From: a virus | Taxonomy: Duplodnaviria > Heunggongvirae > Uroviricota > Caudoviricetes | Virus record (IMG/VR): IMGVR_UViG_3300044259_000172 | Strand: one strand, 5' to 3' | DNA length: 51,946 nt | Shown: positions 1 to 51,946 of the stretch, piece by piece | Position numbering within the stretch: position 1 is the stretch's first letter | Layout: the number at the start of each line of letters is the position of its first letter | The notes under the pieces: generated by a model | Databases searched by the model: none | The model's input: the letters and a program-made list of their open reading frames with translations, nothing else | What the model was told of the DNA's origin: nothing | Program-made: the position numbers and the translations under genes

Positions 1-335
1 TCAGCTATATGGAATACTTTTCCCTTTGATCCAAAACTATAATCTTCAATTGCAAAATTGACTTCTTCAAAAGAAGAAATCAAACCATCTCTTTTAAAGC
101 TTTCTAGTATTCCTACAAAGCCTTGAGCCAATTGAAAATAACGATTTTGTTGATCTTTACCTCCCCATGAAGGATACATTTTAATTTCGATATCAAAAAG
201 ATTTTCATCATTGAATTTATGAGTTATTTTTTTATCTGATGAAAATGCGAAACATTTAAAAGTTTCTCCATCTGAAACGGTCATAGCTGGAGAACTTAAA
301 GAATAATCGAATGAAATATATTGAATTTTGTTCAT
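1..335 (-). CDS. RuvC-like/resolvase-like nuclease of T4-like phages (runs off the window start, partial)
   Basis: Hand translation: MNKIQYISFDYSLSSPAM...FAIEDYSFGSKGKVFHIAE. The N-terminal hhhD-x-S-x-x-x-P and AIE-x-YSF-GSKG motifs resemble RuvC-like proteins. Confidence 0.55.
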   Translation of the reverse strand, partial: MNKIQYISFDYSLSSPAMTVSDGETFKCFAFSSDKKITHKFNDENLFDIEIKMYPSWGGKDQQNRYFQLAQGFVGILESFKRDGLISSFEEVNFAIEDYSFGSKGKVFHIA

Positions 336-366
336 AATTAACTACTTTCTTATAGGAATATTTTAA

Positions 367-573
367 ATGAAAACTTTTGAAGAATATAAATCTGGATGGG
401 AAATTGGTTCCAGAAAACATAATGGATCTAGTGATATTATTTATTATGCCGTACCAAAGGATACAATAGATCCAATTGGGAAGAGAATTACTGCAGGAAG
501 CTTTGAAATGCTAGACTGGATTATGGAAATGAATTATAAGGATGAAATAAAAGATGCCCACCTATACGTATAG
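367..573 (+). CDS. Hypothetical protein with a T4 internal-protein-like N-terminus (MKTFEEY)
   Basis: ORF with upstream GGA; the N-terminus resembles T4 capsid-targeting sequences. Confidence 0.5.
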   Translation: MKTFEEYKSGWEIGSRKHNGSSDIIYYAVPKDTIDPIGKRITAGSFEMLDWIMEMNYKDEIKDAHLYV

Positions 574-769
574 AAATACTGAAACTGGAGAAGAATGGAC
601 AGAAATTAGAAAAATTTCTGAATCGAAAGATGGAATCGATGGAGTAAAAATTATCCAAGTTATTGGAACTCCTAGAATGACTGATCCTTCTCTCTCAACA
701 AAAAGAGCTCAAGATTTTTATGACAAAGTAATTGCTCCTAAAAAGAAATTTTATAAGGATTTAGTTTAA
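554..769 (+). CDS. FmdB-like small regulatory protein
   Basis: MPTYTYRNTETGEEW start is typical of the FmdB-like family in T4-like phages (here without the Cys). Confidence 0.55.
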   Translation: MPTYTYRNTETGEEWTEIRKISESKDGIDGVKIIQVIGTPRMTDPSLSTKRAQDFYDKVIAPKKKFYKDLV

Positions 770-942
770 ATGGGATCTATTATGGACCAAGAACGTCCTT
801 GGAATAAGGAAGGATATAATGAAAATCCTTCTTATCTTACTCTTGAAGAAGAAATGAAAAGATTGAGAGAATATATTATTTCATCTTCAAAGACCCCACA
901 AATGTGGAATCTTTCTTTTAATTCTAAAGAGAAAAATTCAAA

Positions 943-1176
943 ATGACGGATTTTATTAACGAGATTTACGATCAAGAAATGATCAATTTTATTAGAAAAG
1001 AGACAATCTCAGAAATTACTCGAGGAATTCTTGAAGTTCAGCCTCTTTATAACAATCCTGAAATCAGAGAAGCTATGTCAACCATTTTTAAAGCTGGAAC
1101 TGATACTCAGAAACTTATAGATGATGGATATGAGCCTGTATCTAATCTTGGACTTCTTTGGATAAAAAGTGAATAA
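943..1176 (+). CDS. Hypothetical protein
   Basis: ORF in the same strand and operon as its neighbours. Confidence 0.5.
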   Translation: MTDFINEIYDQEMINFIRKETISEITRGILEVQPLYNNPEIREAMSTIFKAGTDTQKLIDDGYEPVSNLGLLWIKSE

Positions 1177-1804
1177 TCCTACATATGAAAGACTTGAAAA
1201 TGAAACTGGCAGATATTATGACTGCGGTAATGGAAAATGGTATCCATCCGTTACAACAATGCTTGGAAAAGTTATGGACCATACCGGTCTTGATATCTGG
1301 AGGAATAGAGTCGGTGAAGTACAAGCAGACAAAATTACAAAACAATCCTCAGATAGAGGAACAGAACTCCACGACTACATAGAACATTATTTGAAAAATG
1401 AGCCATTTTCTCCTAAATTTCCTATGGTTAAATGGATGTTTACTGCAATTAAAAAAGATTTAGATCTTATCACAAATATAAAAGGCCTTGAGCTTAGAAT
1501 GCATTCAGATAAGCTCAAATTAGCAGGAACAACGGATTGTGTAGGAGAATATAAAGGTTTAAAATCTATTATAGACTTTAAAAATTCTAATAGAATGAAA
1601 ACTAAGGATGAAATTCTTGGATATTTTATTCAAACTACAATTTATTCTATAATGTACTATGAAAGATATGGTTTACTTTACCCTAATCTTGTTATAATAA
1701 TGGCTACTGAACAAAATAAAGGTCTAATTTTTGTAGATCATATCAAAAATTATATGGACCTAACTTTAAAATTAGTAAAAGAATTTCATAATAATGGACA
1801 TTAA
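1169..1804 (+). CDS. PD-(D/E)XK exonuclease (Cas4/RecB-like phage exonuclease)
   Basis: YPSVTT, RGTELH, LAGTTDCV, IIDFKNS and Q-x-x-x-Y motifs. Confidence 0.8.
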   Translation: MNNPTYERLENETGRYYDCGNGKWYPSVTTMLGKVMDHTGLDIWRNRVGEVQADKITKQSSDRGTELHDYIEHYLKNEPFSPKFPMVKWMFTAIKKDLDLITNIKGLELRMHSDKLKLAGTTDCVGEYKGLKSIIDFKNSNRMKTKDEILGYFIQTTIYSIMYYERYGLLYPNLVIIMATEQNKGLIFVDHIKNYMDLTLKLVKEFHNNGH

Positions 1805-2024
1805 AACAAAATTTTCTATAGAAATAGAGAAATATAAGGCATTGTCTCCCGATGTTTCTTTTATCGAAATAATTGTAGAATACTGTGAAAAGAATGAAAT
1901 TGATCTTACGAATGTTCCTAAATTTCTTTCTCCATCTTTAAAACAGAAAATTGCAAGAGAATCTTCGGAAAGAAATTTAATTGAAAATTTTTCAGAATAT
2001 TATGCAATGGACAATTATCTATGA
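1794..2024 (+). CDS. 33: Late transcription coactivator gp33
   Basis: FS.EIE...IEIIVEYCEKNEID..VPKFLSPSLKQKI pattern; next to gp59/gp32. Confidence 0.8.
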   Translation: MDIKTKFSIEIEKYKALSPDVSFIEIIVEYCEKNEIDLTNVPKFLSPSLKQKIARESSERNLIENFSEYYAMDNYL

Positions 2025-2629
2025 TTGAAAAGGCTTGGAGATATTATCTGATTTATAAAGGATTAAATCTTCATTATAAAGAAAATTCAAAATATGATTA
2101 TTCCAAATATGGTCCTTTAACAAAAGGATCTGATCCGGAGAAATTTGAAGTATCTGCTGATAGATTTCCATTTCTAAAATTAGCTTCATCTTTCAAAGAT
2201 GAAAAGCACTATTTAGACTATTTACATTGGATAGCCTGGAAAGACGGAAAACTTCCTTATTTTAGAGATCTTTCTAATGAAAATGATATAAGAAATTTCA
2301 AAAATGATTTTTTAAAATATAAATTGAATATAACATATCATTTTAGTGTATTTTTGGAACAATTTGATGTATCTTATTTAAAGACTAATGGAATAGATCA
2401 TCCAAAAGTATTAGATGACCTCTTTAGAGGAGATTTACATTTAGATTTTTATCTTATCTTAGATAAAACTTTCAAACTTACTGAAAAATATTTAGAAATA
2501 TTTAAGAATGATCTTCTTCTCCATGATAAAATGAATAAATATAAAAGATATCGACAAGTTTCAAACCTTGTCGATATCGAAAAATTATACAAACTGATAT
2601 TAAAACATATGAAAAAGGATAAAAAATAA
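2021..2629 (+). CDS. 59: Helicase loader gp59-like
   Basis: AWRYYL.YKGLNLHY...YDYSKYG N-terminus, about 200 aa, between gp33 and gp32. Confidence 0.65.
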   Translation: MIEKAWRYYLIYKGLNLHYKENSKYDYSKYGPLTKGSDPEKFEVSADRFPFLKLASSFKDEKHYLDYLHWIAWKDGKLPYFRDLSNENDIRNFKNDFLKYKLNITYHFSVFLEQFDVSYLKTNGIDHPKVLDDLFRGDLHLDFYLILDKTFKLTEKYLEIFKNDLLLHDKMNKYKRYRQVSNLVDIEKLYKLILKHMKKDKK

Positions 2630-2630
2630 T

Positions 2631-3563
2631 ATGGCAACATCATTCGCAGACCTTAAGAAGAATTCAAAGAATTCAGTGTCTGATCTTCAAAAAAATCTAG
2701 AAGCTTCACAAAAGAAATCCTTTAAAAAGGATGAACGTTATTGGGTTCCAACAAAGGATGATAACGGAAATGCTTTGGCTATCATTCGTTTCCTTCCTGC
2801 CCCACAAGGTGAAGATCTTCCTTATGTAACATATTTTGATCATTCATTCAAGGTCGAAAATAGATATTACATTAATCGTTCTAGAACATCACTCGGTAAA
2901 GATGAACGAGATCCTGTTGCAGAAAGCAATAAAGCTCTTTGGGATTCAGGTGATGAGATGAAGAAGGATTTGGCTAGAGAACGTAAGCGTAAACTCCATT
3001 ACGTATCTAATATCTTAGTAATCAAAGACACAGGAAATCCAGAAAATAATGGTAAAGTATTTCTTTATGATTATGGCATGAAGATTTTTGGTAAAATTAA
3101 AGATCAGGCTCAACCAGATCTTGAAGAAGATACTCCATATGATATCTTTAATCTATTTGAAGGAAAGAATTTCCGTCTGAAGATTAAGAAACAGGGGGAA
3201 TTTCCTAATTATGATGATTCCGCATTTCAAGATGTTTCCGCACTCGCAGGTGGAGATGAAGAAAAGATGGAAGAAATTTGGAATAAGTGTTATTCACTAG
3301 AAGCAGAAATTGCTGCTGATAAGTTCCTTCCTTATGAAGAATTGAAAAAGAAGCTTGATTATGTTCTCTATGGCAATTCATCTTCTAAGTCAGCAGAAGA
3401 AAAGATTAATGAAGATCTTGGAAGTAATGAAGATTTAGAAATTGACTTGATTGATAAGAATATTTCTAAGGAAAAAACTTCAAAGAAATCTAAGGTAGAT
3501 GAAGATGAAGACTTCACTTTAGATATGTCAGATTTCAAACTTGATGATGACATTCCATTTTAA
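2631..3563 (+). CDS. 32: ssDNA-binding protein gp32
   Basis: DERYW.P.KD..GNA.AIIRFLP, YVSNILVIKD, GKNFRLKIKK and an acidic tail. Confidence 0.95.
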   Translation: MATSFADLKKNSKNSVSDLQKNLEASQKKSFKKDERYWVPTKDDNGNALAIIRFLPAPQGEDLPYVTYFDHSFKVENRYYINRSRTSLGKDERDPVAESNKALWDSGDEMKKDLARERKRKLHYVSNILVIKDTGNPENNGKVFLYDYGMKIFGKIKDQAQPDLEEDTPYDIFNLFEGKNFRLKIKKQGEFPNYDDSAFQDVSALAGGDEEKMEEIWNKCYSLEAEIAADKFLPYEELKKKLDYVLYGNSSSKSAEEKINEDLGSNEDLEIDLIDKNISKEKTSKKSKVDEDEDFTLDMSDFKLDDDIPF

Positions 3564-3565
3564 TG

Positions 3566-3591
3566 AAAAAGGGAGCTTTTAGCTCCCTTTT
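3566..3591. terminator. Bidirectional rho-independent terminator
   Basis: AAAAA-GGGAGC-TTTTA-GCTCCC-TTTT between convergent genes. Confidence 0.9.
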
Positions 3592-3594
3592 ATT

Positions 3595-5538
3595 TTATCT
3601 AAAACTTCCCAATCCTGAATTTATAACTTGATTAGTTCCAAATGCTGAATTATCATTATTTCTAGTTGTAGGAAGATTTCCAATAGAAATTTTTGCAGTA
3701 TTATTAGAATTTGAATTTACTACCGAATTATTAGTTCTAGAATAATCTGAATTTGAAGAAGATGTATTAGTATTATTCACTACTGAATTATCTACTTTTT
3801 GGTCATAAATTCTGTCTATAGCTTCATTCTTATTTTTAATTTGATCTGATGAAATTTTATCTAAGTAATCATTCAATTTCTTAGTATCTTCATCAAGTTT
3901 AGGCTTATCTCCGAAATCTGGAGTTTTATAAACACTGACCGGAACATTCACTTCTGCCCCATTAGGTAGAGTCGCTTTCATAGTCTTTGTGTCTATTACA
4001 TCTTTATCTTCTACTTTTTTTCCTGTCCAATAATCAAAGGAAAATAAATTTTTAACAAAATCCTTTGCCTTATCATATAATCCATCAACAGCATCTTTGA
4101 ATATTTTCTTCATAGAATCAAATGAGAATGAAGCTAATTCTTTAGCAGAATCTGTTAACCAATTAACAAATCCCATAACCCAATCTCTCATTTCACCTAC
4201 TTTACCGGTAAATGCTATCCATTTTTCTCCTAAATAATCTGAAATCCCTTGGATAAATTTTGCAATTTTTTCTCCTCCGAACCATCCTAAAATTGCTCCG
4301 AAAGCCCCTCCGACAAGTCCTCCTACTAAAGTTCCGATAACAGGAACTACTGATCCAATACCTGCTCCAATAAGAGCCCATTTTCCTCCATTTTTAATAG
4401 TTCCCCAAACTCCTTTATCAAGTCCTCCTAATAATCCTCCTACAAATCCTGCAATTTTTGAAACCCCCCAAGCATCAGCTGAAAACCATCCTGCTATACC
4501 ATCTTTAATTGCCATATAAAGGCCGGTAGCTAATCCTAAAATAGGTATAGATTTTGCAATTGTAGAACTTACACTAGAAAGTATTCCAACTATTGTTGTG
4601 GTTATAGTTCCTAATATTCCTCTTATTCCTAATAAAAGAGGAAGCCCGAAAGATGACTTTTCCTTCTTTGTGTCAGGAATTTTATCATCTTTTTCTACTT
4701 TTATAGAATTAAGAAAATCTTCAGAATTTTCCTTTTTAATTTTGCTTTTCTTTAAAGATGAGTCTTCCTTAAAGTATTTTGTAATAGTCTTAGAAATGGT
4801 ATCTAAAGATTTTGAAATTTTTTGTAAAACTGGTATTTGTTTTTTTTCAGTCGACAAATCCTTTTCAACTATTAAAGACTTTGGAAATTCTAATTTTGGA
4901 GAATTATTTGGAGCTATTAAATTATTCACTCCCAAAGGTGTAAGAGAAGTTTCTAATTTAGACTTTTCTGAAACATCTTCAGGTTTAGATTTTTCTCCCA
5001 TATCAGGAATATGAATTTCTGGGTGTTCAATTTTTTCAGAAGAATTGGATTCTTCCTTTTCTTCTTCCTTTTCTTTGGGCTCTACATACTTTTCATTTGT
5101 AAGAATTCTCTCAATGATTGTTGTTCTTATTTGTCCTTTTAATTCTTTTTCTTTATCAGAAACAGATTTACCAAAGATTCTATCTCTAATAGAATCTTTG
5201 AGAGTATCAGTCAAATTGTCAAGAAGCTTATCTCTATTTCTGATAGCAAAGTCTAATTTACCCAAAATCCCTGTTCTAAGAGTTTCGTCAAATAATCTTT
5301 TCTGTTCTTTCAGAAATTCTTCGTTTTTCTTCTTTTCTTCTTTTTCTCTTTTCTCTTCTAATTTTTTTTCTTCAGCAAGTCTTTTATCAGCAGCCTTTTG
5401 ATCTTTACTTTTCTGCTTAAGATCTTCTTCATGGCGCTTGTTTTCCTCAGCCCTTTGGGCTTCCAATTGATCTGGAGAAATATAAACCTCAGTAGCTTCT
5501 GGGTTTCTTTTGATTATTGGGAAAGGAAATATTGCCAT
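3595..5538 (-). CDS. Tape-measure/baseplate-hub-like tail protein
   Basis: 647 aa with a charged helical N-terminus and Gly-rich hydrophobic stretches (GLLGG...GAGIGSVVPVIGTLVGG); follows gp26/gp51 as in other T4-like phages. Confidence 0.6.
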   Translation of the reverse strand: MAIFPFPIIKRNPEATEVYISPDQLEAQRAEENKRHEEDLKQKSKDQKAADKRLAEEKKLEEKREKEEKKKNEEFLKEQKRLFDETLRTGILGKLDFAIRNRDKLLDNLTDTLKDSIRDRIFGKSVSDKEKELKGQIRTTIIERILTNEKYVEPKEKEEEKEESNSSEKIEHPEIHIPDMGEKSKPEDVSEKSKLETSLTPLGVNNLIAPNNSPKLEFPKSLIVEKDLSTEKKQIPVLQKISKSLDTISKTITKYFKEDSSLKKSKIKKENSEDFLNSIKVEKDDKIPDTKKEKSSFGLPLLLGIRGILGTITTTIVGILSSVSSTIAKSIPILGLATGLYMAIKDGIAGWFSADAWGVSKIAGFVGGLLGGLDKGVWGTIKNGGKWALIGAGIGSVVPVIGTLVGGLVGGAFGAILGWFGGEKIAKFIQGISDYLGEKWIAFTGKVGEMRDWVMGFVNWLTDSAKELASFSFDSMKKIFKDAVDGLYDKAKDFVKNLFSFDYWTGKKVEDKDVIDTKTMKATLPNGAEVNVPVSVYKTPDFGDKPKLDEDTKKLNDYLDKISSDQIKNKNEAIDRIYDQKVDNSVVNNTNTSSSNSDYSRTNNSVVNSNSNNTAKISIGNLPTTRNNDNSAFGTNQVINSGLGSFR

Positions 5539-5544
5539 TATAAA

Positions 5545-5889
5545 TTATTTTTCGTCACTGTTATTTTGTTGAGATGAATTACTTTCATCTGAAGGAGATG
5601 GAGAATTATTACTAATTATTCCATTATCTATAAGAGATCTATCAAGGCCTGTTTCCTGATTTTTTCTATTGATATCATCCCACGTCGCAAATCCAATATA
5701 TGATGCTATAATAGAACCAGACATAGCAAAAAATGTACTAATCAGCGAAATGTATTGTTCTATATTTTGTGCATATAGAACAATATATGAAATTAAAATA
5801 TGATCGAAAATGAATGTGATCCAGGCCATCCATCTTCTATTTCTCCATTTTATTGAAATCTGCTCATGAGTTTCAGGTCCCTTTAACAT
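5545..5889 (-). CDS. Two-TM membrane protein, holin-like
   Basis: WRNRRWMAW followed by two hydrophobic helices and a polar C-tail. Confidence 0.45.
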   Translation of the reverse strand: MLKGPETHEQISIKWRNRRWMAWITFIFDHILISYIVLYAQNIEQYISLISTFFAMSGSIIASYIGFATWDDINRKNQETGLDRSLIDNGIISNNSPSPSDESNSSQQNNSDEK

Positions 5890-6062
5890 TACTGTCTATT
5901 ACTTCTTGCTTCTTTTTCTCGTAAATGTATTTCAAGCATTGTCATATGGTAATCTAATTGCCATGGGATTAATTGCTCAATCGATTCATAAGTCCAGTTA
6001 AATTCTACATTCAATAGAAATTTTAATTTGAGTATAGCTGCTAGCTCGTTATGAGCTAGCAT
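5889..6062 (-). CDS. 51: Baseplate hub assembly protein gp51-like (57 aa, absent from the ORF track)
   Basis: Hand translation MLAHNELAAILKLKFLLNVEFNWTYESIEQLIPWQLDYHMTMLEIHLREKEARSNRQ; IE.LIPW motif; TAATG coupling at both ends. Confidence 0.7.
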   Translation of the reverse strand: MLAHNELAAILKLKFLLNVEFNWTYESIEQLIPWQLDYHMTMLEIHLREKEARSNRQ

Positions 6063-6763
6063 TAAGTAAAAAAAGTTTCAAATTCCTTAAATTCCATATC
6101 AATGTCTTTACCACATTCAATACATTTTTCATTGACCTGTAATCTCATTGATGGCATTCCTTTAATGAATTCAAAAACTTTTACTAATTTATCTTTAGTT
6201 AAAGATGACAACCATTCGTCAAGTTCTTCATCTGTAGAATCTTCAAATGTATAATTATTCTCTCCAACTGTTATTGAGTCAATACAAATTCGGAGAATAC
6301 TTTTTTGCTCAGTTGATCTCAAAGTGCTTAGAAATTCAAATGTAGGATATTTCATATGAAGTACAACTGTTTCCCCTGTGCCTTCCTCTTGCCCTAATTC
6401 AATATTAGGATCCTTTTTATCTCCATCATAAATATAAGCTTTAGAAAGATCTAATTCTACGGGGGTATGTTTTCCACAATCACATTTAATTTTAACTTTA
6501 GAAATATTTCCAACTGAAGCAATTCTTGCGCTTAAAAGTAAATGTTCAACTTCATATATAGGAAGAGTTCTAATATCAATTTTAGAAATGACAATATTCT
6601 GAAGAACTTCTAAAACGGTATTAACTATGATTTCATTATCACCAGATTCCTTTGCTTCTAAAAGGGATTGTTCATCTCCAACTTTAAAAGCTCTAAAATT
6701 AATTTTCTTTCCATTTAGTGTTTTAAATGTATGGACTGTGGATGCGATTTTTGGTAATGCCAT
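6062..6763 (-). CDS. 26: Baseplate hub subunit gp26
   Basis: MALPKI, FRAFKVGDEQSLL, E.LLL.ARIASVG, CxCG, MKYPT. Confidence 0.85.
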   Translation of the reverse strand: MALPKIASTVHTFKTLNGKKINFRAFKVGDEQSLLEAKESGDNEIIVNTVLEVLQNIVISKIDIRTLPIYEVEHLLLSARIASVGNISKVKIKCDCGKHTPVELDLSKAYIYDGDKKDPNIELGQEEGTGETVVLHMKYPTFEFLSTLRSTEQKSILRICIDSITVGENNYTFEDSTDEELDEWLSSLTKDKLVKVFEFIKGMPSMRLQVNEKCIECGKDIDMEFKEFETFFT

Positions 6764-6764
6764 T

Positions 6765-7292
6765 TTATGTTAAATCCTTATATTTTCTGTATGCTATAGA
6801 AACGCTTAAATCAGTAATATTATTTTCCATATCAGATCCTACATTGATTTCATTTACACTGATAGGAAATGATTCATATAAAAGATATGATTTTAAAACT
6901 GTATTATTTCTATTAAGTTGTGATATAATCATTGATCCTACAAAATCATCATAATAATTTAAAGTGTTTGTAGTATCATTGTAAGCCATATTCAACCATT
7001 CATCGAAAAACTTTTTTTCTCTATGATCAGCAGATAAATGAAACGTTAAATTAATTGGAGAGTAAGTAAACCCTAAAGGCATTTGTCTTCCAATATAACC
7101 ATCTGAATTATATGCCTGAGACTCTAAAGTTTTCCCTGGAAAACTTGCACTTTTACAATTTAGGCATATTCCCTCAAGATTATAAGAATCGATAGTAATA
7201 CCATCTGGAGGGGTCATCTCTAATGAATAAAGGTTTGGTCTCGCAAACCCCTTTGAATTTGTTATAGATGATAAAAAATCGCTTACTCTCAT
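6765..7292 (-). CDS. Tail tube initiator/tube-like protein (gp54-like)
   Basis: GFARPNLY, C.SASFPG, FFDEW, YESFPISV; gp19/gp54 fold signature. Confidence 0.8.
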   Translation of the reverse strand: MRVSDFLSSITNSKGFARPNLYSLEMTPPDGITIDSYNLEGICLNCKSASFPGKTLESQAYNSDGYIGRQMPLGFTYSPINLTFHLSADHREKKFFDEWLNMAYNDTTNTLNYYDDFVGSMIISQLNRNNTVLKSYLLYESFPISVNEINVGSDMENNITDLSVSIAYRKYKDLT

Positions 7293-7302
7293 ATTCTATT
7301 TA

Positions 7303-7815
7303 TTACGACAAAAGAAATTTTGTTCTACCTGATAGAGATTTAACATTATGAGCCCTAAGTTTCCAAGCCATATTTTCCCATGTTTCCCAAAAAATTTTTC
7401 CTTCTATCCATTTTTCAACATTATCTATATGCCCCATATCAGGATCCATAGGAATTCCTGCCAATGTAATATCATTAGATTTTAAAACTTCAATAGCATA
7501 TTTTACCGCATATAGTCCTGATGATCCTGAACTTTCTTGTCCATCAAACAGATAAGGAAATTCTTCATCAATTTCATAATTGATTTTACTTCCTAAAGAA
7601 TTCATAAATTTGTTAAATGTTATAACTTTAGCATTCATAGGTTTATTAGGAGACCACAATTTTAATTTTTCGGGGTGTAATGTTATCCAAATATCAGCTC
7701 CAGGAAAAAGATTAAATGCTTTATTTACTGCAATTACTTTATCAAATGATTTGATATCAATTTGTTTGATATCATCCATGACACATTCAGCTGAACCTAT
7801 AATTAATACTTTCAT
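7303..7815 (-). CDS. MptE/DUF115-like (sialyltransferase-like Rossmann fold) protein
   Basis: VLIIGSA, VIAVN, SGSSGLYAV, ITLAGIPMD motifs. Confidence 0.55.
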   Translation of the reverse strand: MKVLIIGSAECVMDDIKQIDIKSFDKVIAVNKAFNLFPGADIWITLHPEKLKLWSPNKPMNAKVITFNKFMNSLGSKINYEIDEEFPYLFDGQESSGSSGLYAVKYAIEVLKSNDITLAGIPMDPDMGHIDNVEKWIEGKIFWETWENMAWKLRAHNVKSLSGRTKFLLS

Positions 7816-8417
7816 CTTTTATTTGCTTTCTTTTGAGTATCTCTCCAAACCTTTGAAGAAGTTGCTTTGACAAATTTTTCAATAGGAAGATATGCAACAT
7901 TTTCCCAGTTTTCTGCTTGAATTCTAACCACTTTAGATCTCATATGATTAAAAAGATATCTTTTAATTGCTACTCTAGCTACATCATATTTCGCCAAAGA
8001 TTTAACCATTTGATAATTTATATTTGCTTTAGTCTTATGGTCCCATTTCTTTGCAGTAATAGTAGCCAAAAGAGCTTTTATAAGTTTTATTCTTAAATCA
8101 TATGGTAAGTAATGAGTATTAATCCCTAAGAAACCATCTTCATAAATGTCTAATAAAATTACTAGAGGGGCAGTATCATAATATGCTAATGTATCTTTAT
8201 GTTTTGGATCATATCTCCAAAAATAAATCTGTCCCGGAATAAATTTAACAGTAGCTCTTCTATTTACAAGAACTAAATTAGGATCTAGGTTTTGATTATT
8301 AGTCTGTTCTCTTTGGGAAGCTCTTAAAGTACTTATAAACCATTTGATAGCTTCTCTTTGAGAGTCCATTAAAGTTTTTCTTTTAGCTTTTTTATTTGTT
8401 GAACGAATAGGTGCCAT
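7812..8417 (-). CDS. 2: DNA end protector gp2
   Basis: YDPKHKDTL.YYDT.PLV, GFLGINTHYLP, KRYL..H.RS. Confidence 0.9.
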   Translation of the reverse strand: MAPIRSTNKKAKRKTLMDSQREAIKWFISTLRASQREQTNNQNLDPNLVLVNRRATVKFIPGQIYFWRYDPKHKDTLAYYDTAPLVILLDIYEDGFLGINTHYLPYDLRIKLIKALLATITAKKWDHKTKANINYQMVKSLAKYDVARVAIKRYLFNHMRSKVVRIQAENWENVAYLPIEKFVKATSSKVWRDTQKKANKR

Positions 8418-8463
8418 AAGAATATTTATTATATTTTTGTTGTACTTAGGTGATCCTTTGGTA

Positions 8464-8537
8464 TATAAATATCTTATACTAAATAATTCAAATCATCGTT
8501 ACAACACGAAATGTGTCCTTTACAATAAAGGACACAT
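8464..8537 (+). promoter_or_regulatory. T4-type late promoter TATAAATA plus a 12-bp hairpin in the nrdJ leader
   Basis: TATAAATA at 8464-8471; ATGTGTCCTTTA-caa-TAAAGGACACAT at 8511-8537. Confidence 0.6.
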
Positions 8538-8567
8538 ACTTTACTTACACATAAAATACAGGAAATA

Positions 8568-10781
8568 ATGACAAATCAAGTTAATTCTCGCAAGCTTCTT
8601 TCTGATGCTAAATTCTTTGAAGGTTATTCTAGATGGAATGATTCTGAAAACAGATATGAAACATGGGAAGAATCTGTAGATCGAGTAATGGAAACCCATA
8701 AACAATTCTATGGAGAACTTATGACTCCAGAATTGTTAAAATTCATCGATGAAGCTACGGATACTTATAAAGAAAAACGAGTTCTAGGAGCCCAAAGAGC
8801 TCTTCAATTTGGTGGTGAACAATTACTTAAAAATCATTTGAAACTTTATAATTGTGTTTCTTCGTATGTGGATCGTCCATCATTTTTCCAAGAATGCATT
8901 TACATGCTTTTATCTGGAGCAGGAGCTGGATTTTCAGTCCAAAAGCATCATGTTGAAAAACTTCCACCTATTCAAGATAGAAAAAAGAATGTAAAGCTCT
9001 TCACTGTAGAAGATTCTATTGAAGGTTGGGCGGATGCTCTTGGAGTATTAATGTCATCTTTCTTCGTTGGGGGTGGAACATTTCCTGAATATGAAGCAAA
9101 AAGAGTTTATTTTGATCTTTCAAAAATCCGTCCAAAAGGTGCAAAAATTTCAGGTGGGTTCAAAGCTCCTGGTCCTGAACCTTTAAGAAAAGCTCTTGAT
9201 AAAATTGAATATCTTTTGGTCAATTTGGTTAAATCCGGGGTAAAAAAACTTCGCCCTATTGATGCTTATGATATTGTTATGCATTCGTCAGATGCAGTTT
9301 TAGCAGGTGGTGTAAGGCGATCGGCTACAATTGCTTTGTTTTCTCATGATGATGATGAGATGATTAATGCAAAAACTGGAAATTGGAATGAAGAAAATCC
9401 TCAAAGAGCAAGATCTAACAATTCCGCTGTAATTATTAGAGATGAAATTACAGCAGAAGAATTTTCTAAGATCATGAAATCCGTAAAAGAATATGGAGAA
9501 CCCGGGTTTGTTTTTTCTGCATCAAGAGATTTTACATACAATCCGTGTGTAGAAATTGGAAAGCTTCCAATTGACCAGGAAACTGGAATGTCAGGTTGGC
9601 AGGGATGTAATCTTGCTGAAATCAATGGAGGAATGTGTTTTACAAAGGAAGATTTCTTTAAGGCATGCCGTGCTGGAGCAATTCTTGGAACACTTCAGGC
9701 AGGTTATACTTCATTCCCTTATTTAGGTGAAGTTACCGAAAGAATTTTCAAGAGAGAAGCACTTCTTGGAGTTTCAATTACAGGTTGGATGAATAATCCT
9801 AAAATTCTTTTTGATGAAGATACTCTTAGAGAAGGAGCAAGAATTATCAAAAAGGTTAATAGAAAGGTTGCAAAACTTTTAAATATTAATCCTGCAGCTA
9901 GAACTACTTGCGTAAAACCTTCTGGAAATGCTTCTACTCTTCTAATGACTGCATCAGGCATTCATACTGAATGGTCAAAAAGATATTTTAGAGTTGCTCA
10001 GATGAATAAAGAATCTGAGGTTGCACAATTAATCAAGAAGCATAATCCTTATATGATTGAAGAATCAGTTTGGTCAGCGAATAATTCGGACTATTGTGTA
10101 TTTGCCCCGATCGTTTCTCCTAAAGATTCAATTTTCAAAGAAGAAATGTATGGAGTCAAATTGCTCGAAAAGGTAAAACTTGTCCAAAATACTTGGATTG
10201 AAGAAGGTACGGATGTAGATCTATGTGTAGATCCTAGATTGAGACATAATGTTTCTAATACTGTAACAGTTCTTCCTGATCAATGGGATGAAGTAGAAAA
10301 GTATGTCTTTGAAAATAGATATTCTTTTGCTGGAATTTCATTCTTGTCTTCTTTTGGTGATAAAGATTATGCTCAAGCTCCATTTACAGAAGTCTTGTCT
10401 GAACAAGAAGTGCTTGATAAATATGGTGTAGCTTCTTACTTTGCATCAGGTTTGATTGTGGATGGATTAAAAGTATTCTCTAATCTGTGGAGAGCTATTG
10501 ATGTATCTAATAATTATTCTTCATCATCCCAGGAAAGATTAGATAATCAACAAGATTGGATTAGAAGATTCCATAAATTTTCTAAATCATATTTTGATGG
10601 AGATACGAAAAAAGCTTCTTATTGTCTTAAGGATGTTTATTTGATTCATAAGTGGGAAAAAATTCAAAATACTTATAAGGATATTGATTTTGTGAGACAA
10701 TTGGAATCTAAAAAGTTTACAGAAGTTGATACTTTAGGAGCCATTGCTTGTTCAGGTGGTGCATGTGAGGTGCAATTCTAA
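8568..10781 (+). CDS. nrdJ: Ribonucleotide reductase, class II monomeric RTPR type (adenosylcobalamin-dependent)
   Basis: VRRSA, NPQRARSNNS, NPCVE...GCNLAE, TTCVKPSGNAS, YAQAPF and C-terminal CSGGACE; no class I YY pair seen and no beta subunit adjacent. Confidence 0.8.
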   Translation: MTNQVNSRKLLSDAKFFEGYSRWNDSENRYETWEESVDRVMETHKQFYGELMTPELLKFIDEATDTYKEKRVLGAQRALQFGGEQLLKNHLKLYNCVSSYVDRPSFFQECIYMLLSGAGAGFSVQKHHVEKLPPIQDRKKNVKLFTVEDSIEGWADALGVLMSSFFVGGGTFPEYEAKRVYFDLSKIRPKGAKISGGFKAPGPEPLRKALDKIEYLLVNLVKSGVKKLRPIDAYDIVMHSSDAVLAGGVRRSATIALFSHDDDEMINAKTGNWNEENPQRARSNNSAVIIRDEITAEEFSKIMKSVKEYGEPGFVFSASRDFTYNPCVEIGKLPIDQETGMSGWQGCNLAEINGGMCFTKEDFFKACRAGAILGTLQAGYTSFPYLGEVTERIFKREALLGVSITGWMNNPKILFDEDTLREGARIIKKVNRKVAKLLNINPAARTTCVKPSGNASTLLMTASGIHTEWSKRYFRVAQMNKESEVAQLIKKHNPYMIEESVWSANNSDYCVFAPIVSPKDSIFKEEMYGVKLLEKVKLVQNTWIEEGTDVDLCVDPRLRHNVSNTVTVLPDQWDEVEKYVFENRYSFAGISFLSSFGDKDYAQAPFTEVLSEQEVLDKYGVASYFASGLIVDGLKVFSNLWRAIDVSNNYSSSSQERLDNQQDWIRRFHKFSKSYFDGDTKKASYCLKDVYLIHKWEKIQNTYKDIDFVRQLESKKFTEVDTLGAIACSGGACEVQF

Positions 10782-11017
10782 TGTTTATTGTATATTCTAA
10801 AGATGATTGTTCGTATTGTAGAAAGGCCAAAGATTTTTTGGCCTTTCTTGGAGAAGAATATAAAGAATATAATATTTCAGAAGATCCATCATATAAAGCA
10901 GAAATGATTGAAAGACTTCAATATGATAGAATAGATCCTCCATACACCTATCCCCAGATATGGAATGAAGATGGTTATATTGGAGGTTGTGATAATCTAT
11001 TTAAGATTATGGAATAA
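10781..11017 (+). CDS. Glutaredoxin/NrdC-like
   Basis: YSKDDCSYC (CxxC), TYPQI, YIGGCD. Confidence 0.9.
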   Translation: MFIVYSKDDCSYCRKAKDFLAFLGEEYKEYNISEDPSYKAEMIERLQYDRIDPPYTYPQIWNEDGYIGGCDNLFKIME

Positions 11018-11038
11018 AAGGGCCGAAAGGCCCTTTTT
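11016..11038 (+). terminator. Rho-independent terminator
   Basis: GGGCC-GAAA-GGCCC-TTTTT. Confidence 0.9.
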
Positions 11039-11078
11039 CTTTTGATAAATATAATCAAAAGGAGTCATAAATTTAATT

Positions 11079-12677
11079 ATGTCATTTAAGCAATTTTTAA
11101 CGGAAGCAGCATTTAATATTCAAAAATTTGACAAAGTTTTAACTTTAGTCGAAAAGGTTTTAGAAAAAAGAATTGGAAAAATTTATCGATATAATGGTGA
11201 TCATGGGTTCATTGATCTATCTTATTCTGGAGGAGTAGGTTTTGGATTTTTATATTTCTATAAAGATACATCTGCTTTCAGAATTAACTATGTGAAAGAT
11301 GGATCTTCTTTTAGATTTGAATCTGTAGACATTTGGAATAAGTTTGGATTAAAGAATATTAATCGTCCTATTAAGCCTGACTATAGAGTAAAAATTCCTA
11401 TTGATACAAATATTGTCCAGACATTAGATGCACTCAGCGATGTCCTACGTAAACCTGATACGGGGGCTAAAGTTTTTATTGCTGAACAAAAATATGTTCC
11501 TCTTTATAAACAACTTTTAAATGAAAAGAAAAGAACAACATTTGAAGAATTTTGTTTGTTTGCATCAAAACAACATAATTTATCTTCGATGTCTATGGCA
11601 GACCTGAAAGCCGTTTCTGATCAATATGATGTAGGAATTCCTGGAGCAGTTTGGCAATTAAAAGTTGGAAAGGATAAATTCGATCTTTCTAAACAAGTAG
11701 ATGATACTGCAGTAGTTCAAGCAGATTCTAGTCCAAGTTCTCCTAAAGTGAGTGCAAAAAGTGTCACTGATATTCTCCTCATCACAAGAGGAGATGATGG
11801 TAAGTTTTATAAAATGGACACATCAACTGCCCCTGAAAGTGTTCTAAAAAATGTTTCTTCAGAAATTAATAGAGTCATTAAATCGGATGGGGCTAAGGAA
11901 TTAACCCCTACTCACGTTCTTTTCCAAGATCTTGAAGATCTTGTTTCTATTGTAGCCACAGGTCAGAGACCTTCTCTATGTGTTGTAGGTGGTCCAGGTA
12001 TTGGTAAAACCCACACTGTTATGGATGTTATCAAAGGATGTGGTTTAAAAGAAAGATCTGATTTCGTTGTCGCGAAAGGTAAAGTTACACCTGCTGCTCT
12101 CTATAGAACATTGTTCTTAAATAGAGATAAATTAATTATTTTTGATGATACGGACTCTATTTGGAAAGATGGAGATGCTGTCAATATTCTTAAGGCTGCT
12201 TTGGATTCTTATGACGTTAGAAAGGTAACATGGTTCTCAGCCCAGACTACAAATCTTTCGTCATTTTCGAAGGAAGAAGCTAGAAACTTTATCAATAAAG
12301 TTCATGCAGAACTTTCTGAAAATCCTGACGCCCAAGTAAAACTTCCTGCTGAATTTGATTTCACCGGAAGAGTTATTTTTATTTCAAATCTTCCAAAGAA
12401 TAAATTAGACTCTGCTGTTATTTCTAGATCGTTGACTATCGATATGACTCTTTCGGAAGCACAAATTTTAGAAAGAATGGAAGCAATTCTATCTAAATTA
12501 GGACCATCTGATCAACCAATTGAAGATAAAATTGAAGCATTTAATTTCTTTAAAGATGGAGTTTTATCAGGAAATTCTACCGACTTCGGAGAAGTTACAT
12601 TGAGAGCTCTTATTGGGGTTCTAGGAATCAGGGCTTCTGGATCTCCTAGATGGAAATCATTATGTAAATATGTTTAA
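11079..12677 (+). CDS. AAA+ ATPase with an unknown N-terminal domain and a capsid-targeting-like N-terminus
   Basis: Walker A GGPGIGKT, Walker B LIIFDD, VIFISN sensor, SAVISRS arginine finger; starts MSFKQFLTE. Confidence 0.8.
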   Translation: MSFKQFLTEAAFNIQKFDKVLTLVEKVLEKRIGKIYRYNGDHGFIDLSYSGGVGFGFLYFYKDTSAFRINYVKDGSSFRFESVDIWNKFGLKNINRPIKPDYRVKIPIDTNIVQTLDALSDVLRKPDTGAKVFIAEQKYVPLYKQLLNEKKRTTFEEFCLFASKQHNLSSMSMADLKAVSDQYDVGIPGAVWQLKVGKDKFDLSKQVDDTAVVQADSSPSSPKVSAKSVTDILLITRGDDGKFYKMDTSTAPESVLKNVSSEINRVIKSDGAKELTPTHVLFQDLEDLVSIVATGQRPSLCVVGGPGIGKTHTVMDVIKGCGLKERSDFVVAKGKVTPAALYRTLFLNRDKLIIFDDTDSIWKDGDAVNILKAALDSYDVRKVTWFSAQTTNLSSFSKEEARNFINKVHAELSENPDAQVKLPAEFDFTGRVIFISNLPKNKLDSAVISRSLTIDMTLSEAQILERMEAILSKLGPSDQPIEDKIEAFNFFKDGVLSGNSTDFGEVTLRALIGVLGIRASGSPRWKSLCKYV

Positions 12678-12684
12678 TATAAAC

Positions 12685-12715
12685 AAAAGGCTCCTAAATT
12701 TTAGGAGCCTTTTTT
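12685..12715. terminator. Bidirectional terminator
   Basis: AAAAGGCTCCTAAA-TTTTAGGAGCCTTTTT between convergent genes. Confidence 0.9.
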
Positions 12716-12719
12716 AATT

Positions 12720-12929
12720 TTACCATGATCGAAGAATATGTTTCTTTTGACACCCTGGGCAATTTACCCATTCCTGCCCATCTGCCCCGCCACTATAATC
12801 TTTTCCTTCATATTTTAGAATATCAGATTTTGTATAGACTACAATTGCTCCACACCCAGGATCAGTTCTTGTTCCTGAACATGTAAATTTTTCTTTCTTT
12901 GATTCATCAAATCCTATAATAATTGCCAT
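12720..12929 (-). CDS. Small Cys-rich (zinc ribbon-like) hypothetical protein
   Basis: C......GCG...CPGC. Confidence 0.55.
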   Translation of the reverse strand: MAIIIGFDESKKEKFTCSGTRTDPGCGAIVVYTKSDILKYEGKDYSGGADGQEWVNCPGCQKKHILRSW

Positions 12930-12932
12930 ATC

Positions 12933-13187
12933 TTAATCCTTAATCTGAAGTTCTACAACTTCAAGTTTTCCAATATAATAGTTACGAGGTGTGGAATATC
13001 CGGCATTGTACCATTCAGTATCCGTATTCGCAGCCTTTTCAGCTACTTTACGATCATAAACAACCCAAATATTATCCGTTGTTATATCTAAAATGAATTC
13101 TTCAGAAGTACAAAATTCTCCATCACCATTAGATGAAGTGTAGAACCCCATTAATTCACCAGATTTAATATGTCGAAGTGCAAACAT
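12933..13187 (-). CDS. Hypothetical protein
   Basis: ORF with GGAG RBS, in an operon. Confidence 0.6.
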   Translation of the reverse strand: MFALRHIKSGELMGFYTSSNGDGEFCTSEEFILDITTDNIWVVYDRKVAEKAANTDTEWYNAGYSTPRNYYIGKLEVVELQIKD

Positions 13188-13256
13188 TTTAAAGTCTCCA
13201 TAGAATTTTGTCTAAATATAGTTTAAATCAAAATCCTATGAATGTAAATAGTCTTC

Positions 13257-13817
13257 TCACAACAATTTTAATTGAGAAGACTTTAATTGCATACAAATTT
13301 CAGAAACCCATTTTGCCTGATTTTTAGCATCATCTAAAGCATTATGAGCTGTTCCTTTGAAATCAGGCATCTTATAGCCTATAGCTTCTCCGATATCTTT
13401 CACAGTCCTACAATCTCTAATATTCCAAAATTTCCAAAGAATATCAATATCACATTGTTTAAATGCATATTCCAGGATAGAAATATCAAATGTAGGACCA
13501 TTTCCCCACATCTTAATATTTGAAGGATTGAAATCTTTCTGCAAGAAAAAGTTGAATTTATTCAAAACAAAAGGCAAGGAAGAATTTCCGCCAAAAGTTG
13601 ACTTCTTAGCATCACTGCTTTGCTCAATCCACCATTTTACAGTTGAAGCACTTGGAGTTCCATATTTAAATGAACTCTCAATATCAACAGTTTCATAAAA
13701 TTCATCATATTGATTACCTGTCTCAATATCAAATAAAACTGCTCCAATAGAAATTATTGGAGCATCATAAGAAGTTCCCATGGTTTCAAGATCTACCATG
13801 CATTGAATATTCATCAT
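13257..13817 (-). CDS. DEDDh 3'-5' exonuclease (DexA/ExoVIII-like)
   Basis: VDLETMG...IISIGAV, WGNGPTFD, RDCRT, HNALDDA. Confidence 0.85.
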   Translation of the reverse strand: MMNIQCMVDLETMGTSYDAPIISIGAVLFDIETGNQYDEFYETVDIESSFKYGTPSASTVKWWIEQSSDAKKSTFGGNSSLPFVLNKFNFFLQKDFNPSNIKMWGNGPTFDISILEYAFKQCDIDILWKFWNIRDCRTVKDIGEAIGYKMPDFKGTAHNALDDAKNQAKWVSEICMQLKSSQLKLL

Positions 13818-14359
13818 TTATTTCTAAATCCTTTATTAGAGTCCTTTTGAGGAATAGATTGCTTCCTCTTATCATATTTAGGTTTATCAATTTTATTAGT
13901 AGGAGAAATATACCTAATTGAAATTTCTTCAGGGCAATCTTCCTTTTCAAGGAAAAGGTCAATTTTAGAAATGATTAGATATTCATCAGAAAAATGTCTC
14001 ATATTATTGCCTATCAAAATTAATTGGTGAATTTCTATCTTGAGGGAATTCCGGAATTTCTTCTCTAGAAATTTCCTTTAAGTGGATAATTTCCATACCA
14101 GGTCTAACTACAGTAAATGGAATTTCAGAAACTACCCACTTACCAATTTGAAAATCATATGAAATCCACCAAGATTTATCATGATTGCTCATCGATAATA
14201 TTTCTTTCTATCAGAATTGGAACAAAAGGTTGTGCGTAATTATCAATTTCAATAAGAGCTCTTGTAGTTCCTACTGATACAATTTTGATATTTCCTATCA
14301 ATCTACAAACCTTAGGCAAATCTTCAAATTTGATTCCAAAAAATCTTTGTTGCATATTT

Positions 14360-14707
14360 TTAATCCGGAATAGTTAGTCTATGATTTTCAGCAAAAACTT
14401 TCAGATCATATGACATATTATCCGGGGAAAATGATATGTCATGAATTTCCTGTAGATCTTTCAAAAATCTTTTATCGTGGGGCGAAACCTCAGTTATTCC
14501 GAGAATTACTTCTGAAGATGCCGATAATCCTTCTAAAGATTTAGAATATTTGTCATCAGGAATTAAAAACCCGACTGCACACTTCAACCCATTTGGACTC
14601 CTATAAGCACAAACACCATTACCATTTACACTCATCTTAAATCCTTGAGATTTCATCCCGAGAAAAGCCACATTGAAAATTTCTTGTCGAGTTTTAAATG
14701 TTGTCAT
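14360..14707 (-). CDS. Conserved-looking phage hypothetical protein
   Basis: CAYRSPNGLKCAVG.LIPD, LQEIHD. Confidence 0.6.
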   Translation of the reverse strand: MTTFKTRQEIFNVAFLGMKSQGFKMSVNGNGVCAYRSPNGLKCAVGFLIPDDKYSKSLEGLSASSEVILGITEVSPHDKRFLKDLQEIHDISFSPDNMSYDLKVFAENHRLTIPD

Positions 14708-14894
14708 TTATAAATCCTTCTTTGACCATTTCTTCACAAACAAACTTTGCTTCCTGTCGTTCATGCTTACGCCGAGACCGATCGCGTACTTCTCGGATGT
14801 TACGACGCTTGTCGCTTTTTCCAGTGCAGCAACCATACGGACAAGATTTTCCAATATCACTGCGCGAGTGTCCATAAGGTTTCATATCAATCAA
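14694..14894 (-). CDS. Small basic protein (MKPYG...CPYGCC, Arg-rich)
   Basis: ORF with GGAG RBS; locally GC-rich. Confidence 0.55.
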   Translation of the reverse strand: MIDMKPYGHSRSDIGKSCPYGCCTGKSDKRRNIREVRDRSRRKHERQEAKFVCEEMVKEGFINDNI

Positions 14895-14902
14895 ACTCCT
14901 AA

Positions 14903-15244
14903 TTAAAGATGAATTGGTTTATCAGAAAGATCATTCATCCATTTTTCAACAATAGACCATTCAATAAGATTTTGGCAACCATATGTCAGAGGACGACATC
15001 TATCACCAAACTCCATTGGATATTTGTCGGCAATAATTCCCAAATTCCGCTTCAAATAAGAAGTGAATGGTTGGACCATATAGGTCGGTGCAGATCCAAT
15101 ATAATCCCCATTATGAGAATAAAAATTATATCTCTGAAAATCATCTGACATAAATCCGACACCAGCAATACAAAGCTTATAAAGATCAACATGAGCCCTA
15201 TTGCTTTCGATCTTTTCCATATTCAATTTCTTATTCATGGTCAA
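14903..15244 (-). CDS. Hypothetical early protein
   Basis: First gene after the early promoter at 15273-15299; GAGG RBS. Confidence 0.6.
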   Translation of the reverse strand: MTMNKKLNMEKIESNRAHVDLYKLCIAGVGFMSDDFQRYNFYSHNGDYIGSAPTYMVQPFTSYLKRNLGIIADKYPMEFGDRCRPLTYGCQNLIEWSIVEKWMNDLSDKPIHL

Positions 15245-15272
15245 TTCCTCAATTCATCATCATTAATAACAA

Positions 15273-15299
15273 AGTATATCAAATACCCTGCATTGTAAA
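15273..15299 (-). promoter_or_regulatory. Early promoter, TTTACA-N15-TATACT with an extended TG
   Basis: The same (C)TATTTACA/GTTTACA motif recurs on the minus strand at about 13243, 16433, 19792, 21425, 21649, 23652 and 25428. Confidence 0.7.
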
Positions 15300-15303
15300 C
15301 AAT

Positions 15304-15561
15304 TTATTTTATTGGTTTGTATGTCCAAAAGAAAATTTTTCCAATTTTCCATTGCTTGAAACCAATAGGAATTATCCCAGCCCAATTATTCTTTCTTGCT
15401 TGTGATCGAGAAGGAAACTTTTTAAGATGGTCCACAATAATGTCTTCGATAGTAGTTTCATCATCAATTTCAATGAAAATTTCATTTGAAAGATCGTTAT
15501 CCCAATCAGCAAACAAAATTTCTCTGTCACTGATCGTAGTATCTTTATGGACAAAATTCAT
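15304..15561 (-). CDS. Stand-alone S4-like RNA-binding domain (TyrRS C-terminal-like)
   Basis: IEDIIV.HL..FPSRSQARKNNW matches the S4 SRSQAR signature; start re-set to MNFVHK. Confidence 0.5.
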   Translation of the reverse strand: MNFVHKDTTISDREILFADWDNDLSNEIFIEIDDETTIEDIIVDHLKKFPSRSQARKNNWAGIIPIGFKQWKIGKIFFWTYKPIK

Positions 15562-15765
15562 CGAAATAACTCCTAATTTTCGTTTGGCCAATTCTTGAGC
15601 CAAACACATTCTATGTCATAGCTTTTGACATTCCAAATATTTGCTAAACGAATTTGAGCTTGGATTTTATTATCTGCAGGCATAATAGTTACAGTCTCTG
15701 ATTTTCGATTTTTTACCCAAACTCGATATTTTCTATTTCCTGAATAACGTCTTCCATACCCCACT

Positions 15766-16062
15766 TTATTTCTCCACAAATTTTCCATCAATAGTCCAAT
15801 TTTTAAGCATTGAAATAGCTTCATTCATTGCATTATATTTTCTTTTATGAGGATCAGAATAAACATCCCTAACCCATTGAGCGGAAGCTATCCAACCTGG
15901 ACCGTCTGAAAATTCCAAAAGACTAATATTGACAATCCTTTTGAAGGGATCATCTTTCTGACGAACTTGATATTCACCAGCACAAATCTTATTTGAAATA
16001 AATTGAGACATTTTATTTCTCTCTATTTGATTTTTGTAATTTTTACAAAGCCTTCTGGCCAT
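15766..16062 (-). CDS. Hypothetical protein
   Basis: ORF in an early operon; the true start is probably MSQFIS. Confidence 0.5.
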   Translation of the reverse strand: MARRLCKNYKNQIERNKMSQFISNKICAGEYQVRQKDDPFKRIVNISLLEFSDGPGWIASAQWVRDVYSDPHKRKYNAMNEAISMLKNWTIDGKFVEK

Positions 16063-16376
16063 TGCTTGACTTCAAAGAGATATTCTTCAAGAACCTCGAT
16101 ATTTGGATTTAGAAAATCGATATCGACTCGTTTGATAGTGAATTGAGCTTCTGGTTTATCAAAGCAAATGCCAGAAACTCTATGAATTTCCGAAGGAAGA
16201 CTAAGTTCTGCCCCATTCATTCCATACATTGTACGAGGTTCAGTGATAGAAAGTTGTGTCATGATGTAGTCAAAATGTTTAAATGGTTTTGGAATCTTTG
16301 TAGTTTCAAGACTCCATTCACCATCATAAATAAATTCGACTTCATTATTTTCAACTTTAATAGCAAATTCAGTCAT
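16023..16376 (-). CDS. Hypothetical protein
   Basis: GGAG RBS, downstream of the promoter at 16433. Confidence 0.55.
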   Translation of the reverse strand: MTEFAIKVENNEVEFIYDGEWSLETTKIPKPFKHFDYIMTQLSITEPRTMYGMNGAELSLPSEIHRVSGICFDKPEAQFTIKRVDIDFLNPNIEVLEEYLFEVKQWPEGFVKITKIK

Positions 16377-16418
16377 TATCTTTGCTCCATTTGTTTATTT
16401 GTTGGATACAGAATAAAC

Positions 16419-16449
16419 AAAAACCGAACCATTGTAAATAGTTCGGTTT
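16419..16449 (-). terminator. Terminator hairpin whose loop carries the -35 box of the next early promoter
   Basis: AAACCGAAC/GTTCGGTTT inverted repeat enclosing TGTAAATA (TATTTACA on the minus strand). Confidence 0.65.
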
Positions 16450-16463
16450 CATTATTTAAAAAA

Positions 16464-17579
16464 TTATTCTGAAAGAATTCGAAGAAGCTCTTTTCCATAT
16501 TCCTGAGAATCAATTTGAGTCTTCTTTTTCTGAAAATCGAGAATTGAACTCCACAATTTTGTAGACTTTTTAATCATTCTAATTCGGTTAATCAATTGCT
16601 CTTTATTGTCAATATAAAGAAACTTGCCTATCTCAGAATCGCCATAAACTTTATGGATAGGATCCATTTCAGAATGAATAAATGTTACAACATTTGCTCT
16701 AATAGACTCATAAACTCTACATGTAATATGTTCAAAGGACGCAAAAATTGGATCGCCAATTACCATGTGTGCAATAGAACTATTCAACTTTTGAGGAAAT
16801 TCATTGAACTTTACAGGACCTGAAAATACTGGAAATCTCGAAACTTTTGAAATATTCTTTTCACTGAATTTTTCAGGATTAATTTTTCCAAACATTTCTA
16901 CATTAATATCTTCTGGATGATCGAAGAAATATTCGATCATCTTTTTTTCTCTTTTTCCGCCTCTCATAGTTCCCCCATAAATTAAATCTACTTGAGGAGT
17001 AAGATTTGCTTCAAGTTGGGCATATGAAATAAGAGGAAATTTTTCGATTGGAAAATGAACTACATTTTCAGGTACAACAATTCCATATTTAGACTTTTCT
17101 TTAAGGCGATTGAGGATAGCCTGAGTGTTAGATCCTTGAGAGATGTATGTAATATCATCTCTTGTAATTTCGATGTCCTGGCGATCCCATTTTGATCCCC
17201 AAGATTTCTTTTCTACCGATCCCCAACATTGTCTGAGAGTTAAATCGGTATCAGAATAAAGATAGAAAATTTTTCCTTTAAAATTATTAATATATTTGTA
17301 ATTTAAAAGATCTAATCTATTTTCTTCTCCTCCAAAGAAATTAATATTTCCATTGAAAACTAATAAAACTCCTTCATTAGGAATTTCAGAATTTTCAATA
17401 TCATGCCATGAAAAAGAATTTACTAGAATATCTCTATTTAAGATTTTTGTGTAAATATGAATATCAGCTCCAACTGAATGGAGAATGTCTACAAGACATC
17501 TCGCTTCTCCATTTCCAGCTGAAGTATCATTTGCATTAAATGCTATGCGGGCTCCAATTTTTAAAACATTGATTCTCAT
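16464..17579 (-). CDS. bgt: DNA beta-glucosyltransferase (T4 Bgt-like)
   Basis: NGNINFFGG, ISQG, FPIE, DLIYGG.MRGG.RE.KMIEY.FD, IGD, RVYE align with T4 Bgt motifs. Confidence 0.85.
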   Translation of the reverse strand: MRINVLKIGARIAFNANDTSAGNGEARCLVDILHSVGADIHIYTKILNRDILVNSFSWHDIENSEIPNEGVLLVFNGNINFFGGEENRLDLLNYKYINNFKGKIFYLYSDTDLTLRQCWGSVEKKSWGSKWDRQDIEITRDDITYISQGSNTQAILNRLKEKSKYGIVVPENVVHFPIEKFPLISYAQLEANLTPQVDLIYGGTMRGGKREKKMIEYFFDHPEDINVEMFGKINPEKFSEKNISKVSRFPVFSGPVKFNEFPQKLNSSIAHMVIGDPIFASFEHITCRVYESIRANVVTFIHSEMDPIHKVYGDSEIGKFLYIDNKEQLINRIRMIKKSTKLWSSILDFQKKKTQIDSQEYGKELLRILSE

Positions 17580-17606
17580 TAAAAACTCCTATAATCTATA
17601 TAGCAT

Positions 17607-17969
17607 TTAATCCAAAATCTCAATTTTTACTTTAGAAACTCCAGATTTTAAAAATCCTAGTCTAGAAGCCCCAATTCTGGAAACATCTATAATTCTACCT
17701 TTTACGAAAGGACCTCTATCATTAATGGTAAAAATTTCTGATTTTCCGTTTTTAATATTTGTAACTCTAACTTTAGTTCCAAATTTAAGAGTTTTATGAG
17801 CAGCTGTAAATCTTGAGTTATGTAATCTTTCACCTGATGCAGTTCTATTTCCACTCGAACTTACAGTGTAATAAGATGCTATTCCGAAAAGTTCTTTGCC
17901 TTGGACGACCTCATGATTACATAAAATCAGTCCAAGGCAAAGTGTTAAATTCTTGTGTAATTTTTTCAT
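17607..17969 (-). CDS. RlpA-like double-psi beta-barrel lytic transglycosylase with a signal peptide
   Basis: GIASYY, TASGE, TAAHKTL.FGTKVRVTN, INDRGPF..GRIIDVS. Confidence 0.9.
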   Translation of the reverse strand: MKKLHKNLTLCLGLILCNHEVVQGKELFGIASYYTVSSSGNRTASGERLHNSRFTAAHKTLKFGTKVRVTNIKNGKSEIFTINDRGPFVKGRIIDVSRIGASRLGFLKSGVSKVKIEILD

Positions 17970-18034
17970 TATTTCCTTCTCATGAAAGGAATTATTCCTT
18001 TCATGATTTTATTTATTGCGAAAATTACTTTATT

Positions 18035-18448
18035 TTAATTAGTGGCCCATTCCTTAAATGTTTCAGAAGCCAACTTCCCATCATATTTTCCAGAATATTT
18101 TTCCTTCAAAATTTTCATAAAATCTGGCATTGTTCCAGTTCCATGATTTTTAATGACATTAAGGAGATCTTCCTTTGTCATCTGAGCAGGAATATAATCT
18201 TCAATAATCTGAATTTCATCCAAAGTTTCTTGATTAAATGTATAAGTAGACATCTCCTTGAGCCCCTTGAGATGAGACTTCAAATATGCAATAGCATTTA
18301 CATCCGCGGAAGATTTCAATCCCTCAGCAGTCTTAGATTTATTTTGGATATTTCCCAAAATTGTAGAAAGAACTTTTGTCCTAAAACTGTCCTTTGCTTT
18401 TCGATAAACATTCAAATCATGCTTGATATTTTCTTCAATAGTCGTCAT
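18035..18448 (-). CDS. GatB/YqeY-domain protein
   Basis: EI.IIEDYIPAQMTKEDL, M..LKEKY.GKYDGK.AS. Confidence 0.8.
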   Translation of the reverse strand: MTTIEENIKHDLNVYRKAKDSFRTKVLSTILGNIQNKSKTAEGLKSSADVNAIAYLKSHLKGLKEMSTYTFNQETLDEIQIIEDYIPAQMTKEDLLNVIKNHGTGTMPDFMKILKEKYSGKYDGKLASETFKEWATN

Positions 18449-18660
18449 TGGGTTTCCTTTATAAAATTTTCAATATTCTTAGAAAGAATTTCAGCATTTT
18501 TAATAAATGTTTCTTTTCTAACTTTTAATGGTTCTGCATCGAGTCCCATCCATTCTATATACTCTATACCTTCATCTAGTCCATCTGCATAAGATTTTAA
18601 TCTAGAGATTCGATTTATTTTAGATCGAAGATTATCATTAGTAATTGTAAACATTACCAT
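18445..18660 (-). CDS. Hypothetical protein
   Basis: ORF coupled to its neighbours. Confidence 0.5.
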   Translation of the reverse strand: MVMFTITNDNLRSKINRISRLKSYADGLDEGIEYIEWMGLDAEPLKVRKETFIKNAEILSKNIENFIKETQ

Positions 18661-18938
18661 AAATCTTCTGAAAAAAGTTCTGGAGGAAATATTTTTGGCT
18701 CTTTTAATTGTCCAGAATGATGAGCAATTCTATATGCTACATTTCGATCAGCAAATCTTCCTTCTGATGTTAAAAATCCTTGCATATAGGGATAAATCCT
18801 ACTTCCATCATAAATTTTATTTTTATCCAAAAAATGAATAATATGATGATGCCGAGCGGGCTTAGGTAAAGAAACTATGCAATTTTCACCAGTTTCCCCC
18901 TTAATTTTGATTGCTGCAGATATAATATGTTCTTCCAC
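18654..18938 (-). CDS. Conserved phage hypothetical protein
   Basis: IISAAI, RHHHI, QGFLTS.GRF.DR, LFSEDLW. Confidence 0.7.
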   Translation of the reverse strand: MEEHIISAAIKIKGETGENCIVSLPKPARHHHIIHFLDKNKIYDGSRIYPYMQGFLTSEGRFADRNVAYRIAHHSGQLKEPKIFPPELFSEDLW

Positions 18939-18949
18939 GATTTATCCTA

Positions 18950-19177
18950 TTAAATTAAATTGTAAATATAAAGAGCATCTTTGAGATTATTATATTTCAA
19001 AATTTCTGAACGCCCTTCATCAAAAATTTGATAATAAGAATCTTCTGGATGTGTAGGAAAAACGAAAAAGATTAAACGTTTAGGGGTTCCATTCGCACCA
19101 AGGCCGGACCCAATTGTTATATCCTTAATCCAGTTCTCTTGCAATTCTTCGATACTAATTTTATGACTTTTAATCAT
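18950..19177 (-). CDS. Hypothetical protein
   Basis: ORF in an operon. Confidence 0.5.
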   Translation of the reverse strand: MIKSHKISIEELQENWIKDITIGSGLGANGTPKRLIFFVFPTHPEDSYYQIFDEGRSEILKYNNLKDALYIYNLI

Positions 19178-19356
19178 TTTCTAAATCCTTTTATGGCATC
19201 AGATAATGGACCAAGTCTAGCAATGGTCTTTGGATAAAGTTTAAAATATGCCTCACTCAATTCTTCATAGGAAGACTCTTCTACTTTGGCAATTCGCTGA
19301 AACATTTGCGTTTCAGCGATCCATTTATCCATTTTATCCTTAGAACGAGAAGTCAT
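19174..19356 (-). CDS. Hypothetical protein
   Basis: ORF in an operon. Confidence 0.45.
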   Translation of the reverse strand: MTSRSKDKMDKWIAETQMFQRIAKVEESSYEELSEAYFKLYPKTIARLGPLSDAIKGFRK

Positions 19357-19735
19357 GATATTTTTCTTTCCGGCCGATGATCAAACCAGGGCGATCATAC
19401 TTTTTCCAGCGGTTGGTTTCAGCTGATTTAAGAACACCTTCCCAAGATTGAGTCTTTTCATTGAAACGATAATAATGCGTATAAGCATCCGGATTTGGTG
19501 AATATTCATAAGTCTGATCTTCAGAAAACCCATTTTTATCGATTCGCTTTGCAAAATCTTCTTGAACTCCAATGAATTTCTTTCCCTTTTCTTCAAAGAC
19601 AGAAGAAATGGTACCAGCATCCCGATCTGTATAAGAGCACAAGGTAGCTCCCATTCCAACTTCTGGAATAATTTTCTTCGTTCCAGAAATCATAATGTTG
19701 GACATCAGATTATTTGTAGGTTTCAGAAGAGACAT
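19340..19735 (-). CDS. Conserved-looking early hypothetical protein
   Basis: Start re-set to MSLLKP after GGAG and the promoter at 19771-19797; PEVGMGAT, YHDFSF. Confidence 0.65.
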   Translation of the reverse strand: MSLLKPTNNLMSNIMISGTKKIIPEVGMGATLCSYTDRDAGTISSVFEEKGKKFIGVQEDFAKRIDKNGFSEDQTYEYSPNPDAYTHYYRFNEKTQSWEGVLKSAETNRWKKYDRPGLIIGRKEKYHDFSF

Positions 19736-19916
19736 GATATTTACTCCGTTAGATTGTTTGTTAAAAACAGAATATAACAATCTAACAATATTGTAAATAG
19801 ACAAAATTAAATTTTTGTGTTTATTGTTTCATTTAGAGAAATTCTCAGTGATTGAAAGTTTCTTAATTTAAATCACCATCTAAAGATGTTTCATAAAATT
19901 TCCACTGAATATAATC

Positions 19917-20183
19917 CTAATTATCTTCCCATTCGAGATATATGCATTCAATCTCTTGAAGCCATAATTCGTGTTCTAATTCACGTCGTTCCTTTTCAAT
20001 CATCATTTTATCATATGAGTCAAGGTTTAATTCATCTTTAATAATTTTAGAATTTTGGCGACGTTGAATGCGACGATTTATTCTTTTATTTTGACCTTTT
20101 GTCACATGATTATGACCTGCAAAATAAATTCCATTATCCGTATCACTTACCCAACAAAGTTGGCGACGATAGGTTTGACTCAT
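19917..20183 (-). CDS. Hypothetical basic protein
   Basis: ORF. Confidence 0.5.
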   Translation of the reverse strand: MSQTYRRQLCWVSDTDNGIYFAGHNHVTKGQNKRINRRIQRRQNSKIIKDELNLDSYDKMMIEKERRELEHELWLQEIECIYLEWEDN

Positions 20184-20395
20184 TTTATGAACTTTCTAAT
20201 TAAATTTAGGAAGATGAATTTTAATCAATTATTTGTAAATCCGGATGATTTGCATCCATATTAAAATTAACTCCGAGAGATTTTAATCTATATCTTGATT
20301 TCATTTTTTTATCAATTTTTATATTAATTTCTCTTTTATCTTCGTCCTTTTTAATTTCTAGTGAATTCATAGTTTATACATTCCTTTTAAGAAAA

Positions 20396-20782
20396 TTAAT
20401 TAGGCTTTCCTGGAATATTTCTCCAATGAGAAAACTTATCATCTCCCCCTATATTAAATGCTCTTCCTCCTTGCTGTAAATGCCAACAAGTCTTTCCCGA
20501 AGAATTTGTAAACCATCTACAATCTGCATATCGACGATCACTTTCGATATGCCAAAGATCAATAAATCTTCCATCCTTTGGAGCGGTTGACATAGGTTGC
20601 CATCCTGCTCGTTTTTCCAGAGGAAGCTTTTCATCCAAAATTTCCTTTAAGGTCTTTGTATTCAAAGGAACAAAAACTTCTTTCAAAAGATTTTGTGAAT
20701 ATTCTTCTTCAGAAATTTTTGAACAATCTGGACATCCTCGGTGGCATAAACCTTCTTCTCTATGACAATAATCATGTCCCAT
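20396..20782 (-). CDS. Hypothetical protein with a WQPMSTAPKDG (DUF551-like) motif
   Basis: WQP..TAPKDG..IDLW...SHWR. Confidence 0.6.
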   Translation of the reverse strand: MGHDYCHREEGLCHRGCPDCSKISEEEYSQNLLKEVFVPLNTKTLKEILDEKLPLEKRAGWQPMSTAPKDGRFIDLWHIESDRRYADCRWFTNSSGKTCWHLQQGGRAFNIGGDDKFSHWRNIPGKPN

Positions 20783-20978
20783 AATTAATTCCCTCCAATT
20801 GGAAAGACTGCCAAGGAAGAGTAGTGATATTTTCCTTTGGAATTAAGAATCCGTTGAGCTTCGATAATTGCTTTTTCAGAAGATCCAGCAATAACAGAAA
20901 TATCAAACTTTTCGCTCTTCGAAGCACGATCTGCCATAATAACATTGTAAGTCATATTTCTCTTCTCCTTGGTTTATT

Positions 20979-21350
20979 TTAAATAAATCTTAGATCGAAC
21001 CCACCGACGATAGTGGCCTTTTCTTTTTCAAAAATAACTTGCTTTGATCCAAAGATAACTCTTCTCTTATCGAGATTGTAAACAATAACGTGAAAATCAT
21101 CTTTATAAAGAGCATCAATAGCTTCATCCATAAAGAACCAATCCTTCAAATCTTCAATGGATTTGAACCCAAAATAAAAACTAAGTCTACGGGAATTTCC
21201 ACACCAAAAATCACAAATACCTTCATCATTAAAAGGATTTGGATGCCTTTCTCCACAAAAATTAAATAATTCAGTTTGAGAGAAATGTCTATTAGAGTAG
21301 GAGGTATAAGGACCTTTCAGATACTTATTTTCAACTCGATAAACTAACAT
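20979..21350 (-). CDS. Conserved-looking phage hypothetical protein
   Basis: MLVYRVEN...GPY, HPNP, FGF.S...LKDWF, KQVIF. Confidence 0.6.
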   Translation of the reverse strand: MLVYRVENKYLKGPYTSYSNRHFSQTELFNFCGERHPNPFNDEGICDFWCGNSRRLSFYFGFKSIEDLKDWFFMDEAIDALYKDDFHVIVYNLDKRRVIFGSKQVIFEKEKATIVGGFDLRFI

Positions 21351-21660
21351 TGCTAACTATCCTCTTTAGAGATTAGGGGATTAGATTGATTTGTTAGAAA
21401 TAACTTAATTTATTTTATTAGAAATGTAAATAGACAAAATGATTATTCATCAACAATTTTAAATTTGTACAATTGATATTCAGTTTTCAATTCTTCCAAA
21501 TCCGCAGAATGAGTAATAGGACCTATAGTCAGATATCCTTTAGAACCTTCGCTTTGATATTTAAAATCAAAGAAAATTAAAGGTTTCTTCGAAATGACAT
21601 CAGAAAATTCATCTGGTAAATCAAAATGAACTATCATATAGAGATAAATGTAAATAGACA

Positions 21661-22032
21661 TTATGATCTTTCTTGAATTCTTTTTCTGTTAATTTCCATA
21701 TCCCATTGAGAAGGAATCCAATCATTCAACCAATGATTTCTAAGTCCTTCAATCAAAATCTCAGGATTTCTGAAATTCGGGGAATAACCTCTATTCAACA
21801 TTTCTTGAATTAAGGATTTTTGTCTCTCTACTAACCATATAGCTTTATTGTAGAAAAATTTGACATGTCCTGTTCCCATAGTGTATCGATGAGGAATATC
21901 TATTTGATGAGGTGATAGACCTTTCATCTGAGATTTTTGGATCAACCCAAAGGTTCTAGGAAGTTCTTTATATTCAGCAATCAGATGCTTTACTGATAAT
22001 TCTGAAGGTGGAACACAATTGATTCTAGTCAT
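21661..22032 (-). CDS. denV: Pyrimidine-dimer DNA glycosylase / endonuclease V
   Basis: MTRIN...L...HLIAEY.ELPR, Y.MG.GHVKFFY; start re-set to MTRIN. Confidence 0.9.
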   Translation of the reverse strand: MTRINCVPPSELSVKHLIAEYKELPRTFGLIQKSQMKGLSPHQIDIPHRYTMGTGHVKFFYNKAIWLVERQKSLIQEMLNRGYSPNFRNPEILIEGLRNHWLNDWIPSQWDMEINRKRIQERS

Positions 22033-22185
22033 TCCATTTTCCTTATCTTGATATGAAAATGTCTCCAATTAAGGAGACATTTTATTTATAGAATATTAAG
22101 ATTACCCGCCTTAATCAATACTAGCTAGATATGTCTATAGAACACTTCGTGTGAAAACAGATGCGATATAGAATTCTATAAATTT

Positions 22186-22610
22186 TTAAATTGCAAAGTC
22201 ATATTTTCCAAGTTTAATACCAAATATTTGAGCAAATTTAGAAGCCTTTTCTTTGGCAATTTCAATTTTATTGTTAGATTCGGAAGATTCTCCTGTAGCT
22301 TTACCAAAACTAATTATTTTGCTTCCACTAAAATGAGCATTTTTTAAATTAAAATCGGCATAAACTTCATATTTTGTTTTTGAAGGAATACGAAGTCGAT
22401 CTTGTTTATTATAAATTGTAATTGAATAAAATATTAAAAGATTTCCAAATTGATCCTTATAGATCCCAGTAGAACGAGGTTCTTCTATCTTTTAAATTCA
22501 AGTCCTAAAGATTGAATGGATTTAAAGAAATCTTTAGGACTTGAATTAGAACGATAAATCTGAATAATTGGGGTTTCTTCAGATTCTCTGAGAAATTTTT
22601 TAAATGACAT
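22186..22610 (-). pseudogene. Frameshift-split late gene (41-codon ORF plus a 101-codon Met-less -1 frame)
   Basis: MSFKKFLRE...EFKR* at 22485-22610; the -1 frame is open from 22491 to the TAA at 22186; junction GAA TTT AAA AGA TAG. Confidence 0.6.
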
Positions 22611-22614
22611 ATTC

Positions 22615-22656
22615 TTTTCCTCTATTTTAGATATTTATATTTAAAATAGAGGAAAA
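22615..22656 (-). promoter_or_regulatory. RBS-sequestering hairpin with late promoter TATAAATA in its loop
   Basis: TTTTCCTCTATTTTA-AA-TATAAATA-TC-TAAAATAGAGGAAAA-GAAT-ATG. Confidence 0.8.
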
Positions 22657-22669
22657 GTACATAATAAAA

Positions 22670-23206
22670 TTAATTCTGAGCTACTTTAGCATCATCATAA
22701 TTTCTGTTATCATTCATAATATTCTTGTAAAGAGAACGATTGCGGAGCATATGATCAGCACAATGAGCCGCAGCCCAACTGTCAGGTTTAATTACAGGAT
22801 CCACTTGACATACTCCTCTGATATATCCAATTGCTTCCTGAACTACACAAGATGATCCATACTTTTTATTAGGATTGATATCAAGATGCACTTCAATATC
22901 TCTATCAGAGATTACATCTGCAAGTCTCAAATATAATTCAGAAACCTTATAAACTTCATTCATTAGTCTGAAGGAAGGGCGAGACACCTTTTTATCATAA
23001 TCTCGTTCAGTTTGAATTTCTCCAAAAATTTTACATCCATTCTTTCCATTGATATGGACAATAACAACTAGAGCATATTCAGCAAACCAAACATCTCCTT
23101 TTTTAAATTTTACCGAATCACATCCAATATAAATTTTCGTATCAGGTGATTGGTTATAAAGAAAATTCTTAATTTCATCGATATTAATTTTTGAACTATT
23201 GTCCAT
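22670..23206 (-). CDS. YkuK/DUF458-like RNase H-fold protein
   Basis: KIYIGCDS, RLMNEV, EVHLDIN, IKP.SWAA..CAD. Confidence 0.75.
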   Translation of the reverse strand: MDNSSKINIDEIKNFLYNQSPDTKIYIGCDSVKFKKGDVWFAEYALVVIVHINGKNGCKIFGEIQTERDYDKKVSRPSFRLMNEVYKVSELYLRLADVISDRDIEVHLDINPNKKYGSSCVVQEAIGYIRGVCQVDPVIKPDSWAAAHCADHMLRNRSLYKNIMNDNRNYDDAKVAQN

Positions 23207-23396
23207 TTGATTATTCTTTCATTTAATTTCTTTTACACATTCTGCCATATGAGTCCTAGTAGATCCATCTGGAGTAATTTCAATCACAAATTCTTCATCA
23301 ATCATTCCATCAAATTCATAACCTTTCTTCCACTGAGGAAGGTGGTCAAAATCTTTACGAGAAGATGTACGAACAAACTTTGTCATGTTTCTATTC

Positions 23397-23597
23397 CTAT
23401 CGAGAAATTAGATTTTTAAGAGCTTTAGCGTCTGCGATGATTTTATCGAGTTTTGAGATTGCAGAATCTCTATAGATTGGAGATGTAGGATATGATCCAA
23501 ACCAACCTCCTGCAGAAGAAAAAGAATTCAACATTTTAATATCATATTCAAGACGATTTAAAGAACTTGAAATATCATTAGGTTGAATTTTCTTCAT
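23397..23597 (-). CDS. Hypothetical early protein
   Basis: Follows the promoter motif at 23652. Confidence 0.5.
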   Translation of the reverse strand: MKKIQPNDISSSLNRLEYDIKMLNSFSSAGGWFGSYPTSPIYRDSAISKLDKIIADAKALKNLISR

Positions 23598-23676
23598 TTT
23601 AAAATTTCCTAGTTGATTTGATAGATTATTAATATCAAAAGAATGAGCAATTGTAAATAGAGAAAATCGATAAAAA

Positions 23677-23752
23677 TGGTGGGTCCTGAAAGATTCAAAC
23701 TTTCGTCTTACCGGTTAAGAGCCGGATGTAATAGTCACTATACGAAAGACCC
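23677..23752 (-). tRNA. tRNA-Lys(CTT)
   Basis: Cloverleaf, loop CT-CTT-AA, encoded CCA. Confidence 0.85.
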
Positions 23753-23756
23753 AAAA

Positions 23757-23966
23757 TCGTGCCACCTGATAGGATTCGAACCAATCTTTTAATTGAGAAT
23801 AATAACTAGAAGCTGTTGCTAGGTATTCGAGGAGGTAATACGTGGTTAATTCCACACAGCAACTTTCCCTCCATCCATCTACCTTCTTACGCTTGTTACT
23901 AATCTAAATTAAAGCCTCTTTAAGTATCCATACATATTCTTGGCCAAGAATTTAGAGGCAGGCGAC
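23757..23966 (-). ncRNA. 210-nt tRNA-ended structured RNA
   Basis: Acceptor GTCGCCT/AGGTGGC, T arm with TTCGAAT, long central helix and pseudoknotted core; 3' end ACGA. Confidence 0.6.
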
Positions 23967-23975
23967 ATATAAAAT

Positions 23976-24233
23976 TTAATGAATATAAGCTAAAATAAGA
24001 TCGCGAACAATCTTTGGGGTTACAGCGAAATTGAATCTAATTTCATCCGATTTATAACCAAGTTGAGACATTGGAGTCCCACAACAATCACAAACCCATT
24101 CAATTTTTTCACCGACTTCAGTTTTCTTAAAATTGATAGGTTGTTTAAGATTTCCACCTTTAATATGAACATTTGTTTTACCAGCAGTCCATTGATATGT
24201 TTTATCTTCTACTTCAATATTTCTATAACTCAT
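23976..24233 (-). CDS. Hypothetical protein inside the tRNA array
   Basis: ORF with AAGGA RBS; CDCCG motif. Confidence 0.6.
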   Translation of the reverse strand: MSYRNIEVEDKTYQWTAGKTNVHIKGGNLKQPINFKKTEVGEKIEWVCDCCGTPMSQLGYKSDEIRFNFAVTPKIVRDLILAYIH

Positions 24234-24270
24234 TTCAAGATCCTTATTTAGGAGATTGTAAAAATTTATT

Positions 24271-24371
24271 TGATGGAGCCATAGAGGAATTGAACCTCTT
24301 CACCCGCCGCTAACATCCTCCAACTACATTGCCCTTTCTGACAGGCGGTTTCAGCGTAGTCGTCTGACCCC
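24271..24371 (-). ncRNA. 101-nt tmRNA-TLD-like RNA with alanine identity
   Basis: GGGGTCA/TGGCTCC acceptor with G3.U70 and A73; AGAGG-TTCAATT-CCTCT T arm; no D or anticodon arm. Confidence 0.6.
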
Positions 24372-24380
24372 ATTAAAATA

Positions 24381-24456
24381 TGGTGTTCCTGGTCGGATTC
24401 GAACCGACACTTGATGGTTTCTAAAACCATTGCCTCTACCATTGGGCTACAAGAAC
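24381..24456 (-). tRNA. tRNA-Leu(TAG), short variable loop
   Basis: ATGGT-TTTAGAA-ACCAT, CCA. Confidence 0.85.
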
Positions 24457-24464
24457 AATTTATA

Positions 24465-24558
24465 TGGAGGAAGAAGTTGGTCTCGATCCAAAGACGTAAG
24501 TCGCTTTACGCCCGATCAGTTTAGCAAACTGTCTTGAGTCCTACTCAATTCATCTTCC
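24465..24558 (-). tRNA. tRNA-Ser(GCT)
   Basis: Loop TTGCTAA, long variable arm, CCA. Confidence 0.8.
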
Positions 24559-24564
24559 TTAGAA

Positions 24565-24640
24565 TGGCTCAGAGTGAAGGGTTCGAACCTTCAATTTCCT
24601 GGATCAAAGCCAGGTGCCTTACCAATTTGGCCAACTCTGA
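24565..24640 (-). tRNA. tRNA-Gln(TTG)
   Basis: CCTGG-CTTTGAT-CCAGG, CCA. Confidence 0.9.
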
Positions 24641-24648
24641 ATATTATT

Positions 24649-24724
24649 TGGTGCGCATGGCTGGAATTGAACCAACATCTTATCAGTTATGAGCTGAGGG
24701 CATTGACCATTATGCTACACGCGC
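24649..24724 (-). tRNA. tRNA(CAT), elongator Met or Ile2
   Basis: Loop CTCATAA, G1-C72, CCA. Confidence 0.85.
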
Positions 24725-24732
24725 TTTGATGT

Positions 24733-24933
24733 TTAAATCTTTTCCAGACAATGTTCTGTCATTTGAAGTGCTTTATGTAAGAAACCATCAATCATAATTG
24801 GGGTTTCTAATTGAACGATAAAGTGGCACATTTCAGGAAATTTAAATGCAATTCCTAAAACTTTACAAGTTTGCCCATCCATTTCAGAATTCGTAGAATG
24901 AATCCTAACAATTTCATCACATTCAAATTTCAT
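24733..24933 (-). CDS. Hypothetical protein inside the tRNA array
   Basis: ORF with AAGGA RBS. Confidence 0.55.
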   Translation of the reverse strand: MKFECDEIVRIHSTNSEMDGQTCKVLGIAFKFPEMCHFIVQLETPIMIDGFLHKALQMTEHCLEKI

Positions 24934-24957
24934 TATACGATTTTCCTTTTATAAGAT

Positions 24958-25034
24958 TGGTGCGTCTGACTGGGCTCGAACCAGTGACCTTCGGGTTAGA
25001 AATCCGGTGCTCTATCCAACTGAGCTACAGACGC
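24958..25034 (-). tRNA. tRNA-Arg(TCT)
   Basis: Loop TTTCTAA, canonical D and T arms, CCA. Confidence 0.85.
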
Positions 25035-25037
25035 AAA

Positions 25038-25141
25038 TAAAGTGATTAGCCTTCCAGGCCGGATTCGAACCGACATACTCCAATTACTCGATTAACGACG
25101 CATTAGAAGTGCGTTGAGATACTGGAAGGCTAATCACTTTA
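25038..25141 (-). ncRNA. D-armless Arg(TCT) tRNA-like RNA inside a perfect 20-bp inverted repeat
   Basis: TAAAGTGATTAGCCTTCCAG repeat arms at 25038-25057 and 25122-25141; ACGCA-CTTCTAA-TGCGT; GTCGG-TTCGAAT-CCGGC. Confidence 0.6.
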
Positions 25142-25150
25142 AATTATTCT

Positions 25151-25372
25151 TTATTCATCAAAGGTGATAAAACCTTTTTCCTTAAGTTGGGACAAGAGCA
25201 TTCTTACCATATAAGAGGTATCACCAAGATCATTATCTTGATCGCAATTATAAAATATTTCAACTGCTGCAACTTTTAACAATTCAGGAAGAGCCATCTG
25301 AGAATGGAGAACAATAGGCTCTCCTAAAAGCTTAATCAGTTTAAGCTGAATATTTTCCTTTGTAATTTTCAT
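25151..25372 (-). CDS. Hypothetical early protein
   Basis: Follows the promoter at 25406-25433. Confidence 0.55.
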   Translation of the reverse strand: MKITKENIQLKLIKLLGEPIVLHSQMALPELLKVAAVEIFYNCDQDNDLGDTSYMVRMLLSQLKEKGFITFDE

Positions 25373-25448
25373 TTTGAATTACTCTCTCTATCAGTTGAGA
25401 GTTAGATACTATCACAATCTGAGAGAATGTAAATAGGTAATTTTTATT

Positions 25449-25625
25449 TTATTTAGAAAGATTACCAATTATTTCTGAACAAGAAAGGCAAAAATAAATA
25501 TGTTGACCTCTATTACGAAAAGAATAGGTAGCAATTACTTCTGTTCCACTATTCATTTCTTTATCGCAACCTCGGCAATAAGCAGTACGTAGAATTTTTC
25601 TACGATTTATTTCTCTATCTGTCAT
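25449..25625 (-). CDS. Small Cys-rich (CxxC...CxxC) protein
   Basis: Start re-set to MTDREINRRK; CRGC and CLSC. Confidence 0.55.
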   Translation of the reverse strand: MTDREINRRKILRTAYCRGCDKEMNSGTEVIATYSFRNRGQHIYFCLSCSEIIGNLSK

Positions 25626-25655
25626 ATTAATCTTTCTAATTTTATATTTTAAAAC

Positions 25656-25731
25656 TGGTGGGTGCGGTGGGAATCGAACCCACGTAACTCTGCTTAAAAG
25701 GCAGATCCCTAAACCGCTCGGACACACACCC
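25656..25731 (-). tRNA. tRNA-Lys(TTT)
   Basis: TCTGC-CTTTTAA-GCAGA, CCA. Confidence 0.9.
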
Positions 25732-25778
25732 ATTTTGGATTTCCTTGGTTTAGCCTATCAACTTAATAATAGGATTTA

Positions 25779-25875
25779 AAATACATGATTGCAAACGGCG
25801 TATCCACATCGAAGTTTCTATATATAACCTAACGCCGTATAACGGAAATATAGACTTGAGCTTCATCATGTATTT
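25779..25875 (-). ncRNA. Structured (pseudoknotted) spacer RNA candidate
   Basis: 11-bp closing stem AAATACATGAT/ATCATGTATTT; TCTATAT/ATATAGA crossed by ACGGCGT/ACGCCGT. Confidence 0.45.
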
Positions 25876-25878
25876 AAT

Positions 25879-25954
25879 TGGTGTCTCCCCTCGGAATCAA
25901 ACCGAGTCCCTTTGTTCTTCAGACAAATGTGCGCATCAGCTACACCAGAGAGAC
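25879..25954 (-). tRNA. tRNA-Phe(GAA)
   Basis: TTTGT-CTGAAGA-ACAAA, CCA. Confidence 0.85.
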
Positions 25955-25961
25955 ATTAAAA

Positions 25962-26035
25962 TGGCGGACCATACGGGTATCGATCCCGTGATTTCACTTA
26001 GACAGAGTGACATGTTACCATTACATCAATGATCC
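25962..26035 (-). tRNA. tRNA-Asp(GTC)
   Basis: TCACT-CTGTCTA-AGTGA, G73-CCA. Confidence 0.85.
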
Positions 26036-26673
26036 AATAATTTTCTTCCTCTACTCCAACCTTCAGGAATGGGACCTTTAATTTTTTTAACTTCAATTCC
26101 ATTATTGATCCAAATAGAACCAAATTGAGAATTATTTTTTCCTATATATTTCCCTTTATGTGAATTAGACATTTTTAATTTTGTTTCCTCAGAATGGCTT
26201 TTACCCGTCCAATCAGGAGCTTTTAATTTACCTTCTTTATGAAGGATTTTATTACTTTCAGATAATCTAAGCGATGATCTTTTTCTAAATTCTAGATCTT
26301 TAGCTAATATTTTATTAGTTTTCATAGCAGCTTTTGATGATCTTAATTTATGAGATTCAGATCCATCATTAAGATAACCCCATCCACCTTTACCTCCTGG
26401 GCAAAGATTATAAACATCATTCCTTTTGAGGAATTCTTCGTTCACAATCTCAGCTTCTTTTTCATTCATTTCCTTTTCGGAAGAGCATTCAAACAAGATT
26501 TCTCTTTTAAAATTCTCAATTCCAAATTTAGAAATAGCTCTTTTAAGAAGCTTCCCAGAACCCATATAACCATCTTCTTTATTAGAAGTCATATGCTTTC
26601 CGATATAAATTTTACCATTTAGCAAGTTGGTAGTCTTGTAAATTAGGAAAAATTGATTTGATAAACCTGTCAT
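26026..26673 (-). CDS. GIY-YIG homing endonuclease (Seg-like) with NUMOD3
   Basis: IYKTTNLLNGKIYIGKH, YMGSG, YNL..GG.GG, HSEETKLKMS; start re-set to MTGLSN, 5 nt after TATAAATA (26679-26686). Confidence 0.9.
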   Translation of the reverse strand: MTGLSNQFFLIYKTTNLLNGKIYIGKHMTSNKEDGYMGSGKLLKRAISKFGIENFKREILFECSSEKEMNEKEAEIVNEEFLKRNDVYNLCPGGKGGWGYLNDGSESHKLRSSKAAMKTNKILAKDLEFRKRSSLRLSESNKILHKEGKLKAPDWTGKSHSEETKLKMSNSHKGKYIGKNNSQFGSIWINNGIEVKKIKGPIPEGWSRGRKLLDH

Positions 26674-26702
26674 ACAGATATTTATACAAATCAATTTTTC
26701 GA

Positions 26703-26775
26703 TGAGCGGGTGAAGGGAATCAAACCCTCTTCTTCGGCTTGGAAGGCCGAGGCACAATCAATATACCACACCAGC
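26703..26775 (-). tRNA. tRNA-Gly(TCC), CCA not fully encoded
   Basis: TCGGC-CTTCCAA-GCCGA, U73. Confidence 0.8.
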
Positions 26776-26840
26776 AAAATAAAGGAAAAACTAATAAGGT
26801 GAACTTGGCAAACAAATATTCACTAACATTAGTTTTTCGA

Positions 26841-26911
26841 TGTTGCGGCGCCCGGAGTCGAACCGGAAAAAATTGGCTTATGAGACCAATCGGGAACCCT
26901 TCCTCACCGCA
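26841..26911 (-). tRNA. tRNA-Met(CAT) with a shortened D arm, CCA not fully encoded
   Basis: Loop CTCATAA, TGCGGTG/CGCCGCA acceptor, canonical T arm. Confidence 0.7.
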
Positions 26912-26920
26912 ATATTTTAT

Positions 26921-26946
26921 AAGGAGAACTCTAAACATTCTCAACT
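26921..26946. repeat. 26-bp direct repeat copy 1 (copy 2 at 29615-29640)
   Basis: AAGGAGAACTCTAAACATTCTCAACT is identical at both sites. Confidence 0.85.
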
Positions 26947-26950
26947 AAAA

Positions 26951-27045
26951 TGGCCGGAAGCTGGTAGTGTCGATCTCCAAACGTGGTACTAGCACGTTCC
27001 ATCAGATTTCAAGTCTGAGTCAAGGGCCGCCTTGATTAACTTCCG
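26951..27045 (-). tRNA. tRNA-Ser(TGA)
   Basis: TCAGA-CTTGAAA-TCTGA, long variable arm, G73-CCA. Confidence 0.85.
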
Positions 27046-27060
27046 TAAACTTTGTTAATT

Positions 27061-27137
27061 TGGTAGGAACAATTGGATTTACACCAATACCTTCTGGTTT
27101 ACAACGCCAGATGAACTGTACCTTATTCGATATTCCT
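27061..27137 (-). tRNA. Atypical tRNA with a 9-nt anticodon loop (CGTTGTAAA; Thr-TGT or Tyr-GTA register)
   Basis: TCTGG/CCAGA stem, AGGAATA/TGTTCCT acceptor, CCA. Confidence 0.6.
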
Positions 27138-27140
27138 AAA

Positions 27141-27226
27141 TGGTGGGCAAAGAGAGACTCGAACTCTCACGTCTCAAAGGACACTTGGTTCTTAACCAAG
27201 CAAGGCTACCATTACATCATTTGCCC
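27141..27226 (-). tRNA. tRNA-Leu(AAG), class II
   Basis: CTTGG-TTAAGAA-CCAAG, long variable arm, A73-CCA. Confidence 0.75.
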
Positions 27227-27230
27227 ATGA

Positions 27231-27374
27231 ACTTTATGAGTTTCATCATTTTGCTCTATAGGGCACGACTCCTAGTTAAACGAACATACAAAATGAATTA
27301 CTCATTAAAGGTAAATAAGGGATGGATCCGTCGATCAATTAGCCATGCGGACATGCTACACACTTCTTATTTAC
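27231..27374 (-). ncRNA. Two-domain structured spacer RNA candidate
   Basis: GTAAATAAG/CTTATTTAC, TAGC-ATG/CAT-GGCTA, CATTTTG/CAAAATG and ATGAG/CTCAT stems. Confidence 0.45.
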
Positions 27375-27384
27375 ACTTAATATT

Positions 27385-27476
27385 TGGTACCTGTAGTCGG
27401 ATTCGAACCGACTCGAGAACGCTAATCTGGCGCTGAAAGACTTATAAGATCTCCCTGTGTACCTACACCTACAGGC
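27385..27476 (-). tRNA. Non-canonical class II tRNA with anticodon TAT (Ile codon ATA)
   Basis: Loop CTTATAA, G8, 4-bp D stem with AGGT loop, up to 7-bp anticodon stem, long V arm, A73-CCA. Confidence 0.7.
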
Positions 27477-27480
27477 AAAA

Positions 27481-27556
27481 TGGTATCCATGGTCGGATTC
27501 GAACCGACACTTTGGAGATTTTAAGTCTCCTGCCTCTGCCATTGGGCTACATGGAC
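27481..27556 (-). tRNA. tRNA-Leu(TAA), short variable loop
   Basis: GGAGA-CTTAAAA-TCTCC, CCA. Confidence 0.85.
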
Positions 27557-27565
27557 ATATTATAT

Positions 27566-27641
27566 TGGACCAAATTAATAGATTTGAACTATTCCTTTCT
27601 GTTCCACAAACAGACGTGCTAACCGCTAACACTAAACTTGG
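27566..27641 (-). tRNA. tRNA-His(GTG) without encoded G-1, U73
   Basis: TCTGT-TTGTGGA-ACAGA, CCA. Confidence 0.8.
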
Positions 27642-27648
27642 ATAGATT

Positions 27649-27723
27649 TGGCTGCTGAGATAGGAGTTGCACCTATAATCACCGCGTTAACGGCAGCTGC
27701 TTTACTAATTAGCACACTCAGCA
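27649..27723 (-). tRNA. Asn-bodied tRNA with an out-of-register anticodon loop (CGTTAAC)
   Basis: T1-A72 and G73 as in tRNA-Asn; GTT falls at positions 33-35 in the best stem. Confidence 0.55.
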
Positions 27724-27731
27724 AAATTGAA

Positions 27732-27809
27732 TGGTACGCCTGACCGGATTTGAACCGGCGAATGGTCTCCTTGAAAGGGAGGTGGCTTAGACCGCTTGCC
27801 AACAGACGT
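27732..27809 (-). tRNA. tRNA-Glu(TTC)
   Basis: CCTCC-CTTTCAA-GGAGA, CCA. Confidence 0.9.
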
Positions 27810-27814
27810 ATAAA

Positions 27815-27904
27815 TGGTGGGAGATGGGCTGAATCGAACACCTTGCCGCAAGGACGTGGGCTACAACCACGCGCCAGGACCACCTAGCCTTACTTGCATC
27901 TCCC
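27815..27904 (-). tRNA. Sec-like-fold tRNA with anticodon GTA (Tyr)
   Basis: 8-bp acceptor GGGAGATG/CATCTCCC, 6-bp D stem with TGGT loop, 6-bp anticodon stem, long V arm, A73-CCA. Confidence 0.65.
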
Positions 27905-27969
27905 TTAAATTGGGTTAAACTTTTTTACCAAGAGTCTAAAAACTTGGAAACCTCTAATTAAGGGGTAAA

Positions 27970-28044
27970 TGGTACGTATAAATGGATTTGAACCATTGAC
28001 CACTACCTTATCGGGGTAGCGCTCTACCACTGAGCTATATACGT
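27970..28044 (-). tRNA. tRNA-Ile(GAT)
   Basis: CTACC-CCGATAA-GGTAG, CCA. Confidence 0.85.
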
Positions 28045-28059
28045 AAAATTAGATGTATT

Positions 28060-28145
28060 TGGCTGGGATAGCAGGTATCGATCCTGCCTGGATAAATCCA
28101 ACCTCTGGTTAACAGCCAGGTGCCTTACCTCTCGGCCATATCCCA
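28060..28145 (-). tRNA. tRNA-Asn(GTT) with a long variable arm
   Basis: CCTGG-CTGTTAA-CCAGA, extra TGGA-TTTA-TCCA arm, G73-CCA. Confidence 0.8.
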
Positions 28146-28306
28146 ACAAAATACATCGTCATAATAATTAAACATCACATTTTAGTTTATAATATTAGGA
28201 TTGTGACTTCCCTTTTGAGGATAAGTACCTAATTCTCTTTTACGATTTTCTCTATTCAATTTTGAAAGAACTGAGTGACTTGTTATTGTCTCTCTTGATT
28301 ATGAAT

Positions 28307-28337
28307 TATTTATATCATACATTTGGTTTGTTGTACA
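28307..28337 (-). promoter_or_regulatory. Composite early/late promoter (TGTACA-N17-TATAAATA)
   Basis: TGTACA at 28332-28337 and TATAAATA at 28307-28314; the same design occurs at 32133-32163. Confidence 0.7.
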
Positions 28338-28346
28338 TAACTTTTT

Positions 28347-28667
28347 TCAAAAAATTCTAATTTTTTTAGGTTTTTTGTAAAAAGTAACAGATTCGATAGA
28401 ATGAATTCCATATTCTCCACAAGGACAATATTCTTGAAATGTTTCAATCAAATCAATATTAGCTAGATAATTATCTGGCCAATTATTTCTAAATTCGTGA
28501 AATGGAACCTTTCCTTTATGAGCTTTAATTAATTCAATAGCAGGTTTAATGATTTCTTCGATTTCTCGTAATGAAATGTCTCTAATAGAATGCACATAAT
28601 CAGCATCATTAGTATCACCTTCAATTACAATTTCATAATCTTTAGGTTCATTACTAAAATTTTCCAT
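28347..28667 (-). CDS. Hypothetical protein inside the tRNA array
   Basis: IEGDTNDADYV...CPCGEYGIHSIES. Confidence 0.65.
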   Translation of the reverse strand: MENFSNEPKDYEIVIEGDTNDADYVHSIRDISLREIEEIIKPAIELIKAHKGKVPFHEFRNNWPDNYLANIDLIETFQEYCPCGEYGIHSIESVTFYKKPKKIRIF

Positions 28668-28879
28668 TAAAATTTTCCAATTCTATATTCTAGAATTTTC
28701 TTGTATTCGTTCATAGCATGATATTGATCATAAAGTATTGAAGTCTCTTCTTCTGAACATTTTCTCTCAGAGGAAGGCAAAGAAAGAAATTTTAATAAAC
28801 TTTCAATTTTTGTTGTCAAATCAGAATGTTCATTCAAAACTCGCAATTCATGAGGTTTAGGTAAATTCATTTCTATCAA
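28667..28879 (-). CDS. Small coiled-coil hypothetical protein (crAss001_48-like pattern)
   Basis: RV..E..DL..KIE.L.KFL...L..QY.AM..Y..ILE.RI. Confidence 0.6.
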   Translation of the reverse strand: MIEMNLPKPHELRVLNEHSDLTTKIESLLKFLSLPSSERKCSEEETSILYDQYHAMNEYKKILEYRIGKF

Positions 28880-29036
28880 TTTCCTTTATTAGAGGTCTCA
28901 TTTGAGAGATATCTTTGTAAAATTTCTTTTTAGATTTTATATCAAGTTCTTCATCTAAAGTATTAATGTAATTTAAAATTCTATCAAGAGTTTCCCATTG
29001 ACCTCTTATGTAATAAGTCAATTCTGAATCATTCAT
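28857..29036 (-). CDS. Hypothetical protein
   Basis: Start re-set to MNDSELTYYIRGQWETL, after tRNA-Trp. Confidence 0.55.
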   Translation of the reverse strand: MNDSELTYYIRGQWETLDRILNYINTLDEELDIKSKKKFYKDISQMRPLIKEIDRNEFT

Positions 29037-29052
29037 AAAATTTATCCTATAA

Positions 29053-29127
29053 TGGCGCCAGCTGTAGGAATCGAACCTACTACACAAGGTTTTGGAGACC
29101 TGTATGTACCATAACACTCAACTGGCA
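29053..29127 (-). tRNA. tRNA-Trp(CCA)
   Basis: Loop CTCCAAA, G73-CCA. Confidence 0.85.
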
Positions 29128-29132
29128 ATTTA

Positions 29133-29227
29133 TGGTAAGCCGAGCAGGATTTACACCTGCAAAGATTTCTGATCAAGAAATCACCCGCTCTTACTGCGGG
29201 CGCGTTTATTAATTTCGCCACCGACTT
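29133..29227 (-). tRNA. Degenerate class II Leu-bodied tRNA (loop AG-TAA-GA, D loop lacks GG)
   Basis: CCCGC/GCGGG stem, long V arm, A73-CCA. Confidence 0.55.
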
Positions 29228-29237
29228 ATAAAATATA

Positions 29238-29311
29238 TGGTAGGTCTCAATAGAATCGAACTATTGTCTACTCCGTGTAAAAGAGGTATTTTACCATTAA
29301 ACTAGAGACCC
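29238..29311 (-). tRNA. tRNA-Val(TAC)
   Basis: Loop TTTACAC, CCA. Confidence 0.85.
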
Positions 29312-29316
29312 ATAAA

Positions 29317-29392
29317 TGGAGCCGTTAGACGGGTTCGAACCGACGACAACCTGATTACAAATCAGGTGCTCTTCCAACTGAGCTATAACGGC
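29317..29392 (-). tRNA. tRNA-Thr(TGT)
   Basis: CCTGA-TTTGTAA-TCAGG, CCA. Confidence 0.9.
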
Positions 29393-29434
29393 ATTTAATA
29401 ATTATCAAAGAACAGAAGAATAAAATCTTCGAAA

Positions 29435-29511
29435 TGGAGAACTAGATCAGATTTTAACTGATGAATAATGGTTTTGCAGACCACCCCGTTAGAACACTCC
29501 GGCACTAGTTC
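29435..29511 (-). tRNA. tRNA-Cys(GCA)
   Basis: GTGGT-CTGCAAA-ACCAT, U73-CCA. Confidence 0.8.
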
Positions 29512-29652
29512 ATTAAATCTTGTATATAGCAGACTGGACTTTAACCACTTTAATTTGATATTTCTGCGCAGGTCTTTCAAATTATCTTACTTAAACGTAA
29601 GGCTATACCTCTGAAAGGAGAACTCTAAACATTCTCAACTTATATATGCAAA

Positions 29653-29735
29653 TATTGACAACGATTTCCGAGGATTCGAACCTCACCTCTCGCCATTCCG
29701 GGCCAGTGTGCTTCCACGTTACACTACATCAATCT
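29653..29735 (-). pseudogene. Degenerate tRNA-like sequence
   Basis: Intact D arm (GTGT/GCAC) and T arm (TGAGG-TTCGAAT-CCTCG); broken anticodon stem; about 8-nt insert before the acceptor 3' strand; no CCA. Confidence 0.45.
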
Positions 29736-29871
29736 CATCTTTATAGAAATCCTGCAAGATTTTTAAAAGATGTGTCTCAAATGAGCCAATAAGAATTGCA
29801 GTCCTTATTCCTCATTTCGAATTCAGTTTGAATGTTTCCACCTGATAGCCCACATACAAAGCTCTTCATTC

Positions 29872-29947
29872 TGGTGGACGATATCGGGTTCGAACCGATG
29901 ACTTCCTGATTGCAGGTCAGGTACTCTCCCTACTGAGTTAATCGCCC
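29872..29947 (-). tRNA. tRNA-Ala(TGC)
   Basis: CCTGA-CCTGCAA-TCAGG, G3.U70, CCA. Confidence 0.9.
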
Positions 29948-29994
29948 ATTATTTGTTGTACTAAATTTGTTTTATTATTTATAACTCAAATTTA

Positions 29995-30576
29995 TTAAAT
30001 GCGACCTTTATACCATCCATCTGGCATATTATCAATATCTTTTTTAATCTTTTTATTTTCAATTCCATTAGTTATCCACATAGAACCAAATTGGGAATTT
30101 TTAGAACCTTGATTCTTTGATTTTCTCATTTTTTGTTTAGTTTCTTCAGAATGTTTTTTACCATTCCAATTATAAGTATTCTTCCAACTATATTCTTCCC
30201 AAATTTTTCTAGATGTTCCTCCTCGACTACAAAGATCTTTTATTTTTTCATTGTCAAGATCTTTGAAAAAGCCTCTTCTTGGATTTCCAAATTCATTAAT
30301 ATAATCGAAATTACCTTCACCTCCAGGTGATAAATTATATGTTCTTTCAGAAACAAGAATGATTTCTCTTTCTTTAGAAATCATATCCGATTTATTATCA
30401 AATATAAAAAGAATTTCTTTTTTAAAGTTTTCAAACCCGTATTTCTTAATTGCTTGTTTTATAAGTTTACCAGAACCCATATAACCATCATCAAGATTTT
30501 TAGTTTTATGCATTCCAATATAATATTTGGAATTTATTAAATTAGTAATCTTATATACGGTATAATACATCATCAA
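29995..30576 (-). CDS. GIY-YIG homing endonuclease (Seg-like) with NUMOD3, second copy
   Basis: VYKITNLINSKYYIGMH, YMGSG, YNLSPGGEG, HSEETKQKM. Confidence 0.9.
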   Translation of the reverse strand: MMMYYTVYKITNLINSKYYIGMHKTKNLDDGYMGSGKLIKQAIKKYGFENFKKEILFIFDNKSDMISKEREIILVSERTYNLSPGGEGNFDYINEFGNPRRGFFKDLDNEKIKDLCSRGGTSRKIWEEYSWKNTYNWNGKKHSEETKQKMRKSKNQGSKNSQFGSMWITNGIENKKIKKDIDNMPDGWYKGRI

Positions 30577-30620
30577 TCTCTAAAATATAAAGTCATTATA
30601 GACTATTTATATTTTAGAGA
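30577..30620 (-). promoter_or_regulatory. RBS-sequestering hairpin containing late promoter TATAAATA
   Basis: 15-bp arms at 30577-30591 and 30606-30620; TATAAATA at 30604-30611 lies in the 5' arm. Confidence 0.8.
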
Positions 30621-30627
30621 AATACAG

Positions 30628-30704
30628 TGGTCAGGGTAGCTGGATTTGAACCAGCGTTGCCACCTTCCAAGGGTGACCGAATGACCAGGCTTTCACATAC
30701 CCTG
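30628..30704 (-). tRNA. tRNA-Pro(TGG)
   Basis: TCACC-CTTGGAA-GGTGG, CCA. Confidence 0.9.
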
Positions 30705-30730
30705 ACTAAATACAACTCTATAAATTATTA

Positions 30731-30806
30731 TGGAGCACTTACAAGGATTCGAACCTTGATCCTGACCTTCGTAAAGTCTCGCTCTTTCCAGTTGAGCTAT
30801 AAATGC
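30731..30806 (-). tRNA. tRNA-Arg(ACG)
   Basis: Loop TTACGAA, canonical D and T arms, CCA. Confidence 0.85.
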
Positions 30807-30864
30807 ATTCTCCAAAATCAATTTATGTAACTTATATATAATGTTTCTCATAAAATGTACACAA

Positions 30865-31188
30865 TTAAAATTTAGAAATGTACATTTTATTTAGATATCC
30901 ATTATATTCAATTATACCATTATAATTTTTAATAATATAATTTTCATCTAAACCTTTAGGATTTATTCTCAAAATAATTCCTAATTTTCCACCAGAGGCA
31001 ATCTTTGAATATTTTGTTGCCTCTGTTAAATTTGAAGTCATATAAATTGTACCAGAATATTTTGATTTTGAAGGATCTAAACCTTCCTTCAAAATCATCT
31101 CTGCAGAGTTTTTATCAGTTCCATGATAATAAACATTTGCGATTTGTTCATTTAAAATATTTCTGGATTCAAATATGAGATTTTTCAT
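30865..31188 (-). CDS. Small ADP-ribosyltransferase-fold protein (Tpt1/KptA NAD-binding domain or PARP-like)
   Basis: YYHGT...ILKEGL.P...IYMT; AATAAATA late-like box at 31193-31200. Confidence 0.7.
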   Translation of the reverse strand: MKNLIFESRNILNEQIANVYYHGTDKNSAEMILKEGLDPSKSKYSGTIYMTSNLTEATKYSKIASGGKLGIILRINPKGLDENYIIKNYNGIIEYNGYLNKMYISKF

Positions 31189-31285
31189 AAATTATTTATT
31201 CAAAATATCTTGAATAAAAACTAAGAGCCATAAAATTGAAATGATAGGAAAAAATAAAAATCCTATCAAAAAATTCAATGTATCC

Positions 31286-31531
31286 TTAATTCGACCCAAT
31301 ATACTTTGTTCCATTGACCTTGATAGCATCAATATCTCCTGCGAAATTTTCTTCCAAAGTATCTTTGAGAGTTTTGATAATAAAATCTAGTTTCGCATTT
31401 CCCCAATGAGTAGGATCAATGAGAAGTTTAACATCAATTTCAAATTTTTCAGTCTTAGAATAGAAGGAACTATTTTTTGAATAGCTATCTCCATATCCTA
31501 CATCGAGATCGAGTGACATAGACATATAATG
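31286..31531 (-). CDS. Hypothetical protein
   Basis: AAGGA RBS before MSMSLDL. Confidence 0.5.
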   Translation of the reverse strand, partial: HYMSMSLDLDVGYGDSYSKNSSFYSKTEKFEIDVKLLIDPTHWGNAKLDFIIKTLKDTLEENFAGDIDAIKVNGTKYIGSN

Positions 31532-31801
31532 TTCCTTAATCATCATTAATATCAAAAGTGCCTGGTACCATCATAAATGAATATGATGGAGAACCTTTAT
31601 ATTGAAGGATCAATTGATCTAATTCATAAGAAATCTGATCAAATACTTCAATTTTATTGATAAGAGGAAAATATAGAATAACCATATTCATTTGAATCAC
31701 TCCTTAAAAGGATTTAACTGCCAATTCCATTAGAATCAAAATTCCAGTAAATACAATTACGGAAATTGATTCCATCGAAGTTATTTTAATCAATAGTTCT
31801 T

Positions 31802-31996
31802 TCATTTTGAAATTACCTTAAATTCTAAACCTTTTGTACCACAATAATAAAAATGAGTTTTACTCAAATCAAGAGTGGCATCAGGCGCCAATTTTTTCAA
31901 TTTCTGATTAATAATTGGAATATTTGCACTCCAATTCTTTTCATTCAATGTGGTCGACAAGTTGGAATTACATTCCAAGAATTCCTCAAATGTCAT
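31802..31996 (-). CDS. Small hypothetical protein with an internal-protein-like N-terminus (MTFEEFLE)
   Basis: Start re-set; TATAAACA at 32004-32011 just upstream. Confidence 0.5.
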   Translation of the reverse strand: MTFEEFLECNSNLSTTLNEKNWSANIPIINQKLKKLAPDATLDLSKTHFYYCGTKGLEFKVISK

Positions 31997-32186
31997 AAAG
32001 AGATGTTTATAAAACGATCTGATCTTGAGAGAAGGAGCATTCACATAAATGCCAATCTTAACTTTTCCAGATCTTGGAGATCCACGACTTCCAGACATTT
32101 TATTTTCCCTAATTTATTTACATTTGATGAATTATTTATAGTACATTTTTGAATGAATGTACACATAAAAATTCACAAAAAGAAAA

Positions 32187-32921
32187 TTAAATTTCTATGA
32201 GCAAAGGTTGATAATTAGAAAAATTAGATTCTCCCCTATAACCTTTTGGATGACAAAGAATTCTGCATTCTCCTATTTTAACATCTACAGAATCATGAAC
32301 ATGCCCATGGAACCAATATTTGATTCTAGGATTAGAGAGAATTAAATTTTCAAGATTATTGACAAATGATCCATTTAAATCATTTCCTCTTGATCCTTGA
32401 AATCTTTCATTGATGCAAAGAGTAGATGGAGCATGATGAGTTACCATCATAATCTTTTTATCCGCATCTAAATGTTTAATATGATTTTCAAGACATCTAA
32501 TGAAATGGTTAAAAATAGAAACCTGTTTCTCTGGAGACCAATTTCTGATATATCTAAAATCTGCCAAATATCTTTTTGTAGTTAACATTTCAACAGGGTT
32601 TTCATTGAAATAATTTGTCCACATCGTATGAGATATAATGACCCAATTATCTTCTATATGTTTTACTTTAATATCTACAAATTGAGGATCATGATCCCAA
32701 TTTTGATAATAATCATGATTCCCATAAACTTTAACATAATGCAAAGAATTAGCTATTCCTACATTATCAATCTCATTGATAATTTTAGGTTCATATACCA
32801 TCCCATAATCTCCGCAATTGATTACTACATCAGGAGATTGTTCTTGAAGTGAATTTCTAATTAGTTTATATCCATTGTCCCAGGGCTTTAAATGTAAATC
32901 TGAAAAAAGTGAAACCTTCAT
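32187..32921 (-). CDS. Calcineurin-like metallophosphoesterase
   Basis: SDLH, CGD, GNHDY, THHAP, HGHVH. Confidence 0.9.
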   Translation of the reverse strand: MKVSLFSDLHLKPWDNGYKLIRNSLQEQSPDVVINCGDYGMVYEPKIINEIDNVGIANSLHYVKVYGNHDYYQNWDHDPQFVDIKVKHIEDNWVIISHTMWTNYFNENPVEMLTTKRYLADFRYIRNWSPEKQVSIFNHFIRCLENHIKHLDADKKIMMVTHHAPSTLCINERFQGSRGNDLNGSFVNNLENLILSNPRIKYWFHGHVHDSVDVKIGECRILCHPKGYRGESNFSNYQPLLIEI

Positions 32922-32943
32922 TTATTACAATCTTTCTTAAGTG

Positions 32944-32968
32944 AAAAGGAGGATTTTTGTCCTCCTTT
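32944..32968 (-). terminator. Rho-independent terminator
   Basis: AAAGGAGGA-TTTTTG-TCCTCCTTT; T-run on the minus strand. Confidence 0.75.
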
Positions 32969-32981
32969 GTAGTTGTGTATA

Positions 32982-33674
32982 TTAAGATTTGTCTTTTTCT
33001 GAAGATTCATCAGAATTTTCTTCTTCTGTTTCTTCTTCCTGTTCATTAGAATTTTCTTCTAAATCATCAGGATTTTCTGGATTTTCTGGATTTTCTTCAG
33101 ATTTGACTTTCTTCTTTCTAGGCTTTTTTAGAGGAGCATCTTCTTTCACTTCTGATTCATCAGCATCTGGTGAATCACCGCTTTGCTCCAATTTTTCTGG
33201 CTCAGGGGTTTCTTCTGAAACAGGAACTTTAATAGTTTCATCTTCCTGAAACTTTTCTGGAGCAGGAATAAGATTAGGAAATGCCAAATGCACATCTTCC
33301 TGACTTAAACCAATCTCTACCTCCTTATCCTTCAATTTAAAGGCAAATTCAGCATCAGTTCTATCGAGAGATCTCATAAGTCTCAACCAACCAATTTGAA
33401 GTCTATCAGTATTTTCAGTATTTACAAAAGAAGGAAATGATCTGATTGCCTTTTCGAGGGACAAAGCACCCTTTTCTGTAAATTCAAATCCATCAGGAAT
33501 TCCCTTTGGAAGAGTGATTTTAATATTAGGATTGAATAGTAAACTGAGAACTGCCGCAGTAGAAACCGAATAGTGATGTTTAATGAAATCAATTTTTTCG
33601 GAGACTGTTTCCAAAGATGCAGCCTTTGCAAAAATTTCTGGCAATGATAATTTAGCAATTGTTTTAAATGACAT
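32982..33674 (-). CDS. Conserved T4-like hypothetical protein (rnh neighbour) with an acidic low-complexity tail
   Basis: LPEIF, FNPNI...LPKG.P, AFPNLI; E/D/S-rich C-terminus. Confidence 0.7.
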   Translation of the reverse strand: MSFKTIAKLSLPEIFAKAASLETVSEKIDFIKHHYSVSTAAVLSLLFNPNIKITLPKGIPDGFEFTEKGALSLEKAIRSFPSFVNTENTDRLQIGWLRLMRSLDRTDAEFAFKLKDKEVEIGLSQEDVHLAFPNLIPAPEKFQEDETIKVPVSEETPEPEKLEQSGDSPDADESEVKEDAPLKKPRKKKVKSEENPENPENPDDLEENSNEQEEETEEENSDESSEKDKS

Positions 33675-33699
33675 AGATTTTATTTTCCTTTTAATAAGT

Positions 33700-34671
33700 T
33701 TACTTAAAAGCCTTGAAATCAGCTAGAACATCTAGCATATTTTTCATCCTATATGATATAAAAGCTTGACGAAGAAGCTCGAGAGAACCTTCATTTTCCT
33801 TATTATATTCAATTTCAATATTATATTGAATATTCTGAGGAATACATTCCAAAAGATTAATCAAAGTTTTATTTCTAGAAAAATTCTTTAAGAATTCATC
33901 TTTTTGAATTTTCGAATTAACTTCTATAGGATTTTCAAATTTTGATTTGAATTCATCTAGAAATTTAGTGGTAATAGGCTTTTGTCTAATTTTATCTATA
34001 AAAGTTCTATCAGATGATAGAATATTAGGCACAGAATCACCTACATCACCCTTGGCAATATGCTCAATGAGAAATTCTTTTGGATTTTGGCATTTTAGAT
34101 ATTTTTTCAAAGTTGGCGAATATTGTGTAACATTCTTATAAACTTGGAGTTGTTGGAAATCTTTATCTCCAGAAATAATCAATATTTCTTCTGATTCAGA
34201 AGATGATCCAAATCCAGCATAAATGTCATTATCATCAGAGAAGGTCTTGCCATATTTATTACATGCCCATCCAATGATATCATCAGCCTCAGCTCCAGGA
34301 GCCTTGATACATTTGAATGGAGAAAATTTATCTAACATTTCAAATGTCTCATTAATTACCTTATAGACAATTTCCCAATCCAAAGAATCAGGATCATCTT
34401 TAGTCTTGTCCTTATTCAAAGATCTAGTAATCTTATAAAGTTCAAAATAATCTTTTCTCCAAGATCTAGAATCGGCGCAAATAACCATATTTCCATAATT
34501 GGACTTGAATTTTGCATAATTTGATCTTACAGAATTCACGATAAAATGCCTAATAAGATTTTCTTCCATTGGCATATTTGGATTATTTAGTCGTTCTTGA
34601 TGAATTGAAGCCATCGAGATTTGAGAAAAATCTAAGAGAATCAAACTACATTTCCTTTCAAAAGAGTGCAT
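33700..34671 (-). CDS. rnh: RNase H / 5'-3' exonuclease (T4 Rnh)
   Basis: LLDFSQI, SWRKDYF..YK, EADDII, SGDKDFQQLQ, KGD.GD.VPNILS. Confidence 0.95.
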   Translation of the reverse strand: MHSFERKCSLILLDFSQISMASIHQERLNNPNMPMEENLIRHFIVNSVRSNYAKFKSNYGNMVICADSRSWRKDYFELYKITRSLNKDKTKDDPDSLDWEIVYKVINETFEMLDKFSPFKCIKAPGAEADDIIGWACNKYGKTFSDDNDIYAGFGSSSESEEILIISGDKDFQQLQVYKNVTQYSPTLKKYLKCQNPKEFLIEHIAKGDVGDSVPNILSSDRTFIDKIRQKPITTKFLDEFKSKFENPIEVNSKIQKDEFLKNFSRNKTLINLLECIPQNIQYNIEIEYNKENEGSLELLRQAFISYRMKNMLDVLADFKAFK

Positions 34672-34786
34672 TTAAAATGCATTTAAGGGATTTTATTGAT
34701 AATTATGCATAAAATGATTTTATGAAAATATGATAAAATAAGTTATTGATTAGATTATCATATTTTGAACAAAAATCATTCTATGA

Positions 34787-35848
34787 TTAAAATACTTTTG
34801 CGATAATCATATCGCCATTAATTCTGAAATTTCCTTGCCTTTCTGTAACTTTAAGAGCCGAAAATTCCTTTTCCATTCTCATTTTTGTAGTAGAAAATAG
34901 ATCCTTTAAAAATTCAGGCTTTCTAATTTTTTTAGTCTTAACTGAAGTACCATTAATCAATGTAGTTCCTTTGATATCAAAACCATCTTGAGACTCCATT
35001 ACAGAAAGATCTCTAGTTTTTGTATTAAATGCCCAAACTATCTTTGCTCCAATGATCTTATCTGGAAGAACTGAAACCATCTTGAAAGTGTCTGAAATTT
35101 TTAGATATTTTAAATCTTTCAATTTCTTCTCAATCGGAATAATTTTCTTTTTTCTAGTTCTAACGACTCTGGAAGCAGAACTAGAAAATTGAATATAATC
35201 ACTAATAGATTGATAAAATTTCTTGGCAACTCTAATATTTACAGAATTGTAAATTTTATAAGCTTCCTTGAGATCTTTATCCGAATTCAAATTCTCTAAT
35301 TCTTGAATGATTGGTTTTACACAATCATTCAAAATTTCCATTGAATTTCCTTTAGTAAGAGTAGAAATCAATGTTTTTGTTTTTTCAAACGATTCTGATT
35401 GATTAAAAGATTTCCAAAAGGAGTCTTCTATCTCATTAAAATTTGAAATATACGTTTTTTCAGAATAAGAAAGAGATATATCTTTTTCTGTAGAAGGAGT
35501 ATCTTTTTCTTCTGTATTGTTAAGATATTTTTTAAAAATTTCTTGAATATAATTATCGCGCTTTTCTTTCATAAGAGGAGTGATAATACATCCATTCTTT
35601 TCCATAAGATACATCCAAGCAAAAGAAGGATTGATATCTGAAGATGAAACTTCATTCCACTTAATTTCAGGCAAATTTTTATTTAAAACATCCCTGGCAT
35701 CTTTCAAATTATTTTTATAATTGAACCAACTAAATACTCTAACTAATCCAGATAGAGTCAAATCATTCATATCAATGTCTTTAGGTTCTCGACCAAATTC
35801 AGCTTCAACCGCTGAATTTGGTCTATATGCTTTACCTTTTGGGGCCAT
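34787..35848 (-). CDS. Conserved T4-like hypothetical protein
   Basis: FSWFNY, KLK.LKYLK, P.KIIGAK.VWAFNTKTR.L, RINGDMII.KVF. Confidence 0.75.
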   Translation of the reverse strand: MAPKGKAYRPNSAVEAEFGREPKDIDMNDLTLSGLVRVFSWFNYKNNLKDARDVLNKNLPEIKWNEVSSSDINPSFAWMYLMEKNGCIITPLMKEKRDNYIQEIFKKYLNNTEEKDTPSTEKDISLSYSEKTYISNFNEIEDSFWKSFNQSESFEKTKTLISTLTKGNSMEILNDCVKPIIQELENLNSDKDLKEAYKIYNSVNIRVAKKFYQSISDYIQFSSSASRVVRTRKKKIIPIEKKLKDLKYLKISDTFKMVSVLPDKIIGAKIVWAFNTKTRDLSVMESQDGFDIKGTTLINGTSVKTKKIRKPEFLKDLFSTTKMRMEKEFSALKVTERQGNFRINGDMIIAKVF

Positions 35849-35913
35849 TTCAAATTCCTATTCCAAAGTTTTATGCAATATAATACATCTAATTCGAATA
35901 AGATACAGCCAAT

Positions 35914-36297
35914 TTAATTTTTAATGCTGTATTGAACATCACTATTATAGAATGGAATATTCTTTTCATAAGAAAATCCAGTTGTTCCATGGATATAATT
36001 TGTAAAAATATCAGCCATTGTAGATGAAGCTTTTGTATAAAGAATAATCTGTTCTTTTGCTACTTTATATTCATGCTCATTTGCGTAAGGAAGAACTTCA
36101 TGAAAACCTAGACCTTTTTCATTTTGATTAAGATGTCTAAAATATTTCATTTTAATTCTATCTTCAGGTTCTTCGGAAAAGCCGTCCAATTTCATAACTT
36201 CTTCATCAGAAATCATAGCAATTGATTGCATAGGTCCTTGACCTACATTGATGAGCAATTGATAAACATTATTAATATTTTGAATTTCATTAAACAT
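35914..36297 (-). CDS. Hypothetical protein downstream of uvsW
   Basis: ORF coupled to uvsW. Confidence 0.6.
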   Translation of the reverse strand: MFNEIQNINNVYQLLINVGQGPMQSIAMISDEEVMKLDGFSEEPEDRIKMKYFRHLNQNEKGLGFHEVLPYANEHEYKVAKEQIILYTKASSTMADIFTNYIHGTTGFSYEKNIPFYNSDVQYSIKN

Positions 36298-37822
36298 TAT
36301 CTATAGCCTTATAAATTATATTAAGTTGTTCTTCTTGATAATATGTTAGTCTTTTAATTCCATGAGAATATGTGATATTTTCTTTTGATTTATATCTTAA
36401 ATCATCGATGATATCAAAAAGATATCCAATTCTTCCATCAGGGGCTTTTCTAAGAAGTCTCCCAAATGATTGCATAACTCTAATTCTTCCTTTAGAAGGA
36501 GCGCAGAATATAGCATTATGCAAATTCTTGATATTAATTCCTAATTGAAATAATTGATAAGTTGATATGATAACTACATCATTTTTAGTTTCAGCATATT
36601 TTCTAATAGCTTCTCTTTCTTCAACTCCTAAACTAGAAGACATCAAATGTACATCAAAATTTAGTGACTTTAATAAATCAAAGATTAATTTAGAATGTTC
36701 AACTGATCTAAAAAGTAGAAGTGTATTCATTCCTGCTAATTTTTTTAGAAGAGAAATTATCAAATTATTTCTTTTTTTATATGTTGCCAAAAATTTCATT
36801 TCAGCTGGATAAATCTTTTTCTGTTCCTTTTTCTTTATCAAAGGTCCAATTATATCATCCCAATATTTTTTTGTTGTAGTTTCTTCATATTTCAAAACTA
36901 CTGCCATGACAGGAGTTTTTGTCAAAATATTAAGATCCATCAATTCCTTGGTAGATTTGGTTTTTCTGATGACTCCAAAATGTCCAATCAATTGAAGAGG
37001 ATTACATTTTAATTCTTTAAGAGTTCCTGTTAATCCAGTTCTTCTATCTGCATTTACCAATTTCTCCATAATAGAAGAAATTTCTTTGGCTTCTGCAGTA
37101 TGAACTTCGTCGCAGATGCAAATATCAAATTGAGTAAAATAATTCTTATCTTTAATATTCGCAAGGGATTGCCAAGTTGAAACATAAATTCTTTTTGAAG
37201 AATCTTTTTCTTTTCCTGCCATAATCATATGACACATTTTATGCGAATCAAAACTGGTATCTAGTTTTGAATAATCTTCAAAATCAGAAATCATCTGAGA
37301 AACTAGATTAATAGTAGGAACCATAACTAGAATTTTTCTATTCGAAATTCCTCTAGAAATGCAATATCTGAGATAGAGATAAACAATGAGTGATTTACCT
37401 GATCCCGTTGGAGATAGAATTATATTTCTTTTATCTAATATAGCATCAAGAACTGCCGATTTTTGATAATCTCTAATTTCATAGCCATCTGGAAGTTTTA
37501 TATCTTTGGAAAGGAAACGATCAAAATCTTTTTGAATAGATTCCTTTTCCAAATTTTCAGGAAAACCTTCCAATGAAAATGTCTTATTAGATTCATTTAA
37601 AAATTCAATTAAGTTATCAAGAAGTCCTGCAGGAAGTGTTCCGAAATTTCTATTGAAAAGTCGAATTTTCCCATCCCAATATTTGCTTTTAAATTTTGGG
37701 TTCCATTGATAATTGTCAGCAAAAAATGAATAATAATCACTTAATGTCTGAGAATACCCCATATCCGTTTCTATCCGGATCAGGGCAGAATTTACGTAAT
37801 AAATGATAACATCTTCTTCCAT
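36290..37822 (-). CDS. uvsW: UvsW DNA helicase
   Basis: WDGKIRLF, SPTGSGKS, STWQS, DEVH, GLTGT, GINIKNLHN, QSFGRLLR; start re-set to MEEDV. Confidence 0.95.
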   Translation of the reverse strand: MEEDVIIYYVNSALIRIETDMGYSQTLSDYYSFFADNYQWNPKFKSKYWDGKIRLFNRNFGTLPAGLLDNLIEFLNESNKTFSLEGFPENLEKESIQKDFDRFLSKDIKLPDGYEIRDYQKSAVLDAILDKRNIILSPTGSGKSLIVYLYLRYCISRGISNRKILVMVPTINLVSQMISDFEDYSKLDTSFDSHKMCHMIMAGKEKDSSKRIYVSTWQSLANIKDKNYFTQFDICICDEVHTAEAKEISSIMEKLVNADRRTGLTGTLKELKCNPLQLIGHFGVIRKTKSTKELMDLNILTKTPVMAVVLKYEETTTKKYWDDIIGPLIKKKEQKKIYPAEMKFLATYKKRNNLIISLLKKLAGMNTLLLFRSVEHSKLIFDLLKSLNFDVHLMSSSLGVEEREAIRKYAETKNDVVIISTYQLFQLGINIKNLHNAIFCAPSKGRIRVMQSFGRLLRKAPDGRIGYLFDIIDDLRYKSKENITYSHGIKRLTYYQEEQLNIIYKAIDNV

Positions 37823-37835
37823 GAAGATATTTATC

Positions 37836-38291
37836 TTAACTTCCTGAAGTGAATTTATCCCACTCAATGATTGATCTTATTTGCCAATTTCTATCCTTTA
37901 TCATAGAAAGGATAGATTTTACAATTTCTTGAATTCCTTCGTATTCTTCAATTTTTGCTACAACCGAAGAAAATTCATCATCAGATGATATGAAAGTATC
38001 AAGATCACCTTTTAGAACTTTTAGATGAAAATTATCTCTTCTATAAGTATCATCATCAGCCTTTCCTGAATAATATAAAGACTTCTCTCTATAGAGAATT
38101 TTCTTTCTTTTTCTAAGTTTGACTAGATTTTGATTAACTTGTTTTAAGAGATTTAAATATTTGAAATGTAATTTAGGTATATTGACAGCTTCTCCGGAAG
38201 GGTCATGCCTATCCATCTTTGAATCTTGTTCCCAATATTCTAAAATTGTATCTGCTAATGTTTTCTTTTCTTCAGATTTTGATGTTGTCAT
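37836..38291 (-). CDS. uvsY: UvsY recombination mediator
   Basis: IPKLH.KYL, YYSGKA, I.DRNWQIRSIIEW.KF. Confidence 0.9.
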   Translation of the reverse strand: MTTSKSEEKKTLADTILEYWEQDSKMDRHDPSGEAVNIPKLHFKYLNLLKQVNQNLVKLRKRKKILYREKSLYYSGKADDDTYRRDNFHLKVLKGDLDTFISSDDEFSSVVAKIEEYEGIQEIVKSILSMIKDRNWQIRSIIEWDKFTSGS

Positions 38292-38332
38292 ATTTACATA
38301 TTATCAAAAATGATATAAAAGGTACATAATTT

Positions 38333-38836
38333 TTATGTGAATGTCGGAATAAAATTCGAGTATTCAAAGGCAGCATTAAATTTCATATAATCAGTATTAG
38401 ATGATGTAGTAGAAAATTCTATAGATCCTAAAGCAATAGGATAAACATCATTGAAAGTAAATGTTCCTATTTCTTTATTATTGTTGTCTAATACTACTAC
38501 TTTAGCATCAGTCGTTATTTTAGAAAAATCTCTTTCAACGTCATCATCGGTAGATGCATATGACATAATCCATTTGAATATTTCTAAATATGCAATATAA
38601 TTTTCATCTAAAAGAATTTCTATAGTCCAAGGTTTTTCAAAAACCAAAACATCTCCAGGTCTATTGAAAATACCTGAACGCATAGGAATATTAACACTAC
38701 TTGCAGATATTCCAGGAATTACAAATTTTTGAGTCAAAAATTCAAAAGTAGGTATTTTAGAAAATACTATTTTTGCATTTGATTCTCTTGTAAAGGATTG
38801 AAAGCTTGTTGGTTTATTGACTGTTATACTATCCAT
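38333..38836 (-). CDS. 3: Tail completion / sheath stabiliser gp3
   Basis: F...IPG, LDENY..Y.EI.KW, F.DVYP..LG.I.F. Confidence 0.85.
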   Translation of the reverse strand: MDSITVNKPTSFQSFTRESNAKIVFSKIPTFEFLTQKFVIPGISASSVNIPMRSGIFNRPGDVLVFEKPWTIEILLDENYIAYLEIFKWIMSYASTDDDVERDFSKITTDAKVVVLDNNNKEIGTFTFNDVYPIALGSIEFSTTSSNTDYMKFNAAFEYSNFIPTFT

Positions 38837-38846
38837 AAATTATTTA

Positions 38847-38975
38847 TCTAGAATTAGCCTGCTCATCGTGAAACGATGTTATCTAGAAAGCTTTCTAGAT
38901 ATAATCTAGATTAATCGTTTCACGATACAAGCTAAAGCTTGTTTTCTTTAATTTATATTCTAGATATAATCTAGA
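38847..38975. repeat. Palindrome-rich intergenic element with six TCTAGA sites
   Basis: TCTAGA at 38847, 38882, 38894, 38905, 38959 and 38970; 18-bp perfect palindrome at 38882-38899; 13-bp inverted repeat at 38865-38877/38914-38926. Confidence 0.85.
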
Positions 38976-39009
38976 AAATAATAAAGCTTTTTAAGATTTC
39001 CTTTAAAAT

Positions 39010-39133
39010 ATTATACACCGGTCCTAGAATGTTGTACACAAAATAATGCATTAAAATAGATTATTTGAGAATTATTTTTATTTGTGTGATAATAAAATAA
39101 ACAGTGTACATTCAATTATAATAATGATAGATT
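39010..39133. promoter_or_regulatory. Divergent sigma70-like promoters TGTACA-N17-TATAAT (minus) and TGTACA-N17-TAGATT (plus)
   Basis: 39033-39038/39010-39015 and 39105-39110/39128-39133. Confidence 0.7.
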
Positions 39134-39165
39134 GAATTTATGTTTTTAACAAAAGGAAAATAACT

Positions 39166-39360
39166 ATGACAAAATTTTTGCTAATTAAGAGTGAAGATTC
39201 CACATTTATTTCTACAAAGAAGAATTTTACAGAAGATCTAAAGACTAAACTTCTTGCAGAAATAAGTGCAGATGAGAGTGCAATTTTTGAAGATTATTTT
39301 GATGTTGAAATTATCAAAGATAGTTATATTTACTTGAATACCGAAATTAAGGTTCGATAA
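39166..39360 (+). CDS. Hypothetical early protein
   Basis: AAGGA RBS after the promoter. Confidence 0.6.
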   Translation: MTKFLLIKSEDSTFISTKKNFTEDLKTKLLAEISADESAIFEDYFDVEIIKDSYIYLNTEIKVR

Positions 39361-39770
39361 TGGAAGAAGATACAAGACCAAAAGAATGTAGATTTCGACT
39401 TCAGGATGAAGGAAAATCATACCCAAGATCTAGTTGCTTTGCCTGTAATAAAGGCATCCTAACAGGATTGGGGAAGTCTTGCTCCCTTCAGAAGGATAAA
39501 GAACAAGAAACTAAGAATGAAATTGATCAATTGAATAATTTGATCAAATCCCTTCAAAAGGAATTAGATTTTGCTGATATGGAAATAAAAATCCTAAAAA
39601 ATAGAACTGCGAAATCGATCCAATTTACTTATGAACCTACAAAAGAAAGAGTCAAAATATATTCTGGCGATGATAATTCATTTGAAATCTTATCAAAGTA
39701 TCCGGAGTTTCTAAATCCATCTAAAATATTTGATGGATTTTCGGATAATTTTCCAGAGGACTTTGATTAA
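39360..39770 (+). CDS. Hypothetical protein with Cys motifs and a coiled coil
   Basis: CRFRLQDEGKSYPRSSC.AC; TAATG coupling. Confidence 0.6.
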   Translation: MEEDTRPKECRFRLQDEGKSYPRSSCFACNKGILTGLGKSCSLQKDKEQETKNEIDQLNNLIKSLQKELDFADMEIKILKNRTAKSIQFTYEPTKERVKIYSGDDNSFEILSKYPEFLNPSKIFDGFSDNFPEDFD

Positions 39771-39772
39771 AT

Positions 39773-40174
39773 ATGACAGAAACATTCAAATCACAAGCTA
39801 TTAGAGATTTTTTAATTTCTAAAATAAAGAATGATGAATTTAAGGTTGACTCTACTGGAGCAATAATTGTTGCATTTCCTAATAAATCTGAATTTAGGAT
39901 TTGTTCTGGCCCTAGTGGAATTACTTCATATCATTTGTCAATGTTTACTAGAGTTCCTAGAAAGCATATATTTGATAGAATTATTACAGGAATTCATTGG
40001 GTACATTTTCCTTCTGATCTTATTTTTGGAGGAATAACAGATCCTCTGCGAATTTTAATTAATAAAAAATTTCTAGAAATAGAACAAGAAGCTAAAAAAT
40101 TAAGAGCTAAAGAATATGAAAATTATCTTAAGTTTGTATCTAATGAAACTACTAAGGATTTAGGATTAGCATGA
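39773..40174 (+). CDS. Hypothetical protein
   Basis: ORF in an operon. Confidence 0.55.
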   Translation: MTETFKSQAIRDFLISKIKNDEFKVDSTGAIIVAFPNKSEFRICSGPSGITSYHLSMFTRVPRKHIFDRIITGIHWVHFPSDLIFGGITDPLRILINKKFLEIEQEAKKLRAKEYENYLKFVSNETTKDLGLA

Positions 40175-40410
40175 GTCTATATCTTTTAAGAAATAAAGAT
40201 AACGGAAAATGGGCAGATTCGGGTGTTTTTGATTGTGATAATTTTTATGAAGCCAGGAGAAAGTATAATTCTCTAGAAGCTGCTACGAAATCTATGAAGC
40301 AAATTATTAAATGCCACAGACAATATAATCTTAGGAATTCTTGTTCAAATCTTCCGGAAAATTATGAAATTGTTGAATTTTCAATGATACCTTTGGGAGT
40401 TTGTGACTAA
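40171..40410 (+). CDS. Hypothetical protein
   Basis: ORF in an operon. Confidence 0.55.
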   Translation: MSLYLLRNKDNGKWADSGVFDCDNFYEARRKYNSLEAATKSMKQIIKCHRQYNLRNSCSNLPENYEIVEFSMIPLGVCD

Positions 40411-40596
40411 ATGACTATATTTTGGATTTTATTTGGAATTTGGGTAATTTGGGCTTGTAGCGGAATTCTATATTTTACATCACTCTTAGGGCAGAAATAT
40501 AGAAAGGATAAATGGTATGATTCTATATTTTATATTCCTTTAATTCCTATAATTTGGTTTATATCATTTTTAAAACTCTATAATCTTTGACAAAGA

Positions 40597-40626
40597 AAAA
40601 GGCTTCTAGAAATTCTAGAAGCCTTA
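40597..40626. terminator. Terminator between the insert and gp23
   Basis: AAAAGGCTTCTAGA-AATTCTAGAAGCCTT. Confidence 0.8.
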
Positions 40627-40653
40627 AATTTTTATACTTATAAAGTATATTGC

Positions 40654-41952
40654 TTAGATTAGGTTGCTAATCTTCACTTTTCTGTAATATGGATTAATAT
40701 CACGAGTTAAGTCAGAACCATCTGGCGTACCATTAGGCAATCCATTTGTTAGCTTTTCAACGAATGGATTAGCAACAACACCATAACGTGTCTTGAATGC
40801 CATTTTAGGTTGGAAGCTATGTTCATCGATAGTCTTACGTACATAGAATGGAACGTAAGGGCAATAGAACAATCCAGCATCAAGTTCAGTGTTACCCTTG
40901 AAACCTACGACTGCGAAGTCACCGACCATATAAGGGTCAATATAAACTTTGAACTGTCCATTTAGAACACCTGCATAGGTTGAATTTGCGATGTCGTTAT
41001 TAACTCCTGTTCCATCAGAGATGGCAGAATTATAATCGAGCTTTCCAGATTCACCTAGAGCAGTAGCTACGTTTTGAGATACGATAATGAAATTACCACG
41101 ACCTCTACGAGTTTCTGTGAAGATCTTATTTGCTTCAAAGTTAAGGTGAAGCATCAAACCCTTGAACTTTTCAACGAACCAACGTCCGTCAGAGTCTGTA
41201 TTTACGTCAATAACACCTGAAGTATTAGTATACTCTTGAGCTCCAGGCTTTGCAACAGTATAAAGCGTACGAATAAGTTCACGGTTCATTTCTGATACAA
41301 GTTCGGTTGAAAGAATATCAGCAAGAATAGTTTCAGGATCCATTGAGTGCATTGCTTGCATATCCTGAGAAAGTTCATCTGACCATTCAGTTGCTAGAGC
41401 TCTCGTTTGAGCTGTAACGCTGATCTTATCAACGCTGAATGCCATCTTCTTAGTGATATCACCTTCACCAGTAGCTGTAGCAACCCCGGTACCATGATCA
41501 AGTGTATGAACTGGTGGAGATCCTGTTGTTGCAAAGATATCATTTACATTCTGAGTACCAGCACCGGAGAATGCAGAATTTGGTTCATTCAAACCAAGAG
41601 CTTCAACACCATTCTGTGCAGTATAACGAGACTTCATAGCAAATGCAAGACCTGTTGGTCCTGTCATAGGCTGAACTCCTACAACATCATTAGCAATAAG
41701 CGAAGGCGCAGTACGACGTACCATTGCAATAAGTACTGGATCCCATTTTGCTACACCACCTGTGATGTTAGTTGGGGCATCTTCGTTAAGCATTTGACGA
41801 TCTTGTCTAAGTTGCTTAGCTTGATTTTCCAAAAGAATTGCAGTACGGATTTTTGCATCTCTAGAACTAAACTTAGGGGCTTCCTTCGATTCTAGAACTT
41901 TAGCCCACTTGCTAAGAGCTTTTTCCTGTAAGAGTTGAGTGTTGTTTGTCAT
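40654..41952 (-). CDS. 23: Major capsid protein gp23
   Basis: DPVLIAMVRR..P.LIA.DVVGVQPMTGPTGL.FAM, RRGRGNF, GLFYCPYVP, KTRYG...NPF. Confidence 0.98.
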   Translation of the reverse strand: MTNNTQLLQEKALSKWAKVLESKEAPKFSSRDAKIRTAILLENQAKQLRQDRQMLNEDAPTNITGGVAKWDPVLIAMVRRTAPSLIANDVVGVQPMTGPTGLAFAMKSRYTAQNGVEALGLNEPNSAFSGAGTQNVNDIFATTGSPPVHTLDHGTGVATATGEGDITKKMAFSVDKISVTAQTRALATEWSDELSQDMQAMHSMDPETILADILSTELVSEMNRELIRTLYTVAKPGAQEYTNTSGVIDVNTDSDGRWFVEKFKGLMLHLNFEANKIFTETRRGRGNFIIVSQNVATALGESGKLDYNSAISDGTGVNNDIANSTYAGVLNGQFKVYIDPYMVGDFAVVGFKGNTELDAGLFYCPYVPFYVRKTIDEHSFQPKMAFKTRYGVVANPFVEKLTNGLPNGTPDGSDLTRDINPYYRKVKISNLI

Positions 41953-41992
41953 CTGAGTTTATCTCCTTAATTAGACTTATTTATAAAATTGA

Positions 41993-43504
41993 TTATTTAG
42001 AAAGAATCTTTAATGATTCAGAAACTAAATCGTCAGCTGTTTCTTCTTTAACGAGAATGTTTCCATCATCATTATCCTCATCTGACTCATTAACCTTAGA
42101 ATTATCAACATCTAATTCTTCTGATTCATACTTTTTCTGTTCAGTAAAAAGCTTACGCAAAGTTTTCAGTTTTTCGTTTAGATCTTTAACATTGTCAAAT
42201 TCAAGACTTTCAGCTAGAGATGCAAAACGACGTGCCTGATTTCGTGATAGACCAACAGTTGCATTTTCATACAATTGCTTTACATTAATATTCTCTACAA
42301 TACTTTCGAGTTTATTATTTCTTTCAAGAACTGCTTTGTGTTCCTTAATAAGTGTGCTATACTTGTTTCCAATTACACTTTCAGAAAGAACTGTGTCAAA
42401 TCCTAGTTCTTTGAACATCTTAGACATTGCATTGAAACCTTCTTCAAGTTTCTTCATACGAGCTTTAGATTCAAAGATAGGCTTATTTTCTTCCTTCCAC
42501 TTACGAACTTCTTCTTTAGCATAAAGATCGAGAGATTCAATTAGATTTGCTCTTTCTTCTTCAAGCTTCTTTTGGAATCTATTTGCAATTCTTTTCTTTT
42601 CAGAACGAAGCTTATTAGCTACCATTGATTCAAAAATAGTTTTGACTTCATTTTTAGCAGATGCAGGAATATTAAGAGCTTCAAGAACTAGCTTTTGTTC
42701 CTTATCGGATAGAGTCTTTGACTCATCAAGGAAATCTTCTTTATCCTTTTCATCCCAATCATCTTCATATTCGTCGCCGTCAGCTTCTTTAATTTTAGCC
42801 TTTTTCTTTTCCTTTAGCTTTCCATCCCAATCTGTCTTGGAATTTGTGCCATCAGGATTTTGCTTTTCTTTAAGCTTATCGTCTTCGTCGTTATCGCCGT
42901 CAGCTTCTTTAAGCTTAGCTTTACGCTTAGCCATAATTTTCTTGGCTTCTTTAATGACATCATCTTCATCCTTGGAATCATCATCTTCAGCTTCTTTAAG
43001 CTTAGACTTCTTTTTTTCCTTTAGGGTTTCTTTGTCGTCATCATCTTCGTCTTCAGATTCAAAAATGTCTGCACTATCTTCATCCTTTGACTTGATGATA
43101 TTTTCAATATCTTCAAAGATATTTGCATCCTTTTCATCCTTAGATGGATCTAATTCATTAGATGTGCCAGACTTACCTTGATTAGTAATCTTGCTTCCTA
43201 AAGCATTAAATTCATCCTCATCGATGTTAATTTTGTCTTTACGTTCATCTTCGGAATCGTCATCTTCCTTCAATTTAGCTTTACGCTTAGCCATAATTTT
43301 CTTGGCTTCTTTAATGACATCATCTTCATCCTTGGAATCATCATCTTCCTTTAGGGTTTCTTTGTCGTCATCATCTTCGTCTTCAGATTCAAAAATGTCA
43401 GTTCCTTTTCCAACGAATTTAGGTTCTTGCATTCTCATTAAATCGTCGAGATCGTTAATTACTTCTCCCGAAGACTCTAGAACTGATTTTAATTTCTTTG
43501 CCAT
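41993..43504 (-). CDS. 22: Prohead core scaffold gp22 with a long repeated acidic N-terminal extension
   Basis: IFESMV, LDLYA.EEV.KW.EENK, LAESLEF; internal duplication. Confidence 0.85.
   Translation of the reverse strand: MAKKLKSVLESSGEVINDLDDLMRMQEPKFVGKGTDIFESEDEDDDDKETLKEDDDSKDEDDVIKEAKKIMAKRKAKLKEDDDSEDERKDKINIDEDEFNALGSKITNQGKSGTSNELDPSKDEKDANIFEDIENIIKSKDEDSADIFESEDEDDDDKETLKEKKKSKLKEAEDDDSKDEDDVIKEAKKIMAKRKAKLKEADGDNDEDDKLKEKQNPDGTNSKTDWDGKLKEKKKAKIKEADGDEYEDDWDEKDKEDFLDESKTLSDKEQKLVLEALNIPASAKNEVKTIFESMVANKLRSEKKRIANRFQKKLEEERANLIESLDLYAKEEVRKWKEENKPIFESKARMKKLEEGFNAMSKMFKELGFDTVLSESVIGNKYSTLIKEHKAVLERNNKLESIVENINVKQLYENATVGLSRNQARRFASLAESLEFDNVKDLNEKLKTLRKLFTEQKKYESEELDVDNSKVNESDEDNDDGNILVKEETADDLVSESLKILSK
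42915..43399. repeat. Internal direct repeats in gp22 (74 bp and 51 bp, two copies each)
   Basis: 42915-42988 = 43275-43348; 43019-43069 = 43349-43399. Confidence 0.85.
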
Positions 43505-43534
43505 TATGAAATAATCTCCTTATAGATGTATTTA

Positions 43535-44170
43535 TTAAAGAAGAATTTTCTTTAAAATCTTCAATTTTTGTTTAAGTATTACAGATTCGACCAATTCTCT
43601 ATTAATCTTTGTAACTAAATTTGTTTTAGGGTCAAACTTCCAATCTACAGATTCGAGGAGACCATTTACAAAAGCATCAGGAGCTGAAGGTGTACCAACG
43701 ATATCTATAGTAAATAATCTAAAATCATCCTGTACTACGTCAACCCCATCATTTCTAGTTTTAACAGACCCTAATGCTCTTGTTGAAACTCCTAATCTTA
43801 CCCCACCTTCTAATAATTCAGCGGCATGTCTTCCCATTTTTGTAGGAAGAAGTCTAGCTTTTCCATAAACATTAGAACCTTCAATTCGAAGTTCGGTGAT
43901 TAAATGAGATGCTTGTTTTAAATCAGGTTGGGGTCTATCAGGATGCTCAATTTCTCCGACAGCCTGGCATGTTTTTACACATTCATTAATATATCTTTCG
44001 AATTCTGGCATCAAAATAGAAGACGGATAAATTCTATCATTTCCATTTACTACATCAGCTTGAGCAAAAATTCCTTCAATATAAAGTTGCTTACCAGATG
44101 ATGTATTTTCTGTAAGTAATTCTACATTAGAATTTAAATCTTCAGAAAGAAGTTTTTGAAACTGTACCAT
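43535..44170 (-). CDS. 21: Prohead protease gp21
   Basis: LYIEGIFAQA..VN.N.RIYP, GEIEHP, LGVSTRALGS, DIV..PSAPDAFVNG. Confidence 0.95.
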   Translation of the reverse strand: MVQFQKLLSEDLNSNVELLTENTSSGKQLYIEGIFAQADVVNGNDRIYPSSILMPEFERYINECVKTCQAVGEIEHPDRPQPDLKQASHLITELRIEGSNVYGKARLLPTKMGRHAAELLEGGVRLGVSTRALGSVKTRNDGVDVVQDDFRLFTIDIVGTPSAPDAFVNGLLESVDWKFDPKTNLVTKINRELVESVILKQKLKILKKILL

Positions 44171-44175
44171 ATATT

Positions 44176-44322
44176 TTATTTGATTTCCTTTTTGGAATCT
44201 TTTTTGGCAAGACCAACTTCAATAGACTTGTCTTTAATAATTTTAGTATCTTTCATGGCTTCATTGAGAAAGCTATTCATCATTCTTTTAATGACTACTG
44301 GATCTTTTAATAGGTCAACCAT
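44176..44322 (-). CDS. Small prohead core protein (gp67/gp68 position), 48 aa, absent from the ORF track
   Basis: MVDLLKDPVVIKRMMNSFLNEAMKD...; TATAAATA at 44344-44351 and AAGGA RBS. Confidence 0.55.
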   Translation of the reverse strand: MVDLLKDPVVIKRMMNSFLNEAMKDTKIIKDKSIEVGLAKKDSKKEIK

Positions 44323-44368
44323 TTGTTTAAATTCCTTTTTCTTTATTTATAAAATCAAAAATTCTAAA

Positions 44369-46078
44369 TTAATCATCTTCTTCTGGTGTCGATTCTTTAT
44401 CATCACCAGGTTCCGTTAATTCTATTTTTAATTTTGGAGGTTCTTTGGATGGTTTATCTTCAGCAACGTCATCTAAACCATCTTCTCCATTTCCATCACC
44501 TGTGTCTTCTGCAAATTGGGGATTATTCTTTTCTAATTCAATTTGCTTAGCATTCTGTAGGATATCTTCATCTGACATTCTCAGAATATTTTTTTGTACA
44601 TATTCATGGGAAAAATATTTTCCAACATATGGCTCAATCTGTGCCAATGCTTCAAGTCTAGAAGTTAAAAGTTCCTGTTCTTTAGCTTCAGTATAATATG
44701 AATCTTTTATGAAATTATACTGAATTTTGTCTTGAATAGCTTCCCATTCTTGTTCGGTGAGAATTTCTTTAAGAATAAGTTGAGTTTTTAAAATATCATC
44801 AAATAAATGAGAAAATTGTCTACGAATTTTATTGATGAATTTTGAAAACTTTAATTCTTCTCTAGAAACTTCTGTGCTTTGTCCTAAAACCATCTGAATG
44901 CCTTCAGATTTAAATCTTCCTGGAGGAACTCTTAATGAATTATAAAGCTTTTCTTTCCAATATTCAATATCCGCAATATCACCGAAATTTACAGGATTGT
45001 TAATATTTTGAATTTCTGTAGATTTTTGTCCATCGATACGAGGTAACCAAATATTTTCTTGAACTGACATAACTCGAGCATCAGTTTTAACATTACCGGT
45101 AATAACATCATAAGAAAGTTTATTCTTATAATTATTCTGGATAGAAGCCATATATTTTTCAGCATTTTTAGGATTCATTTTTCCTATATCGACATAGATA
45201 ACTCTAGTGTCAGTAGAATTTCCTATACGCTGAACTAGGGCAGAATCTTCTGCCCATCTAAGCTGATTGAAAGGTCTAAGGCATTTTTGTAAATATCCAT
45301 AAACAACGCCTGTAGATGGATCAACCATTCCTGAAGTAATATAGGCAATAGAATCTTTATTAATTTTTAATGCGGCATTACCTCTAAAAGTAGAGGCATT
45401 TAATCTATCAATTGTAACATTTGAAGATCCGCCGTAAGTTTTGTCATATTGGAATGCTGTTTCGAAGTAAAGAAAATATTCATCAACGGTCTTATATCTA
45501 AATGTGCCATCATGATTATCAATCTGTTCTACTTCTTTAATTTTTCTAACTTTTCTTGGATCAAGAAATTTTAGACCTTTAATACCTACTTTTGTATTAT
45601 TAGGATTTACTAATTTGTGATAAATTAATCTAGAATCGATATACCATCTTTGGAAAATATCAATTCCTTTTTCCTTAAAATTTAACATTCTAAGGATTTC
45701 TTCAAATTCTTCAACTATTTCTTTTTTTGTGGCTTCAGGAAGTTCTGAATTATCAATTCCATCAAGATTAATTTCAACAGAAGCTTTATCATCATCCATG
45801 ACAATAGCTTCATTTACTATTTCTGAAACTGCTAAATCAGGTTCAGTAAATAAAGAAACTTGTCTATATTGATTTATTAATTGCGATTCTGATGAAACTT
45901 GGGCATCTAGAGAAATTTGATAAACAAAATTAGTCTCTGGGCCTGCAGGAATCTGTAATGCCCCATCTTCATTATCAGGAGGGGAAAATTGAGGTACATC
46001 TGCCTCAGCTTTAAGGTTTCGGCCTTTATTGATATCAAGGCCGAAACGATTAAGAAATTGTTCTACTAATGTTGCCAT
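44369..46078 (-). CDS. 20: Portal vertex protein gp20
   Basis: FQRWYIDSRL.YH, NQLRWAED..LV.RI, ENIWLPR, E.REE.KFSKFI. Confidence 0.95.
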   Translation of the reverse strand: MATLVEQFLNRFGLDINKGRNLKAEADVPQFSPPDNEDGALQIPAGPETNFVYQISLDAQVSSESQLINQYRQVSLFTEPDLAVSEIVNEAIVMDDDKASVEINLDGIDNSELPEATKKEIVEEFEEILRMLNFKEKGIDIFQRWYIDSRLIYHKLVNPNNTKVGIKGLKFLDPRKVRKIKEVEQIDNHDGTFRYKTVDEYFLYFETAFQYDKTYGGSSNVTIDRLNASTFRGNAALKINKDSIAYITSGMVDPSTGVVYGYLQKCLRPFNQLRWAEDSALVQRIGNSTDTRVIYVDIGKMNPKNAEKYMASIQNNYKNKLSYDVITGNVKTDARVMSVQENIWLPRIDGQKSTEIQNINNPVNFGDIADIEYWKEKLYNSLRVPPGRFKSEGIQMVLGQSTEVSREELKFSKFINKIRRQFSHLFDDILKTQLILKEILTEQEWEAIQDKIQYNFIKDSYYTEAKEQELLTSRLEALAQIEPYVGKYFSHEYVQKNILRMSDEDILQNAKQIELEKNNPQFAEDTGDGNGEDGLDDVAEDKPSKEPPKLKIELTEPGDDKESTPEEDD

Positions 46079-46117
46079 AATATTATGTATACCAATTCAA
46101 AGTAGATTTTTTCAGGA

Positions 46118-46708
46118 TTAACCTGTAGTACCGAAACTGTCCCCAGAAGTATTGTTTCTTGTAGTAGTAGATTCCCACCACTGTAAAGCAAATGTTACTG
46201 AAAATTCTTCAATGGTATCTGATGATCCCATATCGAGTCCAATATCACTTACAGACTTTGGCCAAGCCCCTGTCATTAGATATGATTTTACAGTTGTAGA
46301 ATTACGATTCAATTGAGCTACTGTTCCATTTGACATAACTCCTAAAGGATCATCTTCTAAGAAAGAATCTCTATCTACGTTTCCAACTACCATATCATTC
46401 CATCTTTCGAATACGTCTCTAATCAAGAAATCGGAATCATTTATAATAGTTACATTCCAATCTGAGAATGTTTTATCACCAGGAATTTTAAACTGACCTC
46501 CCCTAAATGGAATTTGAACTTCTCCAATTTCCATAGAAGGAATAGCTGTAGCCTTTACATAAAATTTTAATCTATTTTCTGCAAGACTTGCGTTTGTAAT
46601 GCTTCCTGTTAAAGCTGCTGGAAGAGTCAAATCTACATAAAATTGATTTGGTCTTGCCCCATCTTTCATTACTGACATAAAGTTTTGAAGGTGAAAATTC
46701 TGCACCAT
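46118..46708 (-). CDS. 19: Tail tube protein gp19
   Basis: GARPNQF, PFRG..FKIPGD.TFSDW.VTIIND.DF.IR..FE.W, GAWP, IEEF.VTF. Confidence 0.95.
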   Translation of the reverse strand: MVQNFHLQNFMSVMKDGARPNQFYVDLTLPAALTGSITNASLAENRLKFYVKATAIPSMEIGEVQIPFRGGQFKIPGDKTFSDWNVTIINDSDFLIRDVFERWNDMVVGNVDRDSFLEDDPLGVMSNGTVAQLNRNSTTVKSYLMTGAWPKSVSDIGLDMGSSDTIEEFSVTFALQWWESTTTRNNTSGDSFGTTG

Positions 46709-46743
46709 ATTGTTATCTCTTTCTTTTATATTTGGATAAGATC

Positions 46744-46765
46744 AGGAGAGTTTTTAGCTCTCCTT
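46744..46765 (-). terminator. Hairpin between gp18 and gp19 (terminator/attenuator)
   Basis: AGGAGAG-TTTTTAG-CTCTCCT. Confidence 0.5.
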
Positions 46766-46768
46766 CTA

Positions 46769-49246
46769 TTAGTTAGAATTAATGATTTCATCAAAAGTTA
46801 CGTTTCCATTCACGGCATTGAAATTAAGTGTAATTCCATTAATTGAATAGATTGGACGAACATAGATATCAGCAATAAATTCATTTCTTGAAACGATATC
46901 AGGTGTATTATTCTTTTCAGAACAAACAACTTCATATGAATCAATACCTCTACGTCCCTTTACAGTTCTAAGATACGGAGTTACCATATTCTTAAATCTG
47001 TTTCTCGTGAATTCATCATTCTGTTCGAAGAGATAATATCTAGCAGCCTTTGCAATTGATTTTTCTAGAATAATGAATAGGAATCTAACATTCATTCTAT
47101 CAAATGCTGAAGAAGTAGATAACCCTGTTTTGTCTCCGAATAGGACCGGTCCTTCTCCCAAGAATGTAACAATAGGATTAATATTGTTAGTGTACAATTT
47201 ATCTCTAGCAGTTTTATTTGGGTTCCAAGCAAGTTTTGTTGCATTCTTAATTCTTCCCTTATTCAATCCTGCTCCGGAGATCCAAGTATCATAAGTAGAA
47301 TGAGTAAGAGCATAACAACCAGCAGATGCTCCAGAAGTAGGAATCCATCTAAACTTATCATTATAAGTATCATATACATATGACCAATTGCAGTCTATAT
47401 GATAATATGATGAAGAACCTAGAAGATTTCTATAATCTACACAATCATCTGCCTCATTACCCTTATTTTGAACAACTGCATCCATAGGAGGAGAAACATA
47501 AACCACCAAATCTCTTCTGATTTCAGCAATATTTTGAATCGCATACAAAACAGTAGCAGGAGTTTGATCAGTCATAATCAAGTGATATAATTCTACATCT
47601 TCAGGATTTTTGAATAAGGCATAACCTTGTTGTAGAATTCCTACAGTTACTCCATCCCCAATAACATTGTCATCAACCCCGCCTGAAAGAACCTTATCTC
47701 CGAATGCAAATAATTCTTGACCAATTCTAACATATTGAGATCTTCTATTAATAGCATCAACATAATATTTTGCTGTACCATCGAAATAAGTTGTTCCAGG
47801 AACAACTGAAAGATAATCGAATCTTTCAAGAACTGTATTAGCTTCTCCAGTCCATTTACCTGTTCTATCAACAACTACTGCATGAACTTCAGTTTGATTT
47901 GAGAATACCTTCACATTATTTTTAGAAGCTTTAGGGAAGCCATATTCTACTGAAATTGCATCCGAGATGAATCCCCATTCAATTACAACATTTCCTTTTC
48001 CAATTCCTGGAGCAGTAAAAAATGTTAGAATTGTATTACCGCTAGTTTCAGTAATTTCTACTTCATTATTTGAAGCAGGAGCCACATTCACAATAGTTTT
48101 TTCGTTTCCATCTACTAAAATTTTAGAGGTTGCTGCTAAACCTGTTACCCCATTTACCACAAAGATCTTTGTTACAGAGTCACCATTTAGAAGACGAGTA
48201 TTTAATCCATAAGAAAGATTATTTCCATTGAGTAAGAATTGTCCTACTCCTGGATTTCCTTCTCCAGTATAATTAGTTTGAACTACCCCATCAACCTTCA
48301 CAACATAACCAGCAGTAGAAATATTATCTGTATTTGCTAATGTGAATGTATTCTGCTTTCCGATAGGAGTAATAGTTTCACTATCAGTGTTGATAGTTAG
48401 AGTATTTCCATTAACTGTAAATTTACCAGGATCTGTTCCCTGTTCAATTGTAGTTCCATCAACAGTTACAACATAATCAGATGTAGGTAATGGAGCATTT
48501 GCAGCAAAAACCTTTGTAGAACCGTTACCAGTAAACTGTACAACATTTGCAGAAGGAGCTACTACGAATCTATTAGCATAAGCCCAATTATCAAATTCAG
48601 ATGCTCTAACGATTGAGAGCATTAAACTATTTCCAAGAACCCCTGGGAATTTTCCAATTACTTCTGGCAATTCTACGGAATTTTCAAAATCATCTTTATT
48701 CTTGATTAAAACTGCTGATTGCGAAATCGTAGCAATTCCAGTTCCTGATGTATAACCAGATCCTCCGGAGATAACTTCTAACATAGTTACTCCTGCAGTT
48801 TCATCAACATTTGTTACTTTATAACTCGCTAATGAAATTCCACCAATTACGAAAATGGTATCACCTAATTGGTATCCAGTTCCTTTGTTCACGATTGATG
48901 CTGAGGAAATAACTCCATTAATCGTAACAATGCTTAAAGTAAGTCCTGTTCCTAATCCACCTGAAATTGAATTTCTAGCTAAATCACCTACAACTCTAAC
49001 AGTTTGGAGACTTGAAGAGTATGATAAGAAGTCATTTGCTAGATACCAAGTTTTATAGACATCATCGTTTGGAGGACCAAACGTAGACTTTAAGCCATCA
49101 GCATCGGAAATCTGAACAATTTGTTCGACTGGTCCCCACTGAAATGAACCGGCGATACCACCAGTACTTGTTGCAATGCCAGAAACTATGGTAGTGTAAT
49201 CATTTTCAGTTGTGATTACCCCTGGGCTTATATGAAATTGTGCCAT
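46769..49246 (-). CDS. 18: Tail sheath protein gp18 with inserted beta-rich domains
   Basis: SPGV...E.DYT, F.WGPVE, FGDKT...SAFDRMNVR.LF, FE.ND.FTR. Confidence 0.95.
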   Translation of the reverse strand: MAQFHISPGVITTENDYTTIVSGIATSTGGIAGSFQWGPVEQIVQISDADGLKSTFGPPNDDVYKTWYLANDFLSYSSSLQTVRVVGDLARNSISGGLGTGLTLSIVTINGVISSASIVNKGTGYQLGDTIFVIGGISLASYKVTNVDETAGVTMLEVISGGSGYTSGTGIATISQSAVLIKNKDDFENSVELPEVIGKFPGVLGNSLMLSIVRASEFDNWAYANRFVVAPSANVVQFTGNGSTKVFAANAPLPTSDYVVTVDGTTIEQGTDPGKFTVNGNTLTINTDSETITPIGKQNTFTLANTDNISTAGYVVKVDGVVQTNYTGEGNPGVGQFLLNGNNLSYGLNTRLLNGDSVTKIFVVNGVTGLAATSKILVDGNEKTIVNVAPASNNEVEITETSGNTILTFFTAPGIGKGNVVIEWGFISDAISVEYGFPKASKNNVKVFSNQTEVHAVVVDRTGKWTGEANTVLERFDYLSVVPGTTYFDGTAKYYVDAINRRSQYVRIGQELFAFGDKVLSGGVDDNVIGDGVTVGILQQGYALFKNPEDVELYHLIMTDQTPATVLYAIQNIAEIRRDLVVYVSPPMDAVVQNKGNEADDCVDYRNLLGSSSYYHIDCNWSYVYDTYNDKFRWIPTSGASAGCYALTHSTYDTWISGAGLNKGRIKNATKLAWNPNKTARDKLYTNNINPIVTFLGEGPVLFGDKTGLSTSSAFDRMNVRFLFIILEKSIAKAARYYLFEQNDEFTRNRFKNMVTPYLRTVKGRRGIDSYEVVCSEKNNTPDIVSRNEFIADIYVRPIYSINGITLNFNAVNGNVTFDEIINSN

Positions 49247-49321
49247 ATTGAATATCTCCTATGTCAATAAGTATTTGAAATAATATTATGATTATTTATA
49301 AAATTGACTTTTTAGGAAATG

Positions 49322-51040
49322 TTAATTGGCGAACGACAAAATTCCAAATTGGCCGAAATGACTATCAAATCCATTTTCTTCTTTTCTTGAATTAAAAAAT
49401 GCTTCATATAGTCTATTGATTTTTTCTTCTTCAGTATCTTCTGCGGAAAAATCATTTACCCCATCATCAAATATTCCAAAAGGAGGAATTGAATACTCGA
49501 TGTCAAGTTTATTTTCAATGTAGAGATACTCATAAAGCTTTCTAGCATCTTCATGATATTGAACAAAAAAATCCGTAGAAATAAACCATGAGAACATTAC
49601 AAGATTCATTACAAGATCGTCGTGATTATTTTTAGATGCTTCGTAAGAATTTTTTACTTGAACGAATGTTGTCATTTCAAATATAGTTTCTTCATCAACA
49701 ACGAGCATTTTTCCTTGCTCTATCAAATCCTTTAGATTTGTGCAACCAATAGATTTTACTCTTTTAGTCATCTCGACACCTAAAGAATTCTTTTGTCTAG
49801 ATTCAGTAAAAACATTAGGATATTCTAAGTCATATAATAATGAAGAAATAACAAGATATCCTTGATCATTTGCTTCTGCCACAATTAAAGCTTCATTATA
49901 AATTTGACCCCATTTTGCAATAATTGTCGGATATAGAAGAGGAGATATCATATTATTTCTATATCTTGCTACTACTCTATAAGGATTTTTAGAAATATTA
50001 ATAACTGAAAATGTAGAATAATCTTGCCCTCTTCCTTTTCCTACGTCTACTGTGATTATGTATTTGTTATCTTCTTCAGGTTTTTCGAAAACATATAGAG
50101 AATCATCTTCAAATATGTGGGATGGACGAATTTTTGTTAATGACATTAATGCATTAGCAGAAATTAAAGTATTTTGAGCTCCAACGAATTCATTTGCAAA
50201 TTCTTGAGCAAATTGTTCTTCAGATGTATTAGCAATTGTTTGTCTTTTCCATTCAGCATCTCTACCTGGAACTTCCCACCAATCTACTCTTGTAGGTTTA
50301 TAATCATTTGTTCCATTTATAGCCCCTGTCCAAATTTTATAAAATTGATTTCCTATACCATTGGCAGTAGATACAATAATAATTTTTGTAGACTGCCCTG
50401 ATGAAATAACTGGATAAGTTGAAGTCATAAATTCTTTGTCATTATCAACAAACCCAAACTCGTCAAGGATAACCATGTTGATAGAGTCTCCACGAATAGC
50501 ATCTTTCGAAGTAGATGCAGCATATACCGTGGAATCTGTTTCAAATTCAATAGACCCTTTATTTAAGGTTTTAACCCCAGGTTGTAAAAAGAATGGAAGA
50601 TTTTCTAAAGCTAAAGTTACACGGCCAAGAATTTGTCTAGATGTTGCTGCTTTATTCGCCAATAGAGCAATTCTGTAGTTTTTATTAAAAATGATCTGAT
50701 GCAAAATAAAAACTACATATGCAATAGATTTACCCGACTGACGAGCGGCCAATACTACATTAAATCTATTTTCTCTGAATGTTCTCCACATAACCTCCTG
50801 ATATGGATAAGGTTCAATTTTCATGATACCCTTATCAAGATTGATAATTTTTACATATTTTTTGGCAAAATATTCTACATTATGATAGCAAAGTAAATAT
50901 TCGCGCGACATTTCTGGAGTAAATTGGGTTTTTACTCCATTTCTTTTTACTTTTCTATTTCTTCCTAGAGCATCAAAGACAGAGTATTCAGTAGGATCAT
51001 GAATAACTCTATCAATATCTTCTTGTGTATAAAGCATCAT
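49322..51040 (-). CDS. 17: Terminase large subunit gp17
   Basis: ARQSGKS, ILDEFGF, VSTANG, DVGKG.GQDYS, HDDLVM. Confidence 0.97.
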   Translation of the reverse strand: MMLYTQEDIDRVIHDPTEYSVFDALGRNRKVKRNGVKTQFTPEMSREYLLCYHNVEYFAKKYVKIINLDKGIMKIEPYPYQEVMWRTFRENRFNVVLAARQSGKSIAYVVFILHQIIFNKNYRIALLANKAATSRQILGRVTLALENLPFFLQPGVKTLNKGSIEFETDSTVYAASTSKDAIRGDSINMVILDEFGFVDNDKEFMTSTYPVISSGQSTKIIIVSTANGIGNQFYKIWTGAINGTNDYKPTRVDWWEVPGRDAEWKRQTIANTSEEQFAQEFANEFVGAQNTLISANALMSLTKIRPSHIFEDDSLYVFEKPEEDNKYIITVDVGKGRGQDYSTFSVINISKNPYRVVARYRNNMISPLLYPTIIAKWGQIYNEALIVAEANDQGYLVISSLLYDLEYPNVFTESRQKNSLGVEMTKRVKSIGCTNLKDLIEQGKMLVVDEETIFEMTTFVQVKNSYEASKNNHDDLVMNLVMFSWFISTDFFVQYHEDARKLYEYLYIENKLDIEYSIPPFGIFDDGVNDFSAEDTEEEKINRLYEAFFNSRKEENGFDSHFGQFGILSFAN

Positions 51041-51538
51041 TTAGAGTTTTTCTCCATTAATGACTTTGTATTCAGGTTCAGGTCTTTTCTTTTCAATCTC
51101 AGATAAAAGATCTGCTACAGATATTGCTACAAATTGTCCATTTGAATTAGAAGTTTCCCCCATTGTAGGCTCTCCTTCCACTTTACCAAATCTATTTTCA
51201 GGAAGTTTATTTTTCTTTTTAATTGAAAGCAAACTTAAATTGGCATCAGAAATAGTTTTTATTAGATTTGAAAGAGCTTCATATGGTCTAGGATGCTCGG
51301 AAGATGCTGCTAAATCTGCAAGATCTTTTATTGCATTATTACCATAATCTATAACACTTCTTAAATTATGTTCAACTTCTATTTCTAATTCTTCTTCTGT
51401 AGACCCTTTTGTTCTATCAAAATTTTCTATATTTTGAGTAAAATTTTGTGTAGTGGCCAATTTAGTAGAAGGTTTTATTCTTTCATCACCATCTTTTAAA
51501 AGATTTAAAAGTTCTTGATCTATCTCAGTCATCGACAT
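51041..51538 (-). CDS. 16: Terminase small subunit gp16
   Basis: LA..SEHPR.YEAL..LIK; directly upstream of gp17. Confidence 0.85.
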   Translation of the reverse strand: MSMTEIDQELLNLLKDGDERIKPSTKLATTQNFTQNIENFDRTKGSTEEELEIEVEHNLRSVIDYGNNAIKDLADLAASSEHPRPYEALSNLIKTISDANLSLLSIKKKNKLPENRFGKVEGEPTMGETSNSNGQFVAISVADLLSEIEKKRPEPEYKVINGEKL

Positions 51539-51946
51539 TCCTAATTGCGACTCTATTAAATCTGATAGGAAAATACCAAAGAGGTTTTGGTAAATTTAGG
51601 TCATGATTTGGATTATATGAGATTGATACGTGAGGAAGAAAATCTTCAAAATTATGTGTCAATCTCATATCTCTTATAATATGATCTCTAAGTCTTGTTA
51701 AATCAGAAGGGCATGTAGTTTTTATGGCAGTGGCTTTATCTCCTAATTTCATTAGACATGCCCCATTCACCGTAATAGGTTGAATATTAGCAGTTTCAAA
51801 ATTAGGATATGAACTTTCCCCAATAGAATATAGAAGGGTCATATGAAATTCGAATGGCTCATCAGAAATACTTCCATCATATTTTGTAGAAGTATCCAAC
51901 CCCCATCTAGACGCTAATTTTTCTAATCTTAAACTCGTAACATTAT
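51525..51946 (-). CDS. acb1: 2H phosphodiesterase, Acb1/T4 57B-like anti-CBASS nuclease (N-terminus beyond the window)
   Basis: HMTLLYS and THNFEDFLPHVSISYN versus T4 57B HSTICYS and THDFDDYTPHITLSYN (recalled from memory); the frame is open to the window end. Confidence 0.75.
   Translation of the reverse strand, partial: NVTSLRLEKLASRWGLDTSTKYDGSISDEPFEFHMTLLYSIGESSYPNFETANIQPITVNGACLMKLGDKATAIKTTCPSDLTRLRDHIIRDMRLTHNFEDFLPHVSISYNPNHDLNLPKPLWYFPIRFNRVAIRNVDD

Follow-up and report, generated by a model that had tools for sequence, protein, structure and literature searches.

The window, a stretch of 51,946 nucleotides, comes from an uncultured, divergent T4-like phage with about 30 tRNA genes covering all 20 amino acids; its tail sheath is 39% identical to those of cultured T4-type phages and 64% identical to that of the nearest IMG/VR contig. 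The tRNA genes form an island on the minus strand (23677–30806), made up of 30 tRNA genes, four tRNA-shaped units (A–D), two homing endonuclease genes and seven small open reading frames (ORFs), listed here from the highest coordinate down:

30731–30806, minus: tRNA-Arg(ACG), CCA encoded (ARAGORN, Rfam)
30628–30704, minus: tRNA-Pro(UGG), CCA encoded
29995–30570, minus: GIY-YIG/NUMOD3 homing endonuclease gene 1 (phrog_314, E 3e-41)
29872–29947, minus: tRNA-Ala(UGC)
29660–29753, minus: unit D, an orphan, called only at relaxed threshold
29053–29511, minus: run of tRNAs Cys(GCA), Thr(UGU), Val(UAC), a class II tRNA and Trp(CCA)
29133–29227, minus: class II tRNA, 95 nt, loop AGUAAGA, missed by Rfam
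28347–29036, minus: three small ORFs of 59 aa, 66 aa (crAss001_48-like) and 106 aa (phrog_8428)
27970–28145, minus: tRNA with a GUU (Asn) anticodon, class II-like, 86 nt, and tRNA-Ile(GAU)
27815–27904, minus: tRNA-Tyr(GUA), 8-bp acceptor stem, long variable arm
27385–27809, minus: run of Glu(UUC), a loop-CGUUAAC unit, His(GUG), Leu(UAA) and a class II tRNA(UAU)
26951–27226, minus: tRNA-Leu(AAG), an irregular tRNA and tRNA-Ser(UGA)
27061–27137, minus: 77-nt tRNA with irregular anticodon loop
26951–27045, minus: tRNA-Ser(UGA), 8-bp acceptor stem
26704–26914, minus: tRNA-Met(CAU) and tRNA-Gly(UCC), the sole ordinary tRNAs without encoded CCA
26026–26673, minus: GIY-YIG/NUMOD3 homing endonuclease gene 2 (phrog_314, E 4e-47)
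25656–26035, minus: tRNA-Asp(GUC), tRNA-Phe(GAA), a 147-nt spacer and tRNA-Lys(UUU)
25151–25625, minus: two small ORFs of 58 aa (zinc-ribbon-like) and 73 aa
25038–25141, minus: unit C, its core (25047–25128) a member of a phage Arg-anticodon tRNA-like family
24958–25034, minus: canonical tRNA-Arg(UCU), 3 nt downstream of unit C
24381–24933, minus: tRNAs Met(CAU), Gln(UUG), Ser(GCU) and Leu(UAG), after a 66-aa ORF
24733–24933, minus: the 66-aa ORF
24271–24371, minus: unit B, an orphan with a 65-nt non-cloverleaf interior
23976–24233, minus: 85-aa ORF between units B and A
23757–23966, minus: unit A, an orphan with a 210-nt cloverleaf-like fold
23677–23752, minus: tRNA-Lys(CUU), the last gene of the island

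The island is a complete set of tRNA genes. ARAGORN returned 27, every one on the minus strand within 23677–30806, and Rfam together with relaxed ARAGORN added three (27061–27137; 26951–27045, Ser(UGA); 27815–27904, Tyr(GUA)), giving 30 genes with anticodons for 20 of 20 amino acids, in agreement with the earlier note, which had counted about 30 on one strand serving all 20. CCA is encoded in 28 of the 30, the exceptions being the Met and Gly genes of 26704–26914, both followed by AUCGAAAAA. Asn and Tyr decoding is supplied only by genes of unusual structure. Both tRNA-Tyr and tRNA-Ser(UGA) score on the Rfam tRNA-Sec model, and ARAGORN calls the loop-CGUUAAC unit between Glu(UUC) and His(GUG) as 'UUA'. 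tRNA-Tyr(GUA) is kept in related phages, where its acceptor stem covaries through compensatory changes, and the class II tRNA(UAU), 92 nt long, is conserved in the related phage G003, likewise with compensatory changes. These changes, together with the covariation of the unit C family (see below), indicate that several odd members of the island are under selection.

The homing endonuclease gene at 29995–30570 has a perfect 15-nt inverted repeat (30577–30620) ahead of its start codon, and the segment holding both (29963–30629) is missing from a near-identical strain, in which 29962 is joined to 30630. In the second such gene (26026–26673), a perfect 14-nt inverted repeat (26647–26700) spans the start codon. 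As for the small ORFs, homologues of phrog_8428 lie inside tRNA arrays at 10 of 21 other phage loci, the 58-aa ORF weakly matches DUF2197, the 73-aa ORF belongs to no known family, and the 85-aa ORF found no homologue except itself among 5.8 billion proteins. The nearby YqeY, YkuK-like and metallophosphoesterase genes that had been proposed as possibly serving the island are real, but they lie apart from the array in some relatives, and the 'ART-like' gene named with them rests on a match below threshold.

The tRNA-shaped units on the array strand exceed chance, since a loose search for a T arm plus closing stem gave 26 matches on the array strand (7.3 kb), as against 12 on both strands of the remaining 147 kb. 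The earlier note had described at least four such units, spaced like tRNAs, and had read them as mimics. The four that it located are present, but they do not form one class, unit C belonging to a family and units A, B and D being orphans; the tRNA-like spacing holds for A, B and C (3–9 nt), and D is set off from its two neighbours by 118 and 148 nt. Covariation is strong in the C family. For A, B and D no conservation was detected among the relatives available, all of them distant, and the earlier note had itself named a lack of conservation as speaking against its proposal.

Unit A combines a closing stem of 7–8 bp, a 45-nt arm, a rod of ~125 nt and a T arm with one mismatch, and ends in ACGA 4 nt before tRNA-Lys(CUU). 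Unit B has a 7-bp acceptor stem (GGGGUCA/UGGCUCC, with G3·U70) and a perfect T arm (AGAGG-UUCAAUU-CCUCU), and ends in AUCA; its stability is no higher than that of shuffles (z −0.3). Weakest among the four is unit D, with the T arm GAGG-UUCGAAU-CCUC (4–5 bp), a 7-bp closing stem, an irregular interior, no CCA and again shuffle-level stability (z +0.2). Units A, B and D keep neither an anticodon arm nor an anticodon-like loop, and they resemble the array's own tRNAs in the T arm only. No homologue of the three was found in any collection or relative searched, which is weak evidence because the closest relatives found are distant (64% sheath and 76–78% YkuK identity) and their arrays were partly retrieved.

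Unit C consists of a 20-bp perfect closing duplex (a 7-bp acceptor stem followed by 13 further perfect pairs), a CUUCUAA hairpin and a T arm, has G-CUA in place of G-CCA at its 3′ end, and folds with a z of −7.7 relative to dinucleotide shuffles. Blastn matches to its family were found in 156 cultured phage records (80–89% identity over 62–66 nt), comprising T5-like, Mydovirus, phi92-like, Asteriusvirus, Felixounavirus, Kuravirus and Vibrio phages, and a motif scan found 56 stretches in IMG/VR; none was found in 5,426 E. coli genomes. In an alignment of 44 sequences, 94.7% of cells pair (65% in shuffles), both sides change in 17 of 21 pairs and the covariation score is 0.76 versus 0.19; most 'invariant' columns of this alignment are fixed by the search pattern, and independent invariance is given only by the 10 BLAST-derived sequences. 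To judge from the covariation, unit C is clearly not a decaying gene.

The core of the family is rewired, the 3′ strand of the "D stem" being placed behind the anticodon hairpin. A new 3-bp helix pairs the stretch before the hairpin with the stretch after it (columns 11–13 with 40–42; 100% paired, with UA/AU/GC and CG/UA/GC swaps), and a D-loop-like UAAUUGGAGUAU segment follows. Because a normal D arm is lacking, the position that usually holds the ArgRS determinant A20 is absent from the family as well, a point against a role as tRNA-Arg. D-armless mitochondrial tRNAs, 8/4 and 9/3 'allo-tRNAs' and tRNA-Sec are functional adaptors off the 7/5 cloverleaf, which tRNA-Tyr and tRNA-Ser(UGA) of the window resemble in their 8-bp acceptor stems and the C family in having no conventional D arm. 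However, the D region of the C family is rearranged, not merely deleted, with the covarying 3-bp helix enclosing the anticodon hairpin and the D-loop-like segment occupying the position of the variable region. To our knowledge, this core is unlike any of these described non-canonical classes, and we found no Rfam family or paper describing the fold.

The anticodon is UCU in nearly all family members and CCU in three, and the nearest relative of the phage carries two divergent members with UCU and ACG; the anticodons are thus for arginine only. An NCCA 3′ end is present in 34 of 43 members, with G, A or (once) C as discriminator. Unit C represents a rarer form, seen in 9 of the 43 unique members, all from different phages, in which the stem is extended by 13–16 bp of unrelated sequence and CCA is absent. 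Arrays of 15–28 tRNAs with a family member contain Arg(ACG) and lack canonical Arg(UCU), and in large arrays the member usually occupies this otherwise empty slot; extended-stem members are the sole UCU carrier in three arrays of 22–23 tRNAs (L124, L133 and L138). In the window, a canonical tRNA-Arg(UCU) follows 3 nt after unit C, whereas most family-bearing arrays are without one, so unit C would be redundant here if it served decoding only.

Relatives of unit C are annotated as 'tRNA-OTHER', 'tRNA-Undet', 'tRNA-TERM' or tRNA-Arg-TCT in Klebsiella T5-like phages, Felixounavirus, Salmonella 7t3 and others, and are unannotated in phi92 and PBECO4. Unit C shares with all of these the 7-bp acceptor stem, UAUC linker, 3-bp enclosing helix, CUUCUAA loop, CGUUAA, GUAAUUGGAGUAU and T arm, and differs from most in having no NCCA end, a 13-bp stem extension and a canonical tRNA-Arg(UCU) beside it. 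A member is also found in Kuravirus 1-6af; the single tRNA reported in a Kuravirus paper, tRNA-Arg-TCT (PMC13417854), is possibly the same gene. Because of the arginine-only anticodons, the mostly NCCA ends and the filling of the missing Arg(UCU) slot, we suggest that the family is most likely an oddly folded tRNA-Arg and not a decoy.

The T4 cluster resembles the island in its close-set, one-strand tRNA genes, a GIY-YIG gene inside the cluster and stable RNAs abutting tRNAs: in the T4 record, segB lies among 8 tRNA genes, and tRNA-Arg is directly followed by rnaD and rnaC. In the fold of T4 rnaC the T arm reads CCGGG-UUCGAAU-CCCGG, and this RNA is like units A and B in its consensus T arm, closing stem, long inserted hairpins and lack of CCA. 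By analogy, units A, B and D appear to follow the design of T4 stable RNA C, and the architecture of the island, with close-set tRNA runs, homing endonuclease genes between runs and units like T-arm stable RNAs, appears T4-like. T4 differs in having 8 tRNAs versus 30 here, in grouping RNAs C and D at the cluster end where the units here are scattered, and in the high conservation of rnaC among relatives, A, B and D having no known ones; at the sequence level, no resemblance of A, B or D to the RNAs of T4 was seen. The function of T4 stable RNAs C and D (species 1 and 2) is still unknown (PMC9697503).

Based on these results, we consider it probable that the locus is a T4-like tRNA island providing a full decoding set, with unit C as an odd tRNA-Arg and units A, B and D as lineage-specific by-products. 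Minus-strand transcription of the island would yield precursors spanning several genes, from which host RNase P and 3′ processing enzymes would excise every unit presenting an acceptor/T-arm helix. Units with no encoded CCA would receive it afterwards, a step that is in any case necessary for two ordinary tRNAs here. Together, the 30 tRNAs would then form the full decoding set, some odd but conserved (tRNA-Tyr with its 8-bp acceptor stem, class II tRNA(UAU)), and the C family would most likely serve as tRNA-Arg. RNase P acts poorly on perfect duplexes of 20 bp, a point against this reading; unit C of the window would have to undergo extra processing before charging, by double-strand cleavage or RNase Z-type cutting and then CCA addition. 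Units A, B and D would be tRNA-derived and lineage-specific, most likely stable excision by-products like T4 RNA C and D. No conserved role is demonstrable for them, and decay may account for some of them or for all.

That A, B and D, perhaps with C here, are decaying tRNA genes whose most constrained parts, the T arm and acceptor stem, are still recognisable is a tentative alternative. It would account for the absence of homologues, the resemblance to the array's own tRNAs in the T arm only, the shuffle-level stability of B and D and the CCA that is one base off in A and B (CGA and UCA). In the near-identical strain, moreover, unit A has 3 substitutions in 188 nt versus 3 in ~1,600 nt elsewhere, the tRNA-Leu swaps excluded (p ~0.02); all three turn A-U into G-U pairs, which argues against decay, although this is expected in about 1 in 5 cases by chance. 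Further against decay, 400 nt of dead sequence would be unexpected amid tightly packed phage genes, the closing stem of A is present in the minimum-energy fold and the fold (z −2.4) is better than 196 of 200 shuffles (98%), the analogous T4 rnaC is at least 96% identical in ~680 of the 748 phage records that match it, RB69 among them, and the covariation of C speaks clearly against its decay.

The earlier note's own proposal, a translation-takeover or anti-defence module in which A–D are deliberate tRNA mimics, for instance uncharged decoys for host anticodon nucleases, seems unlikely to us. It draws on the one-base change of CCA in the three units with near-consensus T arms (CGA in A, UCA in B and CUA in C), on the invariant Arg(UCU) anticodon loop that C keeps next to a real tRNA-Arg(UCU), and on the extended duplex of C, which recurs in 9 unrelated phages and is therefore selected. 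The near-identical strain also shows compensatory swaps at three base pairs, all of them within the anticodon stem of tRNA-Leu(UAA), a type of change that has been put forward as a way to escape tRNA-targeting defences (PMC10264068), and a phage tRNA, T5 tRNA-Lys, neutralises PARIS (PMC11464382). The island shares with such nuclease-escape systems a large phage tRNA set and some irregular anticodon loops or stems, as in the tRNA-Leu(UAA) swaps. However, both the anticodon-loop variants that escape host tRNA nucleases (PMC10264068) and T5 tRNA-Lys are experimentally shown cases of chargeable tRNAs with point changes, whereas A, B and D are without any anticodon arm and without relatives. The C family varies its anticodon within arginine only (UCU, CCU, ACG), mostly ends in NCCA, and in most large arrays substitutes for canonical Arg(UCU) and does not join it, even extended-stem members being the sole UCU carrier in three arrays. 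Nothing was found that ties the island to anticodon nucleases, nor any other nuclease or defence link.

It is also doubtful that the units act as processing punctuation, that is, as tRNA-like handles at ORF–tRNA borders at which RNase P frees small mRNAs with structured, protected ends. An acceptor/T-arm helix alone suffices as an RNase P substrate, and the Met-Gln-Ser-Leu run is separated from the 85-aa ORF by B, this ORF from tRNA-Lys by A, and the 73-aa ORF from tRNA-Arg by C. Other ORF–tRNA borders, such as 28146–28346 and 24725–24733, nonetheless have no unit, D is at no ORF border, and members of the C family elsewhere often lie within pure tRNA runs or far from tRNAs. Very improbable, finally, and largely refuted by sequence, is an origin of B, and possibly of A, from a phage tmRNA, as a remnant or a miniature with an alanine-identity tRNA-like domain that could bind SmpB. 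Features of B that fit are its GGGG start, G3·U70, A73, the T loop UUCAAUU and the absence of both D and anticodon arms, and true permuted tmRNAs are encoded beside the tRNA arrays of the nearest relative and of another array-bearing phage. However, neither the ARAGORN tmRNA mode nor any Rfam tmRNA model gave a match at A or B, a tag reading frame is missing from B, and both units align locally to these two phage tmRNAs with shuffle-level scores.

The spacers that had been described as strongly paired are little or no better than dinucleotide shuffles, with z of −1.2 (25779), −2.3 (27231), −0.4 (29525) and −0.4 (29754). The 147-nt spacer within 25656–26035 contains an 11-bp terminal stem and sigma-70-like hexamers.

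The window belongs to a virus record of 154 kb that is complete and has terminal repeats; the record originates from sediment metagenomes, and its tail sheath is only 39% identical to that of cultured T4-type phages and 64% identical to that of the nearest IMG/VR contig, G001. ARAGORN called 27 tRNAs, every one on the minus strand, running from 30806 to 23677. At the curated gathering threshold of the Rfam tRNA covariance model RF00005 (29 bits), 25 units were confirmed, a 32.2-bit pass of the unusual unit C being counted apart. Three further tRNA genes came from Rfam or from ARAGORN at a relaxed threshold:

27061–27137, minus strand, extra tRNA gene (46 bits)
26951–27045, minus strand, tRNA-Ser(UGA) with an 8-bp acceptor stem
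27815–27904, minus strand, tRNA-Tyr(GUA) with an 8-bp acceptor stem

The array totals 30 tRNA genes, with anticodons for each of the 20 amino acids; the sole Asn gene is an 86-nt, class II-like one, and the sole Tyr gene is that with the 8-bp acceptor stem. CCA is encoded in 28 of the 30, the exceptions being a Met gene (26842–26914) and a Gly gene (26704–26775), so that the window phage already depends on CCA addition.

An earlier, sequence-only note had described this island as functional tRNAs plus mimics forming a translation-takeover or anti-defence module. Its observation was largely right. All four tRNA-shaped units that it listed are present in the sequence:

23757–23966, unit A: cloverleaf-like fold (z = -2.4) built of a closing stem, an arm of 45 nt, a rod of ~125 nt and a T arm that has a single mismatch; its 3′ end, ACGA, lies 4 nt ahead of tRNA-Lys(CUU)
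24271–24371, unit B: 7-bp acceptor stem with G3·U70, perfect T arm, non-cloverleaf interior of 65 nt, 3′ end AUCA (z = -0.3)
25038–25141, unit C: 20-bp perfect closing duplex, hairpin with a CUUCUAA loop, T arm (z = -7.7); a canonical tRNA-Arg(UCU) begins 3 nt past its end
29660–29753, unit D: short T arm and closing stem of 7 bp (z = +0.2); both neighbours lie over 100 nt away

A loose search for a T arm plus closing stem gave 26 matches on the array strand versus 12 on both strands of the other 147 kb, so the extra units are not due to chance. None of the four has a conventional D arm or passes as a cloverleaf, and a 5-bp stem carrying a 7-nt anticodon loop is likewise missing from A, B and D. 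In A, B and C, an acceptor stem of ~7 bp adjoins a T arm whose loop fits UUCRANY; in D, the T stem has 4–5 bp and the closing stem is shifted. RF00005 did not match A, B or D even at E ≤ 10, and the score of unit C is formally above the threshold of this model. The "strongly paired spacers" that had also been singled out proved unremarkable (z = -1.2, -2.3, -0.4 and -0.4); the one at 25779 holds sigma-70-like hexamers just upstream of tRNA-Lys. As a whole, a mimic set serving anti-defence is unsupported, and the four units do not group as one set: unit C belongs to a family that is probably a tRNA-Arg, with arginine-only anticodons, and A, B and D are orphans.

The most valuable finding concerns unit C, through which the window phage is linked to a tRNA-like family that is widespread, covarying and arginine-specific and has two maturation forms. 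A blastn search with unit C against the phage collection returned 156 records with 80–89% identity over a 62–66-nt core, among the carriers T5-like Klebsiella phages, Mydovirus, phi92-like phages, the jumbo phages PBECO4 and 7t3, Felixounavirus, a Kuravirus and a Vibrio phage. An IMG/VR motif scan added 56 stretches, and no member occurred in 5,426 complete E. coli genomes. Existing records label these genes tRNA-OTHER, tRNA-Undet or tRNA-TERM; in phi92, PBECO4 and many others they are unannotated. Among the members, 43 cores are unique. In a 44-sequence alignment, the structure we propose is 94.7% paired, compared to 65.3% in shuffles and at most 47% with the partners slid; its helices are 95–100% paired and 17 of its 21 pairs have changed on both sides, a strong covariation.

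The covarying helices are the acceptor stem, an anticodon hairpin, the T arm and an additional 3-bp helix, all of which the window copy (core, 25047–25128) can form. The 3-bp helix joins positions 11–13, which follow a UAU linker, to positions 40–42, located behind the anticodon hairpin plus a CGUUAANN stretch, and forms in every one of the 44 sequences, with swaps of UA/AU/GC and CG/UA/GC. The anticodon hairpin is thereby enclosed by the would-be D stem, and the position of the variable region is taken by a D-loop-like UAAUUGGAGUAU segment. RNAalifold alone predicted the three long helices, not the 3-bp one. The IMG/VR members were gathered with a motif that fixes most single-stranded columns, the invariance of which is independently shown by the ten BLAST-derived sequences only. 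Two other arrangements were rejected: pairing of alignment columns 14 and 39 reaches only 23%, and a conventional anticodon arm within the 23-nt segment behind the hairpin is contradicted, as judged by inspection, by single uncompensated changes. A search of the literature outside subscription journals yielded no description of a C-type fold or of extended-stem phage tRNAs, and the core topology is apparently undescribed. In Klebsiella phage K18PH07C1, a C-family gene ends after 46 nt at an HNH endonuclease region (L109, 1501–1546), and 9 nt past the C-family gene of Roth37 lies the start of an HNH endonuclease gene (L102, 3085–3594); homing endonucleases seem to target or accompany this gene.

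Nearly all members, the window copy included, have the hairpin loop CUUCUAA (anticodon UCU), and three bear CCU. A covariance model built from the 44-sequence alignment also reaches divergent members, namely one in phage locus L001 (63.9 bits, anticodon CCU) and two in G001 (44.7 bits, ACG; 43.5 bits, UCU), where the ordinary Arg tRNA calls are CCU only. Across very different sequences, therefore, the anticodon varies only among arginine ones. An NCCA 3′ end is present in 34 of the 43 unique members, with G, A or, once, C as the discriminator. In loci with 15–28 tRNAs, ARAGORN finds Arg(ACG), and the canonical Arg(UCU) is missing; the one array that has a canonical UCU gene (L147) carries a C-family member with CCU. 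The fully annotated array of Felixounavirus REP10 repeats the Arg pattern of the large loci. For a Kuravirus phage, the single tRNA has been given as tRNA-Arg-TCT (PMC13417854), a gene that may correspond to the C-family member of Kuravirus 1-6af. Based on the anticodon restriction, the CCA ends and the filling of a vacant slot, the most economical reading of these sequences is that the C family would represent a genuine tRNA-Arg with a rewired core, rather than a decoy. Phage tRNA arrays are usually read with tRNA finders only, and cloverleaf failures are ignored or labelled "tRNA-OTHER". If charged and used, C-family RNAs would widen the range of RNA shapes accepted by ArgRS, EF-Tu and the ribosome, and would constitute a natural compact scaffold for tRNA engineering.

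Unit C itself represents a minor subtype. In 9 of the 43 unique members, from unrelated phages and with unrelated extension sequences, the acceptor helix is lengthened by 13–16 bp and CCA is absent, and in all others the extension is 0–1 bp; unit C has a 13-bp extension and ends in G-CUA. The bimodal extension length, together with covariation over the whole stem, shows selection for the extension. The sole carrier of UCU in three large arrays (L124, L133 and L138) is again an extended-stem member, suggesting that the extended form may still mature into a tRNA. There is a precedent in T4, where the maturation of CCA-less phage tRNAs relies on RNase BN of the host and on the CCA-adding enzyme. 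What is unusual in the window phage is that the extended form directly adjoins a normal tRNA-Arg(UCU); a non-decoding role for unit C is therefore possible in this phage. The CCA-ended and stem-locked forms offer a testable contrast in cultured phages.

A more far-reaching joint reading, which we consider improbable, would make the C-type RNAs an undescribed tRNA class in which the anticodon arm has come to precede both the 3′ strand of the D stem and the D-loop-like UUGGAG segment. Phages would keep a chargeable, NCCA-ended form and a stem-locked, CCA-less form of this RNA. The locked copy in the window would be a non-decoding mimic of an anticodon arm, acting as a decoy or regulator for a factor that reads tRNA-Arg(UCU), and units A, B and D would count as additional mimics, specific to this lineage and freed by RNase P.

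Units A, B and D had no homologue by blastn in 50,697 phage records, by blastn-short and nhmmer in 1.2 Mb of fetched tRNA-array-rich phage loci, or in whole-record DNA searches of the related contigs G001–G007, where the matches were tRNAs only. Blastn likewise found none in closer Logan/ENA relatives (76–78% identity in the flanking YkuK-like protein), which do share tRNA-Tyr, tRNA-Gly, tRNA-His and other array genes; a metagenome scan via the YkuK-like protein returned only relatives at ≤61%. In 21 loci collected via a 106-aa ORF of the array, the C-family covariance model found one member, that in L001, and nothing resembled A, B or D. Recent duplication of array tRNAs was rejected as their origin, the likeness being confined to the T arm. 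Contigs of a near-identical strain (2018 run X3) differ from unit A by three substitutions, all A-to-G changes that turn A-U into G-U pairs and keep the pairing; such an outcome is expected in ~1 in 5 cases by chance, and the substitution density is, if anything, raised. These contigs are of low depth; their coverage of B and D was too incomplete for use, and two other joints with sides of <30 nt were left out of the comparison. Lack of conservation in relatives, which the earlier note had named among the marks of decaying tRNA pseudogenes, was thus found for A, B and D, and the comparison leans towards their being decaying genes; this test is weak, since the closest relative examined has ~76% protein identity, and on present evidence the three units cannot be told from decaying genes.

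By architecture, A and B invite comparison with RNA C of T4. The T4 record has the same design as the window island, with eight tRNAs, segB within the cluster, and the genes rnaD and rnaC, separated from the gene before them by 1 and 6 nt, respectively. T4 rnaC folds into a consensus T arm and a closing stem with two inserted hairpins and has no CCA (z = -4.6); units A and B share its place in a T4-type tRNA cluster, its T arm plus closing stem with inserted hairpins, and the lack of an encoded CCA. They can thus be regarded as being of the rnaC kind by architecture, not by demonstrable homology. T4 rnaC is conserved at ≥96% identity in about 680 of 748 matching phage records, all 748 in Tequatrovirus-type phages, and the window was among the matches of none of the searches. 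The function of T4 rnaC is still described as unknown (PMC9697503), and the puzzle of T4 RNAs C and D, now 50 years old, is enlarged by the three orphan units.

The idea of a tmRNA remnant was rejected. Unit B does have G3·U70 and a T arm, but it lacks a tag frame, with 65 nt between the acceptor strands. ARAGORN detected no tmRNA in the whole genome, the Rfam models tmRNA, alpha_tmRNA and tmRNA_permuted gave no match at A or B, and the sole weak tmRNA_permuted match (25553–25685; 24.6 bits, threshold 47) overlaps an ORF and tRNA-Lys. Nor do A, B and D resemble the tmRNAs encoded beside the arrays of related phages. True permuted tmRNAs (Rfam, 119 bits) lie beside tRNA arrays in G001 (L099, 3407–3795) and in L004 (18568–19005), with none in the window phage. 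A Y RNA/Ro reading fails, as YrlA scored 24 and 21.7 bits versus a threshold of 69, and the Ro/TROVE domain (PF05731) had no match in the phage genome while its controls did match.

The long gaps in the array are coding and hold seven small ORFs and two homing endonuclease genes, both with perfect inverted repeats across their starts:

29995–30570, GIY-YIG/NUMOD3 homing endonuclease gene
26026–26673, GIY-YIG/NUMOD3 homing endonuclease gene

One small ORF is crAss001_48-like, one encodes the 106-aa protein (phrog_8428), and there are five others. Homologues of the 106-aa protein occur in 21 distant phage loci, in 10 of them within tRNA arrays. An 85-aa ORF between A and B has no IMG/VR relatives, and among 5.8 billion proteins only the window phage's own was found; a second contig with this ORF is 100% identical. 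Of the nearby genes invoked as possible helpers of the array, those for a metallophosphoesterase, a YkuK-like protein (PF04308) and YqeY are real; the "ART-like" ORF shows only sub-threshold similarity to PARP and Tpt1 (E ~0.004). The YkuK-like gene lies away from the tRNA array in some related phages. A 475-aa DUF2828 protein is encoded inside the array of a related phage (L176, 3323–4750) and a 471-aa "RNA-binding protein" directly ahead of the REP10 array (L193, 573–1988); such a protein may be a recurrent partner of phage tRNA arrays. It was not found in the window phage, in a DUF2828 search that gave no match in control genomes either.

Among the unusual tRNAs of the array, a 92-nt class II tRNA(UAU) has a counterpart in contig G003 in which the variable arm is unchanged and all four stems (acceptor, D, anticodon and T) show compensatory changes, and the tRNA-Tyr with the 8-bp acceptor stem recurs in two closer relatives, where this stem covaries. 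To judge from these comparisons, both odd tRNAs are under selection. Anticodon loops are out of the usual register in three CCA-ended tRNAs, one of which is an ochre suppressor according to ARAGORN; the window ORFs are nonetheless intact in the standard code:

27649–27723, loop CGUUAAC
27061–27137, loop CGUUGUAAA or GUUGUAA
29133–29227, loop AGUAAGA, with G at position 33

Outside the window (genome C1, ~138,070–138,100, minus strand), a second unit made of a T arm and an acceptor stem, with a G-CCA end and uncalled by ARAGORN, adjoins an isolated tRNA-Lys(UUU) at 138166–138242.

In the near-identical strain, 29962 is joined to 30630 with 2 other bases in between, indicating that this strain lacks 29963–30629, that is, a GIY-YIG endonuclease gene and the 15-nt perfect inverted repeat upstream of it. 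The gene at 29995–30570 is thus polymorphic for presence or absence, which is what a mobile homing endonuclease would be expected to show. The tRNA-Leu(UAA) of the same strain (27481–27556) bears six substitutions in an otherwise identical 222-nt contig; they swap three anticodon-stem pairs (GGAGA/UCUCC to AGGCA/UGCCU), six of six being compensatory, possibly as a result of gene conversion or of selection acting on this stem. A 31-nt direct repeat, 94% identical between 26921–26951 and 29615–29645, holds a GAGAA-N9-UUCUC hairpin; one copy begins at the CCA of tRNA-Ser(UGA), the other 15 nt past unit D, and the first includes a sigma-70-like TTGAGA-17-TATAAA ahead of tRNA-Met. Finally, a 27-nt inverted repeat, 85% complementary, has one arm in the spacer upstream of unit D (29759–29785) and the other inside a 59-aa ORF 835 nt downstream on the same transcript strand (28897–28923).

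Follow-up and report, generated by a model that had tools for sequence, protein, structure and literature searches.

The stretch of DNA analyzed here, referred to as the window (51,946 nt), comes from a complete phage genome in IMG/VR, 154 kb in size and carrying terminal repeats, which belongs to an uncultured phage from sediment metagenomes. A match to the Gp23 capsid gene (E = 4e-120) indicated a T4-like affinity of this phage; related contigs encode UvsW, UvsY and T4-specific domains, and an ORF for a Seg-like GIY-YIG homing endonuclease is located inside the tRNA array. The array occupies the minus strand from 30806 to 23677 and comprises 27 tRNAs detected by ARAGORN together with extra weak tRNA matches to Rfam. 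At the end of the array and on its transcribed strand lies a 210-nt element, present as a single copy in the 154-kb genome and bordered by the ORF P0001 on one side and by tRNA-Lys(CUU) on the other (Table 1). The initial annotation had counted 5 nt between the terminal ACGA of the element and this tRNA; the count is four bases (UUUU). No plausible ORF was found in the 219-nt stretch holding the element. P0001, which carries a CDCC motif, and P0002 (66 aa) flank the element and tRNA-Lys (window 23397-24233), and neither ORF had a homologue among 5.8 billion proteins; judging by these sequences, the array end 23397-24233 is a lineage-specific segment. A search for promoters or terminators yielded nothing beyond shuffled expectation, and a search for antisense targets of the element within the phage genome yielded chance AT-rich matches only.

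Table 1. Coordinates of the element, its predicted parts and its immediate neighbours in the window.
Feature	Window coordinates	Strand	RNA positions	Remarks
Whole 210-nt element	23757..23966	-		Basis: sequence, MFE fold, pair probabilities
Acceptor 5' strand, GUCGCCU	23960..23966	-	1-7	Pair probability 0.99
D-position arm, 46 nt	23914..23959	-	8-53	6-bp stem GCCUCU/AGAGGC (8-13/48-53)
Long irregular arm, 126 nt	23788..23913	-	54-179	Replaces the anticodon arm
GUUGCU	23858..23863	-	104-109	5' strand of the proposed crossing pairing
AGCAAC	23815..23820	-	147-152	3' strand of the proposed crossing pairing
T arm, GAUUGG-UUCGAAU-CCUAUC	23768..23786	-	181-199	Pair probability 0.64
Acceptor 3' strand AGGUGGC + discriminator A + CGA	23757..23767	-		No CCA encoded
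tRNA-Lys(CUU)	23677..23752	-		G1 lies 4 nt (UUUU) downstream of the element
P0001, orphan 85-aa ORF	23976..24233	-		Stop codon 9 nt upstream of element G1

Whereas CCA is encoded by 25 of the 27 ARAGORN tRNAs of the array, the element encodes none. The only two ARAGORN tRNAs sharing this lack, Met-CAU (26842-26914, minus strand) and Gly-UCC (26704-26775, minus strand), are both followed by the same trailer, ATCGAAAAA, and flank or overlap the Seg-like endonuclease ORF (26026-26757). Relevant to the element, and to the other tRNAs and tRNA-like RNAs of the array that lack CCA, is a 436-aa ORF of the phage in which a PolyA_pol/CCA-adding nucleotidyltransferase domain was recognized (PF01743, E = 1.4e-32; G000:C1:128679-129044, minus strand, outside the window). 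Genes for SmpB and for Ro/TROVE were sought in the phage, and neither was found.

The structure of the element was predicted with RNAfold, RNA position p corresponding to 23966-p+1 in window coordinates, and the MFE was -57.7 kcal/mol. All of the pairings listed in the initial annotation are present in the minus-strand sequence, and every nested one among them belongs to the MFE structure. The predicted fold is a four-way junction of acceptor stem, D-position arm, long arm and T arm with at most one unpaired junction base, and with so few unpaired bases the usual tertiary contacts of a tRNA core cannot form. The acceptor stem GUCGCCU/AGGUGGC (RNA 1-7/200-206) has seven base pairs including the wobbles U2.G and G4.U and, like the T loop UUCGAAU, can be read directly from the sequence as initially described. 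The T loop and the G53-C61 pair are canonical, the T stem AUUGG/CCUAU has one U.U mismatch, and a G8-C199 pair permits an 8/5 stack in place of 7/6. The acceptor is preceded by an AU-rich leader, AUUUUAUAU, with U at position -1, which resembles the leaders of the array's tRNAs. The stem of the D-position arm encloses AUUCUU/AAGAAU; the arm carries a hairpin made of the perfect 16-nt palindrome AUUCUUGGCCAAGAAU, which is unique in the genome, and a small GUA/UAC hairpin. The long arm is built from the helices UUUAAUU/AAUUAAA, AGA/UCU, UAGUAAC/GUUAUUA and AAGC/GCUU, followed by AGGUA/UACCU, GGAGG/CCUCC and GUGG/CCAC, and its tip, GUGG-AAUUAA-CCAC, is not a 7-nt anticodon loop. Pair probabilities were 0.88-1.00 for the main helices and 0.98 for the D-position stem, and 0.45-0.72 in the interior of the D-position arm.

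The strength of this fold was compared with chance expectation at several levels. For the whole element z was -2.4, with 4 of 200 shuffles folding equally well, and about 2% of 206-nt windows in the 52-kb window matched its stability. The long arm alone gave z = -3.8, none of 300 shuffles being equally stable, while the D-position arm alone was not significant (z = -1.2) and its interior was poorly defined. The RNA-sense strand was 14 kcal/mol more stable than its complement. Scanning the window for T-arm motifs, defined as a 4-5 bp stem around UUCRANN, gave 24 occurrences on the minus strand, of which 22 fall within the array, against a single one on the plus strand. By chance, roughly 0.2 acceptor partners of 7 bp are expected per T arm within a distance of 400 nt, and by itself this partner is not significant. 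The modest z of the whole fold and the roughly 2% of equally stable windows count against a functional RNA, as do the T-stem mismatch and the fact that the T/acceptor module is left unscored by the tRNA covariance model; the stable long arm, the strand asymmetry, the near-confinement of T-arm motifs to the array strand and the likeness of the leader to those of the tRNAs support an RNA gene.

The initial annotation had also proposed a pseudoknotted core, in which GUUGCU pairs with AGCAAC across the nested helices. This complementarity exists and is affordable, the duplex being worth -6.1 kcal/mol and the freeing of both strands costing 1.5 kcal/mol, but it competes with the continuous stacking of the MFE structure and nothing else supports the crossing. 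The proposed pseudoknot, which rests on one 6-bp complementarity, is thus possible but not supported. The inner frame MDGGKVAVWN-stop is real and, as had been noted, not tag-like; it is not the sole frame, however, since an 18-codon frame with a UUG start follows GGAGG and reads (L)LCGINHVLPPRIPSNSF-stop. Neither of these two frames has a tag-like ending.

The element was then compared with known RNA families. No Rfam family matched it, either at gathering scores or at E <= 10; the latter search covered 23600-24100, where only the neighbouring tRNA-Lys matched RF00005, and included no match of the element to tRNA, tRNA-Sec, tmRNA, RNase P, group I intron, YrlA or ribozyme models. ARAGORN did not call it in default, tmRNA, intron or mitochondrial mode, and at the 80% threshold produced a poor 78-nt pseudo-tRNA from its 3' part (23838-23761). 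Like a canonical tRNA, the element has a 7-bp acceptor, a discriminator (A), a T arm with a UUCRANN loop (UUCGAAU with G53-C61, one U.U mismatch in the stem) and a position in a tRNA array. It differs in having neither a 5-bp anticodon stem with a 7-nt loop nor a 4-bp D stem with a G18G19 loop, the corresponding arms measuring 126 nt and 46 nt with 34 nt in place of the D loop, and it possesses neither the U8/N9 linker nor the core nucleotides of the variable region, which is reduced to 0-1 nt. The 13-bp acceptor/T stack and the 6-bp D-position stem recall the 8/5 architecture of tRNA-Sec. Identification of the element as a tRNA was rejected on account of its missing anticodon stem-loop, its aberrant core and the absence of any tRNA model match. 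An intron-bearing tRNA was likewise rejected, as the group I intron model RF00028 did not match the element at E <= 10, the intron mode of ARAGORN was negative as well, and the D arm is also aberrant. The element contains GGAGGGAAAGUUGC, which we take to resemble the CR-I/P4 motif of RNase P; an RNase P-like identity was discarded because no RNase P model matched.

The description of the topology as tmRNA-like did not hold up. Like tmRNA, the element has acceptor/T ends of tRNA type and an irregular long helix that leads to an inner region where a pseudoknot is possible; processing by RNase P, as we infer it for the element, is a further common trait. It differs in its D-position stem, in having no tag frame, and at position 3:70, which is C3-G204 and not G.U, the G.U pairs being at positions 2 and 4. 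At 210 nt it is also short, a typical tmRNA being about 260-400 nt long. The tmRNA mode of ARAGORN did not call the element even at the 80% threshold, and in the genome to which the window belongs ARAGORN found no tmRNA. Bacterial and phage Y-RNA-like RNAs such as YrlA are, like the element, noncoding and join a tRNA-like module to a long helix. The arrangement in YrlA is permuted, with the Ro-binding stem formed by the RNA ends and the tRNA-like part lying inside; the element is not permuted, has no Rfam YrlA match and belongs to a phage without a Ro/TROVE gene. In plant mitochondrial t-elements and in MALAT1 mascRNA, as here, a tRNA-like fold comes right after a coding region, and RNase P would set the 3' end of the upstream RNA; these are, however, eukaryotic or organellar, tRNA-sized and without a 126-nt arm, so that their likeness to the element is one of logic only.

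Relatives of the element were sought by several routes. A blastn search against 50,697 phage records gave no relative, and exact and gapped pattern scans of IMG/VR, JGI metagenomes and GTDB genomes gave chance matches only, in GC-rich or coding DNA. Seven related contigs (L002, L015, L017 and L019-L022), all with tRNA arrays, were reached via the downstream RNase H-like gene P0003, and no counterpart of the element was found in their arrays by BLAST or with R1, a covariance model of the element. The best R1 match was a tRNA-Phe-like gene with a similar acceptor (L017:5235-5312). Within the array itself no parent tRNA of the element was found. That no homologue was detected in any collection searched counts against a functional RNA, and the structure of the element is a predicted one.

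Sequence variation was available from a near-identical strain (run X3), in which about 1.6 kb were covered. All three differences in this region fell inside the element (Fisher p = 0.0016), and all three were A>G in the RNA sense, each converting an A-U to a G-U pair in a predicted stem and leaving the overall fold architecture unchanged. If transitions fall at random, three pair-preserving changes have p = 0.04, and if the changes are taken to be A>G, p = 0.2, the contig depth being 3. The pattern is compatible with a constraint on structure that leaves the sequence free, but as evidence it is weak; that the element changes faster than its flanks would agree with relaxed constraint as well. 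A diversity-generating retroelement, an idea suggested by the A-only changes, was rejected because the element is single-copy.

Two tRNA-shaped stable RNAs, RNA C and RNA D, which are cut from the tRNA cluster of T4-type phages, have been known since the 1970s. In T4 they sit at the 3' end of the tRNA cluster, and RNA C (species 1 RNA, rnaC) is 139 nt long. When RNA C was folded and four homologues were aligned, 15 covarying pairs were observed across 4 phages, and the fold was a four-way junction in which an acceptor-like closing stem lies beside a perfect T arm and is accompanied by two non-tRNA hairpins. By blastn, RNA C is present in 748 phage records; in phage EcS1 it lies between two tRNAs, and it is absent from Rfam. 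Both RNA C and RNA D are real RNAs whose role is unknown (PMC3014915, PMC9697503), and such T4 tRNA look-alikes can be conserved, abundant RNAs (PMC9697503).

Both the element and RNA C are encoded on the same strand as the tRNAs of a T4-type cluster, close to its 3' end or at it and with only a few bases between them and a tRNA, and both combine an acceptor-like stem and a canonical T arm with non-tRNA hairpins at the D and anticodon positions, an architecture that for the element comes from fold prediction. The T arm of RNA C, CCNGG-UUCGAAU-CCNGG, has the same T loop as the element, and the element is likewise without an anticodon and without an Rfam entry. They differ in length (139 versus 210 nt), in conservation (748 phage records versus an orphan) and in the acceptor, where RNA C keeps two U.U mismatches and the element forms 7-8 pairs, two of them G.U. 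R2, a covariance model for RNA C made from 4 rnaC homologues (identity to T4 rnaC by blastn, 79-100%), did not match the element at E <= 10; R1 did not match T4 RNA C and scored only 12.9 bits on the T arm of a relative. With no homology by covariance models in both directions, the element is to be viewed as an analogue of RNA C and not as a member of its family; on the predicted fold, T4 RNA C is its closest known counterpart, with the same architectural plan. The initial annotation was thus borne out in reading this locus as a noncoding RNA on the transcribed strand of the array, with a tRNA-like acceptor/T module that is placed, and preceded by a leader, as an RNase P substrate would be, and in finding no match to a described family. 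Its proposal of an undescribed class was not, given that the kind is known from T4 RNA C and RNA D and that a single orphan instance, and no family, is at hand.

Taken with the modelled fold and the analogy to T4, we place about even weight on the view that the element is a probable RNase P-processed, non-decoding, tRNA-shaped RNA gene, an analogue of T4 RNA C. Since the D and anticodon arms are replaced by arms of 46 and 126 nt and there is no anticodon loop, it cannot decode. The element would be transcribed with the array on the minus strand, and its acceptor stem, stacked on the T arm with its canonical loop, would present a substrate to RNase P, an enzyme that processes many non-tRNA substrates (PMC11143913). 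Cleavage 5' of G1 (23966) would free the element from the upstream ORF mRNA, and cleavage at G1 of tRNA-Lys would leave it with the short 3' trailer CGAUUUU, which exonucleases would trim; the CCA-adding-type nucleotidyltransferase of the phage could then add CCA. The analysis shows the sequence of the element, its predicted fold, its context and the lack of a match to any family, whereas expression, processing, stability and function are what we infer here; the most likely roles would be that of a stable RNA which mimics tRNA towards the factors that bind it, or acts as their decoy, and that of a punctuation mark in processing. Doubtful, as we judge it, is a further reading in which the element would be the first example to be seen of a separate class of large tRNA mimics made by phages; the acceptor/T module would serve as a handle for the processing and CCA-adding machinery and the 126-nt, possibly pseudoknotted arm would be a functional cargo. 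Such a cargo might, for example, divert a translation factor or a host defence nuclease directed at tRNAs, in the manner of a decoy or sponge, or the whole might be a chargeable RNA with a new role.

The main rival, a serious one although we consider it somewhat unlikely, is that the element is a decaying remnant: what was once a tRNA gene, or else spacer DNA, in an orphan part of the array that changes fast would fold by chance, be transcribed and cut merely as a by-product when the array is processed, and then be degraded. The element is an orphan in every database searched and both flanking ORFs are orphans too, so that the segment is presumably young or fast-turning, and decay would also explain why the element changes faster than its flanks, why its T stem is imperfect and its CCA missing where 25 of 27 tRNAs encode one, why ARAGORN at the 80% threshold draws a poor pseudo-tRNA at 23838-23761, and why the D-position arm is not significant and the overall z only -2.4. 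A chance fold is harder to reconcile with the z of -3.8 for the long arm, with the strand asymmetry of 14 kcal/mol, with pairs kept at all three strain differences and with a four-way junction that closes without unpaired bases and has an acceptor pair probability of 0.99; moreover, a dense phage genome would not usually contain 219 nt of junk, and the T4 look-alikes demonstrate that such RNAs can be conserved and abundant (PMC9697503). The tRNA-like module might also act as a cis-acting processing signal that recruits RNase P to set the 3' end of the P0001 mRNA and to help mature tRNA-Lys, the excised RNA having no role, which we regard as improbable. Its placement would suit such a signal, G1 being 9 nt past the P0001 stop and the end of the element 4 nt before tRNA-Lys, and the breadth of RNase P substrates (PMC11143913) as well as the tRNA-like structures that define mRNA ends in plant mitochondria (PMC1920247) offer parallels. 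For this purpose, however, an acceptor/T minihelix or an ordinary tRNA would suffice, the stable 126-nt arm would go unexplained, and the downstream tRNA-Lys already supplies an RNase P site.

Two further explanations were weighed. A small version of a tmRNA, or a tRNA-like RNA that is aminoacylated and has a pseudoknot or a messenger as its core, is suggested by the tmRNA-like order of acceptor and T arm, P2-like long helix and potential pseudoknot, by the permuted tmRNA that ARAGORN detects in the relative L002, and by the CCA-adding-type enzyme of the phage; we hold this to be very improbable in view of the C-G pair at 3:70, the lack of a tag-like frame end, a D-position stem where tmRNA has none, the absence of a tmRNA family match at E <= 10 and of an ARAGORN call at 80%, and a phage without SmpB. 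Hardly credible is a tRNA whose anticodon arm is interrupted by an intron, of group I or otherwise, and so is a small ribozyme embedded in the RNA. The tRNA-like ends around a large insert and the propensity of phage tRNA arrays to host mobile elements, here the Seg-like endonuclease, would speak for such an interruption, but the insert of at most 126 nt is well below the smallest self-splicing group I introns, which are about 200 nt, ARAGORN's intron mode was negative, no intron or ribozyme family matched at E <= 10, and, as the D arm is non-canonical as well, removing one insert restores no tRNA.

As a tRNA-shaped RNA gene, the element would stand beside T4 RNA C and RNA D, whose function has been unassigned for fifty years, as a much larger and sequence-unrelated example, and its phage encodes, in addition, an enzyme of the CCA-adding type, a tRNA of the UAA-suppressor type and further tRNA-shaped RNAs. 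Should RNAs of this kind be made and have a function, they would amount to an overlooked level of translation control or of conflict between phage and host, an idea that a single orphan element cannot test on its own.

Several other loci in the window and in the relatives bear on tRNA-like genes. On the minus strand at 25038-25141 there is a 104-nt RNA in which a 20-bp terminal stem encloses a canonical T arm and an inner hairpin (-44.7 kcal/mol, z = -7.7; weak Rfam tRNA match, 32 bits); on this predicted fold it is another non-decoding tRNA-shaped RNA of the same array, which fits a phage making several such RNAs. The 101-nt stretch at 24271-24371 (minus strand), which adjoins P0001 on its upstream side, has the ends GGGGUCA...UGGCUCC with G3.U70, the discriminator A73 and a perfect T arm, AGAGG-UUCAAUU-CCUCU, and its fold is no more stable than that of shuffles (z = 0.15); by sequence it could be an alanine-identity tRNA-like domain. 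A tRNA at 27649-27723 (minus strand) has the anticodon UUA and would read the UAA stop codon. Among the relatives, L021 and L022 need TAG=Q for translation of the RNase H-like gene, and L017 carries a tRNA with a CUA anticodon, so recoding or suppression of stop codons seems, from these sequences, to be common in this phage group. In L002, the permuted (two-piece) tmRNA called by ARAGORN is located downstream of the RNase H-like gene (6919-7298, plus strand) and has the tag ANDEQFALAA. The closest complete relative, L015, contains at 5548-5640 (plus strand) an unannotated class II tRNA-Ser(UGA)-like gene, undetected by ARAGORN, whose D stem has 6 bp and whose D loop has 4 nt; the gene encodes CCA and is preceded by a stem-closed spacer of ~95 nt.

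Follow-up and report, generated by a model that had tools for sequence, protein, structure and literature searches.

The tRNA array of this phage contains, at the end of one of its runs, a 101-nt sequence with a tRNA-like acceptor stem and T arm, and the question is what kind of RNA, if any, it encodes. The window, i.e., the whole stretch of DNA analyzed here, is 51,946 nucleotides long and belongs to a complete IMG/VR virus record of 154,347 bp with direct terminal repeats and a genome GC content of 31.6%, which is a T4-type myovirus by its gene content (portal, tail sheath, large terminase, ribonucleotide reductase, and beta-glucosyltransferase). The array occupies positions 23677–30806 and comprises 27 genes called by ARAGORN, all on the minus strand, plus two further tRNAs from Rfam. 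The element (24271–24371, minus strand, read with nt 1 at position 24371) is the final member of a tight Met-Gln-Ser-Leu tRNA run whose AT-rich spacers are 8–9 nt long. It lies on the tRNA strand 9 nt past the encoded CCA of tRNA-Leu(UAG) (24381–24456, minus strand), which is called by both ARAGORN and the Rfam tRNA model, and the AT-rich spacer that separates the two (24372–24380) is like those among its neighbors. The sequencing runs listed as containing this DNA were three of DNA and none of RNA. Two of them may come from the source sample, and the third, an independent run, contains a near-identical strain in which this spacer has one more base and the element is unchanged over the part covered, a comparison that is uninformative. 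An 85-aa orphan ORF (23976–24233, minus strand) starts 37 nt downstream of the element; it has no homolog among 5.8 billion proteins and no Pfam or PHROG match. Neither a promoter-like nor a terminator-like site of the element's own directly adjoins it.

On the minus strand, the 5′ acceptor strand GGGGUCA (nt 1–7, 24365–24371) forms seven pairs with UGGCUCC (nt 91–97, 24275–24281), namely G1-C, G2-C, G3.U, G4-C, U5.G, C6-G, and A7-U, and is completed by the discriminator A98 and an encoded UCA in place of CCA (24271–24274). The T arm AGAGG-UUCAAUU-CCUCU (nt 73–89, 24283–24299) has five perfect pairs and a loop with the consensus GGUUCAAUUCC. These readings confirm the acceptor stem with G3.U70, the discriminator A, the perfect T arm, and the ATCA 3′ end that a preliminary description had reported. 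Both stems are free of mismatches, and the acceptor stem has two G.U pairs, the second being U5.G68. The acceptor strands pair only at an offset of one, with A90 (24282) left unpaired where the T stem meets the acceptor stem. Neither A90 nor the CCA encoded by the neighboring genes had figured in that description; 25 of the 27 array tRNAs called by ARAGORN encode CCA. Two array tRNAs, a tRNA-Gly(UCC) and a tRNA-Met (26704–26775 and 26842–26914, minus strand), lack it, and in both the discriminator is followed by CAUCGAAAA.

Between the acceptor stem and the T arm lies a middle of 65 nt (nt 8–72, 24300–24364) that is not that of a tRNA and has 55% GC. A cloverleaf with D and anticodon arms is missing: ARAGORN and the Rfam tRNA model (RF00005) were silent, in agreement with the preliminary description, and relaxed ARAGORN returned implausible folds only. 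A tRNA-Sec or allo-tRNA (8/5-type) is not indicated either, since RF01852 gave 12.9 bits against a gathering score of 47 and aligned to the acceptor and T arm only. A tRNA with an intron or insertion was also rejected: about 1,700 single deletions within nt 8–72 were tested and none yielded a callable tRNA, and a simple, recent interruption of a tRNA is therefore not the explanation. The claim that a phage carries here a tRNA-shaped RNA gene without an anticodon arm is supported.

A frame of this kind can arise by chance. In a shuffled 52-kb window, counting both strands, a perfect T arm with a 7-bp acceptor is expected about 1.1 times, and a scan of the window for an acceptor plus T arm recovered three sites without a call, of which the element is one. 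However, a chance resemblance within a spacer is very improbable, given that the element is on the correct strand with tRNA-like spacing, a consensus T loop, and the exact alanine top, and that the GC content of its middle is reached by only 0.03% of 65-nt windows outside the array. For comparison, array tRNAs average 49% GC and the neutral sequence of the genome about 31%. Within the array, G3.U70 occurs only in the element and in tRNA-Ala. Taken together, the position, the strand, the GC content of the middle, and G3.U70 show that the tRNA-like frame is more than chance. The element is probably a real RNA gene because it has a tRNA-like position, a GC-rich middle, and a canonical alanine top.

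The internal pairings of the middle were assessed in the same way, by comparison with shuffled sequence. The three pairings that had been described, CGACUAC/GUAGUUG, GCUGA/UUAGC, and CCGCC/GGCGG, are all present, but they are as frequent in shuffled sequence: a helix of at least 7 bp appears in 55% of dinucleotide shuffles of the middle, and the middle has 7 helices of at least 5 bp compared to a shuffle mean of 6.7. Since the three internal helices cross one another, they cannot all form. The folding energy of the middle is no better than that of shuffles (−12.5 compared to −15.2 ± 2.7 kcal/mol), and folding of the whole RNA compared to shuffles gave z = 0.15. When the acceptor and T arm were forced, the best predicted fold (−27.6 kcal/mol) contained the candidate arm H1 (24321–24362), in which nt 10–16 (24356–24362) pair with nt 45–51 (24321–24327), plus a small distal hairpin. 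The candidate helix H2 (24304–24348) pairs CCGCC at nt 24–28 (24344–24348) with GGCGG at nt 64–68 (24304–24308) and occupies the place of helix P2a in a tmRNA TLD. H1 (here about nt 10–17/44–51) and H2 are mutually crossing alternatives that are predicted to be about equally good (−20.4 and −21.9 kcal/mol, respectively). With its internal helices at chance level, H1 and H2 included, the pseudoknotted core suggested earlier is unsupported.

The alanine identity recognized by AlaRS consists of G3.U70 together with A73 and G2-C71. The element has the alanine set at its acceptor end, G1-C72, G2-C71, G3.U70, G4-C69, and A73, and so carries an acceptor stem with G3.U70 and a discriminator A as a tmRNA TLD does. 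tRNA-Ala and alanine minihelices have the same first four acceptor pairs and discriminator. Unlike tRNA-Ala, the element has no D or anticodon arm, no tRNA-model call, an encoded UCA, and a bulged A at the acceptor/T junction. From its sequence, alanylation of the element is plausible.

The preliminary description had gone further and interpreted the element as a TLD-only RNA that could sequester SmpB/EF-Tu or rescue stalled ribosomes. As positive controls, TLD-only RNAs of 77–107 nt were collected by a structural pattern scan of IMG/VR. These genuine phage TLD-only RNAs, which are similar in size to the element, score 47.6–72.4 bits with RF00023, above its gathering score, whereas the element has no match to RF00023, RF02544, or RF04321. 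In a 241-nt scan across the element with E values up to 10, there was no tmRNA match, and the top clan match was the tRNA-Sec alignment noted above. The jakobid-type model RF02544 gave no match on the element with E up to 1, and its best match in the genome lies elsewhere with 16.8 bits compared to a gathering score of 65 bits. Across the whole genome, the matches to all three models are elsewhere than at the element and are sub-threshold. The genome's top match for every tmRNA-type model is tRNA-Lys(UUU) (25656–25731, minus strand), with 28.8 bits for RF00023, 24.6 bits for RF04321 including downstream flank, and 21.7 bits for a covariance model (R1) that we built from five genuine phage TLD-only RNAs. 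As a tRNA it scores well (59.9 bits) and has G3-C70, and its scores with tmRNA models are probably due to its GGUUU-containing D loop. With R1, the element scored 9.6 bits in a partial alignment of its 3′ 48 nt only, compared to 42–54 bits for independent TLD-only RNAs, two AT-rich ones among them, and 42–102 bits for phage TLD-only tmRNAs as a whole. Ordinary array tRNAs scored 5.9–21.7 bits with the same model, most of them above the element.

The D loop of a TLD contacts the T loop and SmpB, as structural work has established. Its GG and UUCG are invariant in 10 of 10 aligned phage TLD-only RNAs, and the next A is present in 8 of 8. The motif GG-N-UUCGA(C) is absent from the element, which has GACGACUACGCUGAAA in its place. 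Before the T arm, the element has GUGA compared to GGAC in most TLD-only RNAs. In addition, its T arm is not stacked directly on the acceptor stem as in a TLD, since A90 intervenes, and none of the 10 aligned TLD-only RNAs has an extra base at this junction. The tmRNA-model and D-loop tests were negative, and they do not place the element in the tmRNA TLD family. As judged by these models, it is not a recognizable mini-tmRNA, and neither sequence nor structure models support a phage TLD-only tmRNA that engages SmpB. The TLD resemblance that is left would lie in the acceptor end, plus the topology if the helix 24–28/64–68 forms. No SmpB gene was found in the phage genome. Other tmRNA-type candidates were rejected as well. 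The codon strings DDYA and LAA in the element lie outside any closed tag frame and were taken as coincidence, and a micro tag frame, UAGUU-GGA-GGA-UGU-UAG, has no support. A two-piece tmRNA formed with the upstream tRNA-Leu gives a weak RF04321 match (16.3 bits), but the acceptor strands do not pair.

The kind of RNA that had been invoked does exist in phages. To our knowledge, a single cultured phage has been noted to have a TLD-only tmRNA. In IMG/VR, we found many of them, for example in loci L013 (7634–7712, minus strand), L024, L028 (4759–4837), L033 (2138–2214, minus strand), L041 (3457–3536), L044 (899–975, minus strand), L069 (14523–14607, minus strand), L073 (845–921, minus strand), and L076 (5218–5295), and AT-rich ones in L019 (13690–13793, minus strand) and L056 (11849–11954, minus strand). 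Their layout is GGGGCYG, a GG-N-UUCGAC loop, a short helix, GGAC, a T arm, and CAGCUCC-A. They pass the Rfam tmRNA model, several are inside tRNA arrays, and the ones checked are uncalled by ARAGORN; the L013 RNA has no blastn match in 50,697 GenBank phage records. Like the element, phage TLD-only tmRNAs are phage-encoded RNAs in the range of 77–107 nt without an anticodon arm or tag frame, and they share its first four pairs and discriminator, GGGG.../...CUCC-A with G3.U70, as well as a UUCRANU T loop. The element differs from them in its missing GG..UUCGA D loop, in GUGA instead of GGAC, and in the extra A. A TLD-only (CDS-less) tmRNA is known from mycobacteriophage DS6A (Hudson, Lau and Williams 2014, PMC4131195; PMC11915505), and CDS-less tmRNAs occur in jakobid mitochondria and Mallomonadaceae plastids (PMC11915505). 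The jakobid mitochondrial (RF02544) and Mallomonadaceae RNAs are message-less, tRNA-like alanine acceptors, as the element may be.

We next consider phages that share the gene adjoining the array, which encodes a DUF458/YkuK RNase H-like protein (22670–23206, minus strand). This protein has more than 4,000 homologs, mostly in uncultivated phages and frequently next to tRNA arrays. The relatives used here are 45 IMG/VR records sharing this DUF458/YkuK-like gene at 57–67% identity, and they are not close. A two-piece tmRNA scoring 91–156 bits is present in 28 of the 45 records, including 6 of the 6 others that are at least 90% complete. These permuted tmRNAs are found, for instance, in L002 (10911–11298) and in the records of L133, L145, L151, L160, L183, and L202, among others, and encode tags such as ANDEQFALAA, ANDERFALAA, and ANDDLYALAA, with a few long ones of 27–31 residues. 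In contrast, scans with the tmRNA models found no tmRNA in the complete 154-kb genome itself, nor is one hidden downstream of the DUF458 gene. The element shows no sequence similarity to the two-piece tmRNA of the relatives, and a remnant of such a tmRNA was rejected as its origin.

Since a tmRNA is absent here and present in the relatives, a minority substitute role for the element is conceivable. It could be a functional analog of a TLD-only tmRNA that is charged with alanine and enters trans-translation or titrates SmpB, EF-Tu, or AlaRS, in place of the relatives' two-piece tmRNA. Besides the distribution of tmRNAs, this reading is consistent with the alanine acceptor set, with the occurrence of genuine TLD-only RNAs in phage tRNA arrays, mostly without an encoded CCA, and with the topology that CCGCC/GGCGG would give, i.e., acceptor, 16-nt loop, helix, insert, 4-nt linker, and T arm. 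A TLD-like RNA inhibits tmRNA according to Mao et al. 2009, as cited in PMC4131195. Yet the element has no tmRNA, mt-tmRNA, or permuted-tmRNA match, falls far below genuine TLD-only RNAs with R1, lacks the GG and UUCGA of the TLD D loop, and has the extra A90. It is not at the tmRNA position of the relatives, and these share a single gene at 57–67% identity. We consider such an analog improbable. Slightly more doubtful is the fuller proposal that a divergent, message-less alanine acceptor RNA has replaced the two-piece tmRNA of all complete relatives and, though it lacks the canonical SmpB-binding D loop, acts on the host machinery for ribosome rescue or alanine charging.

Homologs of the element were sought at several levels. 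Exact-word scans of IMG/VR found no homolog, whether the word was taken from the element (a 26-mer and an 18-mer) or from the upstream tRNA-Leu (a 25-mer). With blastn and megablast against 50,697 phage records, the tRNA-Leu was matched and the element was not, and nhmmer against 83 related tRNA-array loci found no homolog of the element. A covariance model from the element sequence alone (R2), run over 900 kb of related arrays, had top matches of at most 28.8 bits, which were ordinary tRNAs. A structural pattern scan of JGI metagenomes produced 15 matches, all GC-rich and unrelated. A search via the portal gene returned no close relative. In the contigs of the closest DUF458 homologs (75–78% identity), the genes are arranged differently and the element is missing. 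Synteny could not be anchored on the downstream 85-aa ORF, which is itself without a homolog, and the element has no paralog inside its own genome. In these searches, the element is an orphan with no detectable relatives.

This orphan status is consistent with the main rival explanation, that the element is a decaying or rearranged remnant of a tRNA-Ala (or tmRNA) with no function and with processing signals still flanking it. The UCA in place of CCA, the unpaired A90, and the two acceptor G.U pairs also fit decay, as does a middle no more structured than shuffles, and the array holds several other aberrant tRNA-like sequences. However, the middle has 55% GC in a genome whose neutral sequence is near 31%, the acceptor and T stems are free of mismatches with the GGGG/CUCC-A top intact, and no deletion restores a tRNA. 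A remnant is thus unlikely, though a reading to be taken seriously.

The position of the element, exactly at the junction of the tRNA run and the 85-aa ORF, suggests another role, in processing or stability. The element may recruit RNase P and RNase Z so that the mRNA of the ORF is cut free of the tRNA run, or it may act as a protective 5′ structure on that mRNA; no terminator was found between the two. Other non-canonical sequences are also located at ORF/tRNA junctions in this array (23757–23966 and 25038–25141). Against such a role, the upstream tRNA-Leu is already a processing site and the alanine set would be left unexplained, and we give it little credence. The sequence at 23757–23966 (minus strand) consists of about 210 non-coding nt that separate the 85-aa ORF from tRNA-Lys(CUU), with a T-loop-like GGUUCGAAUCC at its 3′ end and no ARAGORN or Rfam call. 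The sequence at 25038–25141 (minus strand), between an ORF and tRNA-Arg and directly upstream of tRNA-Arg(UCU), has a tRNA-like core (Rfam tRNA, 32.2 bits at 25050–25128) with a UCU anticodon-like loop. A terminal duplex of about 19 perfect bp, AAAGUGAUUAGCCUUCCAG / CUGGAAGGCUAAUCACUUU, encloses this core and leaves no free 3′ end.

A parallel to the element comes from phage T4, where rnaC (species 1) and rnaD (species 2) (NC_000866, 70908–71171) encode non-tRNA stable RNAs of 119–139 nt. Like the element, they belong to a T4-type phage, in which they share the strand of a tRNA cluster and lie at its distal end, and rnaC (139 nt) has a tRNA-type T arm, CCGGG-UUCGAAU-CCCGG, near its 3′ end. Unlike the element, rnaC and rnaD have no clean 7-bp alanine-type acceptor stem, and by reading, without alignment, they show no sequence resemblance to it. 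With its tRNA-like 3′ features and its place as a non-tRNA gene that closes a tRNA run on the same strand, the element falls with rnaC and rnaD in a class that is descriptive and not a homology family. We know of no function described for rnaC and rnaD since the 1970s.

Our preferred explanation, which we hold to have about an even chance of being right, is that the element is a gene derived from a tRNA whose RNA product is processed, does not decode, and probably accepts alanine, and that it is comparable to T4 rnaC in its position and its missing cloverleaf. The module for tRNA-processing and charging enzymes, the acceptor and T arm, would be intact, and the D and anticodon arms would have been replaced by 65 GC-rich nt. 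We infer that the element is co-transcribed with the Met-Gln-Ser-Leu tRNA run and that its 5′ end would be made by RNase P. The transcript would then be cut after A98 and UCA converted to CCA, with a candidate CCA-adding enzyme of the phage at hand. This candidate is a 421-aa class-II nucleotidyltransferase encoded outside the window (G000:C1:127977–129242, minus strand; L226:799–2064) with 106.5 bits to Pfam PolyA_pol, and its top NCBIfam match is a CCA tRNA nucleotidyltransferase at 214 bits, below the equivalog cut-off of 290 bits. The route from UCA to CCA is plausible because of this enzyme and the two array tRNAs without an encoded CCA. Charging with alanine by alanyl-tRNA synthetase would follow, since the acceptor end carries the alanine set. 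Decoding would not be possible, and any action would be via the acceptor/T minihelix, as a stable alanine-accepting tRNA mimic.

Several findings count against a tRNA-like gene. No homolog that could show conservation or covariation was found in the searches above. RNase P, EF-Tu, and the CCA enzyme all recognize the coaxial stack of acceptor and T arm, which A90 would perturb, and the UCA cannot be charged in its encoded form. The chance-level folding of the middle and of the whole RNA and the sub-cut-off call of the CCA enzyme also weigh against it.

In phages with large tRNA arrays, small tRNA-shaped RNAs that are unable to decode keep appearing, and the element is an example of an alanine-type acceptor on a body that is not related to tmRNA. 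If RNAs of this kind are charged, alanine tRNA mimics would be a wider class than tmRNA models capture, one that would be relevant to the ways in which phages deal with host AlaRS, EF-Tu, ribosome rescue, or tRNA-directed defenses. The weight of this is modest, as the element is a single orphan sequence. In the related arrays, we also observed a recurrent RNA of about 88–92 nt that is uncalled by ARAGORN and unrelated to the element in sequence (L185:3999–4086, L202:2832–2921, L206:116–205, and L142:2457–2543). It has a 5′ YACAUUCAAGGC, a canonical T arm, and a 3′ GAGUGURUUUC without CCA.

Follow-up and report, generated by a model that had tools for sequence, protein, structure and literature searches.

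The 51,946-nucleotide stretch of viral DNA that we analyzed (the window) carries on its minus strand, at positions 27815-27904, a 90-nt non-canonical tRNA gene with a GUA anticodon and an encoded CCA end, here called tRNA(GUA). There is hardly any doubt that the gene is real and under selection, and its sequence features indicate that the product is probably a translating tRNA-Tyr that would be charged by the tyrosyl-tRNA synthetase (TyrRS) of the host. The gene belongs to a family with 83 distinct homologues on phage and metagenome contigs and one more in the cultured Sinorhizobium phage Phosso.

The virus record, of which the window forms bases 20334-72279, is complete at 154,347 bp and has direct terminal repeats. 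Because its genes include those for a T4-type major capsid protein, portal, large terminase, tail sheath, and UvsW helicase, we consider the carrier to be a T4-like phage. DNA of this phage occurs in sediment metagenome runs, and no RNA run is listed among those that contain it. The phage genes read normally under code 11. All tRNA genes except one are located on the minus strand between approximately positions 23677 and 30806, where ARAGORN makes 27 tRNA calls (with one more elsewhere in the genome) and Rfam adds two. The tRNA(GUA) gene lies on the upstream side of a tRNA-Glu gene (27732-27809) on the same strand, from which it is separated by a gap of only 5 nt. A tRNA-Ile gene (27970-28044) is found 65 nt upstream of tRNA(GUA) in the same-strand array.

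The acceptor stem is formed by nucleotides 1-8 (GGGAGAUG, 27897-27904) and 79-86 (27819-27826), and all eight of its pairs covary in the family, with the eighth being GC in 73, AU in 9, and UA in 1 of the sequences in an 83-sequence alignment. An extra loop, or linker, of 8 nt (CAAGUAAG, nucleotides 9-16, 27889-27896) that ends in UAAG joins the acceptor stem to the D stem, and this loop is 7-8 nt long in 83 of 83 homologues. The D arm (nucleotides 17-32, 27873-27888) consists of a 6-bp stem (17-22 with 27-32), each pair of which shows compensatory changes, and a 4-nt UGGU loop. The anticodon arm (nucleotides 33-51, 27854-27872) likewise has a 6-bp stem (33-38 with 46-51), capped by the 7-nt loop UUGUAGC with the GUA anticodon at 27862-27864. 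Among the 83 homologues, double changes occur in five of these six pairs, and the first pair is G-U, A-U, or G-C. The window copy carries U32 and G37, a minority variant present in 8 of the 83 homologues, whereas Tyr tRNAs normally carry A37.

The variable region (nucleotides 52-62, 27843-27853) includes a 2-bp CC/GG stem, a 4-nt UUGC loop, and a CAA spacer. Across the family this arm has a stem of 2-4 bp, a loop of 3-5 nt, and a spacer made of an invariant CA and one further base. At 11 nt and with 2 bp the window copy is the shortest in the family, and the long variable arm described in the initial annotation was therefore an overstatement. In the T arm (nucleotides 63-78, 27827-27842), nucleotides 63-66 pair with 74, 75, 77, and 78 around the loop UUCGAUU, leaving G76 (position 27829) bulged on the 3′ strand. 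The bulged base is G in 49 family members, A in 27, and U in 6, and it is absent in one member, which has a plain 8/4 arrangement of acceptor and T stems. The acceptor/T branch thus comprises 12 bp (8/4 plus the bulge), which is the canonical stack length. The discriminator A73 (nucleotide 87) and the CCA end complete the gene (nucleotides 87-90, 27815-27818), and ACCA is present in 13 of 13 viral homologues recovered by a search in which it was not fixed. The stem lengths, the UGGU loop, and the 8-nt linker read from the letters alone at the outset are all correct.

Several other folds were considered and rejected. A canonical 7/5 reading leaves the T stem only 58% paired across the family, compared with 99% for the 4-bp T stem with its bulge, which bears out the initial proposal of a bulged or short T stem. 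In the minimum-energy fold of the single sequence, the linker segment GUAAG pairs with the variable-region segment CUUGC, an interaction that is absent in most relatives; complementarity between the two regions equals that obtained with shuffled linkers. Pseudoknots of the linker with the D, T, or anticodon loops were likewise not above shuffles.

Standard gene finders do not report this RNA. The stretch 27815-27904 is called neither by ARAGORN at default settings nor, at the gathering score, by the Rfam tRNA model, and the only Rfam match is to tRNA-Sec (RF01852) with 21.3 bits and an E value of 0.04, relative to a gathering score of 47. The same holds for the family, as none of 86 copies is called by ARAGORN at default settings, and Rfam at gathering score, including tRNA-Sec, has no match at the position of the family member in the loci of 15 relatives.

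Homologues were collected with sequence patterns of differing stringency. An exact D-arm pattern identified four relatives on IMG/VR contigs, and 13 homologues came from a pattern in which only TAAGG, the D-loop core, and the anticodon were fixed. A further pattern, in which the anticodon, GGCA, the T loop, and a 12-nt 3′ tail were fixed and the linker and D arm were left free, added 49 loci. With two patterns that left the anticodon free, every true match carried GUA, and the remaining matches were not tRNA-like. A covariance model of the family (R1) scores its members at 77-107 bits (94.4 bits for the window copy) and everything else at no more than 46 bits. This model alone revealed an additional copy (L067:1897-1985) that the patterns had missed, again with a GUA anticodon. 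A near-identical relative that differs from the window copy only in the variable loop is found on soil contigs labelled metatranscriptomic but flagged as probably DNA.

Strong evidence for the structure model comes from the 83-sequence alignment, in which 98.4% of the cells assigned to pairs are paired, compared with 69% after shuffling and no more than 51% after sliding of the partners. Double changes are evident in 24 of the 27 base pairs among these distinct sequences, and RNAalifold, when run unaided, returns the identical 27 pairs. In addition, two single-stranded motifs are invariant and lack a conserved pairing partner: the UAAG that ends the linker and the CA that follows the variable arm. 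Each was left unfixed in one of two independent search sets, and UAAG is present in 83 of 83 homologues, including 47 from the search in which it was unfixed. The invariance of UAAG suggests a sequence-specific partner beyond plain translation.

The features that point to tyrosine are also consistent. The anticodon is preceded by U33, and GUA is present in all 83 homologues, including those from the anticodon-free searches. A73 is likewise common to all 83 and G1-C72 to 80 of them, whereas G73, G3-U70, and G-1 do not occur in any. The short stem and 3-nt spacer of the variable arm match the geometry of canonical bacterial tRNA-Tyr (3-bp stem, 3-nt spacer). The same geometry is seen in canonical phage tRNA-Tyr genes located beside some family members, and some of these canonical genes share the arm CCGGAAACGG. 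Canonical tRNA-Tyr genes are also the next-best matches of R1 in the phage loci (30-43 bits). In bacteria, next-best matches of 42-44 bits were obtained in 8 of 120 genomes, and the three examined are all tRNA-Tyr. BLAST searches with the 3′ two-thirds of family members gave weak matches to annotated tRNA-Tyr genes of unrelated phages. A test for serine identity (G73 with a long variable helix) failed, as A73 is invariant and the variable stem is 2-4 bp. GUA, G1-C72, A73, and a class-II variable arm had been put forward at the outset as determinants for bacterial TyrRS, and every test made at the sequence level agrees with that assignment.

The composition of the tRNA arrays provides further support. 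The ARAGORN calls in this genome cover 19 amino acids and lack only Tyr, as the initial annotation had supposed in describing the gene as the best Tyr candidate in an otherwise complete set; the arrays of two relatives (L003 and L074) show the same gap. Tyr is one of the amino acids that the ARAGORN calls leave uncovered in 11 of 11 related arrays with tRNAs for 16 or more of them. The preference of the initial annotation for function over decay is strengthened by both the covariation and this filling of gaps. However, a canonical 7/5 tRNA-Tyr(GUA) on the same strand, often directly adjacent, is present in 17 of 84 homologue flanks. There the unusual tRNA is not needed merely to decode Tyr codons and may have a second role.

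The family is widely distributed among large phages. Carriers include contigs of 20-480 kb, and three large carriers have T4-type capsid genes only 33-36% identical to that of the window phage, which indicates that the family spans distant T4-like and jumbo phages. The member in Sinorhizobium phage Phosso (PV764938.1, 422323-422413; 95.5 bits with R1) is unannotated in its record. BLAST of the window tRNA against GenBank phages yielded no match at an E value of 1 or less, and the Phosso copy was reached only with other family members as queries. Among 185,579 bacterial and archaeal species genomes, scanned only with the narrower D-arm pattern, there was one match, on a 9-kb contig of a metagenome-assembled genome that resembles a phage tRNA array. 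No R1 match at family level was obtained in 120 relatives of that genome.

Phosso carries a second GUA tRNA (PV764938.1, 421008-421090; L107:1685-1767), such that neither of its two GUA tRNAs is annotated in the record. Together with L096:1806-1889, this gene represents a distinct type that scores about 45 bits with R1. In this type the branch is 7/5, the linker is AAAA (4 nt), the D stem is compact with 5 bp, and the variable arm is short. For another Sinorhizobium jumbo phage, AP-J-162, 66 tRNA genes representing 19 amino acids were reported with tRNAscan-SE, with "no tRNA-Tyr" and with a CUA tRNA labelled Pyl (PMC11242549). An ARAGORN-called tRNA with the amber-reading anticodon CUA is also present in the array of a relative (L047:11606-11678, minus strand).

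The initial annotation likened the gene to both tRNA-Sec and allo-tRNAs. Of these, allo-tRNAs are the apt comparison, along with the so-called 8/4 extra-loop tRNAs. For tRNA-Sec the comparison is less suitable, because the branch has 12 rather than 13 bp and the anticodon, discriminator, and score all fail for tRNA-Sec. The family shares with tRNA-Sec (RF01852) the length of the acceptor stem (8 bp), of the D stem (6 bp) and its loop (4 nt), and of the anticodon stem (6 bp), but tRNA-Sec has a UCA anticodon, a 13-bp branch (8/5 or 9/4), and G73, whereas the window family has GUA, 12 bp, and A73. The minor 8/4 tRNA-Sec and selC* tRNA-Cys have a one-base bulge (A51a) in a 4-bp T stem, whereas the bulge in the window family is on the 3′ strand. 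In addition, selC* tRNA-Cys has the anticodon GCA, in contrast to the GUA and 8-nt linker found here. Canonical class-II tRNA-Tyr has in common with the family the GUA anticodon loop, A73, G1-C72, the short variable stem with 3-nt spacer, and the T loop, but differs in its 7/5 branch, its 2-nt linker, and its 3-4-bp D stem with a large loop, and it is found by ARAGORN and Rfam.

The closest match in body plan is to the 8/4 extra-loop tRNAs (Mukai 2017, PMC5389517; PMC7609411), in which an 8-bp acceptor stem is likewise combined with a 4-bp T stem and the acceptor and D stems are separated by an extra loop. According to the main text of Mukai 2017 (PMC5389517), these RNAs come from polycistrons in soil metatranscriptomes and were attributed to acidobacteria and toxin-antitoxin loci. 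As described there, they carry U73 with a GCU anticodon or G-1 with a GGU anticodon. The window family differs in its Tyr identity (A73, GUA), its invariant UAAG loop end, its bulge in the 3′ strand of the T stem, and its large T4-like and jumbo phage carriers. The same text reports that 8/4 tRNAs are functional in E. coli translation and that neither GlyRS nor ThrRS of E. coli charged the extra-loop example tested; it also describes 8/4 tRNA-Ser and tRNA-His in alpha-proteobacterial phages, and minor Sec and Cys tRNAs with a bulged 8/4 branch (PMC5389517). Those phage tRNA-Ser and tRNA-His genes likewise reside in tRNA clusters (Mukai 2017, main text). Together with allo-tRNAs they have in common with our family the 12-bp branch, a long D stem capped by a tetraloop, and an anticodon stem of 6 bp. 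In allo-tRNAs and 8/4 tRNA-Ser, however, the linker is 2 nt, G73 is present, and the variable helix is long, and the tRNA-His genes carry His marks, unlike the window family. In the literature searched, which included the main text of Mukai 2017, we found no natural Tyr tRNA with the 8/4 extra-loop shape, although engineered Tyr allo-tRNAs have been reported (PMC7590224).

Other unusual tRNAs are present in the same arrays. A tRNA-Ser(UGA) gene (26951-27045, minus strand) has an 8-bp acceptor stem, a D stem of 6 bp closed by the loop CGGC, and a T stem of 4 bp from whose 3′ strand an A is bulged out. This is the body plan of tRNA(GUA), but with a 2-nt linker, G73, and a 6-bp variable helix. 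Its score with the Rfam tRNA-Sec model is 37.7 bits, and ARAGORN reports it only at a lowered threshold. A close analogue with the anticodon CGA is found at L056:3268-3355. Two further class-II tRNAs (27385-27476 and 24461-24556, both minus strand) fold as 8/4; one has the anticodon UAU, and the other, a tRNA-Ser(GCU), contains a U-U mismatch within its acceptor stem. ARAGORN sets their anticodons at position 31, which indicates a misfit of both RNAs to its model. UAU tRNAs of equal length (90-94 nt) occur in four relatives (L011, L013, L040, and L052), and UAU is the predominant anticodon among allo-tRNAs as described in the main text of Mukai 2017. Two genes in relatives, L001:8010-8092 (anticodon UCC, U73, Gly-like) and L058:1911-1992 (anticodon UUU), have an extra loop of 9 nt and the D loop UGGU on an 8/4 body, demonstrating that the extra-loop design is not limited to Tyr.

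A class-I tRNA at 27064-27137 (minus strand; 46.2 bits with Rfam, no ARAGORN call) has an anticodon loop of 9 nt, CGUUGUAAA. Infernal places an insertion of GU behind position 32, such that the anticodon would be GUA, and the RNA has A1-U72 and A73. This gene is thus a second, weaker candidate for a GUA reader, and relatives of it were not found in the homologue loci examined. ARAGORN also reports a tRNA at 27649-27723 (minus strand) with the nominal anticodon UUA, a stop-codon reader, in the loop CGUUAAC with G at position 33. Finally, a tRNA-like RNA at 25050-25128 (minus strand; 32.2 bits with Rfam) has a 9-bp terminal stem, a normal T arm, and a hairpin with the loop CUUCUAA, but no clear D arm and no encoded CCA.

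Three other interpretations of tRNA(GUA) deserve consideration. That it is a selenocysteine-type tRNA or a decayed pseudogene might be argued from its sole Rfam match, to tRNA-Sec, and from its rejection by standard finders. The GUA anticodon, A73, the 12-bp branch, and a score far under 47 speak against the former and the 83 covarying homologues exclude the latter, such that we consider either to be almost certainly wrong. It is very unlikely that the RNA is charged with another amino acid, whether Ser, Leu, or His, and mistranslates or recodes Tyr codons. A73 might favor Leu, since it is also a Leu determinant in E. coli, and G34-U35 might favor His. Charging with Ser draws on the body plan common to the phage 8/4 tRNA-Ser in the same array and on allo-tRNAs with non-Ser anticodons, which are described as Ser-accepting in the main text of Mukai 2017 (PMC5389517). 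Yet the SerRS features G73 and a long variable helix are absent (the arm has 2-4 bp, compared with 6 bp in the sister tRNA-Ser), there is no G-1 or G3-U70, and the phage genes are normal under code 11.

A further possibility, which we regard as unlikely, is that the RNA is a tRNA-Tyr mimic whose main task is not decoding. If the host targets tRNA-Tyr with a nuclease or sensor, the RNA might serve as its decoy or sponge; alternatively, it might be the ligand of a UAAG-reading protein of the phage or host. The invariant, single-stranded, and unpartnered UAAG and CA motifs would fit such a role, as would the presence of canonical tRNA-Tyr next to the unusual gene in the 17 flanks noted above, where decoding alone would not require it. 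Moreover, tRNA-Tyr is a known target of defence systems: PtuAB of Retron-Eco7 and Septu cuts the variable loop of tRNA-Tyr, and phage variants of tRNA-Tyr neutralize this defence (PMC12673091, PMC11555353). A mimic is harder to reconcile with the strong selection that has retained all TyrRS identity marks, the CCA, and an anticodon loop of the normal 7 nt, and many arrays hold this gene as their only GUA tRNA, which fits decoding.

We therefore favor a translating tRNA-Tyr as the most probable function. Points against it are the minority U32 and G37 of the window copy, the canonical tRNA-Tyr genes beside some family members, the invariance of UAAG, and the failure of E. coli enzymes to charge the extra-loop example in Mukai 2017. 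We infer that tRNA(GUA) would be part of the array transcript, from which host RNase P and 3′ nucleases would release it. The phage genome contains no PF00579 match that would indicate a TyrRS gene, and thus a host enzyme must charge the RNA. A bacterial-type TyrRS could do so by reading A73, G1-C72, G34/U35, and the short class-II arm. EF-Tu would then deliver the charged tRNA to the ribosome, where UAU and UAC would be read, making it the Tyr member of the otherwise complete tRNA set of the phage.

The rebuilt body might additionally represent a structural escape form of tRNA-Tyr that evades tRNA-Tyr nucleases or the phage's own attack on host tRNAs, although we consider this idea speculative and somewhat improbable. 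The 8/4 bulged branch, the zipped D arm, and the UAAG loop would leave the tRNA acceptable to the TyrRS of the host, EF-Tu, and the ribosome. The nucleases evaded could be those of the PtuAB/Septu type, which cut the variable loop. UAAG and CA might take over from U8-A14 and G15-C48 and thereby restore the tertiary core that is lost with the zipped D arm. Phages that keep both a canonical and an unusual tRNA-Tyr could be hedging.

These genes constitute a class of Tyr tRNAs, present in large environmental phages and a cultured rhizobiophage, that ARAGORN and the Rfam models for tRNA and tRNA-Sec miss. Phage tRNA repertoires are consequently under-counted. Such genes probably explain the apparent absence of tRNA-Tyr in some large phages, and the "no tRNA-Tyr" of AP-J-162 (PMC11242549) may be an annotation artefact. 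If the favored function is correct, tRNA(GUA) would be the first natural Tyr member of the 8/4 extra-loop body plan, and bacterial TyrRS, EF-Tu, and the ribosome would tolerate this shape. Scaffolds of the 8/4 extra-loop type are sought as orthogonal tRNAs in synthetic biology. The function of the family can be tested in culture with phage Phosso and S. meliloti. Since tRNA-Tyr is a known target of defence, a re-shaped tRNA-Tyr is also a candidate for counter-defence, as either an escape form or a decoy.
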